This document shows, in pieces, positions 1 through 64,000 of a stretch of DNA of 64,000 nucleotides (position 1 is the first letter of the stretch; the number at the start of each line of letters is the position of its first letter). The stretch covers positions 1 to 64,000 of the forward strand of contig CAVTJJ010000004.1 of NCBI GenBank assembly GCA_963735035.1. Reading direction: 5' to 3'. The DNA is from an uncultured candidate division Zixibacteria bacterium (GTDB taxonomy: Bacteria; Zixibacteria; MSB-5A5; GN15; FEB-12). A program made the translations under genes and the position numbers. Under the pieces are notes generated by a model. It was not told the origin of the DNA, made no database searches, and was given only the letters and a program-made list of their open reading frames with translations.

Positions 1-41
1 CTGACGCCACCTCGGTTCAAGTTTCAAAGAGCGCTTACTCT

Positions 42-345
42 GTCAGGCTGAGCCTGTCGAAGCCCGACATCCAATCATCGTCATGCCCCGGCTCCCTTTA
101 GTCATGCCCCGGCTCGACCTTGGGTCATGCCCCGGCTTGACCGGGGCTGCCAAGGGTTGTGGGCGACTCACGTAGGGCAGAACCCCTGGGCCTGCACGCC
201 GCGGCGAGGTTCTGCCATCTATTCAACATGCGTAGGTCAGGCGGACTTGACGCCTGACACTGCCATCAAGATGTCAGGCCCCAAGTAGGCCTGACCTACA
301 AGGCTTTCGACTGATCTGTGGGCGGCAGACGTCCTCGTCTGCCCC
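42..345. repeat. Mosaic cluster of REP-like palindromes
   Basis: GTCAGGCTGAGCCTGTCGAAGCCC, three TCATGCCCCGGCT half-units, GTAGGGCAGAACCCC..GGTTCTGCC, the GTAGGTCAGG..CCTGACCTAC doublet and GTGGGCGGCAGACG..CGTCTGCC; each recurs elsewhere in the window. Confidence 0.85.
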
Positions 346-685
346 ATTCACCTTCGGCCAAAAAGTCCCTACGCATCTCAAACTACCACTCCCGCAGGCT
401 GTTGTCAAATGCCGGATAGACAGCCCCTAACCCCATGCCCCACCGGGGTAACCGGAAATCTGCTTGACCAAACCTGATCAAACGGGTATTCTTTGACAAG
501 ACAGAGACATTTTCCAGCTTTGGATTTTCACTACTTACCGTAGTCGTTTGCGACGCACATGATTTCGCGACGCGCGGGGTCGGCGTCACACACTATCATT
601 GCTTCAGGCTGTTCTCGCTTATGGAGCCGGTCTTGTCAAACGTAGAAATCTATTTTGTGGCATAATTAGAACCAAGGAGAAACGT

Positions 686-2584
686 ATGAAACTGTTCACC
701 GTACTTCTATCGGCGTTGTTTATTCTGACAGCCGCACTCGTATCGGCATCAGACGTGCCCCGGCTGCTCAGCTATCAGGGTACTCTGACTAACGGTTCCG
801 GCACGCCGTTGTCTAATGCGACGGTCACGGTTCAGTTCACCATCTACGATGACATGAACGGCGGGAATATCAAATGGACCGAAGCCCAAAGCGTCACCAC
901 CGACGCCAGCGGGTTGTTCGCCGTGCTTCTCGGCAGCAGCACCCCGGTTCCGGATACGGCGTTTAGCGGCGTTAGTCGCTGGTTGAGTGTGAGAGTTGGG
1001 GCTGATCCTGAAATGAATCCGAGAATGAGAATCGTGTCGACCGCTTATGCCTATCAGGCGTTGCGGGCGGACACCGCTCAGTTCGCTCTCGGCGTGGCGG
1101 GCTCGCACTGGCTGGTGGTGGATTCTGTTTTGTACACGGATCATCTTCTGGGTCTGGCGCGCGGCAATGCCGGCAATGCCATCTACGGAAATGACAAGTA
1201 CGCTTCGGTTAATTTCGGCGTCGCCTGCACCACCGGCACGTCCGGACAGTACTGGAGCGCGGCCACGGTAACCGGAGGACAAGACAACACTGCAGGAGGC
1301 TACGGCAGCTTCATCGGCGGGGGTAGCCATAATCAGGCTACGGCCGAGCACAGTCTCGTCACAGGCGGTGCGAACAACAGTTCGACAGGACAATGGAGTA
1401 CGGTAGGGGGCGGCTGGCAGAACATAGCCGGAAGTTACGGCACCTCTGTCGGTGGCGGCACCAACAGTGCGGCCTGGGCCACATTCGGTGGTGTGGCTGC
1501 GGGATATTACAATCAGGCCGGTGATGACTATGCCGACACGGCTGCTTTCGTAGGTGGCGGTAACAACAACCGGGTGACCGCCAAATACAGCACGATCGGC
1601 GGCGGCAAGGACAATTCGGTCAGCAACTTCTGGTCAACTATCGGCGGCGGAAATCAGAATAACGCCAGCGGCTGGACTTCTACTATCGGCGGCGGCGTGT
1701 GGAACACGGCCACAGCCGACAACGCTTCTGTCGGCGGCGGTTTCCAGAATGCGGCCGGCGGACCGATTTCTACTATTGGCGGCGGATACCAAAACCGCAC
1801 CTCCGGTGCTAACTGTGTCGTGGCGGGAGGCGCCAATAACCTCGCCTCGGGTTGGAACGCCACGGTCGGCGGCGGATATCTCGATTCCGCCACTGGTGAT
1901 ATCAGTGTTGTCGCGGGCGGTCTCGACAACACCGCCTCAGGATACGGCGCCGTGGTAGGTGGCGGCGAAGCTCATGTCAACGCGGGCGGATATTCGGTTA
2001 TCCCGGGTGGAGCGAATGACACTCTGGGCACGGGGGCTTACTATTCCTTCCTCTTCGGCTACCAGTCGTACCTGAATACCAACTACCAGGCCGTCTTCTT
2101 CAACGGCCGCAATCCAGGTCGGCTCGGCATCAATCGTGACGATCGTGACGGCGGTATCTGGTATCCGATTCATGTCGGCACCAACACCAGCAACGGCAAC
2201 GGCGCTTATCTGACTCCGGGCGGAGTCTGGACCAGCACCAGTTCGAAGGAAACCAAGGAAGGGTTCGAGCCGGTCGACAGTCGCGAACTGCTCGAGAAAC
2301 TGGCCGACCTTCCGGTGGAATCGTGGCAGTACAAGAATAGCACCGAACGCCACATCGGCCCGGTCGCCGAAGATTTCACGTCGGCGTTTGACGTCGGCAC
2401 CACGAACGAAGACGGCACCCGCGACAGTCTGCATATTTCTTCCAACGATGTCGCCGGCGTGGCGTTGGTAGCCATCAAGGAACTGTATCAGCAGAATCGC
2501 GATCTGGTAAAGCAGAACGCCGAGTTGAGTAGCCAACTCAAAGAGCTGGATCAGAAAGTAAGAGAGCTACAGGCTCGTAAGTAG
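686..2584 (+). CDS. Secreted fibre-like protein with GGGxxNxA repeats and C-terminal intramolecular chaperone (peptidase S74-like) domain
   Basis: AAGGAG RBS before ATG 686; signal peptide; VPRLLSYQGTL N-domain; many IGGGxxNxA beta-roll repeats; SS...KE..., W.YK, HIGPVAEDF motif followed by a coiled coil. Confidence 0.8.
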   Translation: MKLFTVLLSALFILTAALVSASDVPRLLSYQGTLTNGSGTPLSNATVTVQFTIYDDMNGGNIKWTEAQSVTTDASGLFAVLLGSSTPVPDTAFSGVSRWLSVRVGADPEMNPRMRIVSTAYAYQALRADTAQFALGVAGSHWLVVDSVLYTDHLLGLARGNAGNAIYGNDKYASVNFGVACTTGTSGQYWSAATVTGGQDNTAGGYGSFIGGGSHNQATAEHSLVTGGANNSSTGQWSTVGGGWQNIAGSYGTSVGGGTNSAAWATFGGVAAGYYNQAGDDYADTAAFVGGGNNNRVTAKYSTIGGGKDNSVSNFWSTIGGGNQNNASGWTSTIGGGVWNTATADNASVGGGFQNAAGGPISTIGGGYQNRTSGANCVVAGGANNLASGWNATVGGGYLDSATGDISVVAGGLDNTASGYGAVVGGGEAHVNAGGYSVIPGGANDTLGTGAYYSFLFGYQSYLNTNYQAVFFNGRNPGRLGINRDDRDGGIWYPIHVGTNTSNGNGAYLTPGGVWTSTSSKETKEGFEPVDSRELLEKLADLPVESWQYKNSTERHIGPVAEDFTSAFDVGTTNEDGTRDSLHISSNDVAGVALVAIKELYQQNRDLVKQNAELSSQLKELDQKVRELQARK

Positions 2585-2614
2585 ACCACGCTACGAATGG
2601 TAAAGGAGATTAGA

Positions 2615-3145
2615 ATGCGATTCAAATCGATACTACCGTACGCGGCCGTGGTTGTCATGCTGGCGGCACCGCTGGCGCGCGCCGAAGATGATACGTCGCT
2701 GCCGACTGCGGCCCCCGACTCGGGTGAGCGTATCAACCGTCAGGTGATGGCGTCGGGCGGCGCTGTGAACCTGAGTTCGGCGAATTATCATATGAGCGCG
2801 ACCGCCGGGCAGACCTCAGTCGGTCGCGCCGCGTCGGCGAATTACCGGGGCAATTTCGGCTTCTGGCAGACCCTGCATGCCCCCGGCTGTTGTAACGGCC
2901 GCGTCGGCGACGCCAACGGCATTGGCGGCGATGAACCGACTATCGGCGATGTCTCGAGCATGATTGATGCGAAGTTCATCTCGGGATCGTGCACAGGTGT
3001 GATTGCATGTCTGTCTGAGGCCGACATCAATCAAACTGGCGGTGCCAACCCGACCTGTGATGACATCACGATCGGTGACATCTCGATACTGATTGATTAC
3101 TTGTTTATCACGGGCCCGACACTCGGCCTGCACAATTGCCTGTGA
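2615..3145 (+). CDS. Secreted protein with a SGG..GQT..GFW domain and a Cys-rich dockerin-like C-terminus
   Basis: AAGGAG RBS; signal peptide; GCCNGRVGDANG..IGDVS / ADINQ..IGDISILIDYLF duplicated Ca-binding loop. Confidence 0.75.
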   Translation: MRFKSILPYAAVVVMLAAPLARAEDDTSLPTAAPDSGERINRQVMASGGAVNLSSANYHMSATAGQTSVGRAASANYRGNFGFWQTLHAPGCCNGRVGDANGIGGDEPTIGDVSSMIDAKFISGSCTGVIACLSEADINQTGGANPTCDDITIGDISILIDYLFITGPTLGLHNCL

Positions 3146-3179
3146 TGTATGTAGTGTGTGTACGGTGATGCCTCCTCTT

Positions 3180-3726
3180 TGTCTTGCCCCGGTTTAGCCG
3201 GGGGACCCAAGGGTTGAGTAAACCGTGCCCGGCAGATGTCCACATCTGCCGACTTATGTGCATATACCGCATGTACTGTCATGCCCCGGCGTCTCTTCTC
3301 TGTCTTGCCCCGGCTTGACCGGGGCACACAAATTTGATCGGCAGGCCTCTGTGCCTGCCGTCCGGGTGGCCCACCATTTATGGTGGGATGGAACATTACG
3401 GAGCGCAAGCTCTGTCACCCCGGTGTAAGGGCTTGTTGAAAAACTCCCCCGAATGTTGTTGCGTCAGGTCTTGCGCCGCCACAGGCGGCGTGTGACCTGA
3501 CACGTTGCAGCGACTTAGGGAATCACCATCTTGCGTGGAATGATACGAATTGAGCCAAGACAGGCTTTTTCAACACTCCCGTAAACCGGGGCCCAGTTGT
3601 GTTGGAAAGAACGCCGACGCCAATGTTCGAGCTCTCACAGCGAAGGGAGAAGTCGGTCATGGCGGCATTAACTTAGCGATCACAACTGGGTCCTGGCTTC
3701 CGCCAGAATTACGGGACTGGCGTCCC
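3180..3726. repeat. REP cluster including a ~165-bp composite repeat homologous to 52746-52910 (reverse) and partly to 14413-14560
   Basis: Direct sequence comparison: TCTGTCACCCCGGTGTAAACCGGGGCCCAGTT ... AACTGGGTC(C/T)TGGCTTCCGCCAG. Confidence 0.85.
3429..3580. mobile_element. 152-bp MITE with 15-bp TIRs and 4-bp GTAA target duplication
   Basis: GGGCTTGTTGAAAAA versus reverse complement GGGAGTGTTGAAAAA (13/15 identical); GTAA at 3425-3428 and 3581-3584; empty allele at ~52877-52905. Confidence 0.85.
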
Positions 3727-3844
3727 ATTTCAAGACCCCACCCGCAAGTAACTATGATACTGTTCGTGATTTGAGCCTCTGTTCGGACAAGGTATCGTAT
3801 CGTGGTCTGAAGACAACGATAGATCCTTAGAACAGGAGGCTCAG

Positions 3845-4903
3845 ATGAGAAGGTACGAAGTTGGAGCGGAAGTGGGAAGTGCTGTTTTTGTTGGCGTGGA
3901 TGTTCACAAGCGTCAGTGGTTTGTCACGGTGAGGACGTTAGAAGTGGAACTGTTCTGTGGCAGCATTAACGGGGATTGGGCGTCTTTGCGGTGTTTGCTG
4001 GATCGGTATGATCCTGGGTGTGTGTCCGTGGTTTACGAGGCGGGTTTTTCTGGTTTTTGGCTGCACGACTGTGTGGTAGCGTGGGGTGGTCAGTGCGTAG
4101 TAACGCCGCCGAGCTTGGTGCCGATGGCCTACGGTAATCGGGTGAAGACGGACAAGCGGGATAGCCGGAAGCTGGCCTGGTTGCTGTCGTTAGGGTTGTT
4201 GAAGAAGGTCTGGGTTCCGGATGAGAGTCAGCGGGGTCACCGAGAGGTCTTACGTCGTCGTCGTCAATTGGTTCAAGATCGGGTACGTCTTCAGAGTCGG
4301 ATCAAATCGGAGTTGGCCTTATATGGTATTTCAGTGTGCAGTGGGACGGGTCGGTGGACCGGTCCGTTATTAGAGCGTCTGAGACAGGTGTGTTTGGCAG
4401 ATGTCTGGGCTCAGGCGAGCTACGAGCGGTTGTTGGAGATGTACGATCTGGTAAGTAACCAGCTGGCGTTGCAGACACGACTGTTGCGGGAGTTGTCACG
4501 ACTGCCACAGTATCGTGATCGAGTTCGGCTGTTAAGTAGCGTTCCCGGCATAGGGGTTATTACGGCGATGGCTCTGCTGTTGGAATTGCATGAGGTCGGT
4601 CGTTTTGGACGGGCTGAGCAATTGGCGGCTTATGTGGGACTGACACCTTCGCAGTATTCCAGCGGTGATCATGTCCGGATGGGTCGGATTACCGGCACGG
4701 GCAACAGCTATCTTCGGGGCTTGTTAGTGGAATCGTCCTGGATTGCCGTTCGGAAGGACCCACACTTACAACTGGTCTATAACCGGATCAAGCAACGTGC
4801 CGGCGGCAAACGAGCCATAGTGGCGGTAGCTCGACGACTGGTCTTGGCAGTCAGGCGGGTTCTGCTTGATAACGTTGCCTATGAGCCGTGTGCGGCCGCC
4901 TAA
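3845..4903 (+). CDS. IS110 family transposase/recombinase (DEDD RuvC-like + Tnp20 domain)
   Basis: GVDVHK, YEAG, KTDKRDS, VPGIG, LAAYVGLTPSQYSSG, AIVAVARRL motifs; AGGAGG RBS. Confidence 0.96.
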   Translation: MRRYEVGAEVGSAVFVGVDVHKRQWFVTVRTLEVELFCGSINGDWASLRCLLDRYDPGCVSVVYEAGFSGFWLHDCVVAWGGQCVVTPPSLVPMAYGNRVKTDKRDSRKLAWLLSLGLLKKVWVPDESQRGHREVLRRRRQLVQDRVRLQSRIKSELALYGISVCSGTGRWTGPLLERLRQVCLADVWAQASYERLLEMYDLVSNQLALQTRLLRELSRLPQYRDRVRLLSSVPGIGVITAMALLLELHEVGRFGRAEQLAAYVGLTPSQYSSGDHVRMGRITGTGNSYLRGLLVESSWIAVRKDPHLQLVYNRIKQRAGGKRAIVAVARRLVLAVRRVLLDNVAYEPCAAA

Positions 4904-5113
4904 GATAACCAAGGAGTCGGAACCGTACCAAGCTAACGCGAGAACAGCGACCCACCCGCTGTGGCTCGGGCCAACCGAGACCACGTCCGCAAGTCTGCTG
5001 CCTCGCCAGGTCACGAGCGGATACATTGCCTGTGGCGCTGCCAGTCAGCGACCACGAATAGCAGACTGGTTCGAGTCCTATGCCTGAACAGAAAGCCCTT
5101 GACACAGTACATA
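4904..5113 (+). ncRNA. Candidate bridge RNA / seekRNA
   Basis: ~210-nt structured non-coding end downstream of the IS110 transposase; contains CCCACCCGCTG (4951-4961) matching the target site and ATAGCA (5058-5063) matching the donor junction. Confidence 0.65.
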
Positions 5114-5184
5114 GCAGCGGGTGGGCCACCCACCGCGGCGAGGTTTCGACACTCACGGCGGCAGAACCACCAATGGGTTCTGCC

Positions 5185-5676
5185 CTACTTGTCGAACATG
5201 TCCGCTTCCGAGTCGATCACTCTTGTACCGGCTAAGTAATCGTGGAGGCACCTTCGCTCCCTTCCGAAGATGAACAAGATATCCGCTACCGCAAACAAAC
5301 TGCCGGCGAAAGGAACCGCGTACATGAATGATGGCACGGCATACCGAAGTCCCGCGGTTCGAGCCAGGCTTGGAGTCTCTCCGGTGAGAAGAACGATTCT
5401 CGTTTTCACAAGATACTTGCCGATTGTCTGTCCTCTCTTGTGCAGCAGGTATCCGTGTAATGAAAGAAATACTGCGAGACCGAATGTTGCCCATGCAATC
5501 GACTTAGCCAGTGTCGGATCGGTATCGAACTCCAACCACCCGCTGAGCAACATGGCCACGCCTATCGGTGCTTGAATTAAGCCATCAAGAAGTGCTCCCC
5601 CAAGCCTCTTTCCCCGGCTTGCTAATTGCGGGTAGTCACCGACCGCACTACTGATGCCTTCCAGTTCTCGCTTCAT
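5185..5676 (-). CDS. RDD family membrane protein
   Basis: LASRGKRLGGALLD, GQTIGK, R.LHDYLAGTRV motifs. Confidence 0.9.
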   Translation of the reverse strand: MKRELEGISSAVGDYPQLASRGKRLGGALLDGLIQAPIGVAMLLSGWLEFDTDPTLAKSIAWATFGLAVFLSLHGYLLHKRGQTIGKYLVKTRIVLLTGETPSLARTAGLRYAVPSFMYAVPFAGSLFAVADILFIFGRERRCLHDYLAGTRVIDSEADMFDK

Positions 5677-5979
5677 TGATTGGGACCTCGCGAGGTAATA
5701 TATCGCCAGTTGTCTCTTTTTCCAAGCTGATTTTCTTCTCCTGAAGGTGCACAGACTAAGTTGTTTCGCCTAGCTGTTGACATATGTTCTCGTACGCAAG
5801 CGAAGACGTGGTGGACGAGGACGCCCACCACGCACACAAATAAACGAAGGCCGGACAAGAATTTGTCCGGCCTGGGACGGGCCTTGCTGATAAGGCCCGG
5901 TCTGTTTTGGTTGCGCAGTAGATGTGGGCATCTACCGGCCACTTCATGTGAGCCTGCCACTGAGGACCGGCCGTAAGTT

Positions 5980-6933
5980 CTACGCGCCCCCCGACCCCGC
6001 CGTTGGTGATTTCTTGGCCGGCTCAGGGCTGTTTGTTTTGATCCCTTCCACCATCGCCGACAACGCCGACATAATCCCGCTCGCCTCATACGGCATGAAG
6101 ATCTTGTTGGCGGTTCCCTGCGCCAGATGCGGCAACATCTCCAAATACTTGAGTGTTATCAGCTTGTCGTCCGGCTGACCCTCGTGGATAGCGCCAAAAA
6201 CGGTCGCGATCGCTTGCCCCTCACCCTCGGCCACCGCAATCTGACGGTAGCGCTCGGCATCAGCCCGCCGCCTGACCGCCTCGGCGCCGCCCTCAGCTTC
6301 GAGAATCTGCGCCAGTTTGGAGCCCTCAGCCTTGGTAATTTCCGACTGCTTCAGCGCCTCGGCGTCGAGAATCGTGGCGCGCTTGTCACGCTCGGCTTTC
6401 ATCTGACGGCTCATAGCGTCGGTGATGTCGGCCGGCGGGTCAATGCGCTGCAGTTCGATTCGGTTGACCTTCACGCCCCACTTGTCGGTGGCCGTGTCCA
6501 TCACATTGCGCAGTTGCAGGTTGATCTGATCGCGCGACGACAGACAGGCGTCCAGATCCATTTCGCCGATCACGTTACGCAGGTTGGTCTGCGCCAGTTT
6601 GGTGGCGGCGTGAACATAGTTGTAAATTTCATAGCGCGAGCGGAACGGATCGGTCACCTGGAAATAGATGATCGCGTCGACTTCAACACCGACGTTGTCC
6701 TTGGTGATCACCAGTTGCGCGGGCACGTCGATCACCACCTCGCGCATATCAACTTTGGCGACCGTGTCAAAAAATGGCAGGATCAGGTTGAGCCCCGGGT
6801 CGAGCACCCGCTGGAACTTGCCCAGCCGTTCCACCAGGCCCTTTTCGTACGGCCGGATGATTCGCACCGACATGGTAACCAGCGCGAACGACAGTACGAC
6901 GATGACTCCTATCAGTATGGTGATTTCAGGCAC
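5980..6933 (-). CDS. SPFH/band 7 (QmcA/stomatin-like) protein
   Basis: N-terminal TM helix, VERLGKF, VITKDNV, QMKAERDKRA motifs. Confidence 0.95.
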   Translation of the reverse strand: MPEITILIGVIVVLSFALVTMSVRIIRPYEKGLVERLGKFQRVLDPGLNLILPFFDTVAKVDMREVVIDVPAQLVITKDNVGVEVDAIIYFQVTDPFRSRYEIYNYVHAATKLAQTNLRNVIGEMDLDACLSSRDQINLQLRNVMDTATDKWGVKVNRIELQRIDPPADITDAMSRQMKAERDKRATILDAEALKQSEITKAEGSKLAQILEAEGGAEAVRRRADAERYRQIAVAEGEGQAIATVFGAIHEGQPDDKLITLKYLEMLPHLAQGTANKIFMPYEASGIMSALSAMVEGIKTNSPEPAKKSPTAGSGGA

Positions 6934-6957
6934 GACAGACTCCTTCTATGCTAACAC

Positions 6958-7386
6958 TCACTCGAAACTTTCCACTACCAGACGGGTGCCGGACACCGCC
7001 TTGACTTTCACTTTGGCGTTGACGCCAAAAGCCCGGTCGGCGGTCGCTCGCCAAGTTTCACCCTCGAACCGGACTTTGCCCTCCGTATCGGGACCGACCG
7101 TCTCGGTGACTGTCGCCACCCGGCCGATCATGCGATCAACGTTGGACAGTTCCGGCGACGGTTTCGAAATCTTGCGGGCGAACCGGCGCGTAAACGGAAT
7201 GAGCGCGCTCGACAGCACGGCGAAGACCGCCATCTGCCAGTAATACCATTCCGGCCAGATCTGGGCCATGATAGCCGCGACGATCGCGCCTATGACGAAG
7301 CAGATGAAGATCATAGTCGGCGTGGCCAGTTCGAGAATCAAAAAGACGCCCGCCGCAGCCAGCCAGATCCAAAAGAGGTTTTCCAT
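6958..7386 (-). CDS. NfeD-family (YbbJ-like) membrane protein
   Basis: Hydrophobic N-terminus, GKVRFEGETWRA OB-fold; canonical partner upstream of SPFH gene. Confidence 0.9.
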   Translation of the reverse strand: MENLFWIWLAAAGVFLILELATPTMIFICFVIGAIVAAIMAQIWPEWYYWQMAVFAVLSSALIPFTRRFARKISKPSPELSNVDRMIGRVATVTETVGPDTEGKVRFEGETWRATADRAFGVNAKVKVKAVSGTRLVVESFE

Positions 7387-7641
7387 CCGCAATCCTTTCG
7401 ACAAATTCTACTTGTCCGCGCGGTGCGGACTCGTTCATTGGCATTACCAGAGATTCCCGGCGGTATTCGATCCGACCGGACGCAAAACGAAACGGCGACT
7501 ACGCCGGGGCAGTCAACTTAAAACGGGCCATTGACATAGCCATCTGAATGGGATTCGGAAGAGATGCCCGGCGGTTGAGTCAGAGCCTGCCCCCGTCTTG
7601 ATCGAGGGTCCTGCGGATTTCATGGCATCGGTGTGCACCGA

Positions 7642-7885
7642 GGTTGCGTCAGGTCCTGCTCACGAGTCCGCCGGAGGCGGGCGAGCGAGTGTGACCTGAC
7701 GCTTCTTCGCTTCCACCAACATCGTAAAGTGGTTGCGTCAGGTCCTGATCGCGAGTCCTCCATGGGAGGACGAGCGAGTGTGACCTGACGCCTTGACCCG
7801 TCAGTTTACATCAACGCTTACGCAGGTTGCGTCAGGTCCTGCTCACGAGTCCGCCGGAGGCGGGCGAGCGAGTGTGACCTGACGC
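7642..7885 (+). repeat. Three direct 61-bp REP copies (7642-7702, 7731-7791, 7825-7885) upstream of RAYT
   Basis: GGTTGCGTCAGGTC...GTGTGACCTGACGC hairpins separated by 28- and 33-bp unique spacers. Confidence 0.92.
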
Positions 7886-7922
7886 CTTGATGTTGGGCCC
7901 AACATATCACTATATTGATTCC

Positions 7923-8408
7923 ATGGGACTCCGTTTTCGGGATCAAGTGAATGGCTCTTGTTTCTTCGTCACCACCAGTTTCCATCAACGTCAACGATTC
8001 GGTGATGTGCCGGGAGTATATGAAGCTCTAGCAGACTCCTTGCGCTACTATATCGCAAAATACCAAACCTTACTCCCGGCCTACGTTTTCATGCCAACCC
8101 ACATCCATCTCTTACTCATGATAGATGGCGGCCGCTTGGGCCCGTTCATGAGAGATTTCAAGAAGTTTGTTTCTCAGAAGAGTTCGAGGGATTGTGGTTT
8201 TTCTACAACTCCGTTTTGGCAGCCTCGATACGATCGAGTAGTCATTGAAACTGAAAGTTCGTTTCGCCAGAAGTTAGAGTACATTCATCAAAATCCGGTC
8301 AAAGCCGGATTGACCGGAGAACCCAACTCTTGGAACTGGTCTTCCGCGCCAGCGTATCTCTTTTCTGTGCCCGGGACCGTTCCAGTCTGGAAGGATTGGC
8401 ATTTCTAA
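7923..8408 (+). CDS. REP-associated tyrosine transposase (RAYT/TnpA-REP, IS200-like HUH)
   Basis: FFVTT, YVFMPTHIHLL (HUH), FWQPRY, YIHQNPVKAGL, WNWSS; flanked by inverted REPs. Confidence 0.92.
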   Translation: MGLRFRDQVNGSCFFVTTSFHQRQRFGDVPGVYEALADSLRYYIAKYQTLLPAYVFMPTHIHLLLMIDGGRLGPFMRDFKKFVSQKSSRDCGFSTTPFWQPRYDRVVIETESSFRQKLEYIHQNPVKAGLTGEPNSWNWSSAPAYLFSVPGTVPVWKDWHF

Positions 8409-8417
8409 GTGAATTGG

Positions 8418-8462
8418 GCGTCAGGTCACACCCGCCTTTGGCGGGCAGGACCTGACGCAACC
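8418..8462 (-). repeat. Inverted REP copy downstream of RAYT
   Basis: GCGTCAGGTCACAC..CAGGACCTGACGCAACC is the reverse complement of the upstream REP ends. Confidence 0.92.
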
Positions 8463-8504
8463 ATCGAACGTGATTAGGAAAGAACGACTGAGGAGTTCAC
8501 AGAT

Positions 8505-9278
8505 ATGCTACCGTACGACCATTTCGGGAAAGTCTACGATACCATCGGCCACGACATGTTCTCTATCCGCATGGCGGAATACACGCTGGAGATACTTCGG
8601 CGATTCAAAGTCGAACCGCGCGACGGCCTCGATCTCTGTTGCGGCACAGGTTCGGCCATGCGAGTGCTCGCCGACTGCGGCCTGACCATGTCCGGTTTGG
8701 ACCGCTCGCCGCAGATGCTGGCTATTGCGAAACAGAAACTATCCGACCGTCACGTCAAGCTCTACCGGCAGGAACTTCCGCACTTCGAAATCCGATCAGC
8801 GACAACGGCGAAGCGCCCGAAACTTCAGCAATTCGATCTCGTGACCAGCTTTTTCGATTCACTGAATTACTTGCACGATGAACGCCAGTTGCGCGCCACG
8901 TTCAAGTCGGTGAAACGGCACCTACGACCGGGCGGTTGGTTCGTGTTCGACATGAATACGCAGTATCATCTGACAACCGTCTTCACCGATCAGAAACCGT
9001 ACTCCGGCGTCACAAACGAGGTCGCATGGATCTTCCGCAACGGCCCCCGCAAGGTGCCCGACGTGGCTGATCTAATCCTGACAGTCTTTGTCAAGCGCGG
9101 GAAACACTGGGAGCGGTTCGACGAGGTTCATCGGGAGCGAGCGTATCCGAATCGGACGATAGCGACGGCATTGCGTGACGCCGGCTTTCAGGTGAAGGGG
9201 TTGTATCGTTGTTTGAGTTTCGAGCGCCCGACATCAAAATCGATGCGGATTTGTTTTGTCGCCAAGCGGGTGGCGTAA
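8505..9278 (+). CDS. Class I SAM-dependent methyltransferase
   Basis: LDLCCGTG, GLDRSPQML, DSLNYL, LRPGGWFVFD motifs. Confidence 0.92.
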   Translation: MLPYDHFGKVYDTIGHDMFSIRMAEYTLEILRRFKVEPRDGLDLCCGTGSAMRVLADCGLTMSGLDRSPQMLAIAKQKLSDRHVKLYRQELPHFEIRSATTAKRPKLQQFDLVTSFFDSLNYLHDERQLRATFKSVKRHLRPGGWFVFDMNTQYHLTTVFTDQKPYSGVTNEVAWIFRNGPRKVPDVADLILTVFVKRGKHWERFDEVHRERAYPNRTIATALRDAGFQVKGLYRCLSFERPTSKSMRICFVAKRVA

Positions 9279-9380
9279 GAGCAGGTCAGGCGAACTCGAC
9301 GCCTGATATCATCCTAATCGGTTCTCTCTGTGATCGGCAGGGTTCCACCCCTGCCGGATGACAAAAGCGCACTAACAAAT

Positions 9381-10187
9381 TTACTTCTTCTCAAACTCCT
9401 TGTTGATCGAGGCTTCACTCGCCTCCGGCAATCCGAGGAATTGTTCCCAGGTCGTCTTGAAGAAATGCCCGTTCCGGACGTACACTAGCATCCGCTTGAA
9501 CTTAAGCAAGTCCATCTCCGAATCAAGCAGACCGATCAGGCGACCATCGGTGGCAAAGAAGTAATACGCGGGAATACCTTCGATTCCGAGCAATCGACGA
9601 AATGCCGCCTCGTCCAGGAGCGTGTCGCGTATCTTTACCGGCGTGTCCATGTAGATGTCGACCCGCACCGGAGTGAGGGTCTCGCTTACGTAGCGAACGA
9701 TCTCCGGACGGTTAAACACTGCCGTATCCATGTACAAGCAGTGATCACACCCATTCTGACTGATGTAGAGAAAGAGCGGCTTCATGGCCGCCGGGAAAGT
9801 CATCCGCACCGAATCAAACGGCAGCCGATTAATCCTGGGGGCGACTTTGCTTGCATAAACAGCCTTGGGGGCTGCGACCTTGACGGAGTCTTTCTTGACC
9901 GTATCGACCGCTTTAGGTGTCTCCGCTTGTACCGTCACCGCTATCAGAAGTGAAAGAACCAGAAACATACTCGCAAACCGAGGCCAGCGTTGCGTTTCCC
10001 GTGCCCAGCAGATGCCCACATCTGCCGACTTCTCCTGCGCAACCCGTGCCGTGCGTCGCGCTACCCGTGCCCGGCCTTCAACAAGCGCCGACTTCTCCGA
10101 CCCAAACCGTGCCGTGCGTCGCGTAACCCGTGCCCGGCAGATGCCCACATCTGCCGCCTTCTCCGACATTATCTTACGCAAGGTCAT
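9381..10187 (-). CDS. Exported thioredoxin-fold protein (SoxW-like) with repeat-derived N-terminal extension
   Basis: CDHC active site, GIPAYYF cis-Pro loop, signal h-region FLVLSLLIAVTVQA; start uncertain (10187 or ~9968). Confidence 0.8.
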   Translation of the reverse strand: MTLRKIMSEKAADVGICRARVTRRTARFGSEKSALVEGRARVARRTARVAQEKSADVGICWARETQRWPRFASMFLVLSLLIAVTVQAETPKAVDTVKKDSVKVAAPKAVYASKVAPRINRLPFDSVRMTFPAAMKPLFLYISQNGCDHCLYMDTAVFNRPEIVRYVSETLTPVRVDIYMDTPVKIRDTLLDEAAFRRLLGIEGIPAYYFFATDGRLIGLLDSEMDLLKFKRMLVYVRNGHFFKTTWEQFLGLPEASEASINKEFEKK

Positions 10188-10229
10188 TCTCTTCTCCGCT
10201 TCGTTCGCGACCGCGAACCGTTATTTCGC

Positions 10230-10430
10230 TCAACTGAACCCGGAACCGCAACTCGGCTGACCGCACGGCGTGGCCGAGGCTCGTCCGCCGGTCGACGCCG
10301 CAAAGACCGAAAGCAACTTGCGGGTCTCGGTCGACGAACACCGGGGACAGGCGACCGCGGCCTGACTCGACGACACCAGGTCCTCAAACTTATACGAACA
10401 ATTGCGGCATTCGAATTCAAAAACCGGCAC
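10230..10430 (-). CDS. FmdB-family zinc-ribbon protein
   Basis: (M)PVFEFECRNC..FE..CPRC..RKLLS; AGAGGT RBS before GTG. Confidence 0.9.
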   Translation of the reverse strand: MPVFEFECRNCSYKFEDLVSSSQAAVACPRCSSTETRKLLSVFAASTGGRASATPCGQPSCGSGFS

Positions 10431-10687
10431 TTCTACCTCTTGTCTTCGGGCCACGACCAGATCGCCCCGAGCACTGCCCCGGCCGAACCGGCCAGGTACG
10501 GATTGCACATGATCTGTCAGGTCGATCCGAACTGAATATACATAAATGACAGCCCAACTCCAAGCGCTCCGCCGAGGAGCCCCCAGAGGGCGGTTCTTCT
10601 GATTCTGTTCCAACGCATTGGCATAACTGATAATGATACCCGATCACGTGCGGTCGGGCGTCTCTGCCCGACCGCACGTTCAAATCG

Positions 10688-10755
10688 TAGGTCAGGCGGA
10701 CTTGACGCCTGACGCGACCAGAGACGATATCAGGCCCCGAGTAGGCCTGACCTAC
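10688..10755. repeat. GTAG-REP doublet (REPIN)
   Basis: GTAGGTCAGGCGGACTTGACGCCTGAC ... TCAGGCCCCGAGTAGGCCTGACCTAC, near-identical to 232-299; half copies at ~9283 and ~52697. Confidence 0.88.
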
Positions 10756-10795
10756 AACTGACCGCACGTTTAGTCTCGCCGCCCACGTTCTAAGT

Positions 10796-11179
10796 CTAAA
10801 CCGATTCCTGCATGATTTGTTTCAGGATCCCTTCGACTTGGGCCGCCACTTCTTCCATTCCGACCCCCGGCATTATTTCAGCAATCATGGCCGGACGACC
10901 CAGTTTGACAATAGTCTTGCCCCCTTCGGTGTAGACCGCAAACCGACAGGGCAGAAACACGGCGACATCGGCGCTCTTCTGAAGCACCTGGTGAGCGAAC
11001 TTGGAGTTGCAGATTTCGACAATTTTCAGCGGCCCGCGCTGAAACCCCTTTTCGGCCAGTGTCGCCTGGACGTCGTGTACGGCCAGCACCCGGAACTGAT
11101 GTGCCGCGGTCTTTTCTTCGATCGCCGCTACTACTTTGTCGAACGGCTTCTTAGTTTCAAGTGTGTAAGCGAATTCCAT
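10796..11179 (-). CDS. DUF302 domain protein
   Basis: HDVQATL, IVEICN, LPCRFAVY motifs. Confidence 0.88.
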   Translation of the reverse strand: MEFAYTLETKKPFDKVVAAIEEKTAAHQFRVLAVHDVQATLAEKGFQRGPLKIVEICNSKFAHQVLQKSADVAVFLPCRFAVYTEGGKTIVKLGRPAMIAEIMPGVGMEEVAAQVEGILKQIMQESV

Positions 11180-11221
11180 ATCGGCATTCCTTTCCTCTGA
11201 GGCGTACGATCTCCCAATCCC

Positions 11222-11638
11222 TTACGTCCTGATTTCGTAACTGGTCACCACTTTAGTCTCGTGCGCAATTGTCTGGCTGACCACGCAATACTTCGATTCC
11301 GAAAGTTCAATCGCCTTCGCCAGTTTCTTCTCGTCGAGATTCGGTCCGGACGCTATATACTTAACCTCAACCGTATGAAATGGTTTCGGGTAGTCCTCGT
11401 TCTGGTGCGCAGTCAGGCGGATTTCGAGCGACGTCAATTGCTGCCTCTGCTTCTCCAGAATCCGGACAATATCAATCCCGGTGCACCCTGCGATACCGTA
11501 GAGCAATAGTTCGGTTGGTTTGAAACCATCTTCTTTACCGCCGGCTTCTTTGGCGGCATCGGTGGCGATCTTATGACCGAAGATCGATGTCCCTTCGAAC
11601 TTCAATCCCCCGGCCCAGTTCATTTTTGCGGTGAGCAT
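11222..11638 (-). CDS. OsmC/YhfA family protein
   Basis: PTELLL..AGCTG, ELSESKYCVV motifs. Confidence 0.92.
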   Translation of the reverse strand: MLTAKMNWAGGLKFEGTSIFGHKIATDAAKEAGGKEDGFKPTELLLYGIAGCTGIDIVRILEKQRQQLTSLEIRLTAHQNEDYPKPFHTVEVKYIASGPNLDEKKLAKAIELSESKYCVVSQTIAHETKVVTSYEIRT

Positions 11639-11661
11639 AAGACTCTATCTCCTGTAATCAT

Positions 11662-12996
11662 TCAGCCTAACAACTCCACAACTTTTTCGGTAGCCCGGAA
11701 GGGCCGCTCACGGCCCCGCTTTTCCGACACAATGAGGCCCAGGGATGCTAGTTGTTCGAGATCTTTTGACGCCGTGGGTCTCGATACACTGTAAACTTCT
11801 GCATGAGTTCGTATAGTCGTAGTTGCGTCCGGGGACTTGTGCAGGTAGCGAAGCAACTGTATTTGCCGGTCATTCAATGCGTACTTGCCGCGGGACACTG
11901 CTGCCATCTTTCGACTTTCCGCCTGCTTTCTGGCTAGATATGCTGCGAAATCGAGTTGGGCTTGTGAGATCTTTCTGATATTGTAGTCGATGAAATACGT
12001 AAGGTCATTATCGTCTTGCTCGGAATAGATATACGCGTACCCGTACTGGGAAGGTGAATTCTTGATGACTCTCGAGAGTGGAAGGTACGTAAAAGCCCAG
12101 TACTGTTTTCTCAACAGATACCAATAGAATATGGACCTTGCCAAACGGCCGTTACCATCGATAAACGGGTGCAAGTATCCGATCCAGAAGTGAAGGATAA
12201 TCGCCTTAACAACAGGGTGAACAAAGCGCTCCTTCTCAAGGTCGTCGTTCGCGTAGGAAATGAACCTGACAATCTCCTTCTTCAGAAATTTCTCATGTGG
12301 CGGGATATGATAGGTAACATTAAGAGCCGGGTCACTAACTACAACTTCGTCTGCGTCCGTCCTGAGCCGTCCGATATCCCTCTCGTTAATGGTCTTCTCC
12401 GTAAGCGTGGCATGTAGTTCAAGAAGAACATCCATGCTCAGGTCCTGATTCTTCAGAGTATCTTCAATCAGGAGCATCGCCCGATAGTTGTTCAAGATCA
12501 TCTGCTCTGATTCATTTCGTGCCTGTCTCTTCTCCAACAGCATTCGCTTTGCAGCTTTGCGGGTCGTGTGGGCGCCCTCCAATTGCGACGACGCAATGGC
12601 CTCTTCCATAAGACCACGTGAGATGAATCTTTGCTTTACCGCCCGATCGTCTACAACCGTTGACTCCAGCACCCCTCCGAGATTCATGTCAACCATATGA
12701 AGGAAGTTATCCATACCGGGGAGCGATTGCCAGGTGAATTGCTGACCCTGCTCGTCTTTGACGGGCGTCTTGGTTCGGCCGGATGAAAACTGTCTCAGAA
12801 ATTTCACTACCGCCCAGAATTGTTCTGGCGTCATGTTTGGTGGATGCTTGTAGCGAACCTTGTCCCAATAGAGATATTCCGGATGGTTGGCCTTCGAGAC
12901 ATAATCTTGAAGGTCCTGCCCCTTCCTCAGGAACAATTCTAGCGCCTCGTCCATCTTCAAGGGCGTGTCGGGCTTCTTCAGTTTGAATACTTCCAC
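11662..12996 (-). CDS. Fic family protein with C-terminal HTH
   Basis: HPFIDGNGRLAR catalytic motif; SSQLEG inhibitory motif N-terminal to it (class II); VSRPTASKDLEQL HTH. Confidence 0.93.
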   Translation of the reverse strand: MEVFKLKKPDTPLKMDEALELFLRKGQDLQDYVSKANHPEYLYWDKVRYKHPPNMTPEQFWAVVKFLRQFSSGRTKTPVKDEQGQQFTWQSLPGMDNFLHMVDMNLGGVLESTVVDDRAVKQRFISRGLMEEAIASSQLEGAHTTRKAAKRMLLEKRQARNESEQMILNNYRAMLLIEDTLKNQDLSMDVLLELHATLTEKTINERDIGRLRTDADEVVVSDPALNVTYHIPPHEKFLKKEIVRFISYANDDLEKERFVHPVVKAIILHFWIGYLHPFIDGNGRLARSIFYWYLLRKQYWAFTYLPLSRVIKNSPSQYGYAYIYSEQDDNDLTYFIDYNIRKISQAQLDFAAYLARKQAESRKMAAVSRGKYALNDRQIQLLRYLHKSPDATTTIRTHAEVYSVSRPTASKDLEQLASLGLIVSEKRGRERPFRATEKVVELLG

Positions 12997-13076
12997 TATT
13001 GCTCTCGTTCCCGTGCAGGGTTCGTTCAGTCTAGCGCATCACGGCTACAAAGTGCCAATATCTCAAACGATGTTGC

Positions 13077-13206
13077 ATATGTAAAGTATCGGGCGTAAGT
13101 TTATATATCCATAGGCTAATATGTAAAGTACTTCCATTGAGTTTCTATATACTTTACATTTTCCTATATGTAAAGCATTTATGTAAACTTTACATATTGT
13201 TTACAC
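13077..13206. promoter_or_regulatory. AT-rich array of (ATA)TGTAAA(G) direct and inverted repeats upstream of fic
   Basis: Copies at 13077, 13119, 13150 (reverse), 13166 and palindrome TATGTAAACTTTACATA at 13180-13196. Confidence 0.6.
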
Positions 13207-13429
13207 TTCGACTACGCACCTATCTCCTTAACAAATAATGACTTAACAGGAAAGTGAATGTGTGTGCCCCTAACTGACCGTTTCACAACATGTTGTGAAA
13301 CGGTTGAAGAGTGAACTCTACCTGAATCACAACACCACCCCCCAACTCCGCCGCTGCACCTGCTTTTAGTGTCACTTCGTTGTAGAAACTTGGGCGTTGC
13401 TAAGAACAACCGACCCCAAGCGACAAGTG

Positions 13430-14149
13430 TCACGTCGCCTGAACCTCGACTGCCCGCCTCGATCGCGACCAAATGTGTATCAACCCGGCGATAATGAAAT
13501 ATCCCACGATCGCCACCACCCCGCCTAGCAATCCAGCGTTCGCCATGGCATGCACCGCTACCGGCATGAGAAGTGAGCGAGTGTAATAGTAAACATATCC
13601 AAAGAAAATCCCCCCTGTAAATATGCCGAACAGTTCAGGGCCGTTCTTTATAGGTATGTGGCAGATTGTCCAGGCAACCGCGGTGATACCGACAATTCGC
13701 GCCACGTCCCACCGGTTCTTAGGCTGCAAAACGCTCAAGAGAGTGCTGATAAGAATTCCCCTAAAGAAGAGTTCCTCTACGCCAGCGGCAGGTGCCTTCA
13801 ACAAAGCGAAAGAATCAATTAATCCCCCGCCGCTAATGGCCAATGGAACAACACCTGTCACAAGCACAAGCGCCGCGCTGATCCATAACCGTCGATCAAT
13901 TACAAATCCCCAGGTCTGAAACGTCGACGGACCCCGAACGAGTCCGAAACTGACCGCGAATGCGACAGCCAATAACCACACCCCCATCGAAGTCATCCAG
14001 GCCATGGCCACGAATTCCGACGGGAACGGTTCCAGGTAACCACGCAGGATATTATTGCCAAGCCCCGCGACTGTAAATACAGCCGTCATGATCAGCAGAA
14101 ACCTATTCCACTTCGTTTGATCTTCGAGAACAGAAATAGTCATTAGCAT
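13430..14149 (-). CDS. CPBP/Abi (CAAX prenyl protease II-like) intramembrane metalloprotease
   Basis: EELFFRG, W..CH, HAMAN motifs; multiple TM helices. Confidence 0.88.
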   Translation of the reverse strand: MLMTISVLEDQTKWNRFLLIMTAVFTVAGLGNNILRGYLEPFPSEFVAMAWMTSMGVWLLAVAFAVSFGLVRGPSTFQTWGFVIDRRLWISAALVLVTGVVPLAISGGGLIDSFALLKAPAAGVEELFFRGILISTLLSVLQPKNRWDVARIVGITAVAWTICHIPIKNGPELFGIFTGGIFFGYVYYYTRSLLMPVAVHAMANAGLLGGVVAIVGYFIIAGLIHIWSRSRRAVEVQAT

Positions 14150-14412
14150 ACCCCTCTTAGTGACAGGATCGTCGTTTCCGTGTGACACATATGATCAGTT
14201 GAGGCATACGCCCCCTCCTGAAGGCTCGCTTATGTATGACTGTGTGGAAAAGTGCTCAAGATGGACGGAAATGTCAAGAGAAAATGGCGGGGGCAAGTGG
14301 CCCACCCGCATGCGGAGTGTTGAAAGAGTCCCTTCCCCGTCATCGCAAGTCACAAGTGCGCTGACGACGACAAACACCACCCACCTTTCGTGGACGTCAC
14401 GGGGCGCTAGCC

Positions 14413-14560
14413 CCGTCATTCTGGCGGAAGCCAGAACCCAGTTGAGTAGGAAGAAGAGTTGACGTTTATGCTCTAGCCCGACTCGCGAAATGAATCTTCG
14501 ACCAAGGCTGCGGTGATTCTGCGATCACAACTGGGCCCCGGTCTACACCGGGGTGACGGC
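14413..14560. repeat. CGTC-type REP doublet
   Basis: CGTCATTCTGGCGGAAGCCAGAACCCAGTT ... AACTGGGCCCCGGTCTACACCGGGGTGACG. Confidence 0.85.
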
Positions 14561-14674
14561 CTAGCGGCCGTCTTTCTATGCAATCACAACATGGTCGCGC
14601 TGCATTCGGATGGGATCAATGAAATGTCGAAACCTCGCCCCGGCGAGCAGGCACAGGGGTTTCGACCTACCAGA

Positions 14675-15172
14675 CTACCACGACCCTATCTCCAGGGACT
14701 TGATAAGTGAGTCGCAGTAATTCACAGCGAGGGTGTCTTCCGCCGTCAAAGGCTCGTCCGGCACGGCCGTGTTTTCGCTGGTAGCATCCCCAACCTGTAC
14801 AATCGTCACAAAATCAATCGTCTCATTCTCTTCGACCCAATACAAAAAAGTCCGCCATGTTTCTACCTGGATGACGACTTCGGAGTAGACATTGTTCGCC
14901 AGAAAGCAGGCCGTGTTTTCCGATGCACATGCGTAGTAGACGGTGTCCAATCCTTTAGTGAAGGTGGCCTCGACCATATCGGAAAGAAAGAATCCCACAA
15001 ATATGCCGGTGTCATAGTTGATCGCCAGAAGGCTGTCCGGAAGTTCCGGCTCGGCGAGATAGACGCTGCTCGTGTCGGAAGAATCGGTCGTTTCCTGTGC
15101 GTAAACGAGACCAGCCACCACAACGCCACACAGTAACAATATCAGCAATCTCATGCGTAAGTTCCTCGTCAT
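14675..15172 (-). CDS. Hypothetical secreted acidic protein
   Basis: Signal peptide ending VYA-Q; co-oriented directly downstream of wzi. Confidence 0.65.
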   Translation of the reverse strand: MTRNLRMRLLILLLCGVVVAGLVYAQETTDSSDTSSVYLAEPELPDSLLAINYDTGIFVGFFLSDMVEATFTKGLDTVYYACASENTACFLANNVYSEVVIQVETWRTFLYWVEENETIDFVTIVQVGDATSENTAVPDEPLTAEDTLAVNYCDSLIKSLEIGSW

Positions 15173-15197
15173 AGACTATTCAAATTGCTGGGAAGCT

Positions 15198-16665
15198 CTA
15201 GTCCAACCCAACCCGAGTCAGACCGAACAGCGAGACATACAACTTCACAAACGGCAATGCCATATTGTCGCCCGAAACATGCTTACGATTCTTCATCCAA
15301 TCCACGCCCGCTTCCAGGTCGACATAAGCATGACCGACCACGAACCCTTTCAGTCCCATCGCGGCCGTGGCCGTCTTCTGCACGACTCCGGTCGGAGACG
15401 GCTCCGAGTAATCACCTTCAACCTGTGTCCACGGTTGGGTAAATGGGGCGTCGATTCGTCCCTCGCCCTGGCGATAATAGCTCAACCGAAGCGAACCTTG
15501 CAGGTCAGGCCTGAGCCAACGAATCAACCGGAGCGATGCCAGATCGTAATCATTGCCGAGCGCACTACCGATCGGACGACCATCGTTGAGATACCGGTTG
15601 CGGGCATGCATCTGGTTGAATGTCCAGTTCGTGATCCGCTCATATTCGAACTTGATATCGGTCTGAGAGAAGATATCGGACAAGTATCCCCCGACCAGCA
15701 AACCAAACTGGGACGGTTCCTGATCGCCCTGCGTCTTGTTGTCTAGCTGGATATCATCCACAAGCACCTGCCCCCATAACAGGAAGCCGTTACGCGGCTG
15801 GACATCAAAGTCGAAACCGACAATCGAGTTATCGTTCACGTCTTCATTCAACTGGGCGCCGTGATAGAAAAGAATCGGATTCAGATAGATACAAATCGAT
15901 CTGCCGCCCCGGTCCGCCGAATACCATCGTCTCGAACAAACCGACCCGCACTCGTGAGGAAAAATGCCAGTCGATACGATGCGCGGCAATGTACCGAGGT
16001 TCATACTGTGTGACGCTGTCGCCATCAGGGTTCAAACCATCCAACGCACCCAGTCGATACGATAAAGCCAGACGCCCCCAGCGCACGGTGTACGCGAGGC
16101 CGTCGAGCTTTTGATCCGAGGAAAACAACAACGACCGTCGCGGACCCCAGAATCCGCCGAATCGCCCTACGATCAGATTGAACCGATCGACTGAATACGC
16201 GAAGAACGCCTGGTTGACATCCCCCGCGAAACCGCGCCATTTCTTGCCGGTGTACGACGGATCCCTGGCCAGTTTCTTATCGAGCACAAAGTCAGCGTAC
16301 ACCTGCAGACGCTTGAATGGCTCGCCGGTCAAACCGGCGCGGAGCGATTCGTAGGCTGACACCCGCTCATCTTTGGTGGAGCTAAGATCTTCCGCCGCAA
16401 ATGCGAACAGAGTGATCTGATTGAATCCGGTTTGGTTCAGATACTGAAGCGGATGGAGATCTTCGCCAAAGCGTTCGAAAGCGTAAGGACCGATTTGGAT
16501 ATCAAACGTGTCTACAAGTCGCGTCTCTCGACGGATTTGCTGCTCATAGAGAAAGTCATATTCGGGCTGGCCGACCGGCATGACTCCGGCCGTAACCATA
16601 GATACGAATAGCGTCAATCCGACGATTATGCTTATGGCTTTGAAAATGTGAATCGGCCGTTCCAT
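15198..16665 (-). CDS. wzi: Capsule assembly Wzi family outer-membrane protein (frameshifted near 15890)
   Basis: RYIAAHRID, VGLFETMVFGG then YLNPILFYH, GQVLVDDI, IGSALGND in a second frame. Confidence 0.8.
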
Positions 16666-16760
16666 GGCTCAGTTTGCAGACCTGTCTTTTTCAGATGATG
16701 ACGGGTCGGCCGGATGGGGGGTAGCCGCCCTTGTTCATCAATCGACGCGAACTCGTCCTG

Positions 16761-18449
16761 CTACTGGCCCGATCCTCTAATCACGGTCGGAATCGTCTTG
16801 GCCAGAATCTTGGCATCGAGCCAGAGCGACCAGTTGTCTATGTAATGCAGATCGAGCAGCATCCATTCTTCGAAATCAATGCTGTTGCGGCCGTTCACTT
16901 GCCAGAGACAGGTCAGGCCGGGTCTGACCGAAAGCTTGCGATGCTGCCACGGTTCGAACCGCGAAACTTCCGCCGGCAGCGGCGGGCGCGGACCTACGAG
17001 TGACATTTCGCCTGTCAGCACATTGAAAAACTGCGGGAGTTCATCGACGGAAAACTTGCGAAGATACTTGCCCACCCGCGTCACGCGCGGATCTTCCTTG
17101 ATCTTGAAGACCGGGCCGGACATCTCGTTCTTCTCCATGAGACTGCGCTTCTTCGTTTCCGCGTCGGAACACATCGTGCGGAATTTCAGCATCGTAAACG
17201 GTTTCCCGTTGAGACCGAGGCGTGTCTGCTTGAAGAACACCGGTCCGCGACTATCCAGCTTGATCGCCAGGGCGGTAAACAGCAATATCGGGGCGCTGAA
17301 CAAGACACCCACCAGACCCCCGATTCGATCGATAATCGATTTGATCAACAGCGGCAGGTGGCTTTCCGGCTCCGAGCGATAGACCATCGCCGGGTGGCCG
17401 TTGATGTAAGTCGGGCGGACGCGCGCTACGCGAGGCGTGTACAGACTGGGCATCACGAAGACGCGAATACCCATCTTCTCCGCCGTCTCCATCAGCCTCC
17501 ATGAATGCAGAACATCGTTCGGTTCGAGCGCCCAGAAGATGGCGTCGATCTGCGTCGTGGCCGCAATCCGGTCAAGCGAGTCGGGGTGACCTATCAACGG
17601 CACATCGCGAAAGCGCCAATACCCCTGACGGGAATAATCAAGAAAACCTACCAGCTTGGTGTCGAGTTCCGGGGAACTCATCACCATGTTGGCAACTTTC
17701 TTAGCGTTATCGCCTGTACCTACTATTATCGCTCTTTGGGTCATTGAATCTGTCGATCCCACCGTTTTGTCGTGATCGGCCAGAAGCTTGATAACCAAAC
17801 GGGAGAAGCTCATCAAGCACAATTGTAGCGCCAAATTGCCGGCCGCAAACAAACCGGCGGTGGAACTGCTTATCTTCCAGCCGATAACGAAGCAGACTCC
17901 GAAGAAGACTAAGCCGATTTTGCCTTCGTCGACAACCGTCCGCCAGGCCCGCTTTCGAATCTTATACTGCGCCAGGACCGGTTTCGGCCCCCGGGTATGA
18001 AAATACCAGATGCGAATAGCCAGTAGCGCCGCTACCGGCTGCCAGAACCAGCTCTGGAAAACGCCACCTAGTTGCAGGCTGGTCCACAGAAACAAGAGAG
18101 CGCCGATCGAGGCCCCGGTCTGGCCGGAGGCAAGGAGAAGCGCCCGCCGAAAAACCATATATTGGGGCGTATGCACGCTCTTTTGCTCTGGAATCCCCTG
18201 CTGTGACTCAGTGAATCTGCTCACGACGCCCCCCCTGCTAATGTCGACAACGCTGCTGAATGGTGCGGCTTTCTCCCCAGCCCGACCCGCCTCGGACAGT
18301 CGGTCTGATCGCTTTACATCCCTATCAGAAATTGATCTGATAACAGCATTATCGTCCGGCTCCCCGGGCCGCTTGACAGTCGGATCAGATATTTCCGACA
18401 GGGCGGTCGAGGTAGTTGCGGGGACGGTCATATAATAGACAGATTCCAT
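16761..18449 (-). CDS. Polyprenyl-phosphate glycosyl-1-phosphate transferase (WcaJ/CpsE-like sugar transferase)
   Basis: IIVGTG Rossmann-like domain; KFRTM, DPRVT, DELPQFFNVL.GEMSLVGPRP, RPGLTCLWQVNGR motifs. Confidence 0.95.
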   Translation of the reverse strand: MESVYYMTVPATTSTALSEISDPTVKRPGEPDDNAVIRSISDRDVKRSDRLSEAGRAGEKAAPFSSVVDISRGGVVSRFTESQQGIPEQKSVHTPQYMVFRRALLLASGQTGASIGALLFLWTSLQLGGVFQSWFWQPVAALLAIRIWYFHTRGPKPVLAQYKIRKRAWRTVVDEGKIGLVFFGVCFVIGWKISSSTAGLFAAGNLALQLCLMSFSRLVIKLLADHDKTVGSTDSMTQRAIIVGTGDNAKKVANMVMSSPELDTKLVGFLDYSRQGYWRFRDVPLIGHPDSLDRIAATTQIDAIFWALEPNDVLHSWRLMETAEKMGIRVFVMPSLYTPRVARVRPTYINGHPAMVYRSEPESHLPLLIKSIIDRIGGLVGVLFSAPILLFTALAIKLDSRGPVFFKQTRLGLNGKPFTMLKFRTMCSDAETKKRSLMEKNEMSGPVFKIKEDPRVTRVGKYLRKFSVDELPQFFNVLTGEMSLVGPRPPLPAEVSRFEPWQHRKLSVRPGLTCLWQVNGRNSIDFEEWMLLDLHYIDNWSLWLDAKILAKTIPTVIRGSGQ

Positions 18450-18485
18450 TTACTCGGATACAGATTCAGCCAGACGGCGCTTGGT

Positions 18486-19538
18486 TTAGTGCTCCGAAGT
18501 CACCGCTACCCGCCGTTCAGCCTTGAGTCGATTAACGGTACCTTGTTGTAGATGCTCAGTGGAGGAACTCGATTCGCCCGGCCGATGAAACATCACGGCC
18601 CGCTTGTCGATATCGGACATACGGTAGTACTCTACCGGCATCCGTTTGCACGCCGAGATGAAGTTGTCATTCGATAACGGCGACTGAATCCGGTAGCTCA
18701 GATATTCAGCCAGGTCGGAATGGACGCTCAGGTTATCGACGGGCGACCCGAAACGGGCGAGGAAATTGGCTACCTTCTGCGGGTCGGCCACGCGAAGGAG
18801 CAGGAAATCAGCCGAAGTAATCCGGTTCTGCAGACTGAGAGCGGTAAGTTGATTGCTGACTCTCAGCGCTTCATCATGAATCTGGTTTAGTTGCCTCGTG
18901 GCCAGCGTCTTGTCGGTCAGCGACATAGATAGCAGGCGAAACATGGTCGTGGTAATGTGCGACCACTGGTAATAATTCTTGAAGCCGCTGATAAAATGCG
19001 GCGAACCGATCAAGCAGCCCGATTCGTCCGAGCGAATCCCGAACCCCGCCGTGAGAGAGCGGATCACAACTACGTTGTCATACTTGGCGATGAGCGGTAT
19101 TCCCGAAATGCCGTAATAGTCAAAATACTTTTCGTCGATTATCAACACGCCGTTCGATACTTTTTCCGCGATTCGACTCAGATGATTGTTCGACATATCC
19201 GATCCGGTAACTCGGTTCGGATTGGAGACATGAACCAGGTTGGCGGGAGAATCAATCATCTCGATGACGTCCTCCGGATGACTGACAAAAGGCGAAGCCC
19301 CGGGGATTTCCACCGCCTGCAAACCGGCCCGTTCGACCGCCATCGCCAGATCGGCTGACGCATGTCCGGCGATCAACAGCCGACTCTGGTTCTGACCGAT
19401 ATGCTCCAGCAACGCTGTCATCATTTCGGTAAAATCCGTGAACGGAATGACGGTCGAACTGTCGACTTCAAGTCGTGCCGCCAGCTTCTCCAGAAGGTCG
19501 TCGGCATGGTCGCGTGTGATAGTGGCTATCCTGTCCAT
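18486..19538 (-). CDS. Degenerate class I/II aminotransferase-fold (HisC-like) protein
   Basis: SNPNRVTG, IIDEKY, VIRSLTAGFG align to NPNNPTG, DEAY, RTFSKAYG; PLP lysine absent. Confidence 0.75.
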   Translation of the reverse strand: MDRIATITRDHADDLLEKLAARLEVDSSTVIPFTDFTEMMTALLEHIGQNQSRLLIAGHASADLAMAVERAGLQAVEIPGASPFVSHPEDVIEMIDSPANLVHVSNPNRVTGSDMSNNHLSRIAEKVSNGVLIIDEKYFDYYGISGIPLIAKYDNVVVIRSLTAGFGIRSDESGCLIGSPHFISGFKNYYQWSHITTTMFRLLSMSLTDKTLATRQLNQIHDEALRVSNQLTALSLQNRITSADFLLLRVADPQKVANFLARFGSPVDNLSVHSDLAEYLSYRIQSPLSNDNFISACKRMPVEYYRMSDIDKRAVMFHRPGESSSSTEHLQQGTVNRLKAERRVAVTSEH

Positions 19539-19680
19539 TTGTTCATCCTCTCGCGAAGGGATAGATGTCCCGGGAGACGGTGACACCGTGGGGGGTTCTG
19601 AATTCTGATGATGTTACGAAGCTGAAATCCATTTCTCTGCTTCCGGGCACTTTGCCCTGTTAAATCCGCTCTGTATCTTT

Positions 19681-19745
19681 GCAAGTCTCGTGCCGTAGTG
19701 TGCAGTTATTGAGCAGCAATTTGACCGTTGTGAATCAACAGGTTA
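19681..19745 (-). promoter_or_regulatory. Sigma54 (-24/-12) promoter with upstream IHF site
   Basis: CGGCACGAGACTTGCA (GG-N10-GC) on minus strand; AATCAACAGGTTA at 19733-19745 fits WATCAANNNNTTR. Confidence 0.72.
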
Positions 19746-19925
19746 CGACGAATAATTGCTGTGGTTTTGGGGTTCTCTAGGAAGTCCCGTTGGGAAGTGG
19801 GAAGGTTCTTCCCGGTAGCCCAGAAAATCCCGACAAAATAGATCGCCCGGAACAAGAGCTTGCCCCGGGCGACCTTTTAGGAAGGTGAGAAAAGAGACCT
19901 ATTCAAGGACTGTTTATTTTGTTTC

Positions 19926-22319
19926 CTATAGTCGATTGATAACAAGAACCGTGGTCAGCACACCCGCAACCGCGGAAAAGGTCGTGGTAAGTGACTTCAT
20001 GAAATCTCTCTCTTTGTGAATCTTGGTGGGGACCACGATGATGTCGCCGAGATTGACCCGTCGATTCACCGATCCGCTGCCGGAATAAACCTCGCCGTTG
20101 GCCTTGATCAACCGCAGACCATCTTTGTCGGCCTGGGTGGAAAAATTTCCCGCCCGCTTGACGTAGAATCCGGCCTTTTCTCCGTCCTGAAACTTGATCG
20201 TCCCGCTGGATCCAACCGCGCCCAGAACCGAGATGCCGCTGGGAATTTGCGGCACAAAGATCCGGTCGCCCGGCTCCAGGACGATATCGCCGCTCGTTCC
20301 TTGTGAGGAGAGCAGATGTTCGACATCAAGCACAATACGATTCATAGAATTGGCTTCGAATTCGAATAATACCTGGCGGGATATCTGACCGGTCGAATCC
20401 TCCACTACGGGACTCGATTTTTCGAGCAGGTCCGGGATTCGCTTGCGGGTCAGAGATTCACCGATCGAGGGTCTCTCGAAAATAGTACCGGCCGGGAATG
20501 AACTCGCGGTCACGCCGCCCACTCTGGTGAGCAGGTTGTAAAGAGTCTCGTCACGCCCCGCCAGAACATACTCGCCGGGATACATCACTTCCCCTTCAAT
20601 CATTACGGTGCGATGTAGCTCCCAGTTCGGAAGCGGGCGCACATAGACCCGGTCGTCTTCCTGTAAGCGAATCCGGCGCTGATCGTCCAGGCTGAGGTCT
20701 GCCTCTATCAGGGTCACTTCACCCGCCGAGTCGGTGCGGGCGACTTCGGCACGATAGAGTGAGGCGCCCCGTACAAATGATCCGGCCAGGAAAATGAGGT
20801 CTTCCACGTTCATGCTGTCATAGTAAAGATATTGCCCCGGTGCCTTCACTTTACCCTCGATATAGACATACCGGTTCCAGGTGACGTCCTGTATTGAGTA
20901 GACATGCAGCGAATCGCCGTCCTGGAGTAGAACATTGTTGACGCTGTCTCCCAGGATAGCCTTTCCGAGATCGACCGGGATGACTTCACGATGCGAATCG
21001 CTGTGACGACGGAATAGATTGGCTCGCTTGAAATGTACATCATAAGGCTGCAATTGTGCCCGTTCGATCAGATCGGATACCCGGGTGGAATCGGTCCGTT
21101 CGTAGTAACCCGGATGTTTCATCAGACCAAAAGCGGCCACCATGTTGCGTTTCATTTCGAATATCGAGAACAAAGTCAGCCGATCTCCATCGGCCAGCTT
21201 CACATCCTTTTGTGCCGCGGAATCTTCGGACAGATTCAAGTCGAGAACTTCCCACTGGTCGCCGCCCGAAACCCGCTCAAGCATGACCCGATTCAAATAG
21301 GCGTCGGCGCTGGCGTTGCCCGCCAGGGCGAGGATCTCTCTACCCGTTTGTTCGCCCCGAAGCTCGTAAATAGCGGGACGCCGGATTTTACCTCGGATGG
21401 CCACCCTGGGGCCGGCCACCGGGACGAATATGGCGTCTCCCGACTCCAGGCGTGCGTCGGTAGAATTGTCCCCGGCCAGCAGGAATTTGTACAAATCCAC
21501 TGAGGTTACCTGCGTGCCTTTCCGCATCAGACGGATATCGCGCATCGAACCGTTTTCGGTGGGACCGCCGGCCAGATATAGGGCGTTGAATAGCGACGTC
21601 AATGACGACACCGTATAGGCGCCGGGGCGATAGACTTCGCCGGTCAGATAGATTCTGATAGAGCGAATCTTTCCCAGCGACACGCTCAGATCGAAACTGG
21701 TATAGATCGTAGCCATTTTGAGACGCATTTGATCCTGAAACGCGGCCAGCGTGTGACCCCAGGCGATTACTTCGCCGACCTGAGGCACAAATACCCGTCC
21801 CTCACGATCAACGGTCAGAGTGTATTCATTTTCCACCTGGCCCCATAGGGAAACGATGAGATTATCTCCAGGGCCGAGGATATAGTCTGAGGCGGTGGCG
21901 ATATCATCCGGGGGCGTCCCCTCACGCGGTCCGCCAAACAGCTCCGTTCCAAACGGCTTAAGGTCTTCAAACGGGGTCAACCCGTTCTGATCGGTTGGCT
22001 TCTTTTCTGGCGTCTCAGGCGTCTCAGGCTTCTGGGACTTCTTGGGAGATTTGGTGGTCTTGGGCGCTGATTGCTTTTGAAGCGTGTCTGGGACCTGGAT
22101 CAGAGAACTGGAATCGCTGTCATATATGACCGGCGATTCATAGGTCTGCCGTTCGGGTTTTATGGTCTCTGGTTTGCCCAGACGCGCCTTGAGGGCGGTT
22201 TTTTCTGACTCACTCAGCTTAGCCAAATCATCGGCGGTCTGAGCGGCAGCCCTGGTAAACCAGTTAAGACACACCAGTATTATAACCAGGGTTATAAGAA
22301 TCATTCTCTTGTTCATCAT
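19926..22319 (-). CDS. Polysaccharide export protein with multiple SLBB domains (Wza/KpsD-like)
   Basis: DYILGPGD, GEVYRPGAY, ALYLAGGP and repeated L..GD SLBB units. Confidence 0.93.
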   Translation of the reverse strand: MMNKRMILITLVIILVCLNWFTRAAAQTADDLAKLSESEKTALKARLGKPETIKPERQTYESPVIYDSDSSSLIQVPDTLQKQSAPKTTKSPKKSQKPETPETPEKKPTDQNGLTPFEDLKPFGTELFGGPREGTPPDDIATASDYILGPGDNLIVSLWGQVENEYTLTVDREGRVFVPQVGEVIAWGHTLAAFQDQMRLKMATIYTSFDLSVSLGKIRSIRIYLTGEVYRPGAYTVSSLTSLFNALYLAGGPTENGSMRDIRLMRKGTQVTSVDLYKFLLAGDNSTDARLESGDAIFVPVAGPRVAIRGKIRRPAIYELRGEQTGREILALAGNASADAYLNRVMLERVSGGDQWEVLDLNLSEDSAAQKDVKLADGDRLTLFSIFEMKRNMVAAFGLMKHPGYYERTDSTRVSDLIERAQLQPYDVHFKRANLFRRHSDSHREVIPVDLGKAILGDSVNNVLLQDGDSLHVYSIQDVTWNRYVYIEGKVKAPGQYLYYDSMNVEDLIFLAGSFVRGASLYRAEVARTDSAGEVTLIEADLSLDDQRRIRLQEDDRVYVRPLPNWELHRTVMIEGEVMYPGEYVLAGRDETLYNLLTRVGGVTASSFPAGTIFERPSIGESLTRKRIPDLLEKSSPVVEDSTGQISRQVLFEFEANSMNRIVLDVEHLLSSQGTSGDIVLEPGDRIFVPQIPSGISVLGAVGSSGTIKFQDGEKAGFYVKRAGNFSTQADKDGLRLIKANGEVYSGSGSVNRRVNLGDIIVVPTKIHKERDFMKSLTTTFSAVAGVLTTVLVINRL

Positions 22320-22685
22320 CACCTTCCTATAGCGATGAGCCGCTGTCCTTGCGGCTGCATTCGAACCGTCAGACGGTACTACAAGCCCGGTGCCAACCAT
22401 TTCTGTTTCAAGTTATGTCTGTGTGACAGAATGGGTTGACATCGGTCGGTGCGAACTCAGGCGGACTTGACCCGACCTCTGAAGCACATCGGCTTCCGGG
22501 TGCGGCGGAACAATTTTCCCGATTCCCCTGGTGGAGCCGGCGACAATTTGCATGTGAACCGAACGTCCGGGCTATCCTTGGGCCATTTACGTCGGAGGAA
22601 AGACAATAGAAAATCGGGCAAATTAGAGCCCCAAAGAGCCTTTGGCTGCGAATTTTCGATGAATGCAAAAAAGGGTGGTCGCGCT

Positions 22686-22714
22686 TGACATTGCTGGGAG
22701 GCTGTTGTAAGTTG
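22686..22714 (+). promoter_or_regulatory. Sigma70-type promoter for the fadL-like operon
   Basis: TTGACA-17 bp-TAAGTT. Confidence 0.5.
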
Positions 22715-22874
22715 CGAACCGTTTTTTTGACGGAGCGTGTGGTTGGATCGTCAGTATTGACAAGAGCTTGGCGAGGCCCTAAACGGTGTCTGACGTTGAC
22801 TTGATTCGTGACCTCCAGCCAGACCAAAAGATGTGACTAATTGGATAAGTTTGAGTTATAGGACGGAGAACCGA

Positions 22875-24344
22875 ATGCGGATTCTAAGAGTGGCCGTAGC
22901 AGTTCTGATGCTGTTTGCTTGTGGTGGCAGCTATGTTCATGCCAGCGGCTTTGAGAACACCGGCCTGGGAACGACGGCGCGAGGCATGGGCGGCGCTTTC
23001 CGTGCAATTGCAGATGATTGGAGTGCTGCTTACTACAACCCGGCAGGCCTGGCCTATGTGGTCGACAACCAGCTTGGCGGTAATCTTGCCCTGATCCATT
23101 TCCGCAACGAGATTACCCCCCACTACCTGGCCACTGATCATAACGGTAACCAATACGGCTGGGGAATTGTGAACGATCAGAAGATCTACAACTTCCACCG
23201 TATCCTCAACAACCCTTCAGCCGGGATGGTTTTCCGGCTGCCGGTGTGGGGCGAGACCGTATTCGGCCTGTCTGTTTATCAGCCCTTCGATCAGAGTCTC
23301 CGCTGGCGCCTGTTCAACCTGGGTTCCGCCGGTATGCGCTCCTATAACTGGGCAGCCGACACCAGCTCTCTGATTCCGGGTCAGGACCATCTCGTCGATC
23401 TCGACGTCGTAGCGTTCCAGGTTTCCGCCGCCAAGACCTTCATGGAAGAGAAGCTCGCCATAGGTGTCGGATTGCAGCTCCTTCGCGGCGACCTCTGGTA
23501 TACTGATCTTGCTCTCCGGGAAAATCCTCGTGAAGCGCCTGTCTCGAATCGTCCACGTGACCATATCCCCGAGTATGTTGACAGCCAGGGTAAGGGCTGG
23601 GGTTTCGGCCTTCGCGGCGGCGTACAGTACAAACTCAACGAGAAGATCAAGCTGGCCGCTTCCTTTTACCTCCCGTCGAGCATCACTCTCAAAGGCACTA
23701 CGGCCTACACTTTCATATTGCCCCGGGCGGCTTATGTTGTTGTAGACGCTAATTCCGCCGACGAATTGTTCGTCTCGGGTGCCATTGTGAAGCAGGCCTC
23801 GAATTTTGAATCCAAACTGAAACTGCCCTCGTCGATATCATTCGGCGTCGCTTATCAGGCTACTGAAAAACTGACGGCCGAGTTGGACGCCGAATACACT
23901 TTCTGGTCGCAATACAAAGGTCTGGCGTTTGCCTTCACCGAGTTCTCCAGTACACCCAGGTTCGAACAGGCATTTTTCCAGTCCAATCTGGCCAGTCCGG
24001 TCGAATGGGATAATGCCGGCAAGGTCGCTCTCGGGTTGCGCTACCTCCTCCACCCCAAATTGACTCTCCTGGCGGGCGGCTCGGTAGATCAATCGCCGGC
24101 CCGTAATTGTACAATATTCACGCCCCAATTCATGGATTTGGGAACTAAGAAGAGTTTCAACGGCGGCGCTGTTTTCCACATAAATCAGTGGGACCTCGGA
24201 ATAGTCACCAGTTACTTCAGCTACCCGGATGTCAATCTTAAGGGACTGATCGACTTTAACGGTGACAACACGTACGACAACTTCCCCGGTGTCTACAAAG
24301 CCAGCACCTACGAAACAGTGCTGTCAATAGGCTACCGGTTTTAG
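22875..24344 (+). CDS. OmpP1/FadL/TodX family outer-membrane transporter
   Basis: ASGF...GMGGA..AIADD.SAAYYNPAGL N-terminal hatch; C-terminal YRF. Confidence 0.92.
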   Translation: MRILRVAVAVLMLFACGGSYVHASGFENTGLGTTARGMGGAFRAIADDWSAAYYNPAGLAYVVDNQLGGNLALIHFRNEITPHYLATDHNGNQYGWGIVNDQKIYNFHRILNNPSAGMVFRLPVWGETVFGLSVYQPFDQSLRWRLFNLGSAGMRSYNWAADTSSLIPGQDHLVDLDVVAFQVSAAKTFMEEKLAIGVGLQLLRGDLWYTDLALRENPREAPVSNRPRDHIPEYVDSQGKGWGFGLRGGVQYKLNEKIKLAASFYLPSSITLKGTTAYTFILPRAAYVVVDANSADELFVSGAIVKQASNFESKLKLPSSISFGVAYQATEKLTAELDAEYTFWSQYKGLAFAFTEFSSTPRFEQAFFQSNLASPVEWDNAGKVALGLRYLLHPKLTLLAGGSVDQSPARNCTIFTPQFMDLGTKKSFNGGAVFHINQWDLGIVTSYFSYPDVNLKGLIDFNGDNTYDNFPGVYKASTYETVLSIGYRF

Positions 24345-24356
24345 GAGATTGGGAAG

Positions 24357-25805
24357 ATGCAGAAATACTTGATACTTGTGGCGGGTGTGCTGATTATCGC
24401 AGCGATCATGTTCGGATGTGACGATCGCGGCACCGGCATTACTCCGTCAGACATGGGCGATCTTGAGAACTGGGCCCTGGCCCCATTAGACGGGCATGTG
24501 TTCCAACCGGCACTCACCCTGCAATTGCGCAATAGCACCGAGCAGTTGCTCAACTCGATGTATGTGCCACCGGAAGGTCAGAAGCCCGAACCGGATCCGC
24601 TGCCACTTCTGGTGCTTCTGGCGCCCGAGACCGGCAGTCAGTACTACTATTTTGAGTCCGGCCTTGGGGAGTTGATTCGGGAACTGACGGCCAGCGGCCA
24701 GATCAAACCGATGATCGTTTACTGCGTAGCCAGCGATCAGACTTTTGGTGGTTACTTCTACGGCAACAGCGATCCGGCCGGCCGATATGACTCCATCTTC
24801 AACAGCGATGGAGTGGATTATCTTTCGGGACGGGACGACATCCTGGAATTCGTCCACCGAGAGACCAATGGCGCGACTATCGATATGCCGTCGAAGCGTG
24901 GTATTGGCGGTATCGGTCAGGGCGCCTATGGTGCCTTCCGTGTAGCCATAAAGAACCCCGGTCTGTTTTCATCGATTTCCGTGGCCGACGGTCCGCTTGA
25001 TTTCGACGGGGCCGACGGCAACAGCGGTTTGATCGGTCTATTCCAGAGCGCATTGGAAGAAGAGAAGAATTACTATTACCACTCAGCCCCGACGGTCGAC
25101 ACCATTAGTGATAGCGTTATTGTTCCGGGTCGCAACTATGACTATGTCAAAATTGATACTACCATCGTCGACGGAGTAATCGTGACCATTGATACCACCT
25201 GGATCGATTACGACACCGTGCCATTCAACTATTATCGCGATTTTGATACATCCCTGACCATGCCGCTGGCAATGATGTTAATGGGTGGCTCCCTTGCTTT
25301 CTCCCCCAATGACACCCTGATAACGTACAATCGTATCGCGATGGATTCGATCAACCTCTACAGAGTCGAGAATGTCGTTCAGTATCAACTTGTGGATAGC
25401 ACGGGGGGCGATTCTACGACCCTGATCAGGAATGTCATTAGGAAAGGTTCGACTTCGCACAATCTCGAAATGGATTTTCACCTGCCATTCGACAGCAACG
25501 GCGCGGTATACACGCCGATCTGGAACAGATGGATGGATAACAACCTGCAGAATATGTACATGGCTCAAGGCGACCAACCGCTCAATGGCATGAAGATGTT
25601 CATTGCCACGAATCCCAACGCTCGCTGGAATTACTACGCTATGACTCAATCGTGGATCAGCTTCCTGGGAAGCCAGGGTCTTGACACGTTGATCACGGAG
25701 TATCCTTATTCCAGCTACAATGAAAACCCGGTTGTCCACGACGAGTACTTGTTTGATCTGCTGCGGCAGATGTTGATTTTCCACTCGAACAACTTCAACA
25801 AGTAA
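24357..25805 (+). CDS. Lipoprotein with alpha/beta-hydrolase (esterase-like) fold lacking the nucleophile Ser
   Basis: Lipobox MFGC; PLLVLL, IKPMIV, RGIGGIGQGAYGA..A.KNPGLFSS motifs. Confidence 0.72.
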   Translation: MQKYLILVAGVLIIAAIMFGCDDRGTGITPSDMGDLENWALAPLDGHVFQPALTLQLRNSTEQLLNSMYVPPEGQKPEPDPLPLLVLLAPETGSQYYYFESGLGELIRELTASGQIKPMIVYCVASDQTFGGYFYGNSDPAGRYDSIFNSDGVDYLSGRDDILEFVHRETNGATIDMPSKRGIGGIGQGAYGAFRVAIKNPGLFSSISVADGPLDFDGADGNSGLIGLFQSALEEEKNYYYHSAPTVDTISDSVIVPGRNYDYVKIDTTIVDGVIVTIDTTWIDYDTVPFNYYRDFDTSLTMPLAMMLMGGSLAFSPNDTLITYNRIAMDSINLYRVENVVQYQLVDSTGGDSTTLIRNVIRKGSTSHNLEMDFHLPFDSNGAVYTPIWNRWMDNNLQNMYMAQGDQPLNGMKMFIATNPNARWNYYAMTQSWISFLGSQGLDTLITEYPYSSYNENPVVHDEYLFDLLRQMLIFHSNNFNK

Positions 25806-25822
25806 TCGCACTGATCGTTTTT

Positions 25823-25857
25823 CGGCCCGGAGGATAGTGTTCCTCCGGGCCGTTTTT
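25823..25857 (+). terminator. Rho-independent terminator
   Basis: CGGCCCGGAGGA-loop-TCCTCCGGGCCG followed by TTTTT. Confidence 0.85.
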
Positions 25858-25874
25858 GTAAGAGGACCACACTT

Positions 25875-26597
25875 ATGAAAACTTCCGGCAATTACGATCT
25901 CATTTCGGTGGGCGCTCACCCGGACGATATCGAAGTCGGTACCGGCGGCGTGCTTATCGATCTGGCCAAACGGGGCTATCGTTGCGGGATCGTCATCATG
26001 ACCCAGGGCGAGATGGGCACCGGCGGCACGGCCGAAATCCGAGCGCAGGAAGTCAAAGACGCCGCCGCGATACTCGGTGTTGATATTCTGGCGACTTTCG
26101 ACTGGGGCGACACCAAACTCGAAGACACCTACGAACACCGCCTCGGCCTGGCGCGGATCATCCGTGATGCGCGTCCGAGAATACTTCTGTCGCCGTATCC
26201 ACATGTCGGCCACGGCCGCCGACAGTCACACCCCGATCATGTGGCGTCGGGCATTATAAGCGTCAACGCGACAAATTTGGCCGCTCTTAAGAAAGTTGAT
26301 CTACCGGGCGAGCCGCATTTGGTAGACCGCATCTTTCATTACTTTCTGCCGCCGGGAGTCTATCCGAATTTCGTGGTGGACATCACCCCGCATTTCGATC
26401 AATGGATCAAGGCGCTGTCGGCGCACAAGTCGCAGTTTCTCAATCCGGAGAAATCGCGGGACTATATCGATTCATTGACTCTGATGTCCCGGTCGTTCGG
26501 GATGCAGGCGCGATGCCAGTATGGCCAGGGATTCTGCGCGGTGGAACCGGTGGTGGTGGGCGACATCATGTCGCTGGCGGTCTCGGACGAACACTAG
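25875..26597 (+). CDS. bshB1: PIG-L family N-acetyl sugar deacetylase (BshB1-like)
   Basis: GAHPDDIE, GEMGT.GT..R..E, HPDH, AHKSQF motifs. Confidence 0.8.
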   Translation: MKTSGNYDLISVGAHPDDIEVGTGGVLIDLAKRGYRCGIVIMTQGEMGTGGTAEIRAQEVKDAAAILGVDILATFDWGDTKLEDTYEHRLGLARIIRDARPRILLSPYPHVGHGRRQSHPDHVASGIISVNATNLAALKKVDLPGEPHLVDRIFHYFLPPGVYPNFVVDITPHFDQWIKALSAHKSQFLNPEKSRDYIDSLTLMSRSFGMQARCQYGQGFCAVEPVVVGDIMSLAVSDEH

Positions 26598-26601
26598 ACA
26601 C

Positions 26602-26785
26602 GTAGGGCGGGTCCGCTTCGAACCCGCCATTGATGAATCGGCAGGGTCCCATCCCTGCCGTGTGCGCTCGGGTGCCCCACCGCTTGCGGTGGGATTAGAT
26701 TTGTACGAGACACGGACTCGAAACGCGACATTCTTGTCGGGTTCACGAGTTGTACGCGAAGCGCACAACGAGCAACCCGACAACC
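26602..26785. repeat. REP cluster
   Basis: GTAGGGCGGGTCCGCTTCGAACCCGCC (identical at 52272), CGGCAGGG..CCCTGCCG and GTGCCCCACCGCTTGCGGTGGG. Confidence 0.82.
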
Positions 26786-26807
26786 CTCTACTGTTCTTAG
26801 CATCCAG

Positions 26808-28214
26808 TTAACGGCGCGATATTCGAACTTTTCTTTCCAGTATCCATCTTTCGATGAAGCCAGCGTCAATGAAGCGCTCACATAACTCAGAGGGGGATTC
26901 GGGAAGATCAAGCCTCCGTACAGAGAAGCCAAGCCGATCAATGATGTCTTGCTTGGCATTTTTGGAGAGTCTAAACTTCTCAACTCGCCGAGCTCTGAAC
27001 ATTTGTTCGAAGAGCGATCCAGTCGTTGCACTGGAAGGGTACTCGGTGGCGCCCATGTGCACATCCCACTGCCAAGTGGCCCACCCACGCAAGCCTGTCA
27101 AGAGAAACTCATGACAATGGCTGGGCATCCATAATGATGATTTGGATAGGAACCAGGCTATATAGTCAATGGTGTCAAACACTTGGGTTGGTGGGCCGAA
27201 CGAGACGGCGAATCCCTGCACGAAGTGGCAGGCGACCGACGCTGGTTCATAATTGCCAAAATCCGGATCGTGCAACGCCATAACTTCGTCACAAAGAGGT
27301 AATTCGCCGTTAGTTGTGAGCGCTATCCCGCATTGAGATCCCTGCGCCTTCCTTACCGCCTGTTCTGCTCGTGATGCTGTATGCCATTCGTCGAACAGCA
27401 ATTCAAAATCACCGCCAAAGCCCGGTATAATGAGTTGTGGAGCATAGCTTGCCAAATAGTGAGGAAATTCTGTGCAAGCAGCTCTAAGTCCAATTGTCTG
27501 CTCTATGAATGCACGTATTTCATCAGGATGCGTAATCTGCGAAATTCGTTGCTTCTTAGCGCACCGTTGCCAATTCATTTGAAGCGCCGCTCCGGCAATC
27601 CTTACACCCTTCTCAGCAGCAGTTTTACCTGACGGGGGTAATGGGAAACCCCATCGACCCCACCCCATGGCCTCCTGAAAGGTACCCTCTTCAGGATTCG
27701 ACCCGCAGTATTCTATTGCCTTGTGCCACCAATCGTCCGTCACGGCAGGCGGATCGAAGCCGACTTCGAGTAGCCTGTCTCTGGCTACTATGAGTGAAGA
27801 ACCCTGTGGGGATATTACCTCTAGTAGCTTTTCAATTACCGTTGCTATATCATCGGCCGGACTGATCGCGTAAAGGTCCGCTAGAGGCGGCGAGAACTGC
27901 AGCACATCGTCGCGTGTAACATCAAGCCAAATTGGCAAGATCACAGGCGATTTCGCATTTGTTTGTAACTGTACGAGACCGCTCAGTTCCCATTGAGGCC
28001 ACGGTTTACTGAAGAAGGATTTGCTAAAGACTACGATGCCAAAACGTGACTTAGATAGACCGTGGTCTATCGATTTCCGAAGACTATCTCCCACTCGAAG
28101 GGTGAATTCATCGTACCAGACCGCCACATTCTTGGCCCTCAGCGATTCCGCCAAGAGCCGTACAAACGGCTCTTTGTCCTCTGACGCATGGCTGATGAAA
28201 GCATCGTAAAACAT
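26808..28214 (-). CDS. TIR-domain protein with uncharacterised C-terminal domain
   Basis: YDAFISHASEDK, VWYDEFTL.VGDSL..ID.GL..SRFGIVV.S, WPQWEL (catalytic Glu). Confidence 0.9.
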   Translation of the reverse strand: MFYDAFISHASEDKEPFVRLLAESLRAKNVAVWYDEFTLRVGDSLRKSIDHGLSKSRFGIVVFSKSFFSKPWPQWELSGLVQLQTNAKSPVILPIWLDVTRDDVLQFSPPLADLYAISPADDIATVIEKLLEVISPQGSSLIVARDRLLEVGFDPPAVTDDWWHKAIEYCGSNPEEGTFQEAMGWGRWGFPLPPSGKTAAEKGVRIAGAALQMNWQRCAKKQRISQITHPDEIRAFIEQTIGLRAACTEFPHYLASYAPQLIIPGFGGDFELLFDEWHTASRAEQAVRKAQGSQCGIALTTNGELPLCDEVMALHDPDFGNYEPASVACHFVQGFAVSFGPPTQVFDTIDYIAWFLSKSSLWMPSHCHEFLLTGLRGWATWQWDVHMGATEYPSSATTGSLFEQMFRARRVEKFRLSKNAKQDIIDRLGFSVRRLDLPESPSELCERFIDAGFIERWILERKVRISRR

Positions 28215-28366
28215 ATGTTGCTCCCCAAAGGTTAGTCAATAGGTAAGGTTAGATGCAAGGACTAATTAGGCGCAAAATCCGTCGTCGGCTGTCCAATGGT
28301 AAGGCGGTTGAAAACGTACTGGCAGAACCACCCGCCCAAGGGTCGGGGGTTCTGCCCTACGTCCCA

Positions 28367-28585
28367 CTAGTGTGGTTTTCTGTGAACAATTGTCAAGGTA
28401 GTCCTCGCTGTTTGAGAAATGTTGCACTCGCCACAAGTACAAATCTTCTCACCGTTGGTTGCCAAATACTCGAGTATCGCCTCTGAGGTGTCCAGCGATT
28501 CGGCGATCTTCACCAAGTCATCACAACTTACACTTCCCAGCGCAATCCCGACCTTGAGTATGTCTATCTCTTCAGTATCACCCAC
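28367..28585 (-). CDS. Small hypothetical protein
   Basis: 72-aa ORF 12 bp downstream of the metB-like gene with a GAGG RBS; no recognised domain. Confidence 0.45.
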   Translation of the reverse strand: MGDTEEIDILKVGIALGSVSCDDLVKIAESLDTSEAILEYLATNGEKICTCGECNISQTARTTLTIVHRKPH

Positions 28586-28597
28586 GTTCGCCTCTAT

Positions 28598-29752
28598 TCA
28601 CCCTATCGCTGCGAAGGCTGTCTGCAAATCCGCCAGCAAATCATCCACATGCTCAATGCCCACTGACAGGCGAATCAATTGGTCGGTGATCCCGTGTGCC
28701 TCGCGGATATCTTTCGGGATCGACGCATGGGTCATCGTCGACGGGTGATTGATCAGCGATTCCACCCCGCCCAGAGACTCGGCCAGGATAAACTGTCTCG
28801 TCGACATCACGAACTTCTTCACCGTATCGAAATCGGCGTTCAACTCAAACGAAACCATCCCGCCGGGCAACTTCATCCCGTTCGGCAGCGGCTTGCCGTC
28901 GATCCCGGGGAAATACACTTTCGAGACCCGCTTCTGAGTCGTCAGATACTCGGCGACTTTTTTGGCGTTAGATGAGTGACGTTCCATACGCACGTGTAAA
29001 GTCTTGATCCCGCGCAGCACCAGCCAGGATTGGAACGGATCAAGCACCCCGCCCACGGCGTACTGATTGAAGAATAGCTTCTCGCCCAGCGTCTTGTCGC
29101 GCGTAATCAGCGCACCGCCGATGATATCGCAGTGCCCGCCGAGATATTTCGACATCGAATGGTGCACGATATCGGCCCCGAGCTCGAGCGGCTTCTGAAT
29201 GTACGGCGTCGCGAACGTGTTATCGACCGCCAATATGATACCATGGGCGTGGGCGATTTTCGCCATCGCGGCGATATCGGCAAGCTTTAGCAGCGGGTTG
29301 GTGGGCGTCTCGACCCAGAAGAGTTTCGTGTTCGGCTTGATCGCTTTCTCGAAATTGGCCGGATCGCGACCGTCCACATAGCTGAAATCGAGATTGAACT
29401 GCGGCCGAAGCATCCGCTCGAACAGCCGATGGCTCCCGCCGTAGAGATCATCCACCGCGACCACATGGTCACCGCTCTTGAGAAGATGCATCACCGCTGT
29501 GACCGCCGCCAGCCCGGACGCAAACGCCCAGGCGCCTGTCCCGCCCTCGAGCGCCGCCAGCGCTTTTTCGAGCGCCAGTCGGGTCGGGTTGGCCCAGCGG
29601 GAATAGACATACCCGGTTTCATCGCCGGGGAAATCTTCGCGGTAGGTCGAGGTCGCATATATCGGTGTCGTCACCGCCAGGGTGCCGTCTTCGGGCACGC
29701 GCCCGGCGTGGATAGCCACGGTTTCTATATGTAGTTTCTTGTCATCGCTCAT
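28598..29752 (-). CDS. Cystathionine gamma-lyase/synthase (Cys/Met PLP family)
   Basis: YSRWANPT, ETPTNP, DNTFATP, SMSKYLGGH, ESLGGVESL, IRLSVGIE motifs. Confidence 0.95.
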   Translation of the reverse strand: MSDDKKLHIETVAIHAGRVPEDGTLAVTTPIYATSTYREDFPGDETGYVYSRWANPTRLALEKALAALEGGTGAWAFASGLAAVTAVMHLLKSGDHVVAVDDLYGGSHRLFERMLRPQFNLDFSYVDGRDPANFEKAIKPNTKLFWVETPTNPLLKLADIAAMAKIAHAHGIILAVDNTFATPYIQKPLELGADIVHHSMSKYLGGHCDIIGGALITRDKTLGEKLFFNQYAVGGVLDPFQSWLVLRGIKTLHVRMERHSSNAKKVAEYLTTQKRVSKVYFPGIDGKPLPNGMKLPGGMVSFELNADFDTVKKFVMSTRQFILAESLGGVESLINHPSTMTHASIPKDIREAHGITDQLIRLSVGIEHVDDLLADLQTAFAAIG

Positions 29753-29761
29753 GGTGAATAC

Positions 29762-30769
29762 CTATTTGATAAAGCCTTTTTCTCTCATCCAGTCGTCATT
29801 GTACATCTTCGAAATATACTTGGTGCCGCTGTCGGGCAAAATGACGACAACTACTTTGTCGGCGGCGAGTTTCGCCCCGTGCTTGAGCGCCACCGCAACA
29901 ATCGCCCCCGATGATCCCCCGGCCAGGATGCCTTCCTTGCGGGCCAGATCGCGCGCGACCAGAAAACTCTCCTTGTCATCGACCTGGTACATGACATCGA
30001 CTACCGAGAAATCCATCGTAGGACAAAGCATGTCTTCGCCAATCCCCTCGACCAGATAGGTGTGCGGTTCGATCAGGGTCTTGTCCTTGTGATACTGATA
30101 GTAGACCGAGCCGAAAGGGTCGGCCGCTACCACTTCAATCTTGGGATTCTTCTCTTTGATGAATTGAGCGACGCCCGAGACAGTCCCGCCGGTGCCGACG
30201 CCCCCAACGAAGCAGTCGAACTTCCCTTTGGTCTGCGCCCAGATTTCCGGACCGGTGGTATGATAGTGGGCTTTGATGTTGTCGAGATTGAAATACTGGC
30301 CGACCCAGTAAGAATCCGGCGTCTCGCGGGCCAGACGCTTGCCGGTTTCGTAGTAGCTCTCAGGAGATTCGGCCGGGACCGCGGTCGGACAAATATGTAC
30401 TTCGGCGCCGAGCGCCCTAAGCGTATCCACTTTCTCCTTGGACATCTTGTCGGGTATGGTCAGGATAGCTTTGTACCCGTAAACCGCGGCGAACATGGCG
30501 ACCGACGCGCCGGTATTGCCCGAAGTAGCTTCGACAATTGTTCCGCCCGCTTTCAGATCGCCCCGGGCCACCGCCCGTTCGAGCAGGTAAAGCACCATCC
30601 GGTCCTTGACCGAGCCCGTCGGGTTGAGGGTTTCGAGCTTGACCAGAATCGTGGCCTTGACACCGTGCTCCTGGGGCAGACGGCGTAGCCGCACCAGCGG
30701 GGTGTTGCCAACCGCTTCGGTGACATTTTCGAGGTAGTCTATGTCGTTGACCTTTTTGACGTTGCTCAT
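29762..30769 (-). CDS. Cysteine synthase / cystathionine beta-synthase family
   Basis: GNTPLV, NPTGSVKDR, EATSGNTG, GVGTGGT, VEGIGED, PDSG.KY.SK motifs. Confidence 0.95.
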   Translation of the reverse strand: MSNVKKVNDIDYLENVTEAVGNTPLVRLRRLPQEHGVKATILVKLETLNPTGSVKDRMVLYLLERAVARGDLKAGGTIVEATSGNTGASVAMFAAVYGYKAILTIPDKMSKEKVDTLRALGAEVHICPTAVPAESPESYYETGKRLARETPDSYWVGQYFNLDNIKAHYHTTGPEIWAQTKGKFDCFVGGVGTGGTVSGVAQFIKEKNPKIEVVAADPFGSVYYQYHKDKTLIEPHTYLVEGIGEDMLCPTMDFSVVDVMYQVDDKESFLVARDLARKEGILAGGSSGAIVAVALKHGAKLAADKVVVVILPDSGTKYISKMYNDDWMREKGFIK

Positions 30770-30958
30770 ACCGGGCGTTACAATCCTTTCATCATCTCAG
30801 AGGGCTCCGGACGAATCTGCTGAAGATACAATTCTGAGGCTCCGTCCGCCACTGTCGATAACACAGATTTTGGGGCCATGTGCCTTGACTCAGGCACGAA
30901 GCGACGAGGTCTACAAAGCCGCTTCCCTGTCATATCGAGGCCCGGGCAATTCCCCCGG

Positions 30959-31079
30959 CGTCATCGCGAGGCCGCCTTTGGCGGCCGTGGCGATCTCAAA
31001 TGGTACTGCCACAACAACCTCGAGATTGCCGCGCTACGATGACCCGCCTGACGGCTGGCCATCTTCACTCGCAATGACG
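30959..31079. repeat. CGTC-type REP doublet
   Basis: CGTCATCGCGAGG..GTGGCGATCTC ... GAGATTGCCGCG..CTCGCAATGACG; related half copy at 48040-48092. Confidence 0.8.
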
Positions 31080-31280
31080 AATAGACAGACCTTTTCAATA
31101 CTTCCGACGGTAAAGAAGAAAGTGCCATCTGCCGAAGAATCCGTTTGACAAGGATTCGGACAGGTAATAAGCTTGCGCCCTAGATGTGAGAGTTGGCCGT
31201 CATTACGGCGGACATGCCTTTCATCAGCCGGCCGACAAAGGCGGCCGGGCGGACACGATTTACTTGCAAGAGGTTGTACT

Positions 31281-31454
31281 GTGTACTGCGCCAACTGCAG
31301 CGAAAAGATCCTGGGTGAGCCGCTCAAACAAGGCGGCGAGTGTTTCTGTTCGGTCGAGTGCGCCAATGTCGCGCAGGGAATCGATCCGGACGATCCGATG
31401 GTCTACGACCACGACGAATTCGACGAAGAATACCTCGAGGAACAGGAGATCTAA
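31281..31454 (+). CDS. Small Cys4 zinc-binding (TRASH-like) protein with acidic tail
   Basis: GAGGT RBS, GTG start; CANC..FCSVEC; DHDEFDEEYLEEQEI. Confidence 0.7.
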   Translation: MYCANCSEKILGEPLKQGGECFCSVECANVAQGIDPDDPMVYDHDEFDEEYLEEQEI

Positions 31455-31478
31455 GCGACCGCCGCAGGACGCGGCGGG

Positions 31479-31958
31479 TTAGTCTCGCTTGATCTCGATT
31501 ATCTGATACCTTAGCAGGCCGATAGGGACCTGTATTTCCGCTATATCGCCTACCCCTTTGCCCAGCAGACCGGCTCCGATCGGAGATTTCACCGAAATGA
31601 TGTCGTTGTCGACATCGGCCTCTTCCGGCGGCGAAACGGTATAGATGATCTCTTCACCCCGGTCCAAATCTTTGACTTTAACCTTGGCAAAGATGTACAC
31701 CTTGTCGGACGAGATCTGACCAGTGTCAACCGTCCGTACCCGCGATAGCTTCTCCTGAACCTCGGCGATTTTGCGCTCAAGATGTCCCTGGGCCTCTTTG
31801 GCGGCGTGATACTCGGCGTTTTCGGAGAGGTCGCCCAGCTCGCGGGCGCGTTTGATCTCGGCGACTATTTTCGGGCGCTCCTCAAACTTGAGCCGTCTCA
31901 GTTCCTGCTCGAGCTTGATTCGACCTTCTTTGGTCAGGTAGAGGGGTTCGTTACTCAT
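31479..31958 (-). CDS. greA: Transcription elongation factor GreA
   Basis: ARELGDLSENAEYHAAKE, ISVKSPIG motifs. Confidence 0.98.
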   Translation of the reverse strand: MSNEPLYLTKEGRIKLEQELRRLKFEERPKIVAEIKRARELGDLSENAEYHAAKEAQGHLERKIAEVQEKLSRVRTVDTGQISSDKVYIFAKVKVKDLDRGEEIIYTVSPPEEADVDNDIISVKSPIGAGLLGKGVGDIAEIQVPIGLLRYQIIEIKRD

Positions 31959-32041
31959 CCGCAGGGAATATAACAGATTTTGTACTGTCAGGCAAATCTC
32001 GTGAGGGTTGGTTTGCCGGAGAGCTGTAAGGGCTGTATGTT

Positions 32042-32452
32042 CTAATTGAGGAGGAGCCTGTGTAGTTTAGGCTCTAAGCGATTGATAGACTTGGTCTCAC
32101 ATTCCCAAATCGTGATTATTCGCCAACCAGATTTGCGCAGCAGTGCCCTCTTGGCTTTGTCACGGGCGACGTTTGACATCCGCTTTTGCCGCCAAAAACG
32201 TGCGTTAGTTCGTGGAACGACCCTCCCGTACCGGCAACGATGCATGTGCCAAAAACACCCATGAACGAAAATGACCGTATTCAGTCTTGCAAGGACTAAG
32301 TCAGGCTTTCCAGGCAAATCTTCTCGATGGAGTCGAAACCTCAATCCCATCCTGTGAACAAGGGACCGCACAACTATTTCAGGTTTTGTGTTCTTGCTGC
32401 GAATAGCAACCATGTTACGATGGCGCTGTTCAGGGCTCAGAACATCTGGCAT
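32042..32452 (-). CDS. vsr: Very short patch repair endonuclease
   Basis: NMVAIRSKNTKPE, LPGKPD, FVHGCFWH, IWECE motifs. Confidence 0.96.
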   Translation of the reverse strand: MPDVLSPEQRHRNMVAIRSKNTKPEIVVRSLVHRMGLRFRLHREDLPGKPDLVLARLNTVIFVHGCFWHMHRCRYGRVVPRTNARFWRQKRMSNVARDKAKRALLRKSGWRIITIWECETKSINRLEPKLHRLLLN

Positions 32453-33499
32453 TCAAGCCCCCAGAGTCTGTCTAACAGATTGAATGAAGCGATCCACCGT
32501 GAAGAAATCCATGTTGCTGTTTGTTGGGTATCCTTCTTGGAGTGGCTCTGGCACAATTAGAATTACACGCGCTTCGTACATCTCGTCCAACTGCTTAGTG
32601 GAAATACCTCTCTGCGTCGTCAGAATGTGTTTTACATCGATGCGACGCGCTTCATTAAGTACCTGCCGCCACCGATCCTTGCAAGTCCTTTTGATTCCGA
32701 CCATTATGAGCTTGTCTGTAGGATAGTGTGGATCGTCATATTCCTTCTTTCCTGGTATGATAATGTCCGGCTTGCCGTCGACGTTAGGTCGGACATCAAA
32801 TGGAATAGCGGATTTCCGCAAGACGTGTTCTACATGATTCTCAAGCGATCTGCCCGCTCGTGACTTCCGTCGATTCATAATCGTACCAGCAGACTCCAGA
32901 AAATCATCCACCGATTTGAAAAGACGTTGAATTTCATTCTGGCAAAGCAAACGTTCGGCCATTCTGAATAGCCGATATTCGGCATTAACAAGTTGGATAA
33001 GTTGTACATCGGGCCCGTCATCGCTGAACTGCCGAACACAATTGGTCACCGCGTCTAGCGTCTTGCGAGAAAACTCCGCTGTAGACGGAAAAGTCTCTAG
33101 TGTAGCAGCAAAAGCCCTGAAGTGGCGATCAAGACATTCATCTGTGTCTTCCTCGATCGTGGTCTCAGCTGGATAGATGGCCCACGAGTCAAGTATTTCG
33201 ACTCCAAGTGCCGCCTGGACGTCCTCGATATCATCTTCTATGTCAAGCACGTACGCACTGAACGTTGCCTTCCCCGTGCGTATAAGTACTAGTAAATCGC
33301 CGATATTCCCAGCCGTCAAGTACGGAAAATCCTTGCCGAACCGAGTTAGGCGGTATTCGCTGCGAGTGAGCTTGCCATACCACTTGATCCGTGAGTCAGT
33401 CACCCGCCCGTCCTGCCAAGTGATAGCTACTGCATCCTCGTGATTAACTCCCTTTTCGGGCTTAAGCTCCGTGAAGAATTGCCAAGCCGGCTTCTCGAA
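32453..33499 (-). pseudogene. EcoRII-like type II restriction endonuclease, 5'-truncated
   Basis: TRSEYRLTRFGKDFPYL, NRRKSRAGRSLENH, KPDIIIPG, KRTCKDRWRQVLNEA; no own start codon, abuts a REP at 33500. Confidence 0.8.
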
Positions 33500-34947
33500 G
33501 GTTGTGTCAGTGCCTGCCCCCGACTTGATCGAGATGCCCCGTCCTCGCCGACGGCGAGGGCGGGGGTGTGACCTGACACTTGTCGGTTCGTACACACAAA
33601 TATCCCCAGCGAGACCGCCAGCCCCGGAAAGATCGGCTGGAGACCGAACCAGTAGTCGCCCGACGAGCCCATATACTGCGAGAGCGACCAGACCAGCGCC
33701 ACCCCGCCCGACAGGACCACCGACGCCAGCGCCCACTCGCGACGGCATGCGGCGGTTCCCCACGAACGCCGTGAACACGGGGATCAGCAGCGCCGGGGTG
33801 CCGATCGATCCGAACACATACCAGATTTCTATCACCGAGCGAAATACCAGCGCCAGCACGATCGCCAGGCCCATCGTGACCACCAGCCCTATATGCGTGA
33901 ACCGGGTGACCTGGTCTTCGCCAATAATTCCGAGACGGCGCAGGATGTCGTTGCCGAAAGTCGATGCCGCTATGAACGCGTAGGAGTCGACCGTCGACAT
34001 GACCGTGGCCAGCATCGCCAGAAGGAACAGCCCAAACAGTCCCGGCGGGAGTTCCTGCGCGCCCAGAACCGGAAACGCCGCCACCGGGTCGGCCAGATTG
34101 GGGAGCAGCGCCCGGGCGTACAGACCGCACGACGTGGTCATAAAATCGAATACCGCCCAGCACAGGATTGATAAGTAGATGCCGTTCACTGGCGACCTTT
34201 CTCGGTACGCGCCGCGTAGCAACGCTGGTAGAAGCCGGCTCGATCAGGGTCGACAGCGCGATGACATACCAGACGGCCACGTACCAGCCGGAGCGCCCGC
34301 CGTTCCAGGTGAGATGAGTCGCCGGAAGGTGTGCTTCCAGAAACGATAGTCCGCCGTAACGCGACACCAGCACGATAACCAGTACCGCGAAGCCGAGAAA
34401 CATGAGCACGAACTGCAGGATATCGGTTCGTATCACCGACTTGAATCCACCCATGTACAGGTAGACTCCGGACAAGAAGCGTGCCGAGCACCACACCGAC
34501 CCAGTACGGCCAGCCGAACAATTGCTCGGCCATGACTCCCAGCATGAGGACATAGGCGGTCGGGACCGTCATGGCGAATATGACCATCGCACCCACCGCG
34601 GCGGTCCGGTCGCCGTAGGCATGAGCGAGACGATCCGGGATAGTCAACGCCTCGGACTGGCGCGCCTTCTTCGCGAGGTATAAGGCAAACAGAAACGCCG
34701 CCAGATAGTACGGGACACCGAACACGAGCCAGTTCGAGAGACCGTAGCGATAGCTGTACTCGCTGATGCCTAAGATACCCCCGTACCAGGTGGACACCAG
34801 CGACGCCACAAACGCCGGCAGGGTGAGCATCCGCCCCCCGAGGATGACTTCGGCGGCGGGGCTGTTCTTCCCCAGCCGACGGAAGAACCCGACCCCCATC
34901 TGCGCGATGAGGTACGCGACCACGAGGCTGTAATCAATGAAGCTCAT
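33427..34947 (-). CDS. Sodium:solute symporter (SSS) family, frameshifted; probable thiamine-related transporter
   Basis: STWYGG, GGFKSVIRTDILQF, FYQRCYAA, ATVMSTVDSY motifs spread over four ORF segments; downstream of the TPP-controlled TonB receptor. Confidence 0.8.
33500..33579 (+). repeat. RAYT-type REP with a nested second REP at the SSS/nuclease junction
   Basis: GGTTGTGTCAG..GTGTGACCTGACAC ends; internal GCCTGCCCCCGACTTGATCG also at ~7584 and ~52639. Confidence 0.78.
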
Positions 34948-34979
34948 ATGCAGTTTCAACGTGTCGAAACCTACAATCT

Positions 34980-35365
34980 TTGGATGCCCCGGTTAAACCG
35001 GGGCATGCAGTGAGGCCGCTGTCATTCACGTGCCCGGCAGATGTCCACATCTGCCAGACTCGTACACAAAACATCCTTAGGTGGCCCACCCGTTTGCGGG
35101 CGGGGAAACACATCCACTCACCGGACCAGTACCCCACCCAACGGGTGGGTTGCTAATCTCGACGGGGCGTAAGCCCCGTCAGAGGTCGGGGGCCTATGAC
35201 CAATGCGCTCGGAAGATTCAAATCACTCACCGTTGGCAAACCGTTAGATTAGGTCATCCTTCCGAAAACGAGTATCAAGTCTTCTGCCACCATCGCCGCA
35301 CTTGCCGCCAGTTTCTTTCATTCTGTCGCACACCTCATGGGCACCCGTCTTCACGGGGGTGACGG
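34980..35365. repeat. REP cluster between TonB receptor and SSS genes
   Basis: TGCCCCGGTTAAACCGGGGCA, GTGCCCGGCAGATGTCCACATCTGCC, GTGGCCCACCCG..CGGGCGGG and others. Confidence 0.8.
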
Positions 35366-35389
35366 AACCCGCGGTTCCGTCTCGCTCCA

Positions 35390-37913
35390 CTATAACATCT
35401 CCAACTGCACCTGGCCCCAGAATGACCGCTCCGGCGCCACAAAATACTCCGCCCAGCCGTGGATCGACATGCTATCCGTCATCGTAGTAGTAGTTGCCAC
35501 CGTATCCTGAAGCTTCGTACTTCTTGTCACCCATGTTGTCCACCCTCAACGCCATCGTAATTTCCCAATGCAGAAATCAGGAATCGCATACTGATAACGA
35601 CAGCGATGAAACCACATATGGATCGAGCGACAGATTTCTATGTTCAGCAGGTCCATGTAATGACGTCCCACCAGACGAATTCTGTTCGTCACTCGCCAAT
35701 TACCACGCTCGTAGTCAGTGATCGAGATTCCCGACATAATCCGGGAAATTGACCAGCGTCTTATTCTTGTAGTCTTACTGCCCGGCTCGCCCAATCACGT
35801 GTCCAGAGTGTGTCGTACGCGATAGTTCGACCGAGCCGTATTTTTTACAAAATACTTAACGCGATTGTAGTTGTACGCGAAATTGGAACTGAACTTCAGC
35901 GAGGCGTTCGGCTTAACCGTGGCGCTAAGCTCTATTCCCGAATGCACCGAGCGCCCGGCATTGGTCGTGATCAACAAACCGGTGTTCGGATTGACGCCAC
36001 CTTCCGGGATAATCTCATTGCGGAAATCCATCCAGAACAGATTGCCCTCGAGGGCCAATTTGTCGGTGCGGTACCGGGAACCCAATTCGAAATCATACAC
36101 CCGCTCGTCTTTCATCAGCGGCTTACCAAACTTGTATACGGTGGAGTCGGCGTTGACGCTCTTGATCTGGAGTGACGGGAGAATCGTGGGGTCACCGGCG
36201 TCATAGATAGACGCGTCGGTCGGCGTCCGCGATGACACGGCGAAATTGGTGAACAGATCGATCTTCGGGGTCAAGTTGTAAGTAGCGCCGATCCGGGGCG
36301 AGAAGAACAGCCAATCAAGCTTGTAGTCATAATTGTGAAACGCCCACATGGGTACCTGATCGAAAGCATATCGCTGGAACCTCACCTGGGCCGTTACCTG
36401 CGATGACAACCGCTCGGTCCACTTGCTGTGCGTCTGCGCAAAGAGCGAACCGACCCATTTCTTGCCGAAGTATTGATAATACTTATGCTGCGGCTGAAGC
36501 TGCCCGCCTATATGCTGCGCCCAGACCACCTGGCCCCAGTGATTCGATTCGAAGTAATAGAATGACCCTCCCAATCGGTGCGTATGCCTCCCTCGCTCCA
36601 GAGTCAGGGTCGGATTCCATCCCCACTGATTCTTGTACACCCACTGCTGACGCACCAGATCGCCGGATTCGTATGGACGGTCAGTAGTCGGGTTGATGTC
36701 GACGAACAACGAATCGATATTATAGTCATAGTACGAGCTGCCAGCCTTGTACTGCTCGTAGAACCCTTTTCCCCGAATATAATAGAGCGTATTGGCCAAA
36801 GTCGTCCGGTCATTGATCTGCCAGGTGTTGTGCAGATGATAATGCGGCTGATTGAAGTTGTCGGTCTCATTGGGGTAGGTCAAGCACGTTGCTGCGCCGG
36901 TTGGCGTTGATCGCTTCCCGTGTCGCGCCCCAATAAGCCAGATGCATTTTCATCGGGCCGCCGTAGACGTACAGCTCGGTCGTCATGTGGGCGTCGAGCC
37001 GGGCCACTGAAAAGGCGTACGCCCATCCCTCGTACCAACTGTTCTCGCGATATCCGCCGGTCTTCTGTTTGGAGAAACGGCCGCCGAACTGCCAGCGTCC
37101 GTCGACCAACCCGGATGAATATTCCAGACTCTGCTTGTAGATGTCCGAGAGAAATGCCCCGCGATGCAGATACTCACCGTAGCCAGAGGTCAGTTTAGTG
37201 TACCTGCCCCGAGAAAGCGCACTGGTAGCGACATTGATCGTTCCGCCGAATGACGCGTCACCATAGAGCGAGTTCCCCACCCCGCGTTGAATCTGGATGT
37301 CATCGATGTTCGCCCCGAAATCGGGCAGGTCGACAAAGTAGGTCGCCTGATCTTCGGGGTCATTGAGTGGCACCCCGTTGATGTAGGTCGAGATGCGTTG
37401 ATCATCGAACCCGCGAATGCTGGCATACGAATAACCGAGCGACGCACCGCCGTCGGTGTAAGTAAGCACGTTGGGGGTGGTCTCCAGAAGAAGCGGGAAC
37501 TCGCCGACCGTGTAATCACGCTTGATGTCTTTCGAAGAGAGATCGTCGAAAGCGATCGGCGTTATGCCTTCCTGGGCCCGTTCGCCCCGCACCAGGACAT
37601 CGGTCCCTCGGTAATATTGTTCCTGCAGCACTATTGTGGACGGAACATAACCAACGTTGAATTGGCGCGAGTAATAACCGACCGATGAGACGGTCAGCCG
37701 TGTTACCACTTCCTGACCGACAGGAACCGCCAGGTCCAGGACAAAATAGCCGTCGGTCTTGCTTACTGTGCCCACCGACGGGTTATTGGCGACGACTGAA
37801 GCCGACGGAATCCCGCGGCCTTGCGAGTCGACGATCCAACCTCTGATTTGATCGCCTCGGGCGACCCCCGCGCACAGCGACAGGGCGACCACGAAACTGG
37901 TTGTGAATCTCAT
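35390..37913 (-). CDS. TonB-dependent receptor, probably for thiamine (multiply frameshifted)
   Basis: Signal peptide, SIRGFD, NGVPLND, IQIQRGVG.S.YG plug; FFSPRIG and late beta-strands in other frames; TPP riboswitch upstream. Confidence 0.85.
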
Positions 37914-38005
37914 GACAGTACCTCTACCAAACACGGGTTTAGTAAGATTCCGTCCTGAGTCGATAGGTATGTCCGCGGTATGCGGACCGGTCGATGTAAC
38001 CACAT

Positions 38006-38090
38006 CTCCGTTTCCCTACGCCGGTATTACCCGGATCAGGTCGAGGGGGTATGTTCTCAGCCGGTGTCAGTTACGGCACCCCCAACGGGA
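38006..38090 (-). ncRNA. TPP riboswitch
   Basis: Minus strand GGGGTGCC..GGCTGAGA..ACCC..ACCTGATCCGGGTAATACCGGCGTAGGGA; P1 CCGTT/AACGG. Confidence 0.96.
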
Positions 38091-38217
38091 TCTGCTTGCC
38101 GGAAGTATATACGGACGTGTTAACGCAGAGCGCAAGTGGGTTTTGAGTTGACGTGTTACGCTTGTCGTGGCACATTGTGGCAAGGTAAAGCCGCACCAAA
38201 GCAGGAGAGGCGTCGAC

Positions 38218-38724
38218 ATGAACGGACAGCTACCGGAACAGAGCCAGCCTCAAGGTGTTGTTCTGCAATCATCACCACGAACCAAGTTCCCAATAGGTCT
38301 GCTGCTTGTTATTGCGTTCACCGGGTTGAGCATCCTGTTGCTACTCAGCTGCCTGGCGAACCCCAGATTCATCGTTGGCACCCACATAGTCACGGGCACA
38401 CCGGTAGTTGTTTACGTGCTCGCTGAACTAGGGCTCAATGTCACTCTGTTTATCTGGCTACTCCAACGAAAATACCGTGGGCGTATTCTCGGTATCGCCC
38501 TCAACTCGTACTATGTCCTGTGGACGATTGTCGATTCTCTCATTATTGTCTTTCGTACCGAGGAATTCGTGAAAGCCAACGATCTACTTGCTCAGGGGCC
38601 CTCAAATACGATGTCGCCTGGAGTTACACTGGCTCTCAAGGCTGTGGTTGCCGTGGTGTGTCTGGTCATGAATGGGGCCGTCGTCGCGTATCTAATCACC
38701 AGAAAGCGCCACTTCAAAGAGTGA
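38218..38724 (+). CDS. Hypothetical membrane protein (4 TM)
   Basis: AGGAGAGG RBS; four hydrophobic segments. Confidence 0.75.
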   Translation: MNGQLPEQSQPQGVVLQSSPRTKFPIGLLLVIAFTGLSILLLLSCLANPRFIVGTHIVTGTPVVVYVLAELGLNVTLFIWLLQRKYRGRILGIALNSYYVLWTIVDSLIIVFRTEEFVKANDLLAQGPSNTMSPGVTLALKAVVAVVCLVMNGAVVAYLITRKRHFKE

Positions 38725-38864
38725 TCTTGGTATCAGTACTTCGCACCTCTCCGCACTCCACTGTTCAAAATCTGAACAACCTTGCATAATGGCCCAAATG
38801 CTCAAGAGGCTGCACTGTAACAAGTTGCTGTTCCTACAGTTAGATGTGCGGTCGTTTCCCGGAA

Positions 38865-38880
38865 AGGCACGAGGTTTGCT
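38865..38880 (+). promoter_or_regulatory. Sigma54 (-24/-12) promoter
   Basis: AGGCACGAGGTTTGCT, GG-N10-GC. Confidence 0.68.
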
Positions 38881-38890
38881 GTATACCTAG

Positions 38891-38962
38891 ACTGACTTTG
38901 TTGGGCAACCAGTCCCAGCACTGTTAGACCTTGCCCCCGACTGACCACCGGGGGCTTTTTTT
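38891..38962 (+). ncRNA. Candidate ~72-nt sRNA
   Basis: Lies between the sigma54 motif and an intrinsic terminator; internal hairpin TGTTGGG/CCCAGCA. Confidence 0.5.
38933..38962 (+). terminator. Rho-independent terminator
   Basis: GCCCCCG-9 nt-CGGGGGC-T7. Confidence 0.85.
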
Positions 38963-38994
38963 GTCGGTCTGGGGTAGTCTGAACGGCGTCAACC

Positions 38995-39330
38995 TGGTGT
39001 CGGGTTGCGCGCTCAATTGGTCCTCGCGCGTAACCCGACCTACAGGTTCACTCTTCGCGGTTTTGTATATACGAAGCACCTTAACCTGTCTTGCCCCGCT
39101 TCAGGCGGGGCACCCATCTTCGAGCCGTCAGGGCCGCCGAGGCGGGCCGCCCACATTCTTAGTCACCCTGAGATACGCCTGCCCTGAGCTCGCCGAAGAG
39201 TCGAAGGGTGACGCCAATCTCGCTAACCCGGCTTCGACAAGCTCAGCCTGACTTGTTCTTCTGGCCCTCAGACGTTTCTGCCTTACGGCCGGTTCAATTG
39301 GACCGGTGTCGGGCAGAGACGCCCGACACC
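38995..39330. repeat. REP cluster
   Basis: TGTCGGGTT..AACCCGACCTAC, TGTCTTGCCCCGCTTCAGGCGGGGCACCCA, GTCACCCTGAG..GTCGAAGGG / CTTCGACAAGCTCAGCCTGAC. Confidence 0.8.
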
Positions 39331-39400
39331 ACTCGGTTCGACCGCCCACCACAGTATTGTATTGACGCTCCCCTACGCCACCCGCTAGATTCGCGATTCT

Positions 39401-41398
39401 ATGAAAGCTATGAAGGGCATCGTCTACGTAGGCGCGGTCGTGCTGTTTGGCGTCCTCGCCTACTTCGCATACCAGACACTCCGCGTCAAGAGCATCCCCG
39501 AGCGCCTGGCCGACATTATTCACATCGAAGACACCCGTCAGCCGGTCGACCGGCTGGAAGACTACCTCAACGACGATTCGGCGCGGGTCCGCTGCTACGC
39601 CGCGATGGCTATAGGTAGGATCGGAGCTGAGAACGCCGGGAAGCTGCTCATGGGGCATCTGACCGACTCGTCTCTTGATGTCGCCCGGACGGCTGCGTTC
39701 GCTATCGGTCTGACCGGCCAGAACCAGTGGGCCTCGTCGCTCGCCGACACCGCCCGCTCGCTCCCGTCCACTGTCGCCGCCCGCGCCATAAAATCGGCCG
39801 GACGGCTTGCTGACAGCACCATGACCCCGGTACACAACAAACTGGCCGGATATCTGGCCGATGCCTCCCCTGAAGTGCGAGAGGCGGCCTGTCTGGCGCT
39901 CTTCTACGCGCGAGCCAAAGCGACGGCCGAGGCGATTATCCCGGTGCTCGACCGCGAATTGGACCCCGGGGTGCAGAAAGCCGGGCTATTCGCGCTGGCG
40001 AGGCTGGGAGTCACGTCAGCGGGATCAGTCTATTCCAAATACCAGGCCGACCCTGACCCCGAAGTCCGAATGCTGGCCGTACAGGGGCTGGCGAAGGCCA
40101 ACATCTCCGACAAAGTCCGGCTGATTGCTCTGTCACTAAACGACGCCGACAACCGGGTGACCGCCCAGGCTATCGCGTCACTTCAAATTACCGCCGACTC
40201 CGGAGCCACTTATTATCTCGCCCGCAAGTTAGAAACGCAGGCCGATGAAAAATTAACGGTCGCCCTCCTCGGCGCCTTGCGGGCCCTTCGCAGCGACAAA
40301 GGTGTCGCCACCGCCGAAATGCATGTGAGTTCCGGGCTCAGAGAAAATGTTGTCGCGGCGGCTATCGGCTACCTCGCCGTAATCAAACAAGATCGAATCG
40401 TTCCGGTGATCGATTCCCTACTCAACACCAAGCCGCCGGCGCGGGTGCGGGTTGCCTGTGCGGACGCGTTCGCCGAGATCCACAACGCCTCGGTGATACC
40501 GCGTTTGGCCATGCTGTTCAAAGACGAAGACCCGATTGTGCGCGGCGCGGCTTTCGGACACCTGGTTGCAATCGATTCTACCCAGGTCGACTTGTACATC
40601 AAGATCGCGCTGGCCGATCCGGACAAGATGCCGATCGTCCTCGCGCTAGATCAAATCGGCCAGCGCAAACTGACCGGCTATCTTCCCCAGGTACAGAAAT
40701 TGATGGGCCGCGCCAAGGATCTCGACCTCGACATCCGACGCTCCCTGATCGACGTTGTCAGTAAGTATGTGGACACTCTCGGCACCGACAGCGCTCTGTC
40801 CGAGCTGGTTATCGAAGGGCTGAAGGACCCCGAATATATCGTTCGCCGTCAGGCCAATGATCTCTTCCGCGAGAAATTCGGCCACGACCGCTCCAACATG
40901 GTTGTACCGGCGGAGACCCGTATCACCGAGAAGCAGCTTCAGAAAGTAATGGCTGATACTTCCGGCCATCCAACGGCGCTGATTCAAACCAATCGCGGTG
41001 AAATAGAAATCGAGTTGTTGCCCGATGTCGCCCCATTGACCGTGCTGAATTTTATCGACCTGGCCCGCTCCGGTTTCTACGACGGGTTGAGTTTCCATCG
41101 GGTGGTACCCAATTTCGTAGTACAGGGTGGTTGTCCCCGGGGGGACGGCTGGGGCGGCCCGCCTTACTATATCCGATGTGAATACTCCGACGTTCCTTTC
41201 GAGCGCGGCACAGTCGGCATAGCGACGTCGGGCCACGACACCGGCGGCTCGCAATTCTTCATCTGTCATTCGCCGCAGCCGCATCTCGATGCCCGCTATA
41301 CCGTATTCGGTCAGGTACTCTCCGGAATGGATGTGGTCGATCAGATCGTAGTGGGTGATATCATTCAGAAGATCATTATCAATGAGAGTGGAAAATGA
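39401..41398 (+). CDS. HEAT-repeat protein with C-terminal cyclophilin-type PPIase
   Basis: VR..AA.A.G HEAT repeats; FYDGLSFHRVVPNFVVQGG, GGSQFFI, HLDARYTVFG. Confidence 0.93.
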   Translation: MKAMKGIVYVGAVVLFGVLAYFAYQTLRVKSIPERLADIIHIEDTRQPVDRLEDYLNDDSARVRCYAAMAIGRIGAENAGKLLMGHLTDSSLDVARTAAFAIGLTGQNQWASSLADTARSLPSTVAARAIKSAGRLADSTMTPVHNKLAGYLADASPEVREAACLALFYARAKATAEAIIPVLDRELDPGVQKAGLFALARLGVTSAGSVYSKYQADPDPEVRMLAVQGLAKANISDKVRLIALSLNDADNRVTAQAIASLQITADSGATYYLARKLETQADEKLTVALLGALRALRSDKGVATAEMHVSSGLRENVVAAAIGYLAVIKQDRIVPVIDSLLNTKPPARVRVACADAFAEIHNASVIPRLAMLFKDEDPIVRGAAFGHLVAIDSTQVDLYIKIALADPDKMPIVLALDQIGQRKLTGYLPQVQKLMGRAKDLDLDIRRSLIDVVSKYVDTLGTDSALSELVIEGLKDPEYIVRRQANDLFREKFGHDRSNMVVPAETRITEKQLQKVMADTSGHPTALIQTNRGEIEIELLPDVAPLTVLNFIDLARSGFYDGLSFHRVVPNFVVQGGCPRGDGWGGPPYYIRCEYSDVPFERGTVGIATSGHDTGGSQFFICHSPQPHLDARYTVFGQVLSGMDVVDQIVVGDIIQKIIINESGK

Positions 41399-42210
41399 AT
41401 CTCTTCAGAGTTCTGTTGTGTGTCATGCTGTTAGGCCTGGCGGCCGTTTCTGCCTCAGCCCAAACCGCCGCCGGTGGGATTGACCCCGAAGCACTGATCG
41501 AGCGCATCCTGGCAGTCGACAAGGTCCAGCGTGACCGGGTGAAGGATGTTTCTTTCGATGCCGAATATATCGAGCGCGAAGATATCGGCAATGGCGAATC
41601 GAAAGAGAAGGTCCGGTTCGAAAAGGAAGTCTTCATCAAGTATCTCCCGGACACTGCCTGGTACGCTGAGCGATACCTGGCCTTTTACGCTGAAGGCCAG
41701 TTGAAGAGTGACAGCGAGCTCAAGACCGAGGCGGCGGATCGTATGGAGAAGAAGAAACGCCGCAGCGCGCGCGACATCTCCTTCCCGATGCTCAAGCCGT
41801 TCTATGCTGCGGAGCGCGCCCTTTACGAAATTTCGTATGTCGGTATCGCCGACCAGCGCTTCGACGACCGTGTCTGCCATCAATTTCGGGTCTCGGCCAA
41901 GGAACCGTCCGACAGCCTTATCAACGGCGACTTCTACTTTGAAGCCGAGAATTTCCATCTGGTGCGAGTCGATTTTACGCCGTCGAAACTAGTCAAGCGA
42001 ATGATGTTCAAGCTCAAGTCGCTCGATATGAGCATCGCCTACGGACCAAACTCGGACGACATCTGGCTGCCCCGGCAGTTCGACATCCACGGCAAAGGCA
42101 AGGCGATGTTCTTTATCGGTGTGGACTTCGCCGGCACTGAATATTATCGCAAACCGCGGATCAATACCGGTCTGGCGGATTCGATCTTTGAGGAAAGCCA
42201 TGGCAACTGA
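41395..42210 (+). CDS. Hypothetical secreted protein
   Basis: Signal peptide ending ASA-Q; beta-rich, with WLP motif; overlaps both neighbours. Confidence 0.75.
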
Positions 42211-42703
42211 CAGAGGTTTTCGAGAACATGTTGTCCGGGTGAATGTCCCCGACGGCATGAACGTTATTTTCGGCCAGTCCCATTTCATCAAGACGACCGA
42301 GGATCTCTATGAGACACTCGTCTGTTCGTCGACCACTCTCAAGTTCGGTATCGCCTTCTGCGAGGCGTCCGGCAAGCGATTGATTCGCACCGACGGCAAC
42401 GACCCGGAAATGATCGAGCTGGCGGAGAAGTCGGCTTACGATATCGGCTGCGGGCACGCTTTCTTTGTCTACTTGCGCGGCGGCTTTCCTATCAATGTCC
42501 TGGGCCGGATAAGAAATCTCGACGAAGTCTGCTCGATATATTGCGCTACCGCCAACCCGCTTCAAGTTATCGTGGCCGAAACCGACCTCGGGCGCGGCGT
42601 GCTGGGAGTAATCGACGGCCAGACGCCCCTCGGAATTGAGGGCGACGACGACAAGCAGGAGCGCCTGCAGTTTCTCCGAAAGATCGGTTACAAACGCGGC
42701 TGA
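42200..42703 (+). CDS. Adenosine-specific kinase family (DUF355)
   Basis: [44 protein letters not shown] motifs. Confidence 0.92.
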
Positions 42704-42898
42704 AACAGCTTTCCGGCGATTGGCCTGAAACAAGGAAATCAATGCAAGTCTGAGGTTAGAAAACCCCATGCTGTAATCCTTGCGCTATGGTAATTTCGAA
42801 CTATCTTGTCGCGACTGAAAGGCAACTTTGATTGGTACCGGACAGCTTGTCGCGGGTACCAAATGCAGCAACTTGAAACAGAAAGATGAACTTACATT

Positions 42899-43102
42899 AT
42901 GCGTTTTGAATTGGAACGATCTGAAACCGAGAAACTGATTGTCGAAAGCAGTGAATACAAAGGTATGGACCTGGTATCGCTGCGGATATATTTCCTGAGC
43001 AAGGAAGAAGAGTGGCTGCCCACCAAGAAGGGTGTCACGTTCCGTCGGGAGCAGCTCGACGAAGTTCTCGGTTTCCTGACTCAGATCAAAGCCGAAAAGT
43101 AG
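42899..43102 (+). CDS. PC4/p15-family ssDNA-binding protein
   Basis: EYKG...V.LR.Y....EW.PTKKGV motif. Confidence 0.85.
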   Translation: MRFELERSETEKLIVESSEYKGMDLVSLRIYFLSKEEEWLPTKKGVTFRREQLDEVLGFLTQIKAEK

Positions 43103-43114
43103 CGCAACAATTAG

Positions 43115-43260
43115 TAGGACAGGTTTGTCTTCAAACCTGCCATTGTTGGCGGGTTTGAAGCAGACCCGCCCTACAAGATAACGAGTTCGCGTGTTGTCAG
43201 GTTCTTTGTAGGTCGGCGTTTCCGAGGCGCGAGCGTAGCGAGCGACGAGAAAACCCGACA
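43115..43260. repeat. GTAG-REP cluster
   Basis: GTAGGACAGGTTTG..CAAACCTGCC / GGCGGGTTTG..ACCCGCCCTAC doublet plus GTAGGTCGG..CCGAC. Confidence 0.82.
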
Positions 43261-43272
43261 TCCGCTTACTAG

Positions 43273-44118
43273 TTGAATGTCCCGACCGTGCTCAACTTCA
43301 CCACCAACAAGAAACGCCTGCTCCAACATTTCCAAAGGGACCCGGTCCTCTTCGCCTATCATATCGGCGACCTCGACGACTTCTACTTCGGCGACTGCTT
43401 CTGGCCGTCGGTCGCAAACGACCGGAGCGGCCTTGACGATGTCCTGTTGACTTACACCGGCGGTGACACCCCCACACTGTTGGCGTTCGGCCTGAGTGAC
43501 CGTTTCGTCGATTTATTGCGTAACTACTTGCCGCTAGCGCCACGCCGGTTCTTCTGTCATTTCCAGAAATCGCACCGAGAGCTCTTCCGCGAGTTCTGCA
43601 AGGAAACTCCGCTCGGGACGCATTTGAAGATGAAACTGGACGAGAAGCTGTTCGCGGATTCTGGTAGGTCGGGACCCTTGTGCCTGCTCGCCGAGGCGAC
43701 GTCCCGACGGTGTCCGCAGAACGACGCCCCCATCCGCCTTGATTCATCGTATGAACCAGCTCTCCGCAAACTCTACTCAGCCGCCTATCCCGCAAACTAC
43801 TTCGTGCCTAAGATGCTTCAGACCGGCAAGTATTACGGATATATGGATCGTGGCTCGATAACAGCCGTCGCCGGAGTACACGTGGTTTCAGATGAACATC
43901 GTATCGCCGTGCTGGGCAATATCACCACCCACCCTGAATACCGCGGTCGAGGTTTGGCGACCGAGTTGACGCGAGTGTTGACCGCTGAGCTGGTAGCTGA
44001 GGGAAAGATGGTCTGCCTGAATGTGAAGGCGGACAACGCGGCCGCGATCGCCTGTTATGGCAAACTCGGCTTCGTCCCGGTGCATGAATACGAAGAGGCG
44101 CTATTTGAGTTGAGGTAG
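43273..44118 (+). CDS. GNAT acetyltransferase (FR47-like) with internal REP-derived insertion
   Basis: GNITTHPEYRGRGLA, LNV..DN..AI..Y.KLGF motifs. Confidence 0.9.
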   Translation: MNVPTVLNFTTNKKRLLQHFQRDPVLFAYHIGDLDDFYFGDCFWPSVANDRSGLDDVLLTYTGGDTPTLLAFGLSDRFVDLLRNYLPLAPRRFFCHFQKSHRELFREFCKETPLGTHLKMKLDEKLFADSGRSGPLCLLAEATSRRCPQNDAPIRLDSSYEPALRKLYSAAYPANYFVPKMLQTGKYYGYMDRGSITAVAGVHVVSDEHRIAVLGNITTHPEYRGRGLATELTRVLTAELVAEGKMVCLNVKADNAAAIACYGKLGFVPVHEYEEALFELR

Positions 44119-44160
44119 CCTTCGTAGCGCGGGATCGTTGCGCGGGATCCCTGCGACAGC

Positions 44161-44280
44161 CTTGCCCCGCTTCCCTATTCTGTCTTGCCCCCGCTTCCCC
44201 AATCTGTCTTGCCCCGCTTCCCTAATCTGTCTTGCCCCGCTTCCCCAATCTGTCTTGCCCCGCTTCAGGCGGGGCACCCA
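44161..44280 (+). repeat. Five tandem ~23-bp half-REP units ending in a complete hairpin
   Basis: (TCTGT)CTTGCCCCGCTTC x5; last copy continues AGGCGGGGCACCCA. Confidence 0.9.
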
Positions 44281-44482
44281 TCTGCAGTTGTAGATCGAAA
44301 CCAGGCCGCTTCGGACGTTTTCGAGATCCCGATTTGTGTTGGTGCCCTAGCCAGGTGCCCCAGCGCTTGCGCTGGGCACTATTAAGACAAAACCCCTCGA
44401 CCATTTTGGTCGGGGGGTCCTGCCGATCTTCAGGATAGCAGAATCATCCCCCGTGGCGGCGGGAGGATTCTGCCGTGCAAGC

Positions 44483-45520
44483 CTACAGCTCTTTCCAGAT
44501 GAATGTGTACCAGCGGCTGGTCAACACTCCGCCGATATTGGCGTAGTAGCTTTCAATCTTCATCTTGTACACCTTGCCGTTCACCTTCACAAGGTACACG
44601 TAGTCCTTGGAAAGCATCCTGTGCAACGGCTCTCCGGTGTAGTTGTACCAGTCTGAGAAGACCGAGGAAGAACCATCTGGCACCATCGACGGTCCGGTCG
44701 GCTGTGCTGTGTACTCGTCAATGTTAGTCGAGTCGGTAAGTGTGGCGTACGCATCAAAAGCAGCGGCGACTCCAGGGCCGTGCGGGCCCGAGTTAAGCAT
44801 GACGTCGTAAGCTGAGAAAGCGATGTCCCAGTCGGTCGAGGTGCTCGGATCTGTCGGGGATACCGTTGAACCGGAGGAGAAATCAAAATATGCCGTGCCG
44901 CTTTCTACAACGACCGACGCCGTTGACGTTGTTCCGCTCAAGTCTTTGGAGTTGGCAGTGGGTTGATAATAGTAGGTCAGATAGACGGTTCCCATATCCG
45001 GTGGCTGGGCGGCGCCAACCAGGGAGTCAATCCGGAATTTGATATAGTTGTCACCTTCGGCGTCAACCATAGAATAGACATGCTTCGTCGGCAGCATCAG
45101 GTGATCCGGTGGTCCCGTATAGATGTACCAGTCATCCACGGCGAAGCTGATTCCATCTGCTTGCCATGATATTCCGGCAGTATCTGCTAATACGATGCTG
45201 TCGAAATCAACCGTGTCGAGGTTATGCCCCGTCGCATTCCCGCCGTCAGTGGTCGACGTGCCACCGTCAAGCTTGATCGTCGCAATCCTGAACGCTATGT
45301 CCCAGCTCGAACTGGTGGTGTCTTTCGTAGTGAACGAGAACCCTTTGAAAACAGTTGCATTGTTCGCGTCCAATGTCGTGCGCCAGAAACCGCTGTCGTT
45401 CCAGGTTGTGGTCACCACATTGGCCGGTCCGTTATCTTTCGGCTTGACCGGGTTATCGTCCGAGCAGCCGATTATCGCCGCCAGCGACACGATAATTGCT
45501 AATGCGAAAAGTCTCTTCAT
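44483..45520 (-). CDS. hmuY: HmuY-family heme-binding lipoprotein (two HmuY-like domains)
   Basis: Lipobox IIGC; two WDIAF motifs; WYIY..H and WYNY..H; Y.K..I.S motifs. Confidence 0.85.
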   Translation of the reverse strand: MKRLFALAIIVSLAAIIGCSDDNPVKPKDNGPANVVTTTWNDSGFWRTTLDANNATVFKGFSFTTKDTTSSSWDIAFRIATIKLDGGTSTTDGGNATGHNLDTVDFDSIVLADTAGISWQADGISFAVDDWYIYTGPPDHLMLPTKHVYSMVDAEGDNYIKFRIDSLVGAAQPPDMGTVYLTYYYQPTANSKDLSGTTSTASVVVESGTAYFDFSSGSTVSPTDPSTSTDWDIAFSAYDVMLNSGPHGPGVAAAFDAYATLTDSTNIDEYTAQPTGPSMVPDGSSSVFSDWYNYTGEPLHRMLSKDYVYLVKVNGKVYKMKIESYYANIGGVLTSRWYTFIWKEL

Positions 45521-45548
45521 CTATCAATCCTCCAAATAGTGTTATATA

Positions 45549-47762
45549 TCAATTGCTTACAGACCAATCATATTTTATCCCGGCGTACAGACTGCGTCCG
45601 GGCCAGTAGCCGTAGCGCAGATTCACTTGATCCAGGAGATTTTCCAGCCGCACATAGGCTTCAAGTCCGCCGATCTTCTTGAACACATTCAAATTGAGCG
45701 TCGCCCGCGCCCGCGCCCACTCGTCAGGAGTCCCTTCATTGCCGCCCGTGTTCGTGCGCGGTACGAATAGTTTGCGCGATTGATAGGTACCCCAGAACGT
45801 GCCACCGATCCCCAGCTTGTCATAGAAGCCGCTCAATGAAAACTTCAAGGTGTGCGAAGGACGGTTCGTCAACGGCTGACCTGTGCTCAAATTCAGGCTC
45901 TTCAGGTAGTCGTAGGAAAACGAGATGTCAACATTCTGTGACAGCCTCACTCGTGATTCCCATTCGATACCTTGCGTAGTGGCACGTTCAATGTTCTGGT
46001 ATACATAGATACCGCGATAATATTTCGTAGAGCTTCCGATCATGATGAAGTCAATCAGGTCGTTCAGATGATTATAGAAGTATGTGATGCGATGCATACC
46101 GATTGTACCGTATGAAAACTCGGCCGAAATCGAGGCATTAAGCGAGTTCTCATCTTTGAGAGGTCGGTACGTGAGGTGCCCCGCTCGCGCCAGGCTATCG
46201 GCATTGTCAACCAGGCCGCCATATACTACATATCCTGCGGCCGTGTGATCGAACGTAAAGTACTGTTCCTTGATCGACGGCGCCCGGAAACCATAACCGG
46301 TGAAACCACGCAGCTTGACCTGTTCACTTGGCTGATACATGATATTGATCGATGGATTGGTCTTGCCGCCGAACGAGCTGTGATGTTCGTAGCGCACTCC
46401 GGGGAGAAAAGTCCATTTCTTGAAAGGACTGTACTCATACTGAAGATAAGCGTCGCCCGCCTCATCAGCCTTCTTCTCCTGGGCAAGGTCGCTCGACTTC
46501 AAATCCTGATAGTTGTAATCGAATCCATAAGTGGCGACATGGTTCTGGCCGATCACATAATTTGAGCTGTACGAGGTTTGTAGGAACACGTCTTTTGTCT
46601 TCGACGTATCCACCCACGTACCAAACTCACGCTCTACCTTGTTCCATTGATGGTCATAGTAGCTGCCGTAGAACCGCAGGTTCATTGAGTACTTGTCGCC
46701 GGAGAGATAGTCGAGGTTCATAGAGCCGTCGTAACGGTCATTGAATTCGGCGTCATCGTAAACCATCAAGACGGGTTCGGACTCGGATTCCACCCAATTG
46801 CGGTCCTCGTTCATCCACCGCCCCGATCCGGTCACGCTCCAGCGGTCGGTCAGTTTGTAGCGAAGTTTGCCGTCAAGGTTGACCCGGTCGATAGCGTCCC
46901 CACCGTTAGTATGCGGTGTGGACTTGTCCAGATCGAAACCGTCCGTGTGGTAGTATTTCGCTCCCCCGCTTGCTCCCCACTTGTTATTGCTCAATTCGAG
47001 CGCCAGTTCAGGATTGAAAGTCCCGTAGGCCCCGTAATCGGTGCGTAGATTAGCGCTCCTGGTGTGATTCTGGATCTTCTTCGTGATGATATTGATCACG
47101 CCGCCCATGGCGTCGGAACCGTACAGGGTCGACCCGGTCCCTTTGATAATCTCAATCTTGTCTACATTAGACAGCGAGAACTGACCGAGGTCCAACCCGC
47201 CGTTCACCCGGCCCACCGCCCGCTCACCGTCGATAAGTACCAGAATTCTGTCACCTTCGACCCCTCTGATAATTGCCCCCTTGCCGGAGAGATCATCATT
47301 AATGGCGACACCTATCGAAGACGACAGCGCTTCGTCCACCGTGGTCGCGCCGGTCCGCTGGAAGTCACGCTGTGTAACTACTTCGGTTTGCACCGGGACA
47401 TTCTTCAACAAGTGCGGCGAGCGCGTGCCGGTGACAACCACATCTTCGAGTACCCACGGTCGGGGTATAAGCGTAACATCCAAAAACGTCGTGTCCTTCA
47501 CGACCATTTTCAACGTATCGCTGAGGTCATAGGTTACATGGGACACTACCAGACGGTAAGTGCTGTCGGGCAGATTCTTGAATTCGTACTCGCCGTGACG
47601 TGACGATTCAATGACCGTATCCAGTTCTACGATCTGGACATTGGCTCCCCAGATCGGATTACCTGTCTCGGAATCAATTACGCGGCCTCTAAGAGTCCCC
47701 GCGTTTGCGGAAATCACTACAAATGAGCTTGCAATCAGGGTCAGATATATCAATGGACGCAT
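45549..47762 (-). CDS. TonB-dependent receptor (HmuR/CirA-like)
   Basis: VVVTGTR TonB box, LVLIDG, IEIIKG.GSTLYGSDAMGGVINIITK, GFRAPS, ENLLD motifs. Confidence 0.95.
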   Translation of the reverse strand: MRPLIYLTLIASSFVVISANAGTLRGRVIDSETGNPIWGANVQIVELDTVIESSRHGEYEFKNLPDSTYRLVVSHVTYDLSDTLKMVVKDTTFLDVTLIPRPWVLEDVVVTGTRSPHLLKNVPVQTEVVTQRDFQRTGATTVDEALSSSIGVAINDDLSGKGAIIRGVEGDRILVLIDGERAVGRVNGGLDLGQFSLSNVDKIEIIKGTGSTLYGSDAMGGVINIITKKIQNHTRSANLRTDYGAYGTFNPELALELSNNKWGASGGAKYYHTDGFDLDKSTPHTNGGDAIDRVNLDGKLRYKLTDRWSVTGSGRWMNEDRNWVESESEPVLMVYDDAEFNDRYDGSMNLDYLSGDKYSMNLRFYGSYYDHQWNKVEREFGTWVDTSKTKDVFLQTSYSSNYVIGQNHVATYGFDYNYQDLKSSDLAQEKKADEAGDAYLQYEYSPFKKWTFLPGVRYEHHSSFGGKTNPSINIMYQPSEQVKLRGFTGYGFRAPSIKEQYFTFDHTAAGYVVYGGLVDNADSLARAGHLTYRPLKDENSLNASISAEFSYGTIGMHRITYFYNHLNDLIDFIMIGSSTKYYRGIYVYQNIERATTQGIEWESRVRLSQNVDISFSYDYLKSLNLSTGQPLTNRPSHTLKFSLSGFYDKLGIGGTFWGTYQSRKLFVPRTNTGGNEGTPDEWARARATLNLNVFKKIGGLEAYVRLENLLDQVNLRYGYWPGRSLYAGIKYDWSVSN

Positions 47763-47821
47763 CGGAAAACCTTTTAACTCCAGTTCATCGGTCGGCCATT
47801 ATAGATCATTTAGGGGTTGTT

Positions 47822-47873
47822 TTGTCATGATTCTGTCACGCCCAATAATATTTTCTTGTCATAGGAATGTCAT
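47822..47873. promoter_or_regulatory. Two OmpR/PhoB-type direct-repeat boxes
   Basis: TTGTCAT-N4-CTGTCAC and TTGTCAT-N4-ATGTCAT, each with 11-bp period. Confidence 0.6.
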
Positions 47874-48105
47874 GAACCACAATTGCTTAAATAGCAACCA
47901 CGTGGGCTGGTGCGGTCTTATATGAATTGATAGAAGCTGATGAATATATGAGGGAACGGTTAAATGGACTAGAGCGAGAATAAACAACGTGCCCGGCAGA
48001 TGCCCACATCTGCCGGCTCGTATTGATGCCGCAGAATCGAGATCGCCGCGCTACGACGCCCCGCTTGGCGGGTCATCTCTCCCCGCAATGACCAGGTTAC
48101 ATGGA

Positions 48106-49047
48106 CTAGCGCGAGAATTTCCGCGCGGCGCGTTCCATCTTCGGACTGGACAGCTTCTGGAGCTCGCGGCGAAGTCTGACAATGGCTTGCTCATCCAGGC
48201 GCGCCAGCTTGCGGGCGAATGACCCGGACTCGATTTCTCGGAACAGCCGTTCCATTTCAGTCCGGGCACTGCGATTGATAATCCGCGGCCCGGCGATCGA
48301 TGAGCCGAATCGCGCTGCCGGTGAAATCCGCTCCAACATCCCGACGACACCATGCTTCTTGATAAGCGCGACGATGAGATCGAGCTGATAAGCAACTTCC
48401 AGCCAGGCGTTCTCAGCTTTCCAGCCATGTTTGACAAGCGTAGCGAATCCCGACTTGATGAGCATCGCCAACCCGCCGCAGAGCACCGCCTGTTCGCCGA
48501 ACAGATCCCCCACCGCTTCCTGCGCGAAACTGGTCTTAATCAGGTTCTTCTTTCGCACACCGATCCCGTCGGCCAGAGAAAGGGCTGTCGACGTTGCCTT
48601 GCCGCTCCGATTCTTCGCCACACCGTAGAACGCTGAAAGGGATCGATCTCCGAGATATGCCTCGCGTACCGCCCGACCCGGGGCGTGAGGCGCCACGAGG
48701 ATGACATCGCACCCGGTCGGCGGAGTCAGCAGCCCAAAATGGACCGAAGTGCTGTGCAGGAACCAGAGGGTCGCCTTATTCTTGAGCGACGGTTCTATAC
48801 TGCGCTGGAAGACTCGCGCATGAAGGTGATCCGGGAAAGCGAAACAGACAATGTCCGCTTGTTCGACCGCCGCCGGGATCGTGTTGACCGTCACCCGGTC
48901 GACCCTGGCTTTTCGTCTCGATTTCGACTTAGGCCTAAGGCCGACCGTTACCTCGAACCCGGAATCGCGCAGGTTCTGGGCGATGGCCCGCCCCTGTGAG
49001 CCATAGCCGATAACCGCCACCGATTTAGCTTTCCGCGAGCGCGTCAT
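48106..49047 (-). CDS. ilvC: Ketol-acid reductoisomerase
   Basis: IGYGSQGRA.AQNLRDSG, DLFGEQAVLCGG motifs. Confidence 0.95.
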   Translation of the reverse strand: MTRSRKAKSVAVIGYGSQGRAIAQNLRDSGFEVTVGLRPKSKSRRKARVDRVTVNTIPAAVEQADIVCFAFPDHLHARVFQRSIEPSLKNKATLWFLHSTSVHFGLLTPPTGCDVILVAPHAPGRAVREAYLGDRSLSAFYGVAKNRSGKATSTALSLADGIGVRKKNLIKTSFAQEAVGDLFGEQAVLCGGLAMLIKSGFATLVKHGWKAENAWLEVAYQLDLIVALIKKHGVVGMLERISPAARFGSSIAGPRIINRSARTEMERLFREIESGSFARKLARLDEQAIVRLRRELQKLSSPKMERAARKFSR

Positions 49048-49095
49048 AGCCGTAATATACGCATCGGATCACCGACCGCAACCTGTTGGAATACC

Positions 49096-49983
49096 ATGGA
49101 CGCCTATCATCAGCAGATGCTCGATCTGGTCCGGGCCGCCCTTTGCGAGGATATCGGCCCCGGCGATATTACCTCACTGGCCTGCCTTCAGCCGGAACGG
49201 ATCAAAGCGGAGATAATCGCCAAGTCCGACGGAATCGTTTCGGGGATTGAGCCGGTCATGCTCGTCTTTCATCTGGTCGATTCGGCTATTCGGGTGCAGT
49301 TTTCCAAGCGCGACGGGGATAGATTCAGCCGGGGCGACCGTATTGCTGAAATCGACGGTTTCAACCAGCCCATTATGACCGGCGAGCGGACAGCGCTCAA
49401 TTTCCTGGGTCATCTAAGTGGTATCGCCACTATTACCGGACAGTTTGTAGAGCAACTGAACGGCACCAACTGCCGCATTCTCGATACCCGCAAGACCACC
49501 CCGGGGCAACGTCTGTTGGAAAAGCGGGCCGTTCTCCACGGTGGGGGTACCAATCACCGGATCGGGCTGTTCGACATGGTGCTGATAAAAGACAACCATA
49601 TCGCCGCCGCCGGGTCGATCAGCCAGGCCGTGGAGCTGACGCGTGAGTATCTTCACACGGTCGAGTGCCGCCAGCATTTTGGCCCCACTGGTCAGATTCA
49701 GGTCGAGGTCGAAGTAACCAATGAGGCTGAACTGAGAGAAGCGCTCGCTGCGGGCGTCGACCGTCTCCTGCTCGACAACCAGACTCCCGAATCGCTGGCC
49801 CGTCTGGTAGCGATGGCCCGTCAGTTGAATCCGAAAGTACAGTTGGAGGCGTCCGGCAATGTCACGCTGGACAATGTTACCGCCATTGCCGCCACCGGGG
49901 TTGATTTTATTTCGTCGGGCGCACTTACCCATTCCGCCCCGAATTCCGACTTCTCGCTTCGCGTAGTGAGCCAGACCAAATGA
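49096..49983 (+). CDS. nadC: Nicotinate-nucleotide diphosphorylase (carboxylating)
   Basis: ERTALN, DTRKTTPG, NHRIGLFD, IKDNH, LLDN, EASG motifs. Confidence 0.97.
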   Translation: MDAYHQQMLDLVRAALCEDIGPGDITSLACLQPERIKAEIIAKSDGIVSGIEPVMLVFHLVDSAIRVQFSKRDGDRFSRGDRIAEIDGFNQPIMTGERTALNFLGHLSGIATITGQFVEQLNGTNCRILDTRKTTPGQRLLEKRAVLHGGGTNHRIGLFDMVLIKDNHIAAAGSISQAVELTREYLHTVECRQHFGPTGQIQVEVEVTNEAELREALAAGVDRLLLDNQTPESLARLVAMARQLNPKVQLEASGNVTLDNVTAIAATGVDFISSGALTHSAPNSDFSLRVVSQTK

Positions 49984-50975
49984 CCCAGACTGAGCTCGAA
50001 ATACTGACTGACCTGGCTATCGCCGTGCTACGCAAGCGGCCGGGGCAGTATCTCACTCGCGAAAAGCTAGCGGCACGACTCAAAACCAATCTGACCACAC
50101 TCGATCGGGTTTTCAAACAAGCAGCGCTCTGGGAATACAAGCTCCGCTCTCACACGTCCAAAGGTGTCAAGTTTGTCGCGGCCCCCGATCTGTTGACCGC
50201 CGCCGAAATTCGACACGGCCTGAAAGCCCGCTGCCTCGGACAAACAATCCACGCCTACCGAAGTGTCAAATCAACCAACGACCTGGCGGCCAAGCTCGCC
50301 GATGAAGGCGCAGCCGAGGGAGCGATAGTCACGTCCGAAAAGCAAACCCGCGGACGTGGTAGGCTCGGACGCCATTGGTTCTCCCCGCCCAAAACGGGCA
50401 TCTACCTTTCGATCATTCTCCGCCCTGAGTTTCCGCCCGAGGACGCCCCCGGCCTCTCGGTAATGACCGCCCTGGCGCTCGCCGACACGATCGCCCACTG
50501 GTGCCCCGGTTTGGTGCAGATCAAATGGCCTAACGATATCTGGATCAACGGCCGCAAGACCGCCGGAATCTTGACCGAACTCTCGGCTGAACGGGAGAAG
50601 ATCAATCATGTGATCGTCGGGGTCGGCATTAATGTCAATCACACCGCGAGCGATTTCCCGGACGATCTTCGCACCGCTGCGACTTCGCTCCGTCGCGAAT
50701 TGCGCCGCAAAGTGAACCGCCTGGAGCTGTTGCGTCTCTTCCTGCTCAATTTCGAGCGCGAGTACGAGAAGTACCGAAGATACCGGCTAAAGAAATCGCT
50801 CTCGAAAGTACGCAAGTACTCCGCGCTGATCGGGCGGGAGATAACGCTTCAGTCGGGCCAGGTTCGAATGACGGGTTTCGTGAAAGACATCGATTCTTCT
50901 GGCGCTCTGATTCTTCAGACCGTCACCGGCCCCGAAACGATCACCGCCGGCGAAGTGACAGTAGTGAAACAATAA
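49980..50975 (+). CDS. birA: Biotin-[acetyl-CoA carboxylase] ligase with N-terminal HTH
   Basis: STND, QT.GRGRLGR.W.SP, KWPND, K.AGIL.E, GVGINV motifs. Confidence 0.96.
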   Translation: MTQTELEILTDLAIAVLRKRPGQYLTREKLAARLKTNLTTLDRVFKQAALWEYKLRSHTSKGVKFVAAPDLLTAAEIRHGLKARCLGQTIHAYRSVKSTNDLAAKLADEGAAEGAIVTSEKQTRGRGRLGRHWFSPPKTGIYLSIILRPEFPPEDAPGLSVMTALALADTIAHWCPGLVQIKWPNDIWINGRKTAGILTELSAEREKINHVIVGVGINVNHTASDFPDDLRTAATSLRRELRRKVNRLELLRLFLLNFEREYEKYRRYRLKKSLSKVRKYSALIGREITLQSGQVRMTGFVKDIDSSGALILQTVTGPETITAGEVTVVKQ

Positions 50976-51022
50976 CCACCGGCATATTGCCCTCGCGCCC
51001 GCTTTTCCGTACCCTTCCCCTC

Positions 51023-51392
51023 ATGTACAACGACACCGTCATGGACCATTTCCAGAACCCGCGCCACACCGGCGAAATGCCGGACGCAGACGGGGTCGGC
51101 GAGGTCGGCAATCCCGCCTGCGGTGATGTCATGCGGTTGTACATCAAAGTGCGCGACAACCGGCTGGCCGATATCCGCTGTCAGGTGTTCGGCTGCGCGG
51201 CCGCGATCGCTTCTGCTTCGGCCGCCTCCGAGATGGTCATAGGCAAGTCGCTGGACGAGGCGGCTCGAACTCACCCGCGACCAGGTGGCAACTTATCTGA
51301 ACGGTCTCCCCGAACGCAAGATGGCCTGCTCCAATCTCGCCCCGGACGCCATCCGCGCCGCGATTGAAAACTACCGCGCCAAACAGGTGTGA
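51023..51392 (+). CDS. iscU: Fe-S scaffold IscU/NifU-N (one-base frameshift near 51265)
   Basis: MDHFQNPR, GNPACGD, FGCAAAIAS; LPERKMACS continues in another frame. Confidence 0.88.
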
Positions 51393-51395
51393 CCC

Positions 51396-52250
51396 ATGCC
51401 CGAACTGCCGGAAGTTGAAACCGTCGTCCGCGGCCTCAGACCGCTTCTGCTCGGGCGCATCTTCGCGCGGGCGCGGTCGTATGCGCCCCCCAGCTCGGTC
51501 GTCGTGAGCAGAACGTTAGGCAAACAGAAGCTGGAGCGGATTCTCCCCGGCCACACAGTCGAGAGCATCAACCGCCGGGGGAAGAATATCCTCATATCCC
51601 TCTCCGGTGACCTGACGCTTTGGATCCATCTGAAAATGACCGGAAAGCTGCTCACGAAACCGGCGGATGAACCACGCGATAAGCATGACTTGCTGCTGTT
51701 CGATTTCGAACCTGATGCCACCCACTCCCACACCGATCATATCCGTTTCAACGACTACCGTCGTTTCGGCCGCGTGCGTTTGTACCGTAACGACGAACTC
51801 TGGCAGCAAAAGGGTCTGATTGAATTGGGCCCGGAGCCGCTGGAAATTACCGCCTCGGATTTCGTTTCGCTCTGTCAGTCACGCTCACGCATGATCAAAC
51901 CGGCTTTGCTCGATCAGAGTTTTCTCGCCGGCGTGGGCAACATCTACGCCGACGAATCGCTACATCTCAGTCGCATTCATCCCGCCCGTCTGACTTCGTC
52001 AATTCGCGAACCCAAGCTCACCAACCTGCACAAGAACCTGCAGGCAATACTTCGTCGCTCGATCAAGCTTATGGGCACAACTGTCATCAGTTACGCCGGG
52101 GTGGACGGTTCCAGCGGATCGTTTCAGAAAATGCTTACTGTCTATGGACGCGAGGGTGAACCGTGCGGTTTCTGCGGTGCGAAAATTGTCCGCCGTAAGC
52201 TGGGATCCCGCTCCGCTCATTTCTGCCCCCACTGCCAGCGTGAGCGGTAA
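51396..52250 (+). CDS. mutM: Formamidopyrimidine-DNA glycosylase
   Basis: MPELPEVET, HLKMTG, LLDQ..AGVGNIYADE, C-terminal CxxC..CxxC. Confidence 0.97.
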   Translation: MPELPEVETVVRGLRPLLLGRIFARARSYAPPSSVVVSRTLGKQKLERILPGHTVESINRRGKNILISLSGDLTLWIHLKMTGKLLTKPADEPRDKHDLLLFDFEPDATHSHTDHIRFNDYRRFGRVRLYRNDELWQQKGLIELGPEPLEITASDFVSLCQSRSRMIKPALLDQSFLAGVGNIYADESLHLSRIHPARLTSSIREPKLTNLHKNLQAILRRSIKLMGTTVISYAGVDGSSGSFQKMLTVYGREGEPCGFCGAKIVRRKLGSRSAHFCPHCQRER

Positions 52251-52271
52251 ACGATTTTGATGTGATTCTTC

Positions 52272-52984
52272 GTAGGGCGGGTCCGCTTCGAACCCGCCAC
52301 TACCGGTGCCCCAGCGCTTGCGCTGGGATCTTCGTAGGTCGGGATGCTTGTCATCCCGACATCGTACGACGGCCGCTAGGCCGTCATACCTGCGGAGGCA
52401 GGTACCCAGTCAGGCTCGCTGTACAGAACTGCAGCATAGTCTTTGTGTCGATTGATAGAAGGCTCTTTCATACAATCCACTATTTTGACCTGCCATCTTG
52501 ACTGGGTTCCCGCCTTCGCGGGAATGACGGAACCTTCGGTTCCGTTTCTTACTACATCGTCCCCCCATTGCGTGGGGTAACTGAACATATCGGCATATTG
52601 ACGTACCCGATCCGCCGGTTTGTAATGTGGGCGGCAAAGCCTGCCCCCGACTTGATCGGGGGGCCTCGTCTGCCCCTTCTTCGTGGTGGATTGTAAGTAG
52701 GTCAGGCGGACTTGACGCCTGACATTCCGCGTCCAATTAAGAAACGGGACGCCCGTCCCGTCATCCTGGCGGAAGCCAAGACCCAGTTGTGAATGCTATA
52801 TCAATGGGGTCTTGCCTGACATTCCCTTCGCTATGAATGTTTGAACATTGGCATTTGTGCCCGTTCCAACAGAACTGGGCCCCGGTTTACACCGGGGTGA
52901 CAGAGCTTGCCATGCTTCGACAGGCTCAGCATGACTTTGCGGTGGCAGAACCACCCGCCCGTGGGGCGGGGGTTCTGCCCTACG
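52272..52984. repeat. Large (~700 bp) mosaic REP cluster between convergent genes
   Basis: About ten palindromes including CTGGGTTCCCGCCTTCGCGGGAATGAC, GTAG-, GTGC- and GTGG-footed hairpins, and the intact 165-bp composite. Confidence 0.88.
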
Positions 52985-53005
52985 AAAGAATACAGCCATC
53001 AGTGA

Positions 53006-54046
53006 TTACAACCGCTGGCCGGTCTCGGAATCGAAATAGAGAAGGCTTTCAGGATTGACTGCGAAGCGCGCGGTAGCTCCCGGTTCGGGCGGCTGAACCG
53101 GCCCGTGTGTCGACAGTATTTGCTGACCCCGGAAATCGAGCGTAACTACGTAGTGATCGCCGAGGTACTCGGTACCAACTACGCTAGCTTCGAACGGCCC
53201 CTGCTCTGACAGTTCAACCGCCTCAGCACGAATACCAATATCAACCGAGTGTCGATCTTCTATTGAAGCAGGCGATGGCGTCCCGAACGGTTCAACTCTG
53301 CCGTTATCGACCACACCCGGGATCATGTTGATCTTCGGCGTACCGATGAACTCGGCCACGAACCGACTCGCCGGCGCGCGATAGAGTTCTTCTGGGGTGT
53401 CCAACTGCATCAGGCGACCCTTGTGTAAGAGCGCGATCCGATCAGCCATGGTGAGGGCCTCGGTTTGATCGTGAGTGACATGAATCATCGGGCGGCCGAG
53501 CCGCCGCTGCAACGCCACAATCTCCTGCCGCATGCGCACGCGAAGTTCGGCGTCGAGGTTGGATAATGGCTCGTCGAGCAGAAACAAAGCGGGTTCGCGG
53601 ATAATGGCCCGCCCGAGCGCCACCCTCTGACGTTGCCCACCCGAAAGCTGTGCGGGTCGGCTTTTCAAGCGCTCACCCAGGTCAAGCATCTGCGCTACTT
53701 GGGCCACGCGGCTGGCAATTTCTGTCTTATTAACCTTGGCCACTTTCAGAGGGAAGGCCAGATTCTCAGCGACGGTCATATGTGGATACAACGAGTAATT
53801 CTGAAAGACCAGCGCCACGTTTCGTTCGCGCGGACGAAGCTGCTCTACCTGTCGTCCCCCTATGTGAATCTCCCCTTGGTCTGCTTCCTCGAGCCCGGCG
53901 ATCAGGCGAAGCACGGTCGACTTGCCGCATCCGGACGGCCCCAGCAACACGAGCAACTCCCGTTCGCCCAGGTCGAACGAGATATTGTCCAGCACCTGAA
54001 GGTCGCCAAACCGTTTGCTGAGGTTCTTGATTGTCAGTCCGGCCAA
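53006..54046 (-). CDS. ABC transporter ATP-binding protein (MalK/UgpC-like)
   Basis: GPSGCGKST, LSGGQRQR, LLDEPLSNLD, HVTHDQ, C-terminal TOBE. Confidence 0.95.
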   Translation of the reverse strand: MAGLTIKNLSKRFGDLQVLDNISFDLGERELLVLLGPSGCGKSTVLRLIAGLEEADQGEIHIGGRQVEQLRPRERNVALVFQNYSLYPHMTVAENLAFPLKVAKVNKTEIASRVAQVAQMLDLGERLKSRPAQLSGGQRQRVALGRAIIREPALFLLDEPLSNLDAELRVRMRQEIVALQRRLGRPMIHVTHDQTEALTMADRIALLHKGRLMQLDTPEELYRAPASRFVAEFIGTPKINMIPGVVDNGRVEPFGTPSPASIEDRHSVDIGIRAEAVELSEQGPFEASVVGTEYLGDHYVVTLDFRGQQILSTHGPVQPPEPGATARFAVNPESLLYFDSETGQRL

Positions 54047-54048
54047 GA

Positions 54049-55134
54049 TTACTCCTCTGCTACGCCACCGCCGCTGACCCGAAATCGTCGCGCCTCGGCC
54101 ATCAGCATGTCCGGCGGTTCGACTGCGGTCGTAAGAAATAGCTGACCGACATCGCCGAAACTTTCCACCAGACGCGCCGTGCGATCCGGGTCGAGCTCAG
54201 CGAAAATTTCATCGAGCAACAACAACGGGGGTTCGCCGTGCTTTGCTCTCAGTATTTCGTAAACGGCCAGTTTCAATGCCACCGCCGCCGCCCGCCATTG
54301 TCCCTGCGATCCGTGCGTGCGTGCCGGAAAATCGCAGATCGTGAAATTGATCTCGTCCCGGTGGGGACCGACCAGACATATCTGGGCGGCTCGTTCCCGG
54401 TCGGCATTTTTCGCCAGCGCCGCCTCAAACACAGCCACGACGGCGCGCTCATCGCTTTCAGCCACATTGAAAGTCACCCGCGGCGCATACTCAACCAGAA
54501 GTTTCTCGCCACCGCTGATGCGTTCATACGCCCGCCCGGCGCGTACGGCCAGTTCCCTCAGAAAGACAGCCCGTCGAAGCATGATCTTGGTTCCCAGGCT
54601 GACCAGCAGCGGGTCAAATGGCGATGGATCCATTTCCTTCTTTAGCGCCGCATTCTTCTGAGCCAAGGCTTTTTGATAATCGGTCAGGTCGGCCAGATAG
54701 GTAGCGGTCAGTTGAGAAAGATACAGGTCGAGGAAGAGGCGTCGGGTCGATGGCGGTCCTGATAGTATCTCGCTGTCTTCCGGTCCGGCCGCGACCAGAT
54801 TGTGCAACTCAAACAGTTCCGATGCCCGCGCAGGCGCCGAATCAATGGTTATTCGTTTTCGTCCCCCGCGCTGGTAGGCCACCGCCACGGTGCGACGTCC
54901 GGCCGGAGTGTCCAGCGTGCCCTCCAACCGATAGTGCTCAGCCGTCTCGCGCACCAGCACTGCATCGAGCGCCCCGCGCTGAGAGCGTCCCAGGCAAACT
55001 GTGAAGATCGCCTCAAGCAGGTTGGTCTTCCCGGAGCCGTTGGCGCCGTAGAATACATTGACCCGTGGCCCGAAGGCTACGCGCCCCTCTATCAGGTTGC
55101 GAAAATTCGTAATGGCCAGGGAGACTATCGGCAT
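54049..55134 (-). CDS. recF: DNA replication/repair protein RecF
   Basis: NFRN, GANGSGKTNLLEAI, GPHRD, GSQGQ, LLLDEI; alternative start at 55176. Confidence 0.96.
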   Translation of the reverse strand: MPIVSLAITNFRNLIEGRVAFGPRVNVFYGANGSGKTNLLEAIFTVCLGRSQRGALDAVLVRETAEHYRLEGTLDTPAGRRTVAVAYQRGGRKRITIDSAPARASELFELHNLVAAGPEDSEILSGPPSTRRLFLDLYLSQLTATYLADLTDYQKALAQKNAALKKEMDPSPFDPLLVSLGTKIMLRRAVFLRELAVRAGRAYERISGGEKLLVEYAPRVTFNVAESDERAVVAVFEAALAKNADRERAAQICLVGPHRDEINFTICDFPARTHGSQGQWRAAAVALKLAVYEILRAKHGEPPLLLLDEIFAELDPDRTARLVESFGDVGQLFLTTAVEPPDMLMAEARRFRVSGGGVAEE

Positions 55135-55198
55135 ATTACTGGATAAGCAAAAATGGCAGATGCTATCATCTGCCATTCATACGCTGATTCTTACAATC

Positions 55199-56311
55199 TT
55201 ACTCCGCGAGTCTGAGCGGCATCACCAGGCAGAGAAAATCATCTTTGGATATTTCCGGGCTGTACATCAACCCGGCCGAGACCGGACTGGAAAATTCGAA
55301 AGTCACCTCGTCACCCGGCATCCGTGACAAAATATCGGTGATGTAGGTCGCGTTGTAGCCGATCTCCACCGGCTCGCCCTGGTAGTCACAGTCGATCACT
55401 TCCATACCTTCGCCGCCAAGGTCGGCATTGCTCGTAGAAAGGGTCAGGGAGCCTTTCTTGACACCGAATTTTACCTGGTGTGTCAATGTATTCGAAAGTA
55501 TCGAAACGCGCCGTACCGCGCCGCCAAGGTCTTCCTTGGACACACGCAAGGTCTTGTCGCTATTCTGCGGGATTACTTGCTCGAAATTGGGATACGGGCC
55601 ATCGATCAGACGCGATGTCAGCACATACTCGCCGAGATTGAAAATGATATTATTATCCCCAAAGATAATGCCAACCTCGCGGTTCTGACCCTCGGTGAAT
55701 TTGGGGATTAGATTCAGCACTTTAGGCGGGATAATAATATCCTCGCTCATACCCTTCAACTTCTTGTTCTCAACCGCGACCTTAGCCAGTCGGTGACCAT
55801 CGGTGGCAACCATCTGCATTTTGTCGCCTTTGGTCTGCCAGAGCACACCATTCAAGGCTGGTCGAGTCTCGTCGTTGGAGCAGGCAAAAGTAGTTTTGCG
55901 TACCATTGACGCCAGGCTGCTGGCTTCGATCTTGATTTCCTTCTTCGTATTAACAGCTGGTAACTTGGGGAAATCATCGGGTGATACAGAAGCGATCTTA
56001 TAGGAGCCTTTAGCAATTCGGACTTCCACCCGAGAATTGACCGACTCGATGGTTATATCCGTCTCGGGGAGTTCACGCACGATATCAAAGAGGATTCTCG
56101 CCGGAAGAGCCGCCGAACCTTTCTTTGTGACCTCACACTCCACACCGCCGGTGATGGAAATATCCAAATCGGTGGCGGATATTTTTAGTTTACCCTCGAG
56201 AGCTTCCACGAGCACGTTGGTCAGAATCGGCAGGGTTGATTTACTGGGCACCACCTGCAACACGGATTGCAGACAGGCCGCTAATTTGGATTTTGGAAGC
56301 GTGAACTTCAT
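55199..56311 (-). CDS. dnaN: DNA polymerase III beta clamp
   Basis: ATDLD, ATDGHRL, SRLIDGPYPN, LVMPLR motifs. Confidence 0.98.
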   Translation of the reverse strand: MKFTLPKSKLAACLQSVLQVVPSKSTLPILTNVLVEALEGKLKISATDLDISITGGVECEVTKKGSAALPARILFDIVRELPETDITIESVNSRVEVRIAKGSYKIASVSPDDFPKLPAVNTKKEIKIEASSLASMVRKTTFACSNDETRPALNGVLWQTKGDKMQMVATDGHRLAKVAVENKKLKGMSEDIIIPPKVLNLIPKFTEGQNREVGIIFGDNNIIFNLGEYVLTSRLIDGPYPNFEQVIPQNSDKTLRVSKEDLGGAVRRVSILSNTLTHQVKFGVKKGSLTLSTSNADLGGEGMEVIDCDYQGEPVEIGYNATYITDILSRMPGDEVTFEFSSPVSAGLMYSPEISKDDFLCLVMPLRLAE

Positions 56312-56609
56312 AAGTCGCGAATCTCCATCAAAGCGATTATCAACAGACCTCTACAATAACTAGCCTATATATATATATCAAGTAGTAGTAGTAGGTGTTG
56401 TTGATATGTTGGTAAAGCCGTATATGCCGGTCATTCCCGGAGGGAAGCCTATGAACAAGACGGTATTGTGCGATACGTACGACTGGAATGCTGTCAACAA
56501 CGGTTGTGGGCCACTATCACATCTATACACAGACGCTCCCCAGTGAGAGCCTAAATGGCCAACAATCGCAGTTTCACACAAGCTATACATAGTAGTTGTC
56601 AACAAGCTA
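56312..56609. other. oriC unwinding region (DnaA boxes, DnaA-trios, AT tract)
   Basis: (TA)n at 56366-56378, (TAG)4 at 56383-56394, adjacent tandem DnaA-box-like TGTTGATA/TGTTGGTAA; TTATCAACA 56337, CTGTCAACA 56491, TTGTCAACA 56596. Confidence 0.88.
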
Positions 56610-57968
56610 TCAATATAGGAGCGCCGCCGATATCCTGTCAATTCTTTCCCGGAAACCGGCATCACGGGCCATACGCGAAGCTACTTTGTCGCAGGCGTGA
56701 ATCACGGTCGTATGGTCACGCCCACCAAAACGATCACCTATCGCCTTCAGGGAGCTATCCGTCAAAGTCCGGGCCAGGTACATCGCGACCTGCCGCGCCA
56801 GCGCAATATCAGCCGTCTTCTTCTTGGCGACCATCATCTGAGGGTCGACACTGAAATACTCGGCACTTTTAGTCTGGATTGCGTCGATCGTAATATGCTT
56901 GTGTGTCCCGGCCGCGGAGTCGGTAAGCAGGCGCCTCGCGAGATCAAGACATACCGGTTCTCGCTTCAATGAAGCGTAGGCCAACAGACGGTTGAGCGCA
57001 CCCTCGAGTTCGCGGACATTGGTAGTAATCCGGTCGGCGATAAAAGTAACCACCGTGTCCTCGAGTTGGACACCCTCAGATTCAAGTTTTTTGTAGAGGA
57101 TCGCGGTCCGGTTCTCCAGGTCAGGCGCCTGAAGATCGGTTACCAGACCCCACGAGAAACGAGACAAGAGGCGTTCTTCCAATCCTTTGATGTCTTTTGG
57201 TGACCGATCAGAGGTCAGCACAATCTGTTTGCCGCTCTGGTGAAGGGCATTGAAAGTATGGAAGAACTGCTCCTGGGTACCTTCCTTGCCGGCAAAGAAC
57301 TGGATGTCGTCAATCAGGAGCACGTCAACATCGCGGTAGTACCGGGTAAAATCCGCAATAGAACGATCAGAAATGGCGGCAATAAAATCCGACGTGAACT
57401 TCTCCGAGGTCGCGTACATGACCCGCTTGGACGGGTAGGTTTCGAGGATCTGGTGACCGATCGACTGAACAATATGTGTCTTCCCCAGCCCCGTACCGCC
57501 GTAGATGTACAGCGGGTTGTACTTGGTCATCCCAGGGCCTTCGGCCACCGCCTGGGAGGCCGCACAGGCAAACTGATTGAAATCACCCACCACCAGCGAA
57601 TCGAAACGGTAGCGCCCGTTCATATTGTGATTGGTGTTGGGCTTGGCGGGCCAGCCAACCGGCGCCGGCGTGGCAGCATCCAGAGGCAACCTGGCCTGCT
57701 CTTCCTCTTCGGGAAGAGAGCTGATCACATAGATAATTTTCTGCTGGCGTCCGAGTACTTCCTGAAAGGCCTCAGCTACCAATTCACGGTAGTGCTCGTC
57801 AATCCAGTCCGCGACGAACTGATTGGGAACGAGAATTTTGAATTCGCCGTTCCCGGTCGGTTCGCCCCGTGTCGGTTTGAGCCAGGTATTGTAAGACTGT
57901 TGCTTGAGACGTTTGGAGATATAGTCCAAACAGTCTCTCCATTGCTGAGAGTTGTTCGCATTTGACAT
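56610..57968 (-). CDS. dnaA: Chromosomal replication initiator DnaA
   Basis: YNPLYIYGGTGLGKTH, LLIDDIQF, QEQFFHTFN, NVRELEG, GGRDHTTVIHA motifs. Confidence 0.99.
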   Translation of the reverse strand: MSNANNSQQWRDCLDYISKRLKQQSYNTWLKPTRGEPTGNGEFKILVPNQFVADWIDEHYRELVAEAFQEVLGRQQKIIYVISSLPEEEEQARLPLDAATPAPVGWPAKPNTNHNMNGRYRFDSLVVGDFNQFACAASQAVAEGPGMTKYNPLYIYGGTGLGKTHIVQSIGHQILETYPSKRVMYATSEKFTSDFIAAISDRSIADFTRYYRDVDVLLIDDIQFFAGKEGTQEQFFHTFNALHQSGKQIVLTSDRSPKDIKGLEERLLSRFSWGLVTDLQAPDLENRTAILYKKLESEGVQLEDTVVTFIADRITTNVRELEGALNRLLAYASLKREPVCLDLARRLLTDSAAGTHKHITIDAIQTKSAEYFSVDPQMMVAKKKTADIALARQVAMYLARTLTDSSLKAIGDRFGGRDHTTVIHACDKVASRMARDAGFRERIDRISAALLY

Positions 57969-57998
57969 TCAGTCGGCATCCCCACGATCTGAAAATAA

Positions 57999-58362
57999 CT
58001 ATCCACATCCACACAATGGTCTAAATTGTTTAGCGATCACCGCCTGCAAAGGCCGCGTCGCCCCTAATCCACATCTTGTTCACAGTGTTTTGCACATCCC
58101 GTGAAAGGGAACGAATCCAAGCGTTGGAAACCGATCCACTGACAAAACGACACTCAAACCACATCTCAAAGTCTCAACATCAGGGGAGTGAACAAGTCGC
58201 GTACGATTGATAATCTTCGCGCGTCGAAGCGTCAACCGATCACGTGAAAAAAAAGTGGAAAATCCGAAGCGGTTGTTTGACCGTCTGTTAGAGCGGTGAT
58301 TTTGTGGACAACCCTGAGACGCTTCTCAGTATCGTTGTGCATATATATTCGAGTTATCCACA
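57999..58362. promoter_or_regulatory. DnaA-box cluster upstream of dnaA (second half of a bipartite oriC)
   Basis: TTATCCACA 58354, TGTGGACAA 58303, CTATCCACA 57999, TAATCCACA 58065, TTGTTCACA 58076. Confidence 0.85.
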
Positions 58363-58382
58363 GCGATAATGATGGCAAGGGC

Positions 58383-59447
58383 TTATCGTGACCCTGTCGC
58401 CTCTACGCGCCGGGCGATCTCTGCGAACACGGCCATTTCTTTTTCGGTTCCTTCACAGGATACCGGATGTCCCGAATCAGCACCTTCGCGGATCGACGTT
58501 AGCAGCGGAATCTCTCCGAGCAATTCCACACCGAGCGTCTTCGCCAGATTCTTGCCGCCATCTTTGCCGAAAATATAGTCGCGATGGCCGTCGGTTTCAT
58601 AGTAGGCCATGTTTTCGATCACGCCTATCACTTTCAGATTGGTGCGCTCGGCTAATTTGGCCACTCGTCCGGCCACGTGAGTCGCGGTAGCCTGTGGCGT
58701 AGTTACCACAATAAGCTCGGCCGAGGGAATCGACTGTGCGATAGTGAGAGTAACATCCCCGGTTCCGGGAGGAAGATCGAGGAAAAGATAGTCAAGTTCG
58801 TCCCAGATGACATCGTTAATGAATTGATTGACAGCCTTATGCAAAAGCGGTCCGCGCCAAATCACCGGTTCGTCCTCACCGATGAAGAATCCCATCGAGA
58901 CGACCTGAAGATTATCCCCACGCCGGAGCGGCACCATCTTGTCATCGATAACGGTTGGTTGACCGGATAGACCAAGCATGCGCGGGATTGAGAAGCCGTA
59001 GACATCGGCGTCGAGCAATCCGACTTTCTTGCCCATCTTCGCCAGCGCCGCCGCCAGATTGGCAGTGACTGTCGATTTGCCTACCCCGCCCTTGCCGGAA
59101 GACACAGCGATGAACCGCTTGGCGTACTTGACGATGGATGCGGTCTTGCCCGGCTTGGCGCTCCCCATGCCGAGCTTCTCGCGAAGACGCATGCGTTCCT
59201 CGTCGGTCATGACATCGAACTGGACATTGACCGCCTCGACCCCTGGGATGAGCATCACACCGTTGGTGACATCATCGGTGATCTTGGCTTTGAGCGGACA
59301 GCCGGGGACAGTGAGGGCGATACCGACATCGACCTTGCCGCCGTTGATCTTGACATAGCGGATCATATCGAGTTCGGTGAGGGGTTTTTTCAGCTCAGGG
59401 TCGTTTATGCCACTAAGCACATGTAGTACAGCTTGTTCAGTCAGCAT
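58383..59447 (-). CDS. mrp: Mrp/NBP35 (ApbC) ATPase with N-terminal DUF59 domain
   Basis: DPEL..LTVPGCP, SGKGGVGKST, DADVYG, WRGP, DLPPGTGD, ENM; C-terminal CxxC absent. Confidence 0.94.
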   Translation of the reverse strand: MLTEQAVLHVLSGINDPELKKPLTELDMIRYVKINGGKVDVGIALTVPGCPLKAKITDDVTNGVMLIPGVEAVNVQFDVMTDEERMRLREKLGMGSAKPGKTASIVKYAKRFIAVSSGKGGVGKSTVTANLAAALAKMGKKVGLLDADVYGFSIPRMLGLSGQPTVIDDKMVPLRRGDNLQVVSMGFFIGEDEPVIWRGPLLHKAVNQFINDVIWDELDYLFLDLPPGTGDVTLTIAQSIPSAELIVVTTPQATATHVAGRVAKLAERTNLKVIGVIENMAYYETDGHRDYIFGKDGGKNLAKTLGVELLGEIPLLTSIREGADSGHPVSCEGTEKEMAVFAEIARRVEATGSR

Positions 59448-59581
59448 ATCGGTCTCCGGCCGGTGTGGCCTGGGTAGTGTACCAGGCAGGTTATTCTGTC
59501 GGCGCGCCAATATAGACGCTAAAGGGGCAACGTGAAAGGGTGAAAATAGTTCCGGGGGGGGGGGCGACCGGATCGCCTCTT

Positions 59582-59900
59582 GTAGGGCGGGTCCGCCTTC
59601 GCCTGCTCCCCTAGGCGAGATCCCGCTAAAGGTAGCCAACAAGAGTGCCCGGCAGATGTCCACATCTGCCGACGAATCTTCGTCCTCCCTCTCTCTGTCT
59701 TGCCTCGGCTTGACCGGGGAACCCAAGGGTGTGCCCGCACCCTAGCCATTGATCGACAGGGTTCCACCCCTGTCGCGATTAGAACAGTTGACGGGAGCGC
59801 CATACGGGGTTACTATGGTGTGAAGCAACTTAATGCCGCCAGCCGCCTGGGTGGGACACTCCCAAGTGACCATTGCAGATAGGGTACGGGACCCCGCCGC
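59582..59900. repeat. REP cluster upstream of KAP NTPase
   Basis: GTAGGGCGGGTCCGC, GTGCCCGGCAGATGTCCACATCTGCCG, TGTCTTGCCTCGGCTTGACCGGGG, GATCGACAGGGTTCCACCCCTGTCG. Confidence 0.82.
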
Positions 59901-59968
59901 CACTCGTGAACCAGCTGGCACAGTAGCGACCGGTGTTCGAAGATAACGCCGGAGGGGATGCTCCTGAT

Positions 59969-62282
59969 ATGTTCAAGTCTGAAGTCCCAATAACGAAATC
60001 TGCTGAAGACATCTTGGGGCGAACAGCGTACGCCCGAAGGCTAGCAGAATCAATAACACAATGGGAATGCAAGGATAGCCTTGTCATTGGTTTGTATGGA
60101 ACGTGGGGTGCTGGGAAGTCTTCTGTCATCAACCTTGTCAAGGAGCATCTCGCGTCATTGCCGGTCGGGAAGTCACCCACTCTGATAGAGTTCAACCCTT
60201 GGATGGTTTCCGGCCAAAGCCAATTGCTGACTCACTTCTTCGAACAGATTGCGTCCGAGTTGGCCATCCTGAAGCAAGAAGCGGAGGATCAGGAGACGGC
60301 TGCCAAGCTCCGGCAATACGCAGCCCTTCTTCTGTCGTTGCCAGAGAAGCCCGACATTGAGAGCGCCCTGAAGGGAGTACTAGCTACGGGAGGCTTTGCG
60401 AGCTTGGTCGGCGGCGTATTGCTCGACAAAATAACAGCCAGCCCCTGGGGCATGGGCTTGGTCGTTCTCGGAATAACTCTGATGCTGCTGAGATTTTACG
60501 GCGGACTCTTGCAGACCATTGCTCTCTATTTTGAAAGCCGTGCGACTGCGAAGAGGAAATCAATCGCGGCGAAGAAACAAGAGATCGTGGACGCCCTGAA
60601 GTCACGAAGCCACAAGCTGCTCGTCATTTTGGATGATATTGACAGGCTTAACGAGGTTGAAGTGAAGGAGCTTATGCGGTTAGTGAAGGTTAACAGTGAC
60701 TTCCCTCAGACGGTGTACTTACTGGCTTGTGATCGGATGATTGTCGAGAAGCATCTTGAAGATGTCGCCAAATCTATAAGCGGCCGCGATTACCTAGTAG
60801 AAGGTGGTCCAAGTCAGCTTCGATTTGCCGCAAACCAGTCGCTGGAGGATTGAGAAATACTTGTTTGGGCAACTTGATGAAACGCTAGACCGACTTCCGC
60901 GGGGATGGCAAAAGTACTTTGACTCATATCGTTGGGCTAACCTCTATCATTCAGGATTCAAGAACTTCTTCCCGACTATCCGGAGCATTAAGCGATATGT
61001 CAACAGCCTTGCTTTTCACCTATCTATGATCGAGAAGCAGGGAGTCCTAGAAGCGAATCCCATTGATTTCATGGCCATAGAGTGTATCCGAGTGTTCTGC
61101 CCTGAGTTCTATCACTTCATAAGACGAAACAAGGAGTTGTTTACTCACATTGATTCTGATTCTATGGATCAGTACGAACACCGCCGACGTGACGAACGCT
61201 TGCGCTTGCTAAAGGAGGAACTAAGCAAGGTGCCGGGGGCCTTGAGCGCAGGTGTAAGTGAGATGGTCAGATGGACATTCCCCGGCACCTTAGATGGCAC
61301 TATATATGGTCCAACTTGGATATCAACTTGGAACAAAGGCCTGATGGCCCGGTCTCCCCAATACTTCGACGTATATTTTTCTCTTGCTCCGGGGGGTGAT
61401 GAGGGAGCGCTCTCCCAATATGATCTCGTTCAGCTTCTTAGTGCAACTCAAGACCCTACTAGATTTCAAGAACTTCTACGACAACACATTCAGCGCGGAA
61501 CGATTCGCTCTGTCCTCGAACGGCTTCAGGACTATACTTCAGGGGAAGAGTCAATTTCCGATGGGAGCATTGGCACTGTTATTCTCAGCCTATTCAACGT
61601 GTCGGATGAACTCCCGACTAATGAGGAATCGTTTTTTGACGTCGGTGCCTCCATGGATGTTATGCGTATCTTACATCAACTCGGGAAGCGTGTTGGCGAC
61701 GCGAATAAGTACAAGGACCTAGTTCTCCCAGCGGTACGTGCCACGGCCGCCTTGGGCGGCGCTGTTGAGTTCGTTTCGCTGGAGACGCCGCGAGCTGAAA
61801 ACCGCGATGCTCAATACACAATCCCGAATGACTCTATCGGCGAATTCCAGGCCGCTTGCGTTGAGAAGATCAGAGAATTCGAGCAGCAAGGGGGACTGTA
61901 CAACCACACTCGACTTGTGTACATCCTCTACAGATGGAAAGAATGGTCAAAAGACGATGAATGCAGAAGGTCCATCGAGAAGTACACGTCGTCGGATGAG
62001 AGACTCCTGGACTTTCTGGGCAAGTTCATGCATGACCAAAGAAGTCAGACAATAGGAGAATATGCTATCCGCAAAGAGCGGCAGTACAATTTCAGGAGTC
62101 TATCAGACCTGTATGATCTCAGGGTGGTTAAGGAACGCCTAGAGAACATTCGACGCTCGAACAGGGCATTTGAAGAAGAGAACGCGGAGCTATTTCGTCT
62201 GTTTTTCGAGGGAATCGATGCAGCTATCCATCAACAGGAAAGAGATGCATCGAAACAACAGCCTCAGGGTTTACTGGAATAG
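59969..62282 (+). CDS. KAP family P-loop NTPase with two TM helices (one-base frameshift at ~60798)
   Basis: GLYGTWGAGKSS, FNPW, ILDDIDRL, DYL|EKVVQVSFDLP across the shift, R.IKRYVN. Confidence 0.9.
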
Positions 62283-62361
62283 CATTACCTCAGCGCAATT
62301 CGCGGTCCAAGCCTTGGTGCCGGGTACACAAATCACTATAAGAGGCCGTGTTGCAGTTCTC

Positions 62362-62916
62362 TCACCCCGCCAGCTCAGGCGGCTTCCCGTCTCCCGCGCC
62401 CGGCAGGTCGTCCGGGTCGAGGCTGCGTTTCTGGAAGAACATCATCAGGAGCAGAAACACAATTCCGCATGTGATCGCGGAGTCGGCCACATTAAACGTC
62501 CAGAAACGGTCCAACTGGAACGGGCCGATTGAGATATCGAAAAAGTCCATATCGATAAAATCCACCACACTGCCGAGACGGATCCGGTCTATCAGATTGC
62601 CAATCGCCCCACCCGCTATGCCGGCTAAGGGCATGGACACGAGCATCACATGACGGTTCTTGTAGATGTAGTAGCAGACAAACGGAAGCACCACGAGCGA
62701 CATGACGAGGTAGTACACCGACGGCCCCACCCGGGTGCCCATGGCGCCGCCCTCGTTGTAGACCAGGGTCCACATCAGAAAATCCCCCAGGACATGCACA
62801 GAGGGTTGTCCGCTTAGCGCGGACACCGCCCAGAGCTTGGTGATCTGATCGGCGATCACGACTATCGCCACTACTGTCAGCGGCCCGATGAGTTTCTTAG
62901 CTGGGTTCCCGGCCAG
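62362..62916 (-). CDS. lspA: Lipoprotein signal peptidase II
   Basis: DQITK, N.GGAMG, GGAIGNLIDR, VVDFI, FNVADSAI; start approximate. Confidence 0.95.
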   Translation of the reverse strand: MAGNPAKKLIGPLTVVAIVVIADQITKLWAVSALSGQPSVHVLGDFLMWTLVYNEGGAMGTRVGPSVYYLVMSLVVLPFVCYYIYKNRHVMLVSMPLAGIAGGAIGNLIDRIRLGSVVDFIDMDFFDISIGPFQLDRFWTFNVADSAITCGIVFLLLMMFFQKRSLDPDDLPGAGDGKPPELAG

Positions 62917-63286
62917 ATTTCTTTTCCTCTTCGGCCGATTTGCACTGGATGCACAGGCGGGCATGCGGCACCGCGGTCAGTCGCGGTATCTGGATCTGTT
63001 TGCCGCAAGTCTCGCACTTGCCATAGCTGCCGTCTTCGACCCGCCGCAGAGCCTCATCGATATGATACAACAAACGGCGGCTCTTGGAGCCCTGAGCGAA
63101 AGCCATCTCCCGTTCCATGTTGTCCGTACCCTGGTCGGCCATGTGGTAGGAGTAATGGGTGAGATCGCCGGTCGATTCCTTGATAGTAGTGCCGTGGGAC
63201 TCCTCGATAAGACCCATTTCTTCCTGCAGGGCGCGGCGTTTTTCCAACAGTAGCTTCTTAAATTTATCGAGGTCGCTCTGACGCAT
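62897..63286 (-). CDS. TraR/DksA family C4-type zinc finger protein
   Basis: GGAGGT RBS; HMADQGTD, GSYGKCETCGKQI..RL.AVP.ARLCIQCK. Confidence 0.93.
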   Translation of the reverse strand: MRQSDLDKFKKLLLEKRRALQEEMGLIEESHGTTIKESTGDLTHYSYHMADQGTDNMEREMAFAQGSKSRRLLYHIDEALRRVEDGSYGKCETCGKQIQIPRLTAVPHARLCIQCKSAEEEKKSGREPS

Positions 63287-63299
63287 GCGTACCTCCGTC

Positions 63300-64000
63300 T
63301 CAGATTTTGGCCACCTCGATGGCGGCCTTTTCACCATTAATGTCCCATTCCACGGCCTTAGTCAAGTTTTCACCTGACACAAATTCGAGGCTGTGGGCCA
63401 GGGTTTCGTGCTGTATGAAACTGCCGTGGCGGTCGGCCGCCTGGCGTAGTCGCTCGGTGGAACTAATCTTGATGCGGATATTGTCGGTCACTTCGAATCC
63501 GGAACTCTTGCGCATATTCTGGACTTTGTTGACGATCTCCCGCGCAAACCCTTCGTCCCGAAGCTCTTCGTCGATACGGGTATCGAGCGCAATCATGACC
63601 GGACCGTCGGACTCGACCGCCATGCCTTCTTTCTCGGTGCGGATCACGTCGACATGCTCAGGCGCGAGAACCGGTTTCGACGGCAACGAGTCAATCGTAA
63701 GCGTACCCGACGAAGCAAACTCGGCCACTTTGGAGCTCGGCAACTGTGTGACAAACGCGGCCGCCACTTTGACATCGCCGCCCAGTTTCGGGCCGGCCGT
63801 CTTGAAATTCAACTTGGCGCTGTAAGTAACGTATTGATCGAGATTTTCGGCCGGGGCGACTTCCTTGACATTCAGTTCGTCGCGAATAATCCCTAGATAC
63901 GGCTCGAGCTTGGCGAACGCGTTCTTGCCGGGCGCCGAGACCATCATCCTGGCCAGTGGCTGACGTACTTTGAGATTCTTGCGGGTGCGCGCCGCCCGAC
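63300..64000 (-). CDS. ileS: Isoleucyl-tRNA synthetase, C-terminal part (partial)
   Basis: KVRQPL, ELNVKEV, NFK..GPKLG, EGFAREIVNKVQNMRK..GFEVTD; ileS-dksA-lspA synteny. Confidence 0.95.
   Translation of the reverse strand, partial: RAARTRKNLKVRQPLARMMVSAPGKNAFAKLEPYLGIIRDELNVKEVAPAENLDQYVTYSAKLNFKTAGPKLGGDVKVAAAFVTQLPSSKVAEFASSGTLTIDSLPSKPVLAPEHVDVIRTEKEGMAVESDGPVMIALDTRIDEELRDEGFAREIVNKVQNMRKSSGFEVTDNIRIKISSTERLRQAADRHGSFIQHETLAHSLEFVSGENLTKAVEWDINGEKAAIEVAKI

Follow-up and report, generated by a model that had tools for sequence, protein, structure and literature searches.

An IS1111-type insertion sequence at the AG center of a REP subtype in an uncultured Zixibacteria genome, with a predicted guide RNA in its 3' non-coding end

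Introduction

The window considered here, a stretch of 64,000 nucleotides from an uncultured Zixibacteria bacterium, carries a recombinase gene between the two halves of a REP palindrome, and the locus raises the question of where the mobile element ends, where its target begins, and what selects that target. A preliminary description, made from the sequence letters, had proposed an IS1111-like element that splits a REP at its exact center, is bounded by GCA on both sides and creates a promoter when its ends are joined. REP targeting, junction promoters, and guide RNAs have all been described before for the IS110/IS1111 family. Insertion into REPs in particular has been published for IS621, ISPpu9, ISPpu10, and ISPa11 (PMC12288879; PMC11187229), so that the target, which had been put forward as new, is new as the REP of this host but not as a kind of target. 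No account of IS110 elements in Zixibacteria was found in the literature searched. The best explanation of the locus, to which we give a probability of roughly 0.85, is an active or recently active insertion sequence (IS) that is RNA-guided, has IS1111-type organization and uses an AG-centered REP target.

The Element, its Copies, and its Recombinase

The element and its single gene are placed as follows.
3749 to 5117, plus strand: insertion sequence, 1369 bp with the right AG counted in
3845 to 4903, plus strand: transposase/recombinase gene, 352 aa, with PF01548 and PF02371

Five full copies of the 1369-bp IS are present in the genome, each measuring 1371 nt when both AG copies are included; four have the same sequence, and the fifth differs by one substitution and two one-base insertions. 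The alignment of other genomic copies, which had been suggested as a check, showed that all five have common ends and lie between identical half-REPs, with unrelated DNA further out, no unrelated targets, and a single orientation within the REP subtype. Shared ends and half-REPs in five copies are far beyond chance.

Assignment to the IS110/IS1111 group, as originally proposed, is borne out by the protein and by IS1111-type anatomy. The N-terminal DEDD/RuvC-like domain PF01548 matches residues 16-159 of the recombinase (E 1.4e-12; 48.1 bits, cut-off 29) and the C-terminal domain PF02371 matches residues 228-312 (E 2.4e-25), while the model NF033542 (named 'IS110 family RNA-guided transposase') gives 226.7 bits, its cut-off being 140. 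The GL-P----S(t)G motif is present as G265-L266-T-P268-SQYS-S273-G274, its Ser-Gly pair S273-G274 (YSSG) aligning with YESG of IS621 and ISCro4, and motifs point to D19, E65, D103, and D106 as candidate DEDD residues. Identity to the best matches in genome and plasmid collections does not exceed 37-39%; those in the plasmid collection stay at or below 37% and are named just 'IS110 family transposase', and enterobacterial plasmid matches cover residues 190-298 only. Non-coding DNA amounts to 96 nt upstream of the gene (3749-3844) versus 214 nt downstream (4904-5117). The element is a member of the IS110 family and is of the IS1111 type by its organization.

The Target Site and the Boundaries of the Element

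Four segments make up the interrupted REP.
3737 to 3746, plus strand: left arm of the split REP, the left target CCCACCCGCA, identical in 5/5 copies
3747 to 3748, plus strand: left copy of the core dinucleotide AG, the sole overlap between filled junctions and natural REPs
5116 to 5117, plus strand: right copy of the core dinucleotide AG, overlapping with natural REPs
5118 to 5130, plus strand: right arm and tail of the split REP, CGGGTGGGCCACC, identical in 5/5 copies

The occupied REP subtype, a rare variant, thus consists of the left arm CCCACCCGCA, the AG core, and the right arm CGGGTGGGCCACC, and of the two AG copies now present one is part of the IS and the second is part of the target. 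Insertion at AG is without longer duplication, and the site and orientation are equal in 5/5 copies. The arm and tail motif of these repeats, GGTGGGCCACC, has 65 matches genome-wide, among which are the minus-strand REPs at 3365 and 35080 that had been cited earlier as comparable repeats. The REP family in this genome consists of 62 intact oriented sites and five interrupted ones; the occupied subtype is absent among the 62, and uninterrupted REPs of the family have the center GCAAGC.

The boundaries in the preliminary description follow from a different parsing, in which a 3-bp GCA repeat bounds the IS, the split site is a 19-nt perfect palindrome with 9-nt arms around a single A, and the joined ends carry an 18-nt promoter spacer. 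GCA is indeed found at both junctions (3744-3746 and 5114-5116), and with CCCACCCGC at 3737-3745 and GCGGGTGGG at 5117-5125 the removal of one GCA yields a perfect palindrome, but as the original site this 19-mer fails, having no match in the 3.6-Mb genome. Occurrences of CCCACCCGCA number 39, of which five enter the IS and 13 are uninterrupted and go on as AGCG, none continuing as GCGGG. Because the 19-mer is absent and the continuations are AGCG and never GCGGG, the natural site is taken to be left arm, AG, and right arm; and because uninterrupted REPs have the center GCAAGC, the bases common to both junctions are AG and not GCA. The guide strands described below also end on AG, the complement of the right flank running CT, not TGC, in 15/25 elements. 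Two relatives in unrelated targets, L098 and L100, share AG and not GCA at the left junction, and AG gives the optimal 17-nt spacer in 7/7 relatives. A GCA-bounded element is accordingly very improbable. Thus, the REP target and the specificity of site and orientation stand as first described, whereas the exact delimitation was off by one base. For annotation, the criterion that removal 'restores a perfect palindrome' is unsafe for placing IS110-family boundaries, because uninterrupted repeats and the guide RNA put those boundaries one base differently.

A further parsing would treat the flanks themselves (CCCACCCGC ... GCGGGTGGG) as terminal inverted repeats of a longer element that inserts at unrelated sites, and BLAST identity among the copies does run 10-16 nt past the ends proposed here. 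The same sequence is, however, found uninterrupted and without the IS in at least 62 REPs and in 11 one-mismatch sites, and wholly different flanks surround close relatives whose IS ends are the same; this is the least probable of the readings considered. Occupancy of the target is highly selective. All exact sites of the guide-defined 15-mer target are filled (5/5) and no unoccupied exact copy exists in the genome, while the 12 one-mismatch matches (11 sites) are all empty.

Sequences of related genomes were also compared. In two genomes of the same genus, the flanks of two insertion loci have 71-74% DNA identity, and no match extends across the site to give an orthologous empty one. Contigs from four of 12 public runs (X1, X2, X3, and X5) were compared, all as short pieces. 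In a 181-nt contig from X2, position 3730 is joined to 5160 with 57 other letters between (about 60 expected) and six differences in 59 nt; it suggests a relative without the IS at this locus, the intervening letters not having been seen and their length not being decisive. As to a link with RAYT proteins, the genome has six PF01797 matches, none with a REP of this type within 900 bp.

Ends, Inverted Repeats, and a Predicted Junction Promoter

The features of the two ends are listed below.
3752 to 3763, plus strand: left subterminal inverted repeat, CTATG(a)TACTGT, separated from the left end by 3 nt
5104 to 5114, plus strand: right subterminal inverted repeat ACAGTACATAG, pairing with 3752-3763
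5099 to 5104, plus strand: -35 hexamer TTGACA of the predicted junction promoter
3753 to 3758, plus strand: -10 hexamer TATGAT of the predicted junction promoter
3764 to 3850, plus strand: predicted 5' UTR hairpin burying the Shine-Dalgarno sequence GGAGG (3835-3839) and the ATG (3845)

The imperfect subterminal inverted repeats that had been noticed earlier form 11 pairs, the left repeat having one base more, and it was because of this bulge that a generic repeat finder missed them. They covary, in that the variable part shifts in parallel at both ends in 7/7 relatives (6-7 of 8 positions identical), and their length may be set beside the 11-13 bp usual for inverted repeats of the IS1111 group. 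Outside them lie extensions of 3 nt (TAA) on the left and 1 nt (C) on the right, plus the shared AG; these come to 5/1 or 3/3 depending upon where AG is counted, and not to the 7 (or 6)/3 bp of the IS1111 group. Boundaries of the Hall type, with 7-bp and 3-bp extensions, were tried and set aside, as the 16-bp site that they imply occurs neither in the window nor elsewhere in the genome.

Both promoter hexamers had been recognized in the preliminary description, but with a spacer of 18 bp. The -35 hexamer ends 13 nt from the end of the IS and the -10 hexamer starts 4 nt from its left end, each in 7/7 relatives, so that the joined ends read TTGACA-17-TATGAT, and the geometry TTGAC(A/T)-17-TATGNN is kept in 7/7 close relatives. 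The circle-junction read proposed earlier as diagnostic is therefore one A too long, given that IS and target share AG and the hexamers stand 17 nt apart. As the -35 hexamer lies in the right end and the -10 in the left, the predicted promoter would arise only when the ends are joined; within the integrated IS and its flanks (3500-5400) no promoter-like site was found, with 0.9 expected.

Downstream of the -10 hexamer, the 5' UTR is predicted to fold into a hairpin of -38.8 kcal/mol (z -5.68; 0/200 shuffles fold as well). Its anti-Shine-Dalgarno stem, GAGCCTC/GAGGCTC, is invariant in 6/6 relatives, without compensatory changes.

A Predicted Guide RNA in the 3' Non-coding End

The 214 nt downstream of the gene are predicted to encode a two-loop seekRNA/bridge RNA, with the following parts.
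4938 to 5006, plus strand: target-binding module, an outer stem (about 4938-4949 with 4994-5006) around both guide strands and a hairpin
4951 to 4960, plus strand: right-target guide CCCACCCGCT, complement of the top strand, AG plus CGGGTGGG
4961 to 4984, plus strand: distal hairpin of the target module, from fold and alignment
4987 to 4993, plus strand: left-target guide CCGCAAG, which equals CCGCA plus AG and pairs with the bottom strand
5021 to 5031, plus strand: 5' strand of the donor (second) loop, its position taken from the alignment
5032 to 5055, plus strand: distal hairpin of the donor module, built like 4961-4984 (GTGG...CCAC), with compensatory changes at three pairs
5058 to 5064, plus strand: left-donor guide ATAGCAG, the same 7 nt with which the IS ends, AG included

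The region of the right-target guide is a perfect complement of 5115-5125 over 11 nt. The top-strand match (4951-4960) precedes the bottom-strand match (4987-4993), and a top-strand match placed 5' of the bottom-strand match is the order reported for seekRNAs of the IS1111 type (PMC11187229). An alignment of relatives gives a consensus structure of 32 pairs, compensatory changes being seen at 11, and in the outer stem of the target-binding module 7/11 pairs are kept via changes on both sides. The structure rests on this alignment, because the single-sequence fold of 4925-5085 is no better than shuffled sequences (z -1.36; 12/200 shuffles equal it). A scan of 3000-6000 against Rfam, with E up to 1, placed no family on the RNA region.

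A complement of at least 10 nt arose in 14/3000 shuffles and the left-donor match length was reached in 136/3000, 7-nt matches alone not being rare, while all three guide matches together were seen in 0/3000. A right-donor guide was not identified when the 5' strand of the second loop was compared by eye with the left end in seven close and four distant relatives. No match longer than 3-4 nt was seen there, with a spacer of 3 nt and one possible covariation (in L098), and a tentative pairing of the second loop with AG+TAA, again by eye only, consists of 3 nt, a bulge, and CU. A guide RNA had not been part of the preliminary description.

Guides and Flanks in Related Elements

Related elements in other sites provide a comparison in which guide and flank can vary together. 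The right-target guide fits its own right flank at 9-10 nt in 5/7 close relatives with different flanks, and non-cognate pairs among the close relatives reach 6 nt at most, one related pair excepted. The left-target guide likewise tracks the left flank (CAGCAAG, AAAAG, AATAG), and in 21/27 distant relatives the left-donor guide is identical to the 7-mer at the end of its own element (ATAGAAG, ATAAAAG, ATAACAG, ATAGCGG among them). Across 25 elements, compared without L019 and L025 owing to the end-finding rule, the mean cognate guide-flank match is 7.36 nt versus 4.76 nt for non-cognate pairs, and matches of 8 nt or more occur in 9/25 cognate versus 13/600 non-cognate pairs. The best match begins on AG in 15/25 elements and elsewhere in 10/25, and in many distant relatives it is just 5-6 nt. 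An element from a metagenome scan, L097, was left out of the guide tables, as the RNA region upstream could not be parsed and differs from those of the other elements.

These comparisons bear on the possibility that, in the manner of single-strand transposases, the recombinase itself reads the hairpin or sequence of the REP, and that the matches in the 3' end are by-products of a palindromic, G+C-rich target. Being palindromic, the target does present CCCACCCGC in both senses, and short G+C-rich matches are not very rare, as the shuffle counts above illustrate. Moreover, 2/7 close relatives (L099, and L064, which is the same record as L095) lie in sites not fitting their own guides, L099 pairing at 8/10 and 6/7 positions and L064 fitting only with a 3-nt shift. 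Direct recognition would not, however, account for L098 and L100, which have A+T-rich, non-REP targets that their guides follow at 9-10 nt, nor for the clear separation of cognate from non-cognate matches across the 25 elements. The guides moreover lie at constant loop positions in a structure backed by the compensatory pairs, and RNA guidance has been demonstrated experimentally in IS1111-type relatives (PMC11187229). Direct reading of the REP is thus improbable, if slightly less so than a GCA-bounded element, and the choice of target is best explained by the predicted guide RNA.

Comparison With Characterized Elements

The closest parallels are ISPa11 and ISEc11, elements of the IS1111 type for which a seekRNA has been demonstrated (Siddiquee et al., 2024; PMC11187229). 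As that report describes them, they have in common with the Zixibacteria IS a long non-coding region downstream of the recombinase gene, subterminal inverted repeats, an RNA in which the top-strand match lies 5' of the bottom-strand match with overlap at the insertion point, no target duplication, a promoter formed by end joining (predicted for the Zixibacteria IS), and the GL-P----SG motif; ISPa11 also has a REP target. The Zixibacteria IS differs from them as reported in its extensions (3 nt and 1 nt plus AG, not 7 and 3), in the one-base bulge of its inverted repeats and in its host, a Zixibacteria metagenome-assembled genome (MAG).

ISPpu9 and ISPpu10 of Pseudomonas putida KT2440 are likewise found in several copies at a specific REP position (Pares-Guillen et al., 2025; PMC12288879). 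According to the same source, ISPpu9 recombines at an AG common to IS and target and has a structured 5' UTR that inhibits translation, which recalls the 5' UTR hairpin predicted here, and circles of ISPpu10 form a strong hybrid -35/-10 promoter. ISPpu9 is, however, assigned there to the IS110 group and described as without terminal inverted repeats, and as having a promoter of its own together with an antisense RNA and an sRNA module that is mobile separately (PMC12288879), whereas no promoter-like site was found in the integrated Zixibacteria IS, whose predicted guide RNA lies 3' of the gene.

IS621 of Escherichia coli, a member of the IS110 group, is the element in which the bridge RNA was described (Durrant et al., 2024; PMC11208160) and for which structures are available (Hiraizumi et al., 2024; PMC11208158). 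The two elements share a DEDD plus Ser recombinase, a REP target, and a junction promoter, the last predicted for the Zixibacteria IS (PMC11208160; PMC11208158), and the C-terminal domains of their recombinases align (E 1.5e-11), whereas the N-terminal domains are without significant alignment. In the published accounts of IS621 (PMC11208160; PMC11208158), the RNA lies in the left end with its guides in the order left then right, CT serves as the core, and the inverted repeats measure only 2-3 bp; in contrast, the Zixibacteria IS has its predicted RNA in the right end with guides right then left, an AG core, and inverted repeats of 11-12 bp.

Proposed Mechanism and Wider Reading

The observed copy number, ends, and target subtype, the covariation of guides with flanks and element ends, the covarying inverted repeats, and the promoter geometry can be placed within the family's published mechanism, from which RNA-guided strand exchange, a circular intermediate, and promoter activity are inferred for this element. 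The IS has a short left end, the DEDD/Ser recombinase gene, and a long right end predicted to encode the guide RNA. The two-loop RNA would direct strand exchange by the recombinase to AG at the center of one REP subtype, giving insertion in one orientation and no target duplication. Excision would join base 5117 to base 3749 and set TTGACA and TATGAT 17 nt apart, creating a promoter that would be confined to the circle and should drive expression of the recombinase gene and the RNA.

In most respects the element is ordinary, since REP targeting, circles, and guide RNAs are established for its family. Its value lies in being a multi-copy, cleanly delimited IS1111-type element from an uncultured phylum, in which target, core, guides, inverted repeats, and junction promoter are readable from sequence and can be checked against naturally re-programmed relatives. 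For the engineering of bridge RNAs and seekRNAs, it offers a natural example of high target discrimination (5/5 exact sites filled against 0/11 one-mismatch sites), an AG core, and a compact two-loop RNA in the right end.

A broader reading, which we regard as speculative and less likely than not, is that these elements form a little-known IS1111-like clade, with members in Zixibacteria, Ignavibacteria, Nitrospirota, Desulfobacterota-type MAGs, and others, in which relatives are re-programmed among host REP subtypes, perfect sites become filled, and the donor is half RNA-guided. Each element seems able to fill every perfect site and to spare one-mismatch sites. Donor recognition may be only half RNA-guided, and because the left-donor guide is clear and a canonical right-donor guide was not found, the covarying inverted repeats might supply the rest. 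If true, this reading would give bridge-type recombinases a series of natural specificities and would hint at an IS1111-type donor complex unlike that of IS621. Among close relatives, natural re-programming seems to have taken place between subtypes of one host REP family: the element in the window reads the subtype with a CGCAAGCG center, L102 reads the GCAAGC subtype, and L101 reads a second REP type. The GCAAGC subtype occurs 14 times, unoccupied, in the Zixibacteria genome.

Family placement of the element

All tests on the sequence fit a reading in which the insertion sequence (IS) at 3749..5117 (+) belongs to the IS110 family and would work like the IS1111-type elements that carry a seekRNA, the guide RNA proposed for the right non-coding end. 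Targeting of repetitive extragenic palindromes (REPs) is already in print for IS621, ISPpu9, ISPpu10, and ISPa11 (PMC12288879; PMC11187229), as are junction promoters and guide RNAs for IS110-family elements, and the present element therefore adds a new member and no new principle. No paper linking IS110 elements to Zixibacteria came up in a literature search.

Features of the element, with guides as predicted
3845-4903: recombinase open reading frame (352 aa), the sole long one between the element ends
4951-4960: right-target guide, exact complement of AG + CGGGTGGG
4961-4984: first hairpin, between the two target guides, within the outer stem
4987-4993: left-target guide, same as CCGCA + AG
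5032-5055: second hairpin, built like that at 4961-4984 and before the segment 5058-5064
5058-5064: left-donor guide, same as the IS end (final 7 nt, counting AG)

The recombinase carries the IS110-family domain pair PF01548 (E 1.4e-12) and PF02371 (E 2.4e-25), and reaches 226.7 bits with NCBIfam NF033542 ("IS110 family RNA-guided transposase"), for which the cut-off is 140. Its C-terminal domain can be aligned with IS621 and ISCro4, two recombinases of solved structure (E about 1e-11), where its YSSG falls opposite their YESG, the segment described as the site of the catalytic serine (PMC11208158). It also has G265-L-x-P-xxxx-S273-G274, corresponding to the GL-x-P-xxxx-SG motif given for IS1111-type transposases (PMC11187229). 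Both protein and behavior place the element in the IS110 family, and most IS1111 hallmarks are present, the lengths of the terminal extensions being the exception.

Target site and genomic copies

The element is flanked by CCCACCCGC-A at 3737-3746 and GCGGGTGGG at 5117-5125, with GCA at both 3744-3746 and 5114-5116, all as read in the preliminary description. Removal of a GCA-bounded segment had been taken to restore the original site, but the resulting 19-nt perfect palindrome has no match genome-wide. The two other REPs named at that stage (3365-3387 and 35080-35104) are indeed both among the 65 occurrences of GGTGGGCCACC in the genome. The family has the general form CCCACC-centre-GGTGGG(G/C)CACC, with at least 62 intact members by a stricter oriented pattern, and its centers fall into the subtypes ATAAAT (15), GCAAGC (14), TGCAAGCA (6), and rarer forms. 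Among 39 genomic occurrences of CCCACCCGCA, 5 enter the IS, 13 go on as AGCG..., and none continues into GCGGG; the uninterrupted site is therefore left arm, AG, and right arm, with the center GCAAGC. AG alone (3747-3748, 5116-5117) is common to both junctions and the uninterrupted REP form, a comparison that delimits an IS of 1369 bp with AG as the putative core for recombination between IS and target. AG is likewise the recombination point described for ISPpu9 (PMC12288879).

A DNA search of the 3.6-Mb, six-contig genome, of which the window is C4:1-64000, recovered five full-length copies, together with a 42-nt match and a partial copy at the extreme end of contig C3. Alignment of the other copies, a check named beforehand, upheld the shared boundaries and target, as all five lie between the same half-sites in one common orientation. 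Their left flanks are unrelated beyond approximately 12 nt and their right flanks beyond approximately 14 nt, so they represent independent insertions. The AG-to-AG length of the five copies is 1371 nt, and only the copy at C4:851859-853231 departs from the other four, which are identical. It carries one substitution, corresponding to window position 3822, and two one-base insertions, after 3842 (beside the Shine-Dalgarno region) and after 4997 (in the guide RNA's outer stem), differences that could be genuine or long-read errors. Apart from scattered differences, the partial copy has the same left flank as the copy in the window. At the end of C3, ~900 nt (988284-989190) repeat the start of C4, when compared with window 3365-4400, and hold the same REP, left flank, and IS left half at 96-99% identity and with scattered substitutions and indels, which suggests contig ends that overlap in the assembly rather than a sixth insertion.

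Other hairpin repeat types occur in the same intergenic regions as the REPs, including CCCACAGCAAGCTGTGGGG and GGCAGA...TCTGCC hairpins (such as that at 5163-5187). The Y1 transposase family PF01797 (RAYT-like) has six matches in the genome, one of them in the window (8010-8294 (+), 24.4 bits), and no REP of the type targeted by the IS lies within 900 bp of any of the six. Downstream of the IS, an intergenic Rfam SraC/RyeA match (5838-5945 (+)) is sub-threshold (31.1 bits versus a gathering score of 37, E 0.0018) and probably due to chance. A 181-nt contig from a public freshwater-sediment metagenome run joins the flanks at 3730 and 5160 with 57 other letters between them, which may point to a relative in which this locus lacks the IS.

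Candidate guide RNA and target use

The non-coding ends measure 96 nt (left) and 214 nt (right), and a longer right end is described as the IS1111-type arrangement (PMC11187229; PMC11208160). Around 4951-4960 the perfect complement extends to 11 nt, with 5115-5125. The top-strand complement lies 5′ and the bottom-strand match 3′, and the two overlap at the insertion point; IS1111-type seekRNAs are described with the same order (PMC11187229), whereas that reported for IS621 is the reverse. By themselves, single guide matches are only moderately unlikely, since a complement of at least 10 nt arose in 14 of 3000 shuffles and a 7-nt match to the IS end in 136 of 3000; all three matches together arose in none of the 3000. 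A single-sequence fold of the RNA region was no better than shuffles (z -1.36), and alignment of seven such regions gave a two-module consensus of 32 pairs, 11 of which show compensatory changes on both strands. No convincing right-donor guide (for the IS left end) was recognized in the second loop on its 5′ strand.

Every exact genomic copy of the 15-nt site set by both target guides is occupied. The 12 one-mismatch matches to it correspond to 11 sites (one is palindromic and matched on both strands), all empty, as are the 14 REPs of the GCAAGC subtype, to which the variant L102 is cognate. The IS thus fills every perfect site of one rare REP subtype and nothing besides.

Relatives and covariation of guides with flanks

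When one genome per species was scanned with a protein pattern, 55 loci were returned, nearly all 27-40% identical in the best segment, and one of 41 related genomes (G039, a Zixibacteria MAG of the same order) holds a 66% identical copy. The 22-nt stretch around 5058-5064 was found at 2 loci in genome_contigs and 6 in metagenome_contigs. After the removal of duplicates (L095 = L064; L096, near-identical to L098) and of L097, whose upstream RNA region is unlike the others, the close-relative set comprised seven elements, including that of the window. In five of the seven, the right-target guide tracks the element's own right flank.

Right-target guide positions matching the element's own right flank
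Window copy: 10/10
L102: 10/10; guide differs at two bases, site in the GCAAGC REP subtype
L101: 9; site in a second REP type
L098: 9; site unrelated, A+T-richer
L100: 10; site unrelated, A+T-richer

Left-target guides also track left flanks (CCGCAAG, CAGCAAG, AAAAG, AATAG). Of the remaining two, L099 (on a metagenome contig) has L101-type guides, but its own site fits at 8/10 and 6/7 positions (manual count), and L064/L095 (in G039) fits only with the right flank shifted by 3 nt; these misfits may reflect insertion off target, subsequent mutation of the site, or drift in the guides. Across 25 elements including distant ones (without L019 and L025), the longest guide-flank complement averaged 7.36 nt for cognate versus 4.76 nt for 600 non-cognate pairs, with matches of at least 8 nt in 9/25 versus 13/600, and the best match starts on AG in 15 of the 25. 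Of 27 distant loci, 21 have a 7-mer equivalent to 5058-5064 that is the same as the terminal 7 nt of the element itself, with termini reading ATAGAAG, ATAAAAG, ATAACAG, or ATAGCGG.

Terminal repeats, predicted junction promoter, and 5′ UTR

The subterminal inverted repeats noted earlier, CTATG(a)TACTGT (3752-3763) and ACAGTACATAG (5104-5114), are substantiated by relatives, in which both ends change in parallel; this holds for the variable part in all seven close elements, with 6-7 of 8 positions identical. Outside the repeats lie extensions of 3 nt and 1 nt, plus AG, in contrast to the 7 and 3 bp published for the IS1111 family, and the genome lacks the target site expected from 7/3-bp extensions.

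Both boxes of the proposed junction promoter stand (TTGACA, 5099-5104; TATGAT, 3753-3758), but its 18-bp spacer does not. In all seven elements the distance from TTGAC(A/T) to the right terminus is 13 nt and that from the left terminus to TATGNN is 4 nt, so that joined ends with a single AG give a spacer of 17 nt. Those distant relatives listed in the 7-mer comparison keep the -35 box at this distance too. A consensus scan of 3500-5400 found no promoter-like site, with 0.9 expected, a result compatible with a recombinase gene that would be expressed chiefly from the circular form, a behavior reported for IS621 and ISEc11 (PMC12288879).

The 5′ UTR of the recombinase gene contains a hairpin (3764-3850; -38.8 kcal/mol, z -5.68, 0/200 shuffles) in which the Shine-Dalgarno/start region GGAGGCTCAGATG is paired to GAGCCTC. 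This anti-Shine-Dalgarno stem is unchanged in all six relatives, with no compensatory changes, and the hairpin probably serves translational damping, in parallel to that described for the 5′ UTR of ISPpu9.

Follow-up and report, generated by a model that had tools for sequence, protein, structure and literature searches.

An IS110-family element in a REP hairpin whose 3' non-coding tail very probably encodes a two-module guide RNA

The window analysed here is a stretch of 64,000 nucleotides, and its positions 3749-5117 are in all likelihood an active IS1111-type member of the IS110 family, with a 3' non-coding region encoding a two-module seekRNA/bridge RNA. Judged from the sequence, this non-coding tail very probably encodes a guide RNA that matches the palindromic insertion site of the element and the element's own end. 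The features of the element and of its target, all on the + strand of the window, are as follows.

3737-3748 (+): left half of the REP target, CCCACCCGCA, with the AG core (3747-3748); common to all 5 copies
3749-3764 (+): left end of the element, TAAC plus the subterminal inverted repeat CTATGATACTGT (3752-3763); from the sequence, the end being conserved in 13 homologues
3769-3846 (+): 5' UTR hairpin, ATTTGAGCCTC / GAGGCTCAGAT; from the inverted-repeat listing, arms seen in homologues
3845-4903 (+): IS110-family DEDD transposase gene, 352 aa, motif GLTPSQYSSG; from Pfam, NCBIfam and PDB matches
4937-5082 (+): predicted bridge/seekRNA of two modules (~146 nt); extent of the covariance-model match
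4939-5005 (+): predicted target-binding module, with a closing stem (4939-4949 / 4996-5005), an inner stem UGUGG (4960-4964) / CCACG (4981-4985) and an apical hairpin (4965-4980); from RNAalifold and pair counts
4951-4961 (+): putative target guide 1, CCCACCCG, which would pair with the top strand of the right target, CU facing the AG core; from flank comparison
4987-4994 (+): putative target guide 2, CCGCA-AG, equal to the top strand of the left target plus core, which would pair with the bottom strand; from flank comparison
5008-5079 (+): predicted second (donor) module, with an imperfect closing stem (~5008-5018 / 5069-5079), an inner stem (5031-5039 / 5047-5056) and a 5' loop strand (~5019-5030)
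5058-5064 (+): putative donor guide ATAGCAG, identical to the 7 bases that close the right end, core included; from right-end covariation
5099-5117 (+): right end, with TTGACA (5099-5104), the subterminal repeat ACAGTACATAG (5104-5114), C5115 and AG (5116-5117)
5118-5130 (+): right half of the REP target, CGGGTGGGCCACC; common to all 5 copies

The boundaries of the element were established by comparison of its copies. A search of the genome with positions 3600-5300 returned five full-length copies at 100% identity and a partial copy at a contig end. The region 3737-5130 is identical in four of the copies, the fifth differing at 3 positions; the outer flanks are unrelated among the five, and the shared block is 3737-5130, which starts with CCCACCCGCAAG/TAACTATG and finishes with CATAGC/AGCGGGTGGGCCACC. 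AG is found at both junctions (3747-3748 and 5116-5117), where nothing else is duplicated, and was therefore considered as the crossover core. Given the extent of the shared block and the presence of uninterrupted hairpin repeats elsewhere, the element proper is 3749-5117, that is 1,369 bp with the AG core included at its right end. The original prediction had placed the right boundary at 5113, which has to be moved to 5117; it had also taken 5115-5125 as flanking DNA, which holds from 5116 (the AG core) onwards, base 5115 (C) belonging to the element. Site-specific insertion without duplication beyond a short core, a trait of the IS110 family, is thus observed in five copies at the same 15-nt site, and the element is apparently active.

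All five full copies sit in the loop of a REP hairpin, CCCACCCGCA-AG-CGGGTGGG, in the same orientation (5/5), and uninterrupted hairpin repeats of the type CCCACCCGCAAGCGGGTGGGCCACC, with slight differences, occur at other places in this genome. When the flanks are rejoined, a perfect CCGCAAGCGGGTGGG, the 15-mer covered by the guides, is restored in 5/5 copies. Elsewhere in the 3.6-Mb genome, searched on both strands, the 15-mer is never matched perfectly, 12 sites differing from it at one position and 69 at two. The five perfect 15-nt sites are all filled, and the 12 single-mismatch sites as well as the opposite orientation of the palindrome are empty. Further REP subfamilies depart from the target by changes that are paired and compensate each other, such as CCCACCTGCAAGCAGGTGGG (~10 occurrences in the whole genome) and CCCACCGCAAGCGGTGGGGCACC (~17), and the element is found in none of them.

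Several REPs elsewhere adjoin an end of the form ctttttcaacag. Immediately to the left of the occupied REP, positions 3600-3736 correspond to a repeated element of ~130 nt, with copies at 77-82% identity at no fewer than five other loci (L007-L011) and shorter pieces elsewhere; a small repeat of the non-autonomous kind is a possible explanation. Window positions 1-4418 have a diverged duplicate in the last 8 kb of another contig, C3 (91.7% identity over 1-3203, 97-98% over 3200-4418), with ~1 kb of extra sequence in between; the partial sixth copy of the element belongs to this duplicate. Either a segmental duplication or variation between strains, collapsed at the contig ends, could account for it.

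The transposase gene ends with a stop codon at 4901-4903. Its product matches PF01548 (E 1.4e-12) and PF02371 (E 2.4e-25) and has the N-terminal DEDD/RuvC-like domain and the C-terminal Transposase_20 domain of the IS110 family. It scores 226.7 bits, for a cut-off of 140, with the NCBIfam model NF033542 ("IS110 family RNA-guided transposase"). In the PDB, its C-terminal part (residues 219-347) matches the transposases of ISCro4 (9t56) and IS621 (8wt6) with E ~1e-11. The best matches in plasmid records reach ~37% identity at most, named relatives there being the ISSso6 family (34.0%, residues 5-299) and the ISEc45 family (33.1%); matches to the IS621 family in these records span residues 187-304 only.

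Non-coding DNA is distributed unevenly within the element, with 96 nt on the 5' side (3749-3844) versus ~212 nt on the 3' side (the tail 4904-5115, followed by the AG core at 5116-5117). The subterminal inverted repeats, CTATG(A)TACTGT (3752-3763) and ACAGTACATAG (5104-5114), share 11 matches with one 1-nt gap and lie 3 nt (left) and 1 nt (right) inside the core; the pair was read by eye from the sequence, the gapless repeat finder not having listed it. The longer 3' non-coding region, the subterminal inverted repeats (7-17 bp in the group) and the sequence GLTPSQYSSG, which fits the GL-P----S(T)G motif used to define the IS1111 group (PMC11187229), are all features of that group. Together with a top-strand target match on the 5' side, these sequence features point to an IS1111-type element.

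No sigma-70-like promoter or terminator-like site was found in 3600-5300. When the right and left ends are joined, as in an excised circle, TTGACA (5099-5104) is placed 17 nt from TATGAT (3753-3758), and the two would serve as -35 and -10 of a promoter. The same spacing is seen in 13/13 homologues, with TTGAC in 11/13, and promoters formed at the circle junction have been described for ISEc11 and IS621 (PMC11187229, PMC11208158). The arms of the 5' UTR hairpin (3769-3779 / 3836-3846, 91% complementary) span the start codon of the transposase gene together with its ribosome-binding site, an arrangement that looks like translational occlusion; both arms recur in homologues.

Homologous elements were collected by searching 285 genomes from this phylum with the protein, and 53 of them had a match at E <=1e-20. 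Relatives with 50-66% transposase identity were found in 12 genomes of this phylum-wide search; the comparison set consists of 13 distinct elements with usable 3' regions, including extra copies. Among species genomes, 55 loci were found, none closer than ~45% over a full-length match. All 13 elements share the left end AGT(A/C)ACTATG, the right end TTG...ACATAGC(A/G)G and the 3' scaffold, and their flanks differ. These homologues are related and counts made on them are not independent; they amount to ~7 target classes (about seven independent retargeting events) and 5 end classes. The target is a palindrome in several of the target classes, which number at least 7.

The 3' regions share a conserved fold. 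With 13 sequences, RNAalifold returned a 10-bp closing stem, an internal loop and a UGUGG/CCACG stem under a variable hairpin, followed by a second UGUGG/CCACG stem with its own hairpin. Compensatory changes occur in 15 of the 24 pairs of this consensus (13 elements), and in 8 of the 10 pairs of the closing stem of the target module. Pairing holds in 96.8% of the cells of the trimmed alignment and falls to 26.6-48.1% once partners are shifted by 1-3 columns, and neither the observed pairing nor the covariation score was reached by any of 500 shuffles; the "further pair types" measure is unremarkable (reached by 164/500 shuffles), and so is the folding of the element taken singly (-56.2 kcal/mol, z = -1.44, 19/200 shuffles folding equally well). 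In the donor module the inner stem covaries. The closing stem of this module is out of register in the MAFFT alignment, and its support comes from single-sequence folds, in which it appears for 10/13 homologues and in the element's own full-length fold.

Three hairpin or guide segments of the original prediction have to be redrawn on this consensus. A hairpin ACAGCG/CGCTGT (4944-4949 / 4957-4962) can be drawn, but is not the conserved fold: 4944-4949 pairs instead with ~4996-5000, in a stem with compensatory changes. CGCTGC is present at 5036-5041, as part of the apical stem of module 2, and is considered as scaffold, not as a guide. Likewise, the strings of the GACT/AGTC hairpin exist (5064-5067 / 5074-5077), but the 5064-5077 hairpin is not conserved in homologues and would be scaffold and not guide.

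A covariance model built on these sequences (R1, 147 positions) scores the element at 113.1 bits (E 1.4e-27). Its genome matches (n=5) all lie within copies of the element, so that no orphan RNA gene is detected. Among 62 other loci, 10 are matched at E <=0.01, some of them with transposases only ~35-38% identical, and when the ISSso6 and ISEc45 loci were searched a weak match was obtained downstream of the ISSso6 gene (8.9 bits, E 0.037). With Rfam 15 at E <=1, no match was found in 4904-5117. Over 3000-6000, Rfam 15 gave a sub-threshold match to SraC/RyeA outside the element (5838-5945, +; 31.1 bits for a gathering threshold of 37, E 0.0018), which is probably due to chance.

Both target guides were identified by comparison with the flanks. 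As originally proposed, CCCACCCGCTG (4951-4961) and 5115-5125 are exact reverse complements of each other. Counting both orientations, the 11-mer has 2 matches in the window for 0.03 expected, and at least 2 matches were seen in 0/100 shuffles. Nine of its bases are, as also noticed earlier, those of the left flank (4951-4959 equals 3737-3745), because 3737-3745 and 5117-5125 are perfectly complementary in the inverted-repeat listing. Within the 11-mer, 4951-4960 complements AGCGGGTGGG, the right target plus core. The shorter match CCGCA, placed earlier at ~4987, is part of CCGCAAG (4987-4993), a segment that varies with the left flank, and the two target matches overlap at AG.

Both strands of the first internal loop were taken by alignment column in each homologue and compared with its own flanks, anchored at the core. 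The 5' loop strand is the reverse complement of the right flank: CCCACCCGCT with AGCGGGTGGG in this element, CCCACAGCT with AGCTGTGGG in G099, AGGAATCCT with AGGATTCCT in G240 and TGTCAGGTCT with AGACCTGACA in G221. The 3' loop strand equals the left flank plus core, for example CCGCAAG, CAGCAAG, CAGGAAAG or GGGCAAG. Twelve of the 13 elements could be scored (G145 was left out, its contig ending at the core), and over these, guide 1 matches its cognate flank at 76/96 positions and guide 2 at 52/72. With one representative for each of 7 target classes, the matches are 47/56 and 31/42, for non-cognate means of 2.3 of 8 (guide 1) and 2.45 of 6 (guide 2), and the observed sums were reached by 0/1,854 derangements of the seven classes. 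Homologues with different targets hence do not keep the 11-mer, an outcome proposed earlier as refuting its role as guide had they kept it: the segment at the same position follows their own right flank, and the second segment changes with the left flank on a conserved scaffold.

Guide 2 is short and partly conserved in every element. When the reverse complement of the right flank was looked for without anchoring in each element's own non-coding region, power was low (best match >=8/10 in 13/36 cognate and 136/1,234 non-cognate comparisons), and the anchored test was used instead. Poor flank matches were obtained for G184 (3/8 in register, a 3-nt offset being needed), G009b (4/8) and G008 (5/8), and in G240 the left flanks match the guide exactly in 3/5 copies. 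At the G184 locus (L083), the right junction flank AGCAGCCATGGGG fits the guide only after a 3-nt skip, which suggests a small junction duplication or slippage, or an off-target insertion. The distant relatives at L034 and L045 have the same target guides and left flank and different right flanks, which suggests a rearrangement or deletion adjoining one copy.

The match noticed earlier runs to 11 bases because G4961 could pair with C5115, the last base of the element; on the other side, U4994 equals the first base of the left end (T3749). By analogy, G4961 and U4994 may act as handshake bases. Both bases and their partners are invariant in the close family, with the exception of G240, which mismatches.

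The donor guide was assigned by covariation with the right end. The ATAGCA string proposed earlier as donor-like belongs to ATAGCAG (5058-5064), which lies directly 3' of the second CCACG stem. ATAGCAG being invariant in the 13 close homologues, its covariation was followed in distant relatives, found by a pattern of our choice (TTG...CATAnnnG downstream of a long ORF) and comprising 38 distinct elements. An identical internal copy of the right-end 7-mer is present in 32/38 elements, and 7-mers of other classes in 10/228 non-cognate cases. By end class, the internal copy is found in 12/12 elements for ATAGCAG, 7/7 for ATAACAG, 6/6 for ATAGAAG and 5/5 for ATAAAAG, and less regularly for ATAGCGG (2/5), ATAAGGG (0/2) and ATACCTG (0/1). 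Three ATAGCGG elements have ATAGCAG as their internal sequence. At L093, L095 and L097 the right junction is CATAGCGG and the internal guide is still ATAGCAG; this difference between junction core and guide is as expected if a GG-core target was used.

On the left-end side, inspection of the homologue sequences gave no consistent partner in the 5' strand of the donor module. Candidates based on direct complementarity, on a one-base bulge or on likeness to the right-end repeat were rejected: they reach only 4-5 nt in inconsistent register, and do not covary between the TAAC and TCAC variants of the left end. Pairing of the donor loop with the circle junction is thus supported for the right-end side by the counts above, and a match to the left end was not seen by inspection.

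A mechanism can be proposed from these assignments. In module 1, the two strands of one internal loop would read the insertion site, 4951-4960 pairing with the top strand of the right target half and the AG core, and 4987-4993 with the bottom strand of the left target half and the core, so that both target guides together would specify CCGCA-AG-CGGGTGGG in the loop of the REP hairpin, whose non-palindromic loop would set the orientation of insertion. In module 2, the partner of ATAGCAG (5058-5064) in the excised circle would be the right end of the element itself, on its bottom strand, and the RNA-bound DEDD transposase would carry out recombination between circle junction and target at the AG/CT core. 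The promoter (TTGACA, 17 nt, TATGAT) that drives the transposase gene and the downstream RNA would also be assembled by circularisation. By analogy with studied members of the family, the RNA would be produced and bound by the transposase, and recombination would follow their chemistry. The idea of a guide for a programmable recombinase aimed at a symmetric REP is supported by these results, the layout matching that described for IS1111-type seekRNAs (PMC11187229).

Other explanations were weighed against a two-module guide RNA. An RNA in which module 1 alone guides, module 2 being a protein-binding scaffold and the ends being recognised through the subterminal repeats, is considered as unlikely. 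It would agree with the account of ISEc11, for which an 82-nt seekRNA with only target matches sufficed for transposition (PMC11187229), with the lack of a convincing left-end complement in the 5' strand of module 2 and with the constancy of the donor 7-mer in the close homologues, among which no covariation can be visible; but the internal copy varies along with the right-end 7-mer over five classes, and module 2 mirrors module 1, with a UGUGG/CCACG stem flanked by loop strands.

The absence of any guide RNA has far less in its favour. That the target-like segments are features of the DNA, such as a captured REP fragment or protein-binding repeats, is very improbable: a repeated palindromic target could be picked up by imprecise excision, but at the same two places in the scaffold, homologues whose targets are unrelated have the halves of their own target, the stems keep pairing through compensatory changes, which points to a folded single strand, and the protein family is documented as RNA-guided (NF033542; PMC11208160, PMC11187229). 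Hardly credible is the view that the region holds an ordinary 3' UTR structure (terminator, stabiliser or antisense regulator) or a small-protein gene, with flank matches due to chance. Mechanically predicted ORFs do overlap the region (4866-5087 and 4961-5239 on the + strand, 4851-5156 on the - strand), but there is no terminator-like site, the expectation for the 11-mer is low (0.03 per window), apical-loop indels of many lengths together with compensatory stems do not fit coding, and the flank covariation exceeded all 1,854 derangements.

The two-module reading can be extended to a joint one, which is tentative and rather doubtful as a whole: a natural retargeting series on a constant scaffold (at least 7 target classes), discrimination of single mismatches, and one-base handshakes of both target guides. 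If it holds, the occupied perfect sites and the empty near-matches would be an in vivo readout of specificity with single-mismatch discrimination, and the handshakes would map the IS1111 architecture onto that of IS621, the core being read as CT on the transposase-antisense strand. The 2024 picture of bridge RNAs and seekRNAs is unchanged, this element being an ordinary further example. It adds a well-delimited element from a lineage far from the studied ones, with boundaries, core, target and the two target guides placed to single-base precision, and twelve homologous elements showing natural reprogramming. Such sets are useful for the design and comparison of bridge/seekRNA recombinases and for the annotation of REP-associated elements in uncultured bacteria.

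Among known systems, seekRNAs have been demonstrated by Siddiquee et al. (2024) for four IS1111 members, among which ISPa11 targets a REP (PMC11187229), and in the prediction of Durrant et al. (2024), 93% of IS1111 elements have a bridge RNA in their right end (PMC11208160). By their published description, ISEc11, ISPa11 and ISKpn4 of the IS1111 group share several traits with the present element: a long non-coding region follows the transposase gene, the inverted repeats are subterminal, the GL-P----SG motif is present, a promoter forms at the circle junction, and two short matches to the target, of which the top-strand one is the more 5', overlap where insertion takes place (PMC11187229). 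The target is a REP as for ISPa11, but a different one (PMC11187229). In sequence, the element is distant (best named relatives in plasmid records ISSso6, 34.0%, and ISEc45, 33.1%), and its RNA is predicted here from the sequence.

Insertion into repeated extragenic palindromes is also reported for the Pseudomonas elements ISPpu10 and ISPpu9 (10.64898/2026.03.19.712850; PMC12288879). ISPpu10, an IS110 element of Pseudomonas putida, is described as guided by a bridge RNA, the stem-loop of the target adding specificity beyond base pairing (10.64898/2026.03.19.712850). The small RNA downstream of ISPpu9 is reported to be dispensable for transposition and to exist also as orphan copies (PMC12288879); unlike this, no orphan RNA copy is detected here by R1.

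The predicted RNA resembles the IS621 bridge RNA, as described, in its two pseudo-symmetric loops, each with a stem, a guide, a stem-loop and a guide, in that one guide would read the bottom strand left of the core and the other the top strand right of the core, in the 2-nt core (here AG on the transposase-sense strand, that is CT on the other strand), and in that a base beside the guide could pair with the donor after strand exchange, as does the IS621 handshake guide (PMC11208160; PMC11208158). It differs from that description in that the RNA is at the 3' end (5' end in IS621), that the strand matches follow each other in the opposite order with respect to the transposase gene, that the subterminal repeats are longer and that the protein aligns over residues 219-346 only (E 1.5e-11). 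The IS621 layout maps directly, with a CT core, once "top" is taken to mean the antisense strand of the transposase gene; in IS621 terms, 4951-4960 would be the left target guide and 4987-4993 the right target guide, with U4994 at the place of the handshake guide (PMC11208158).
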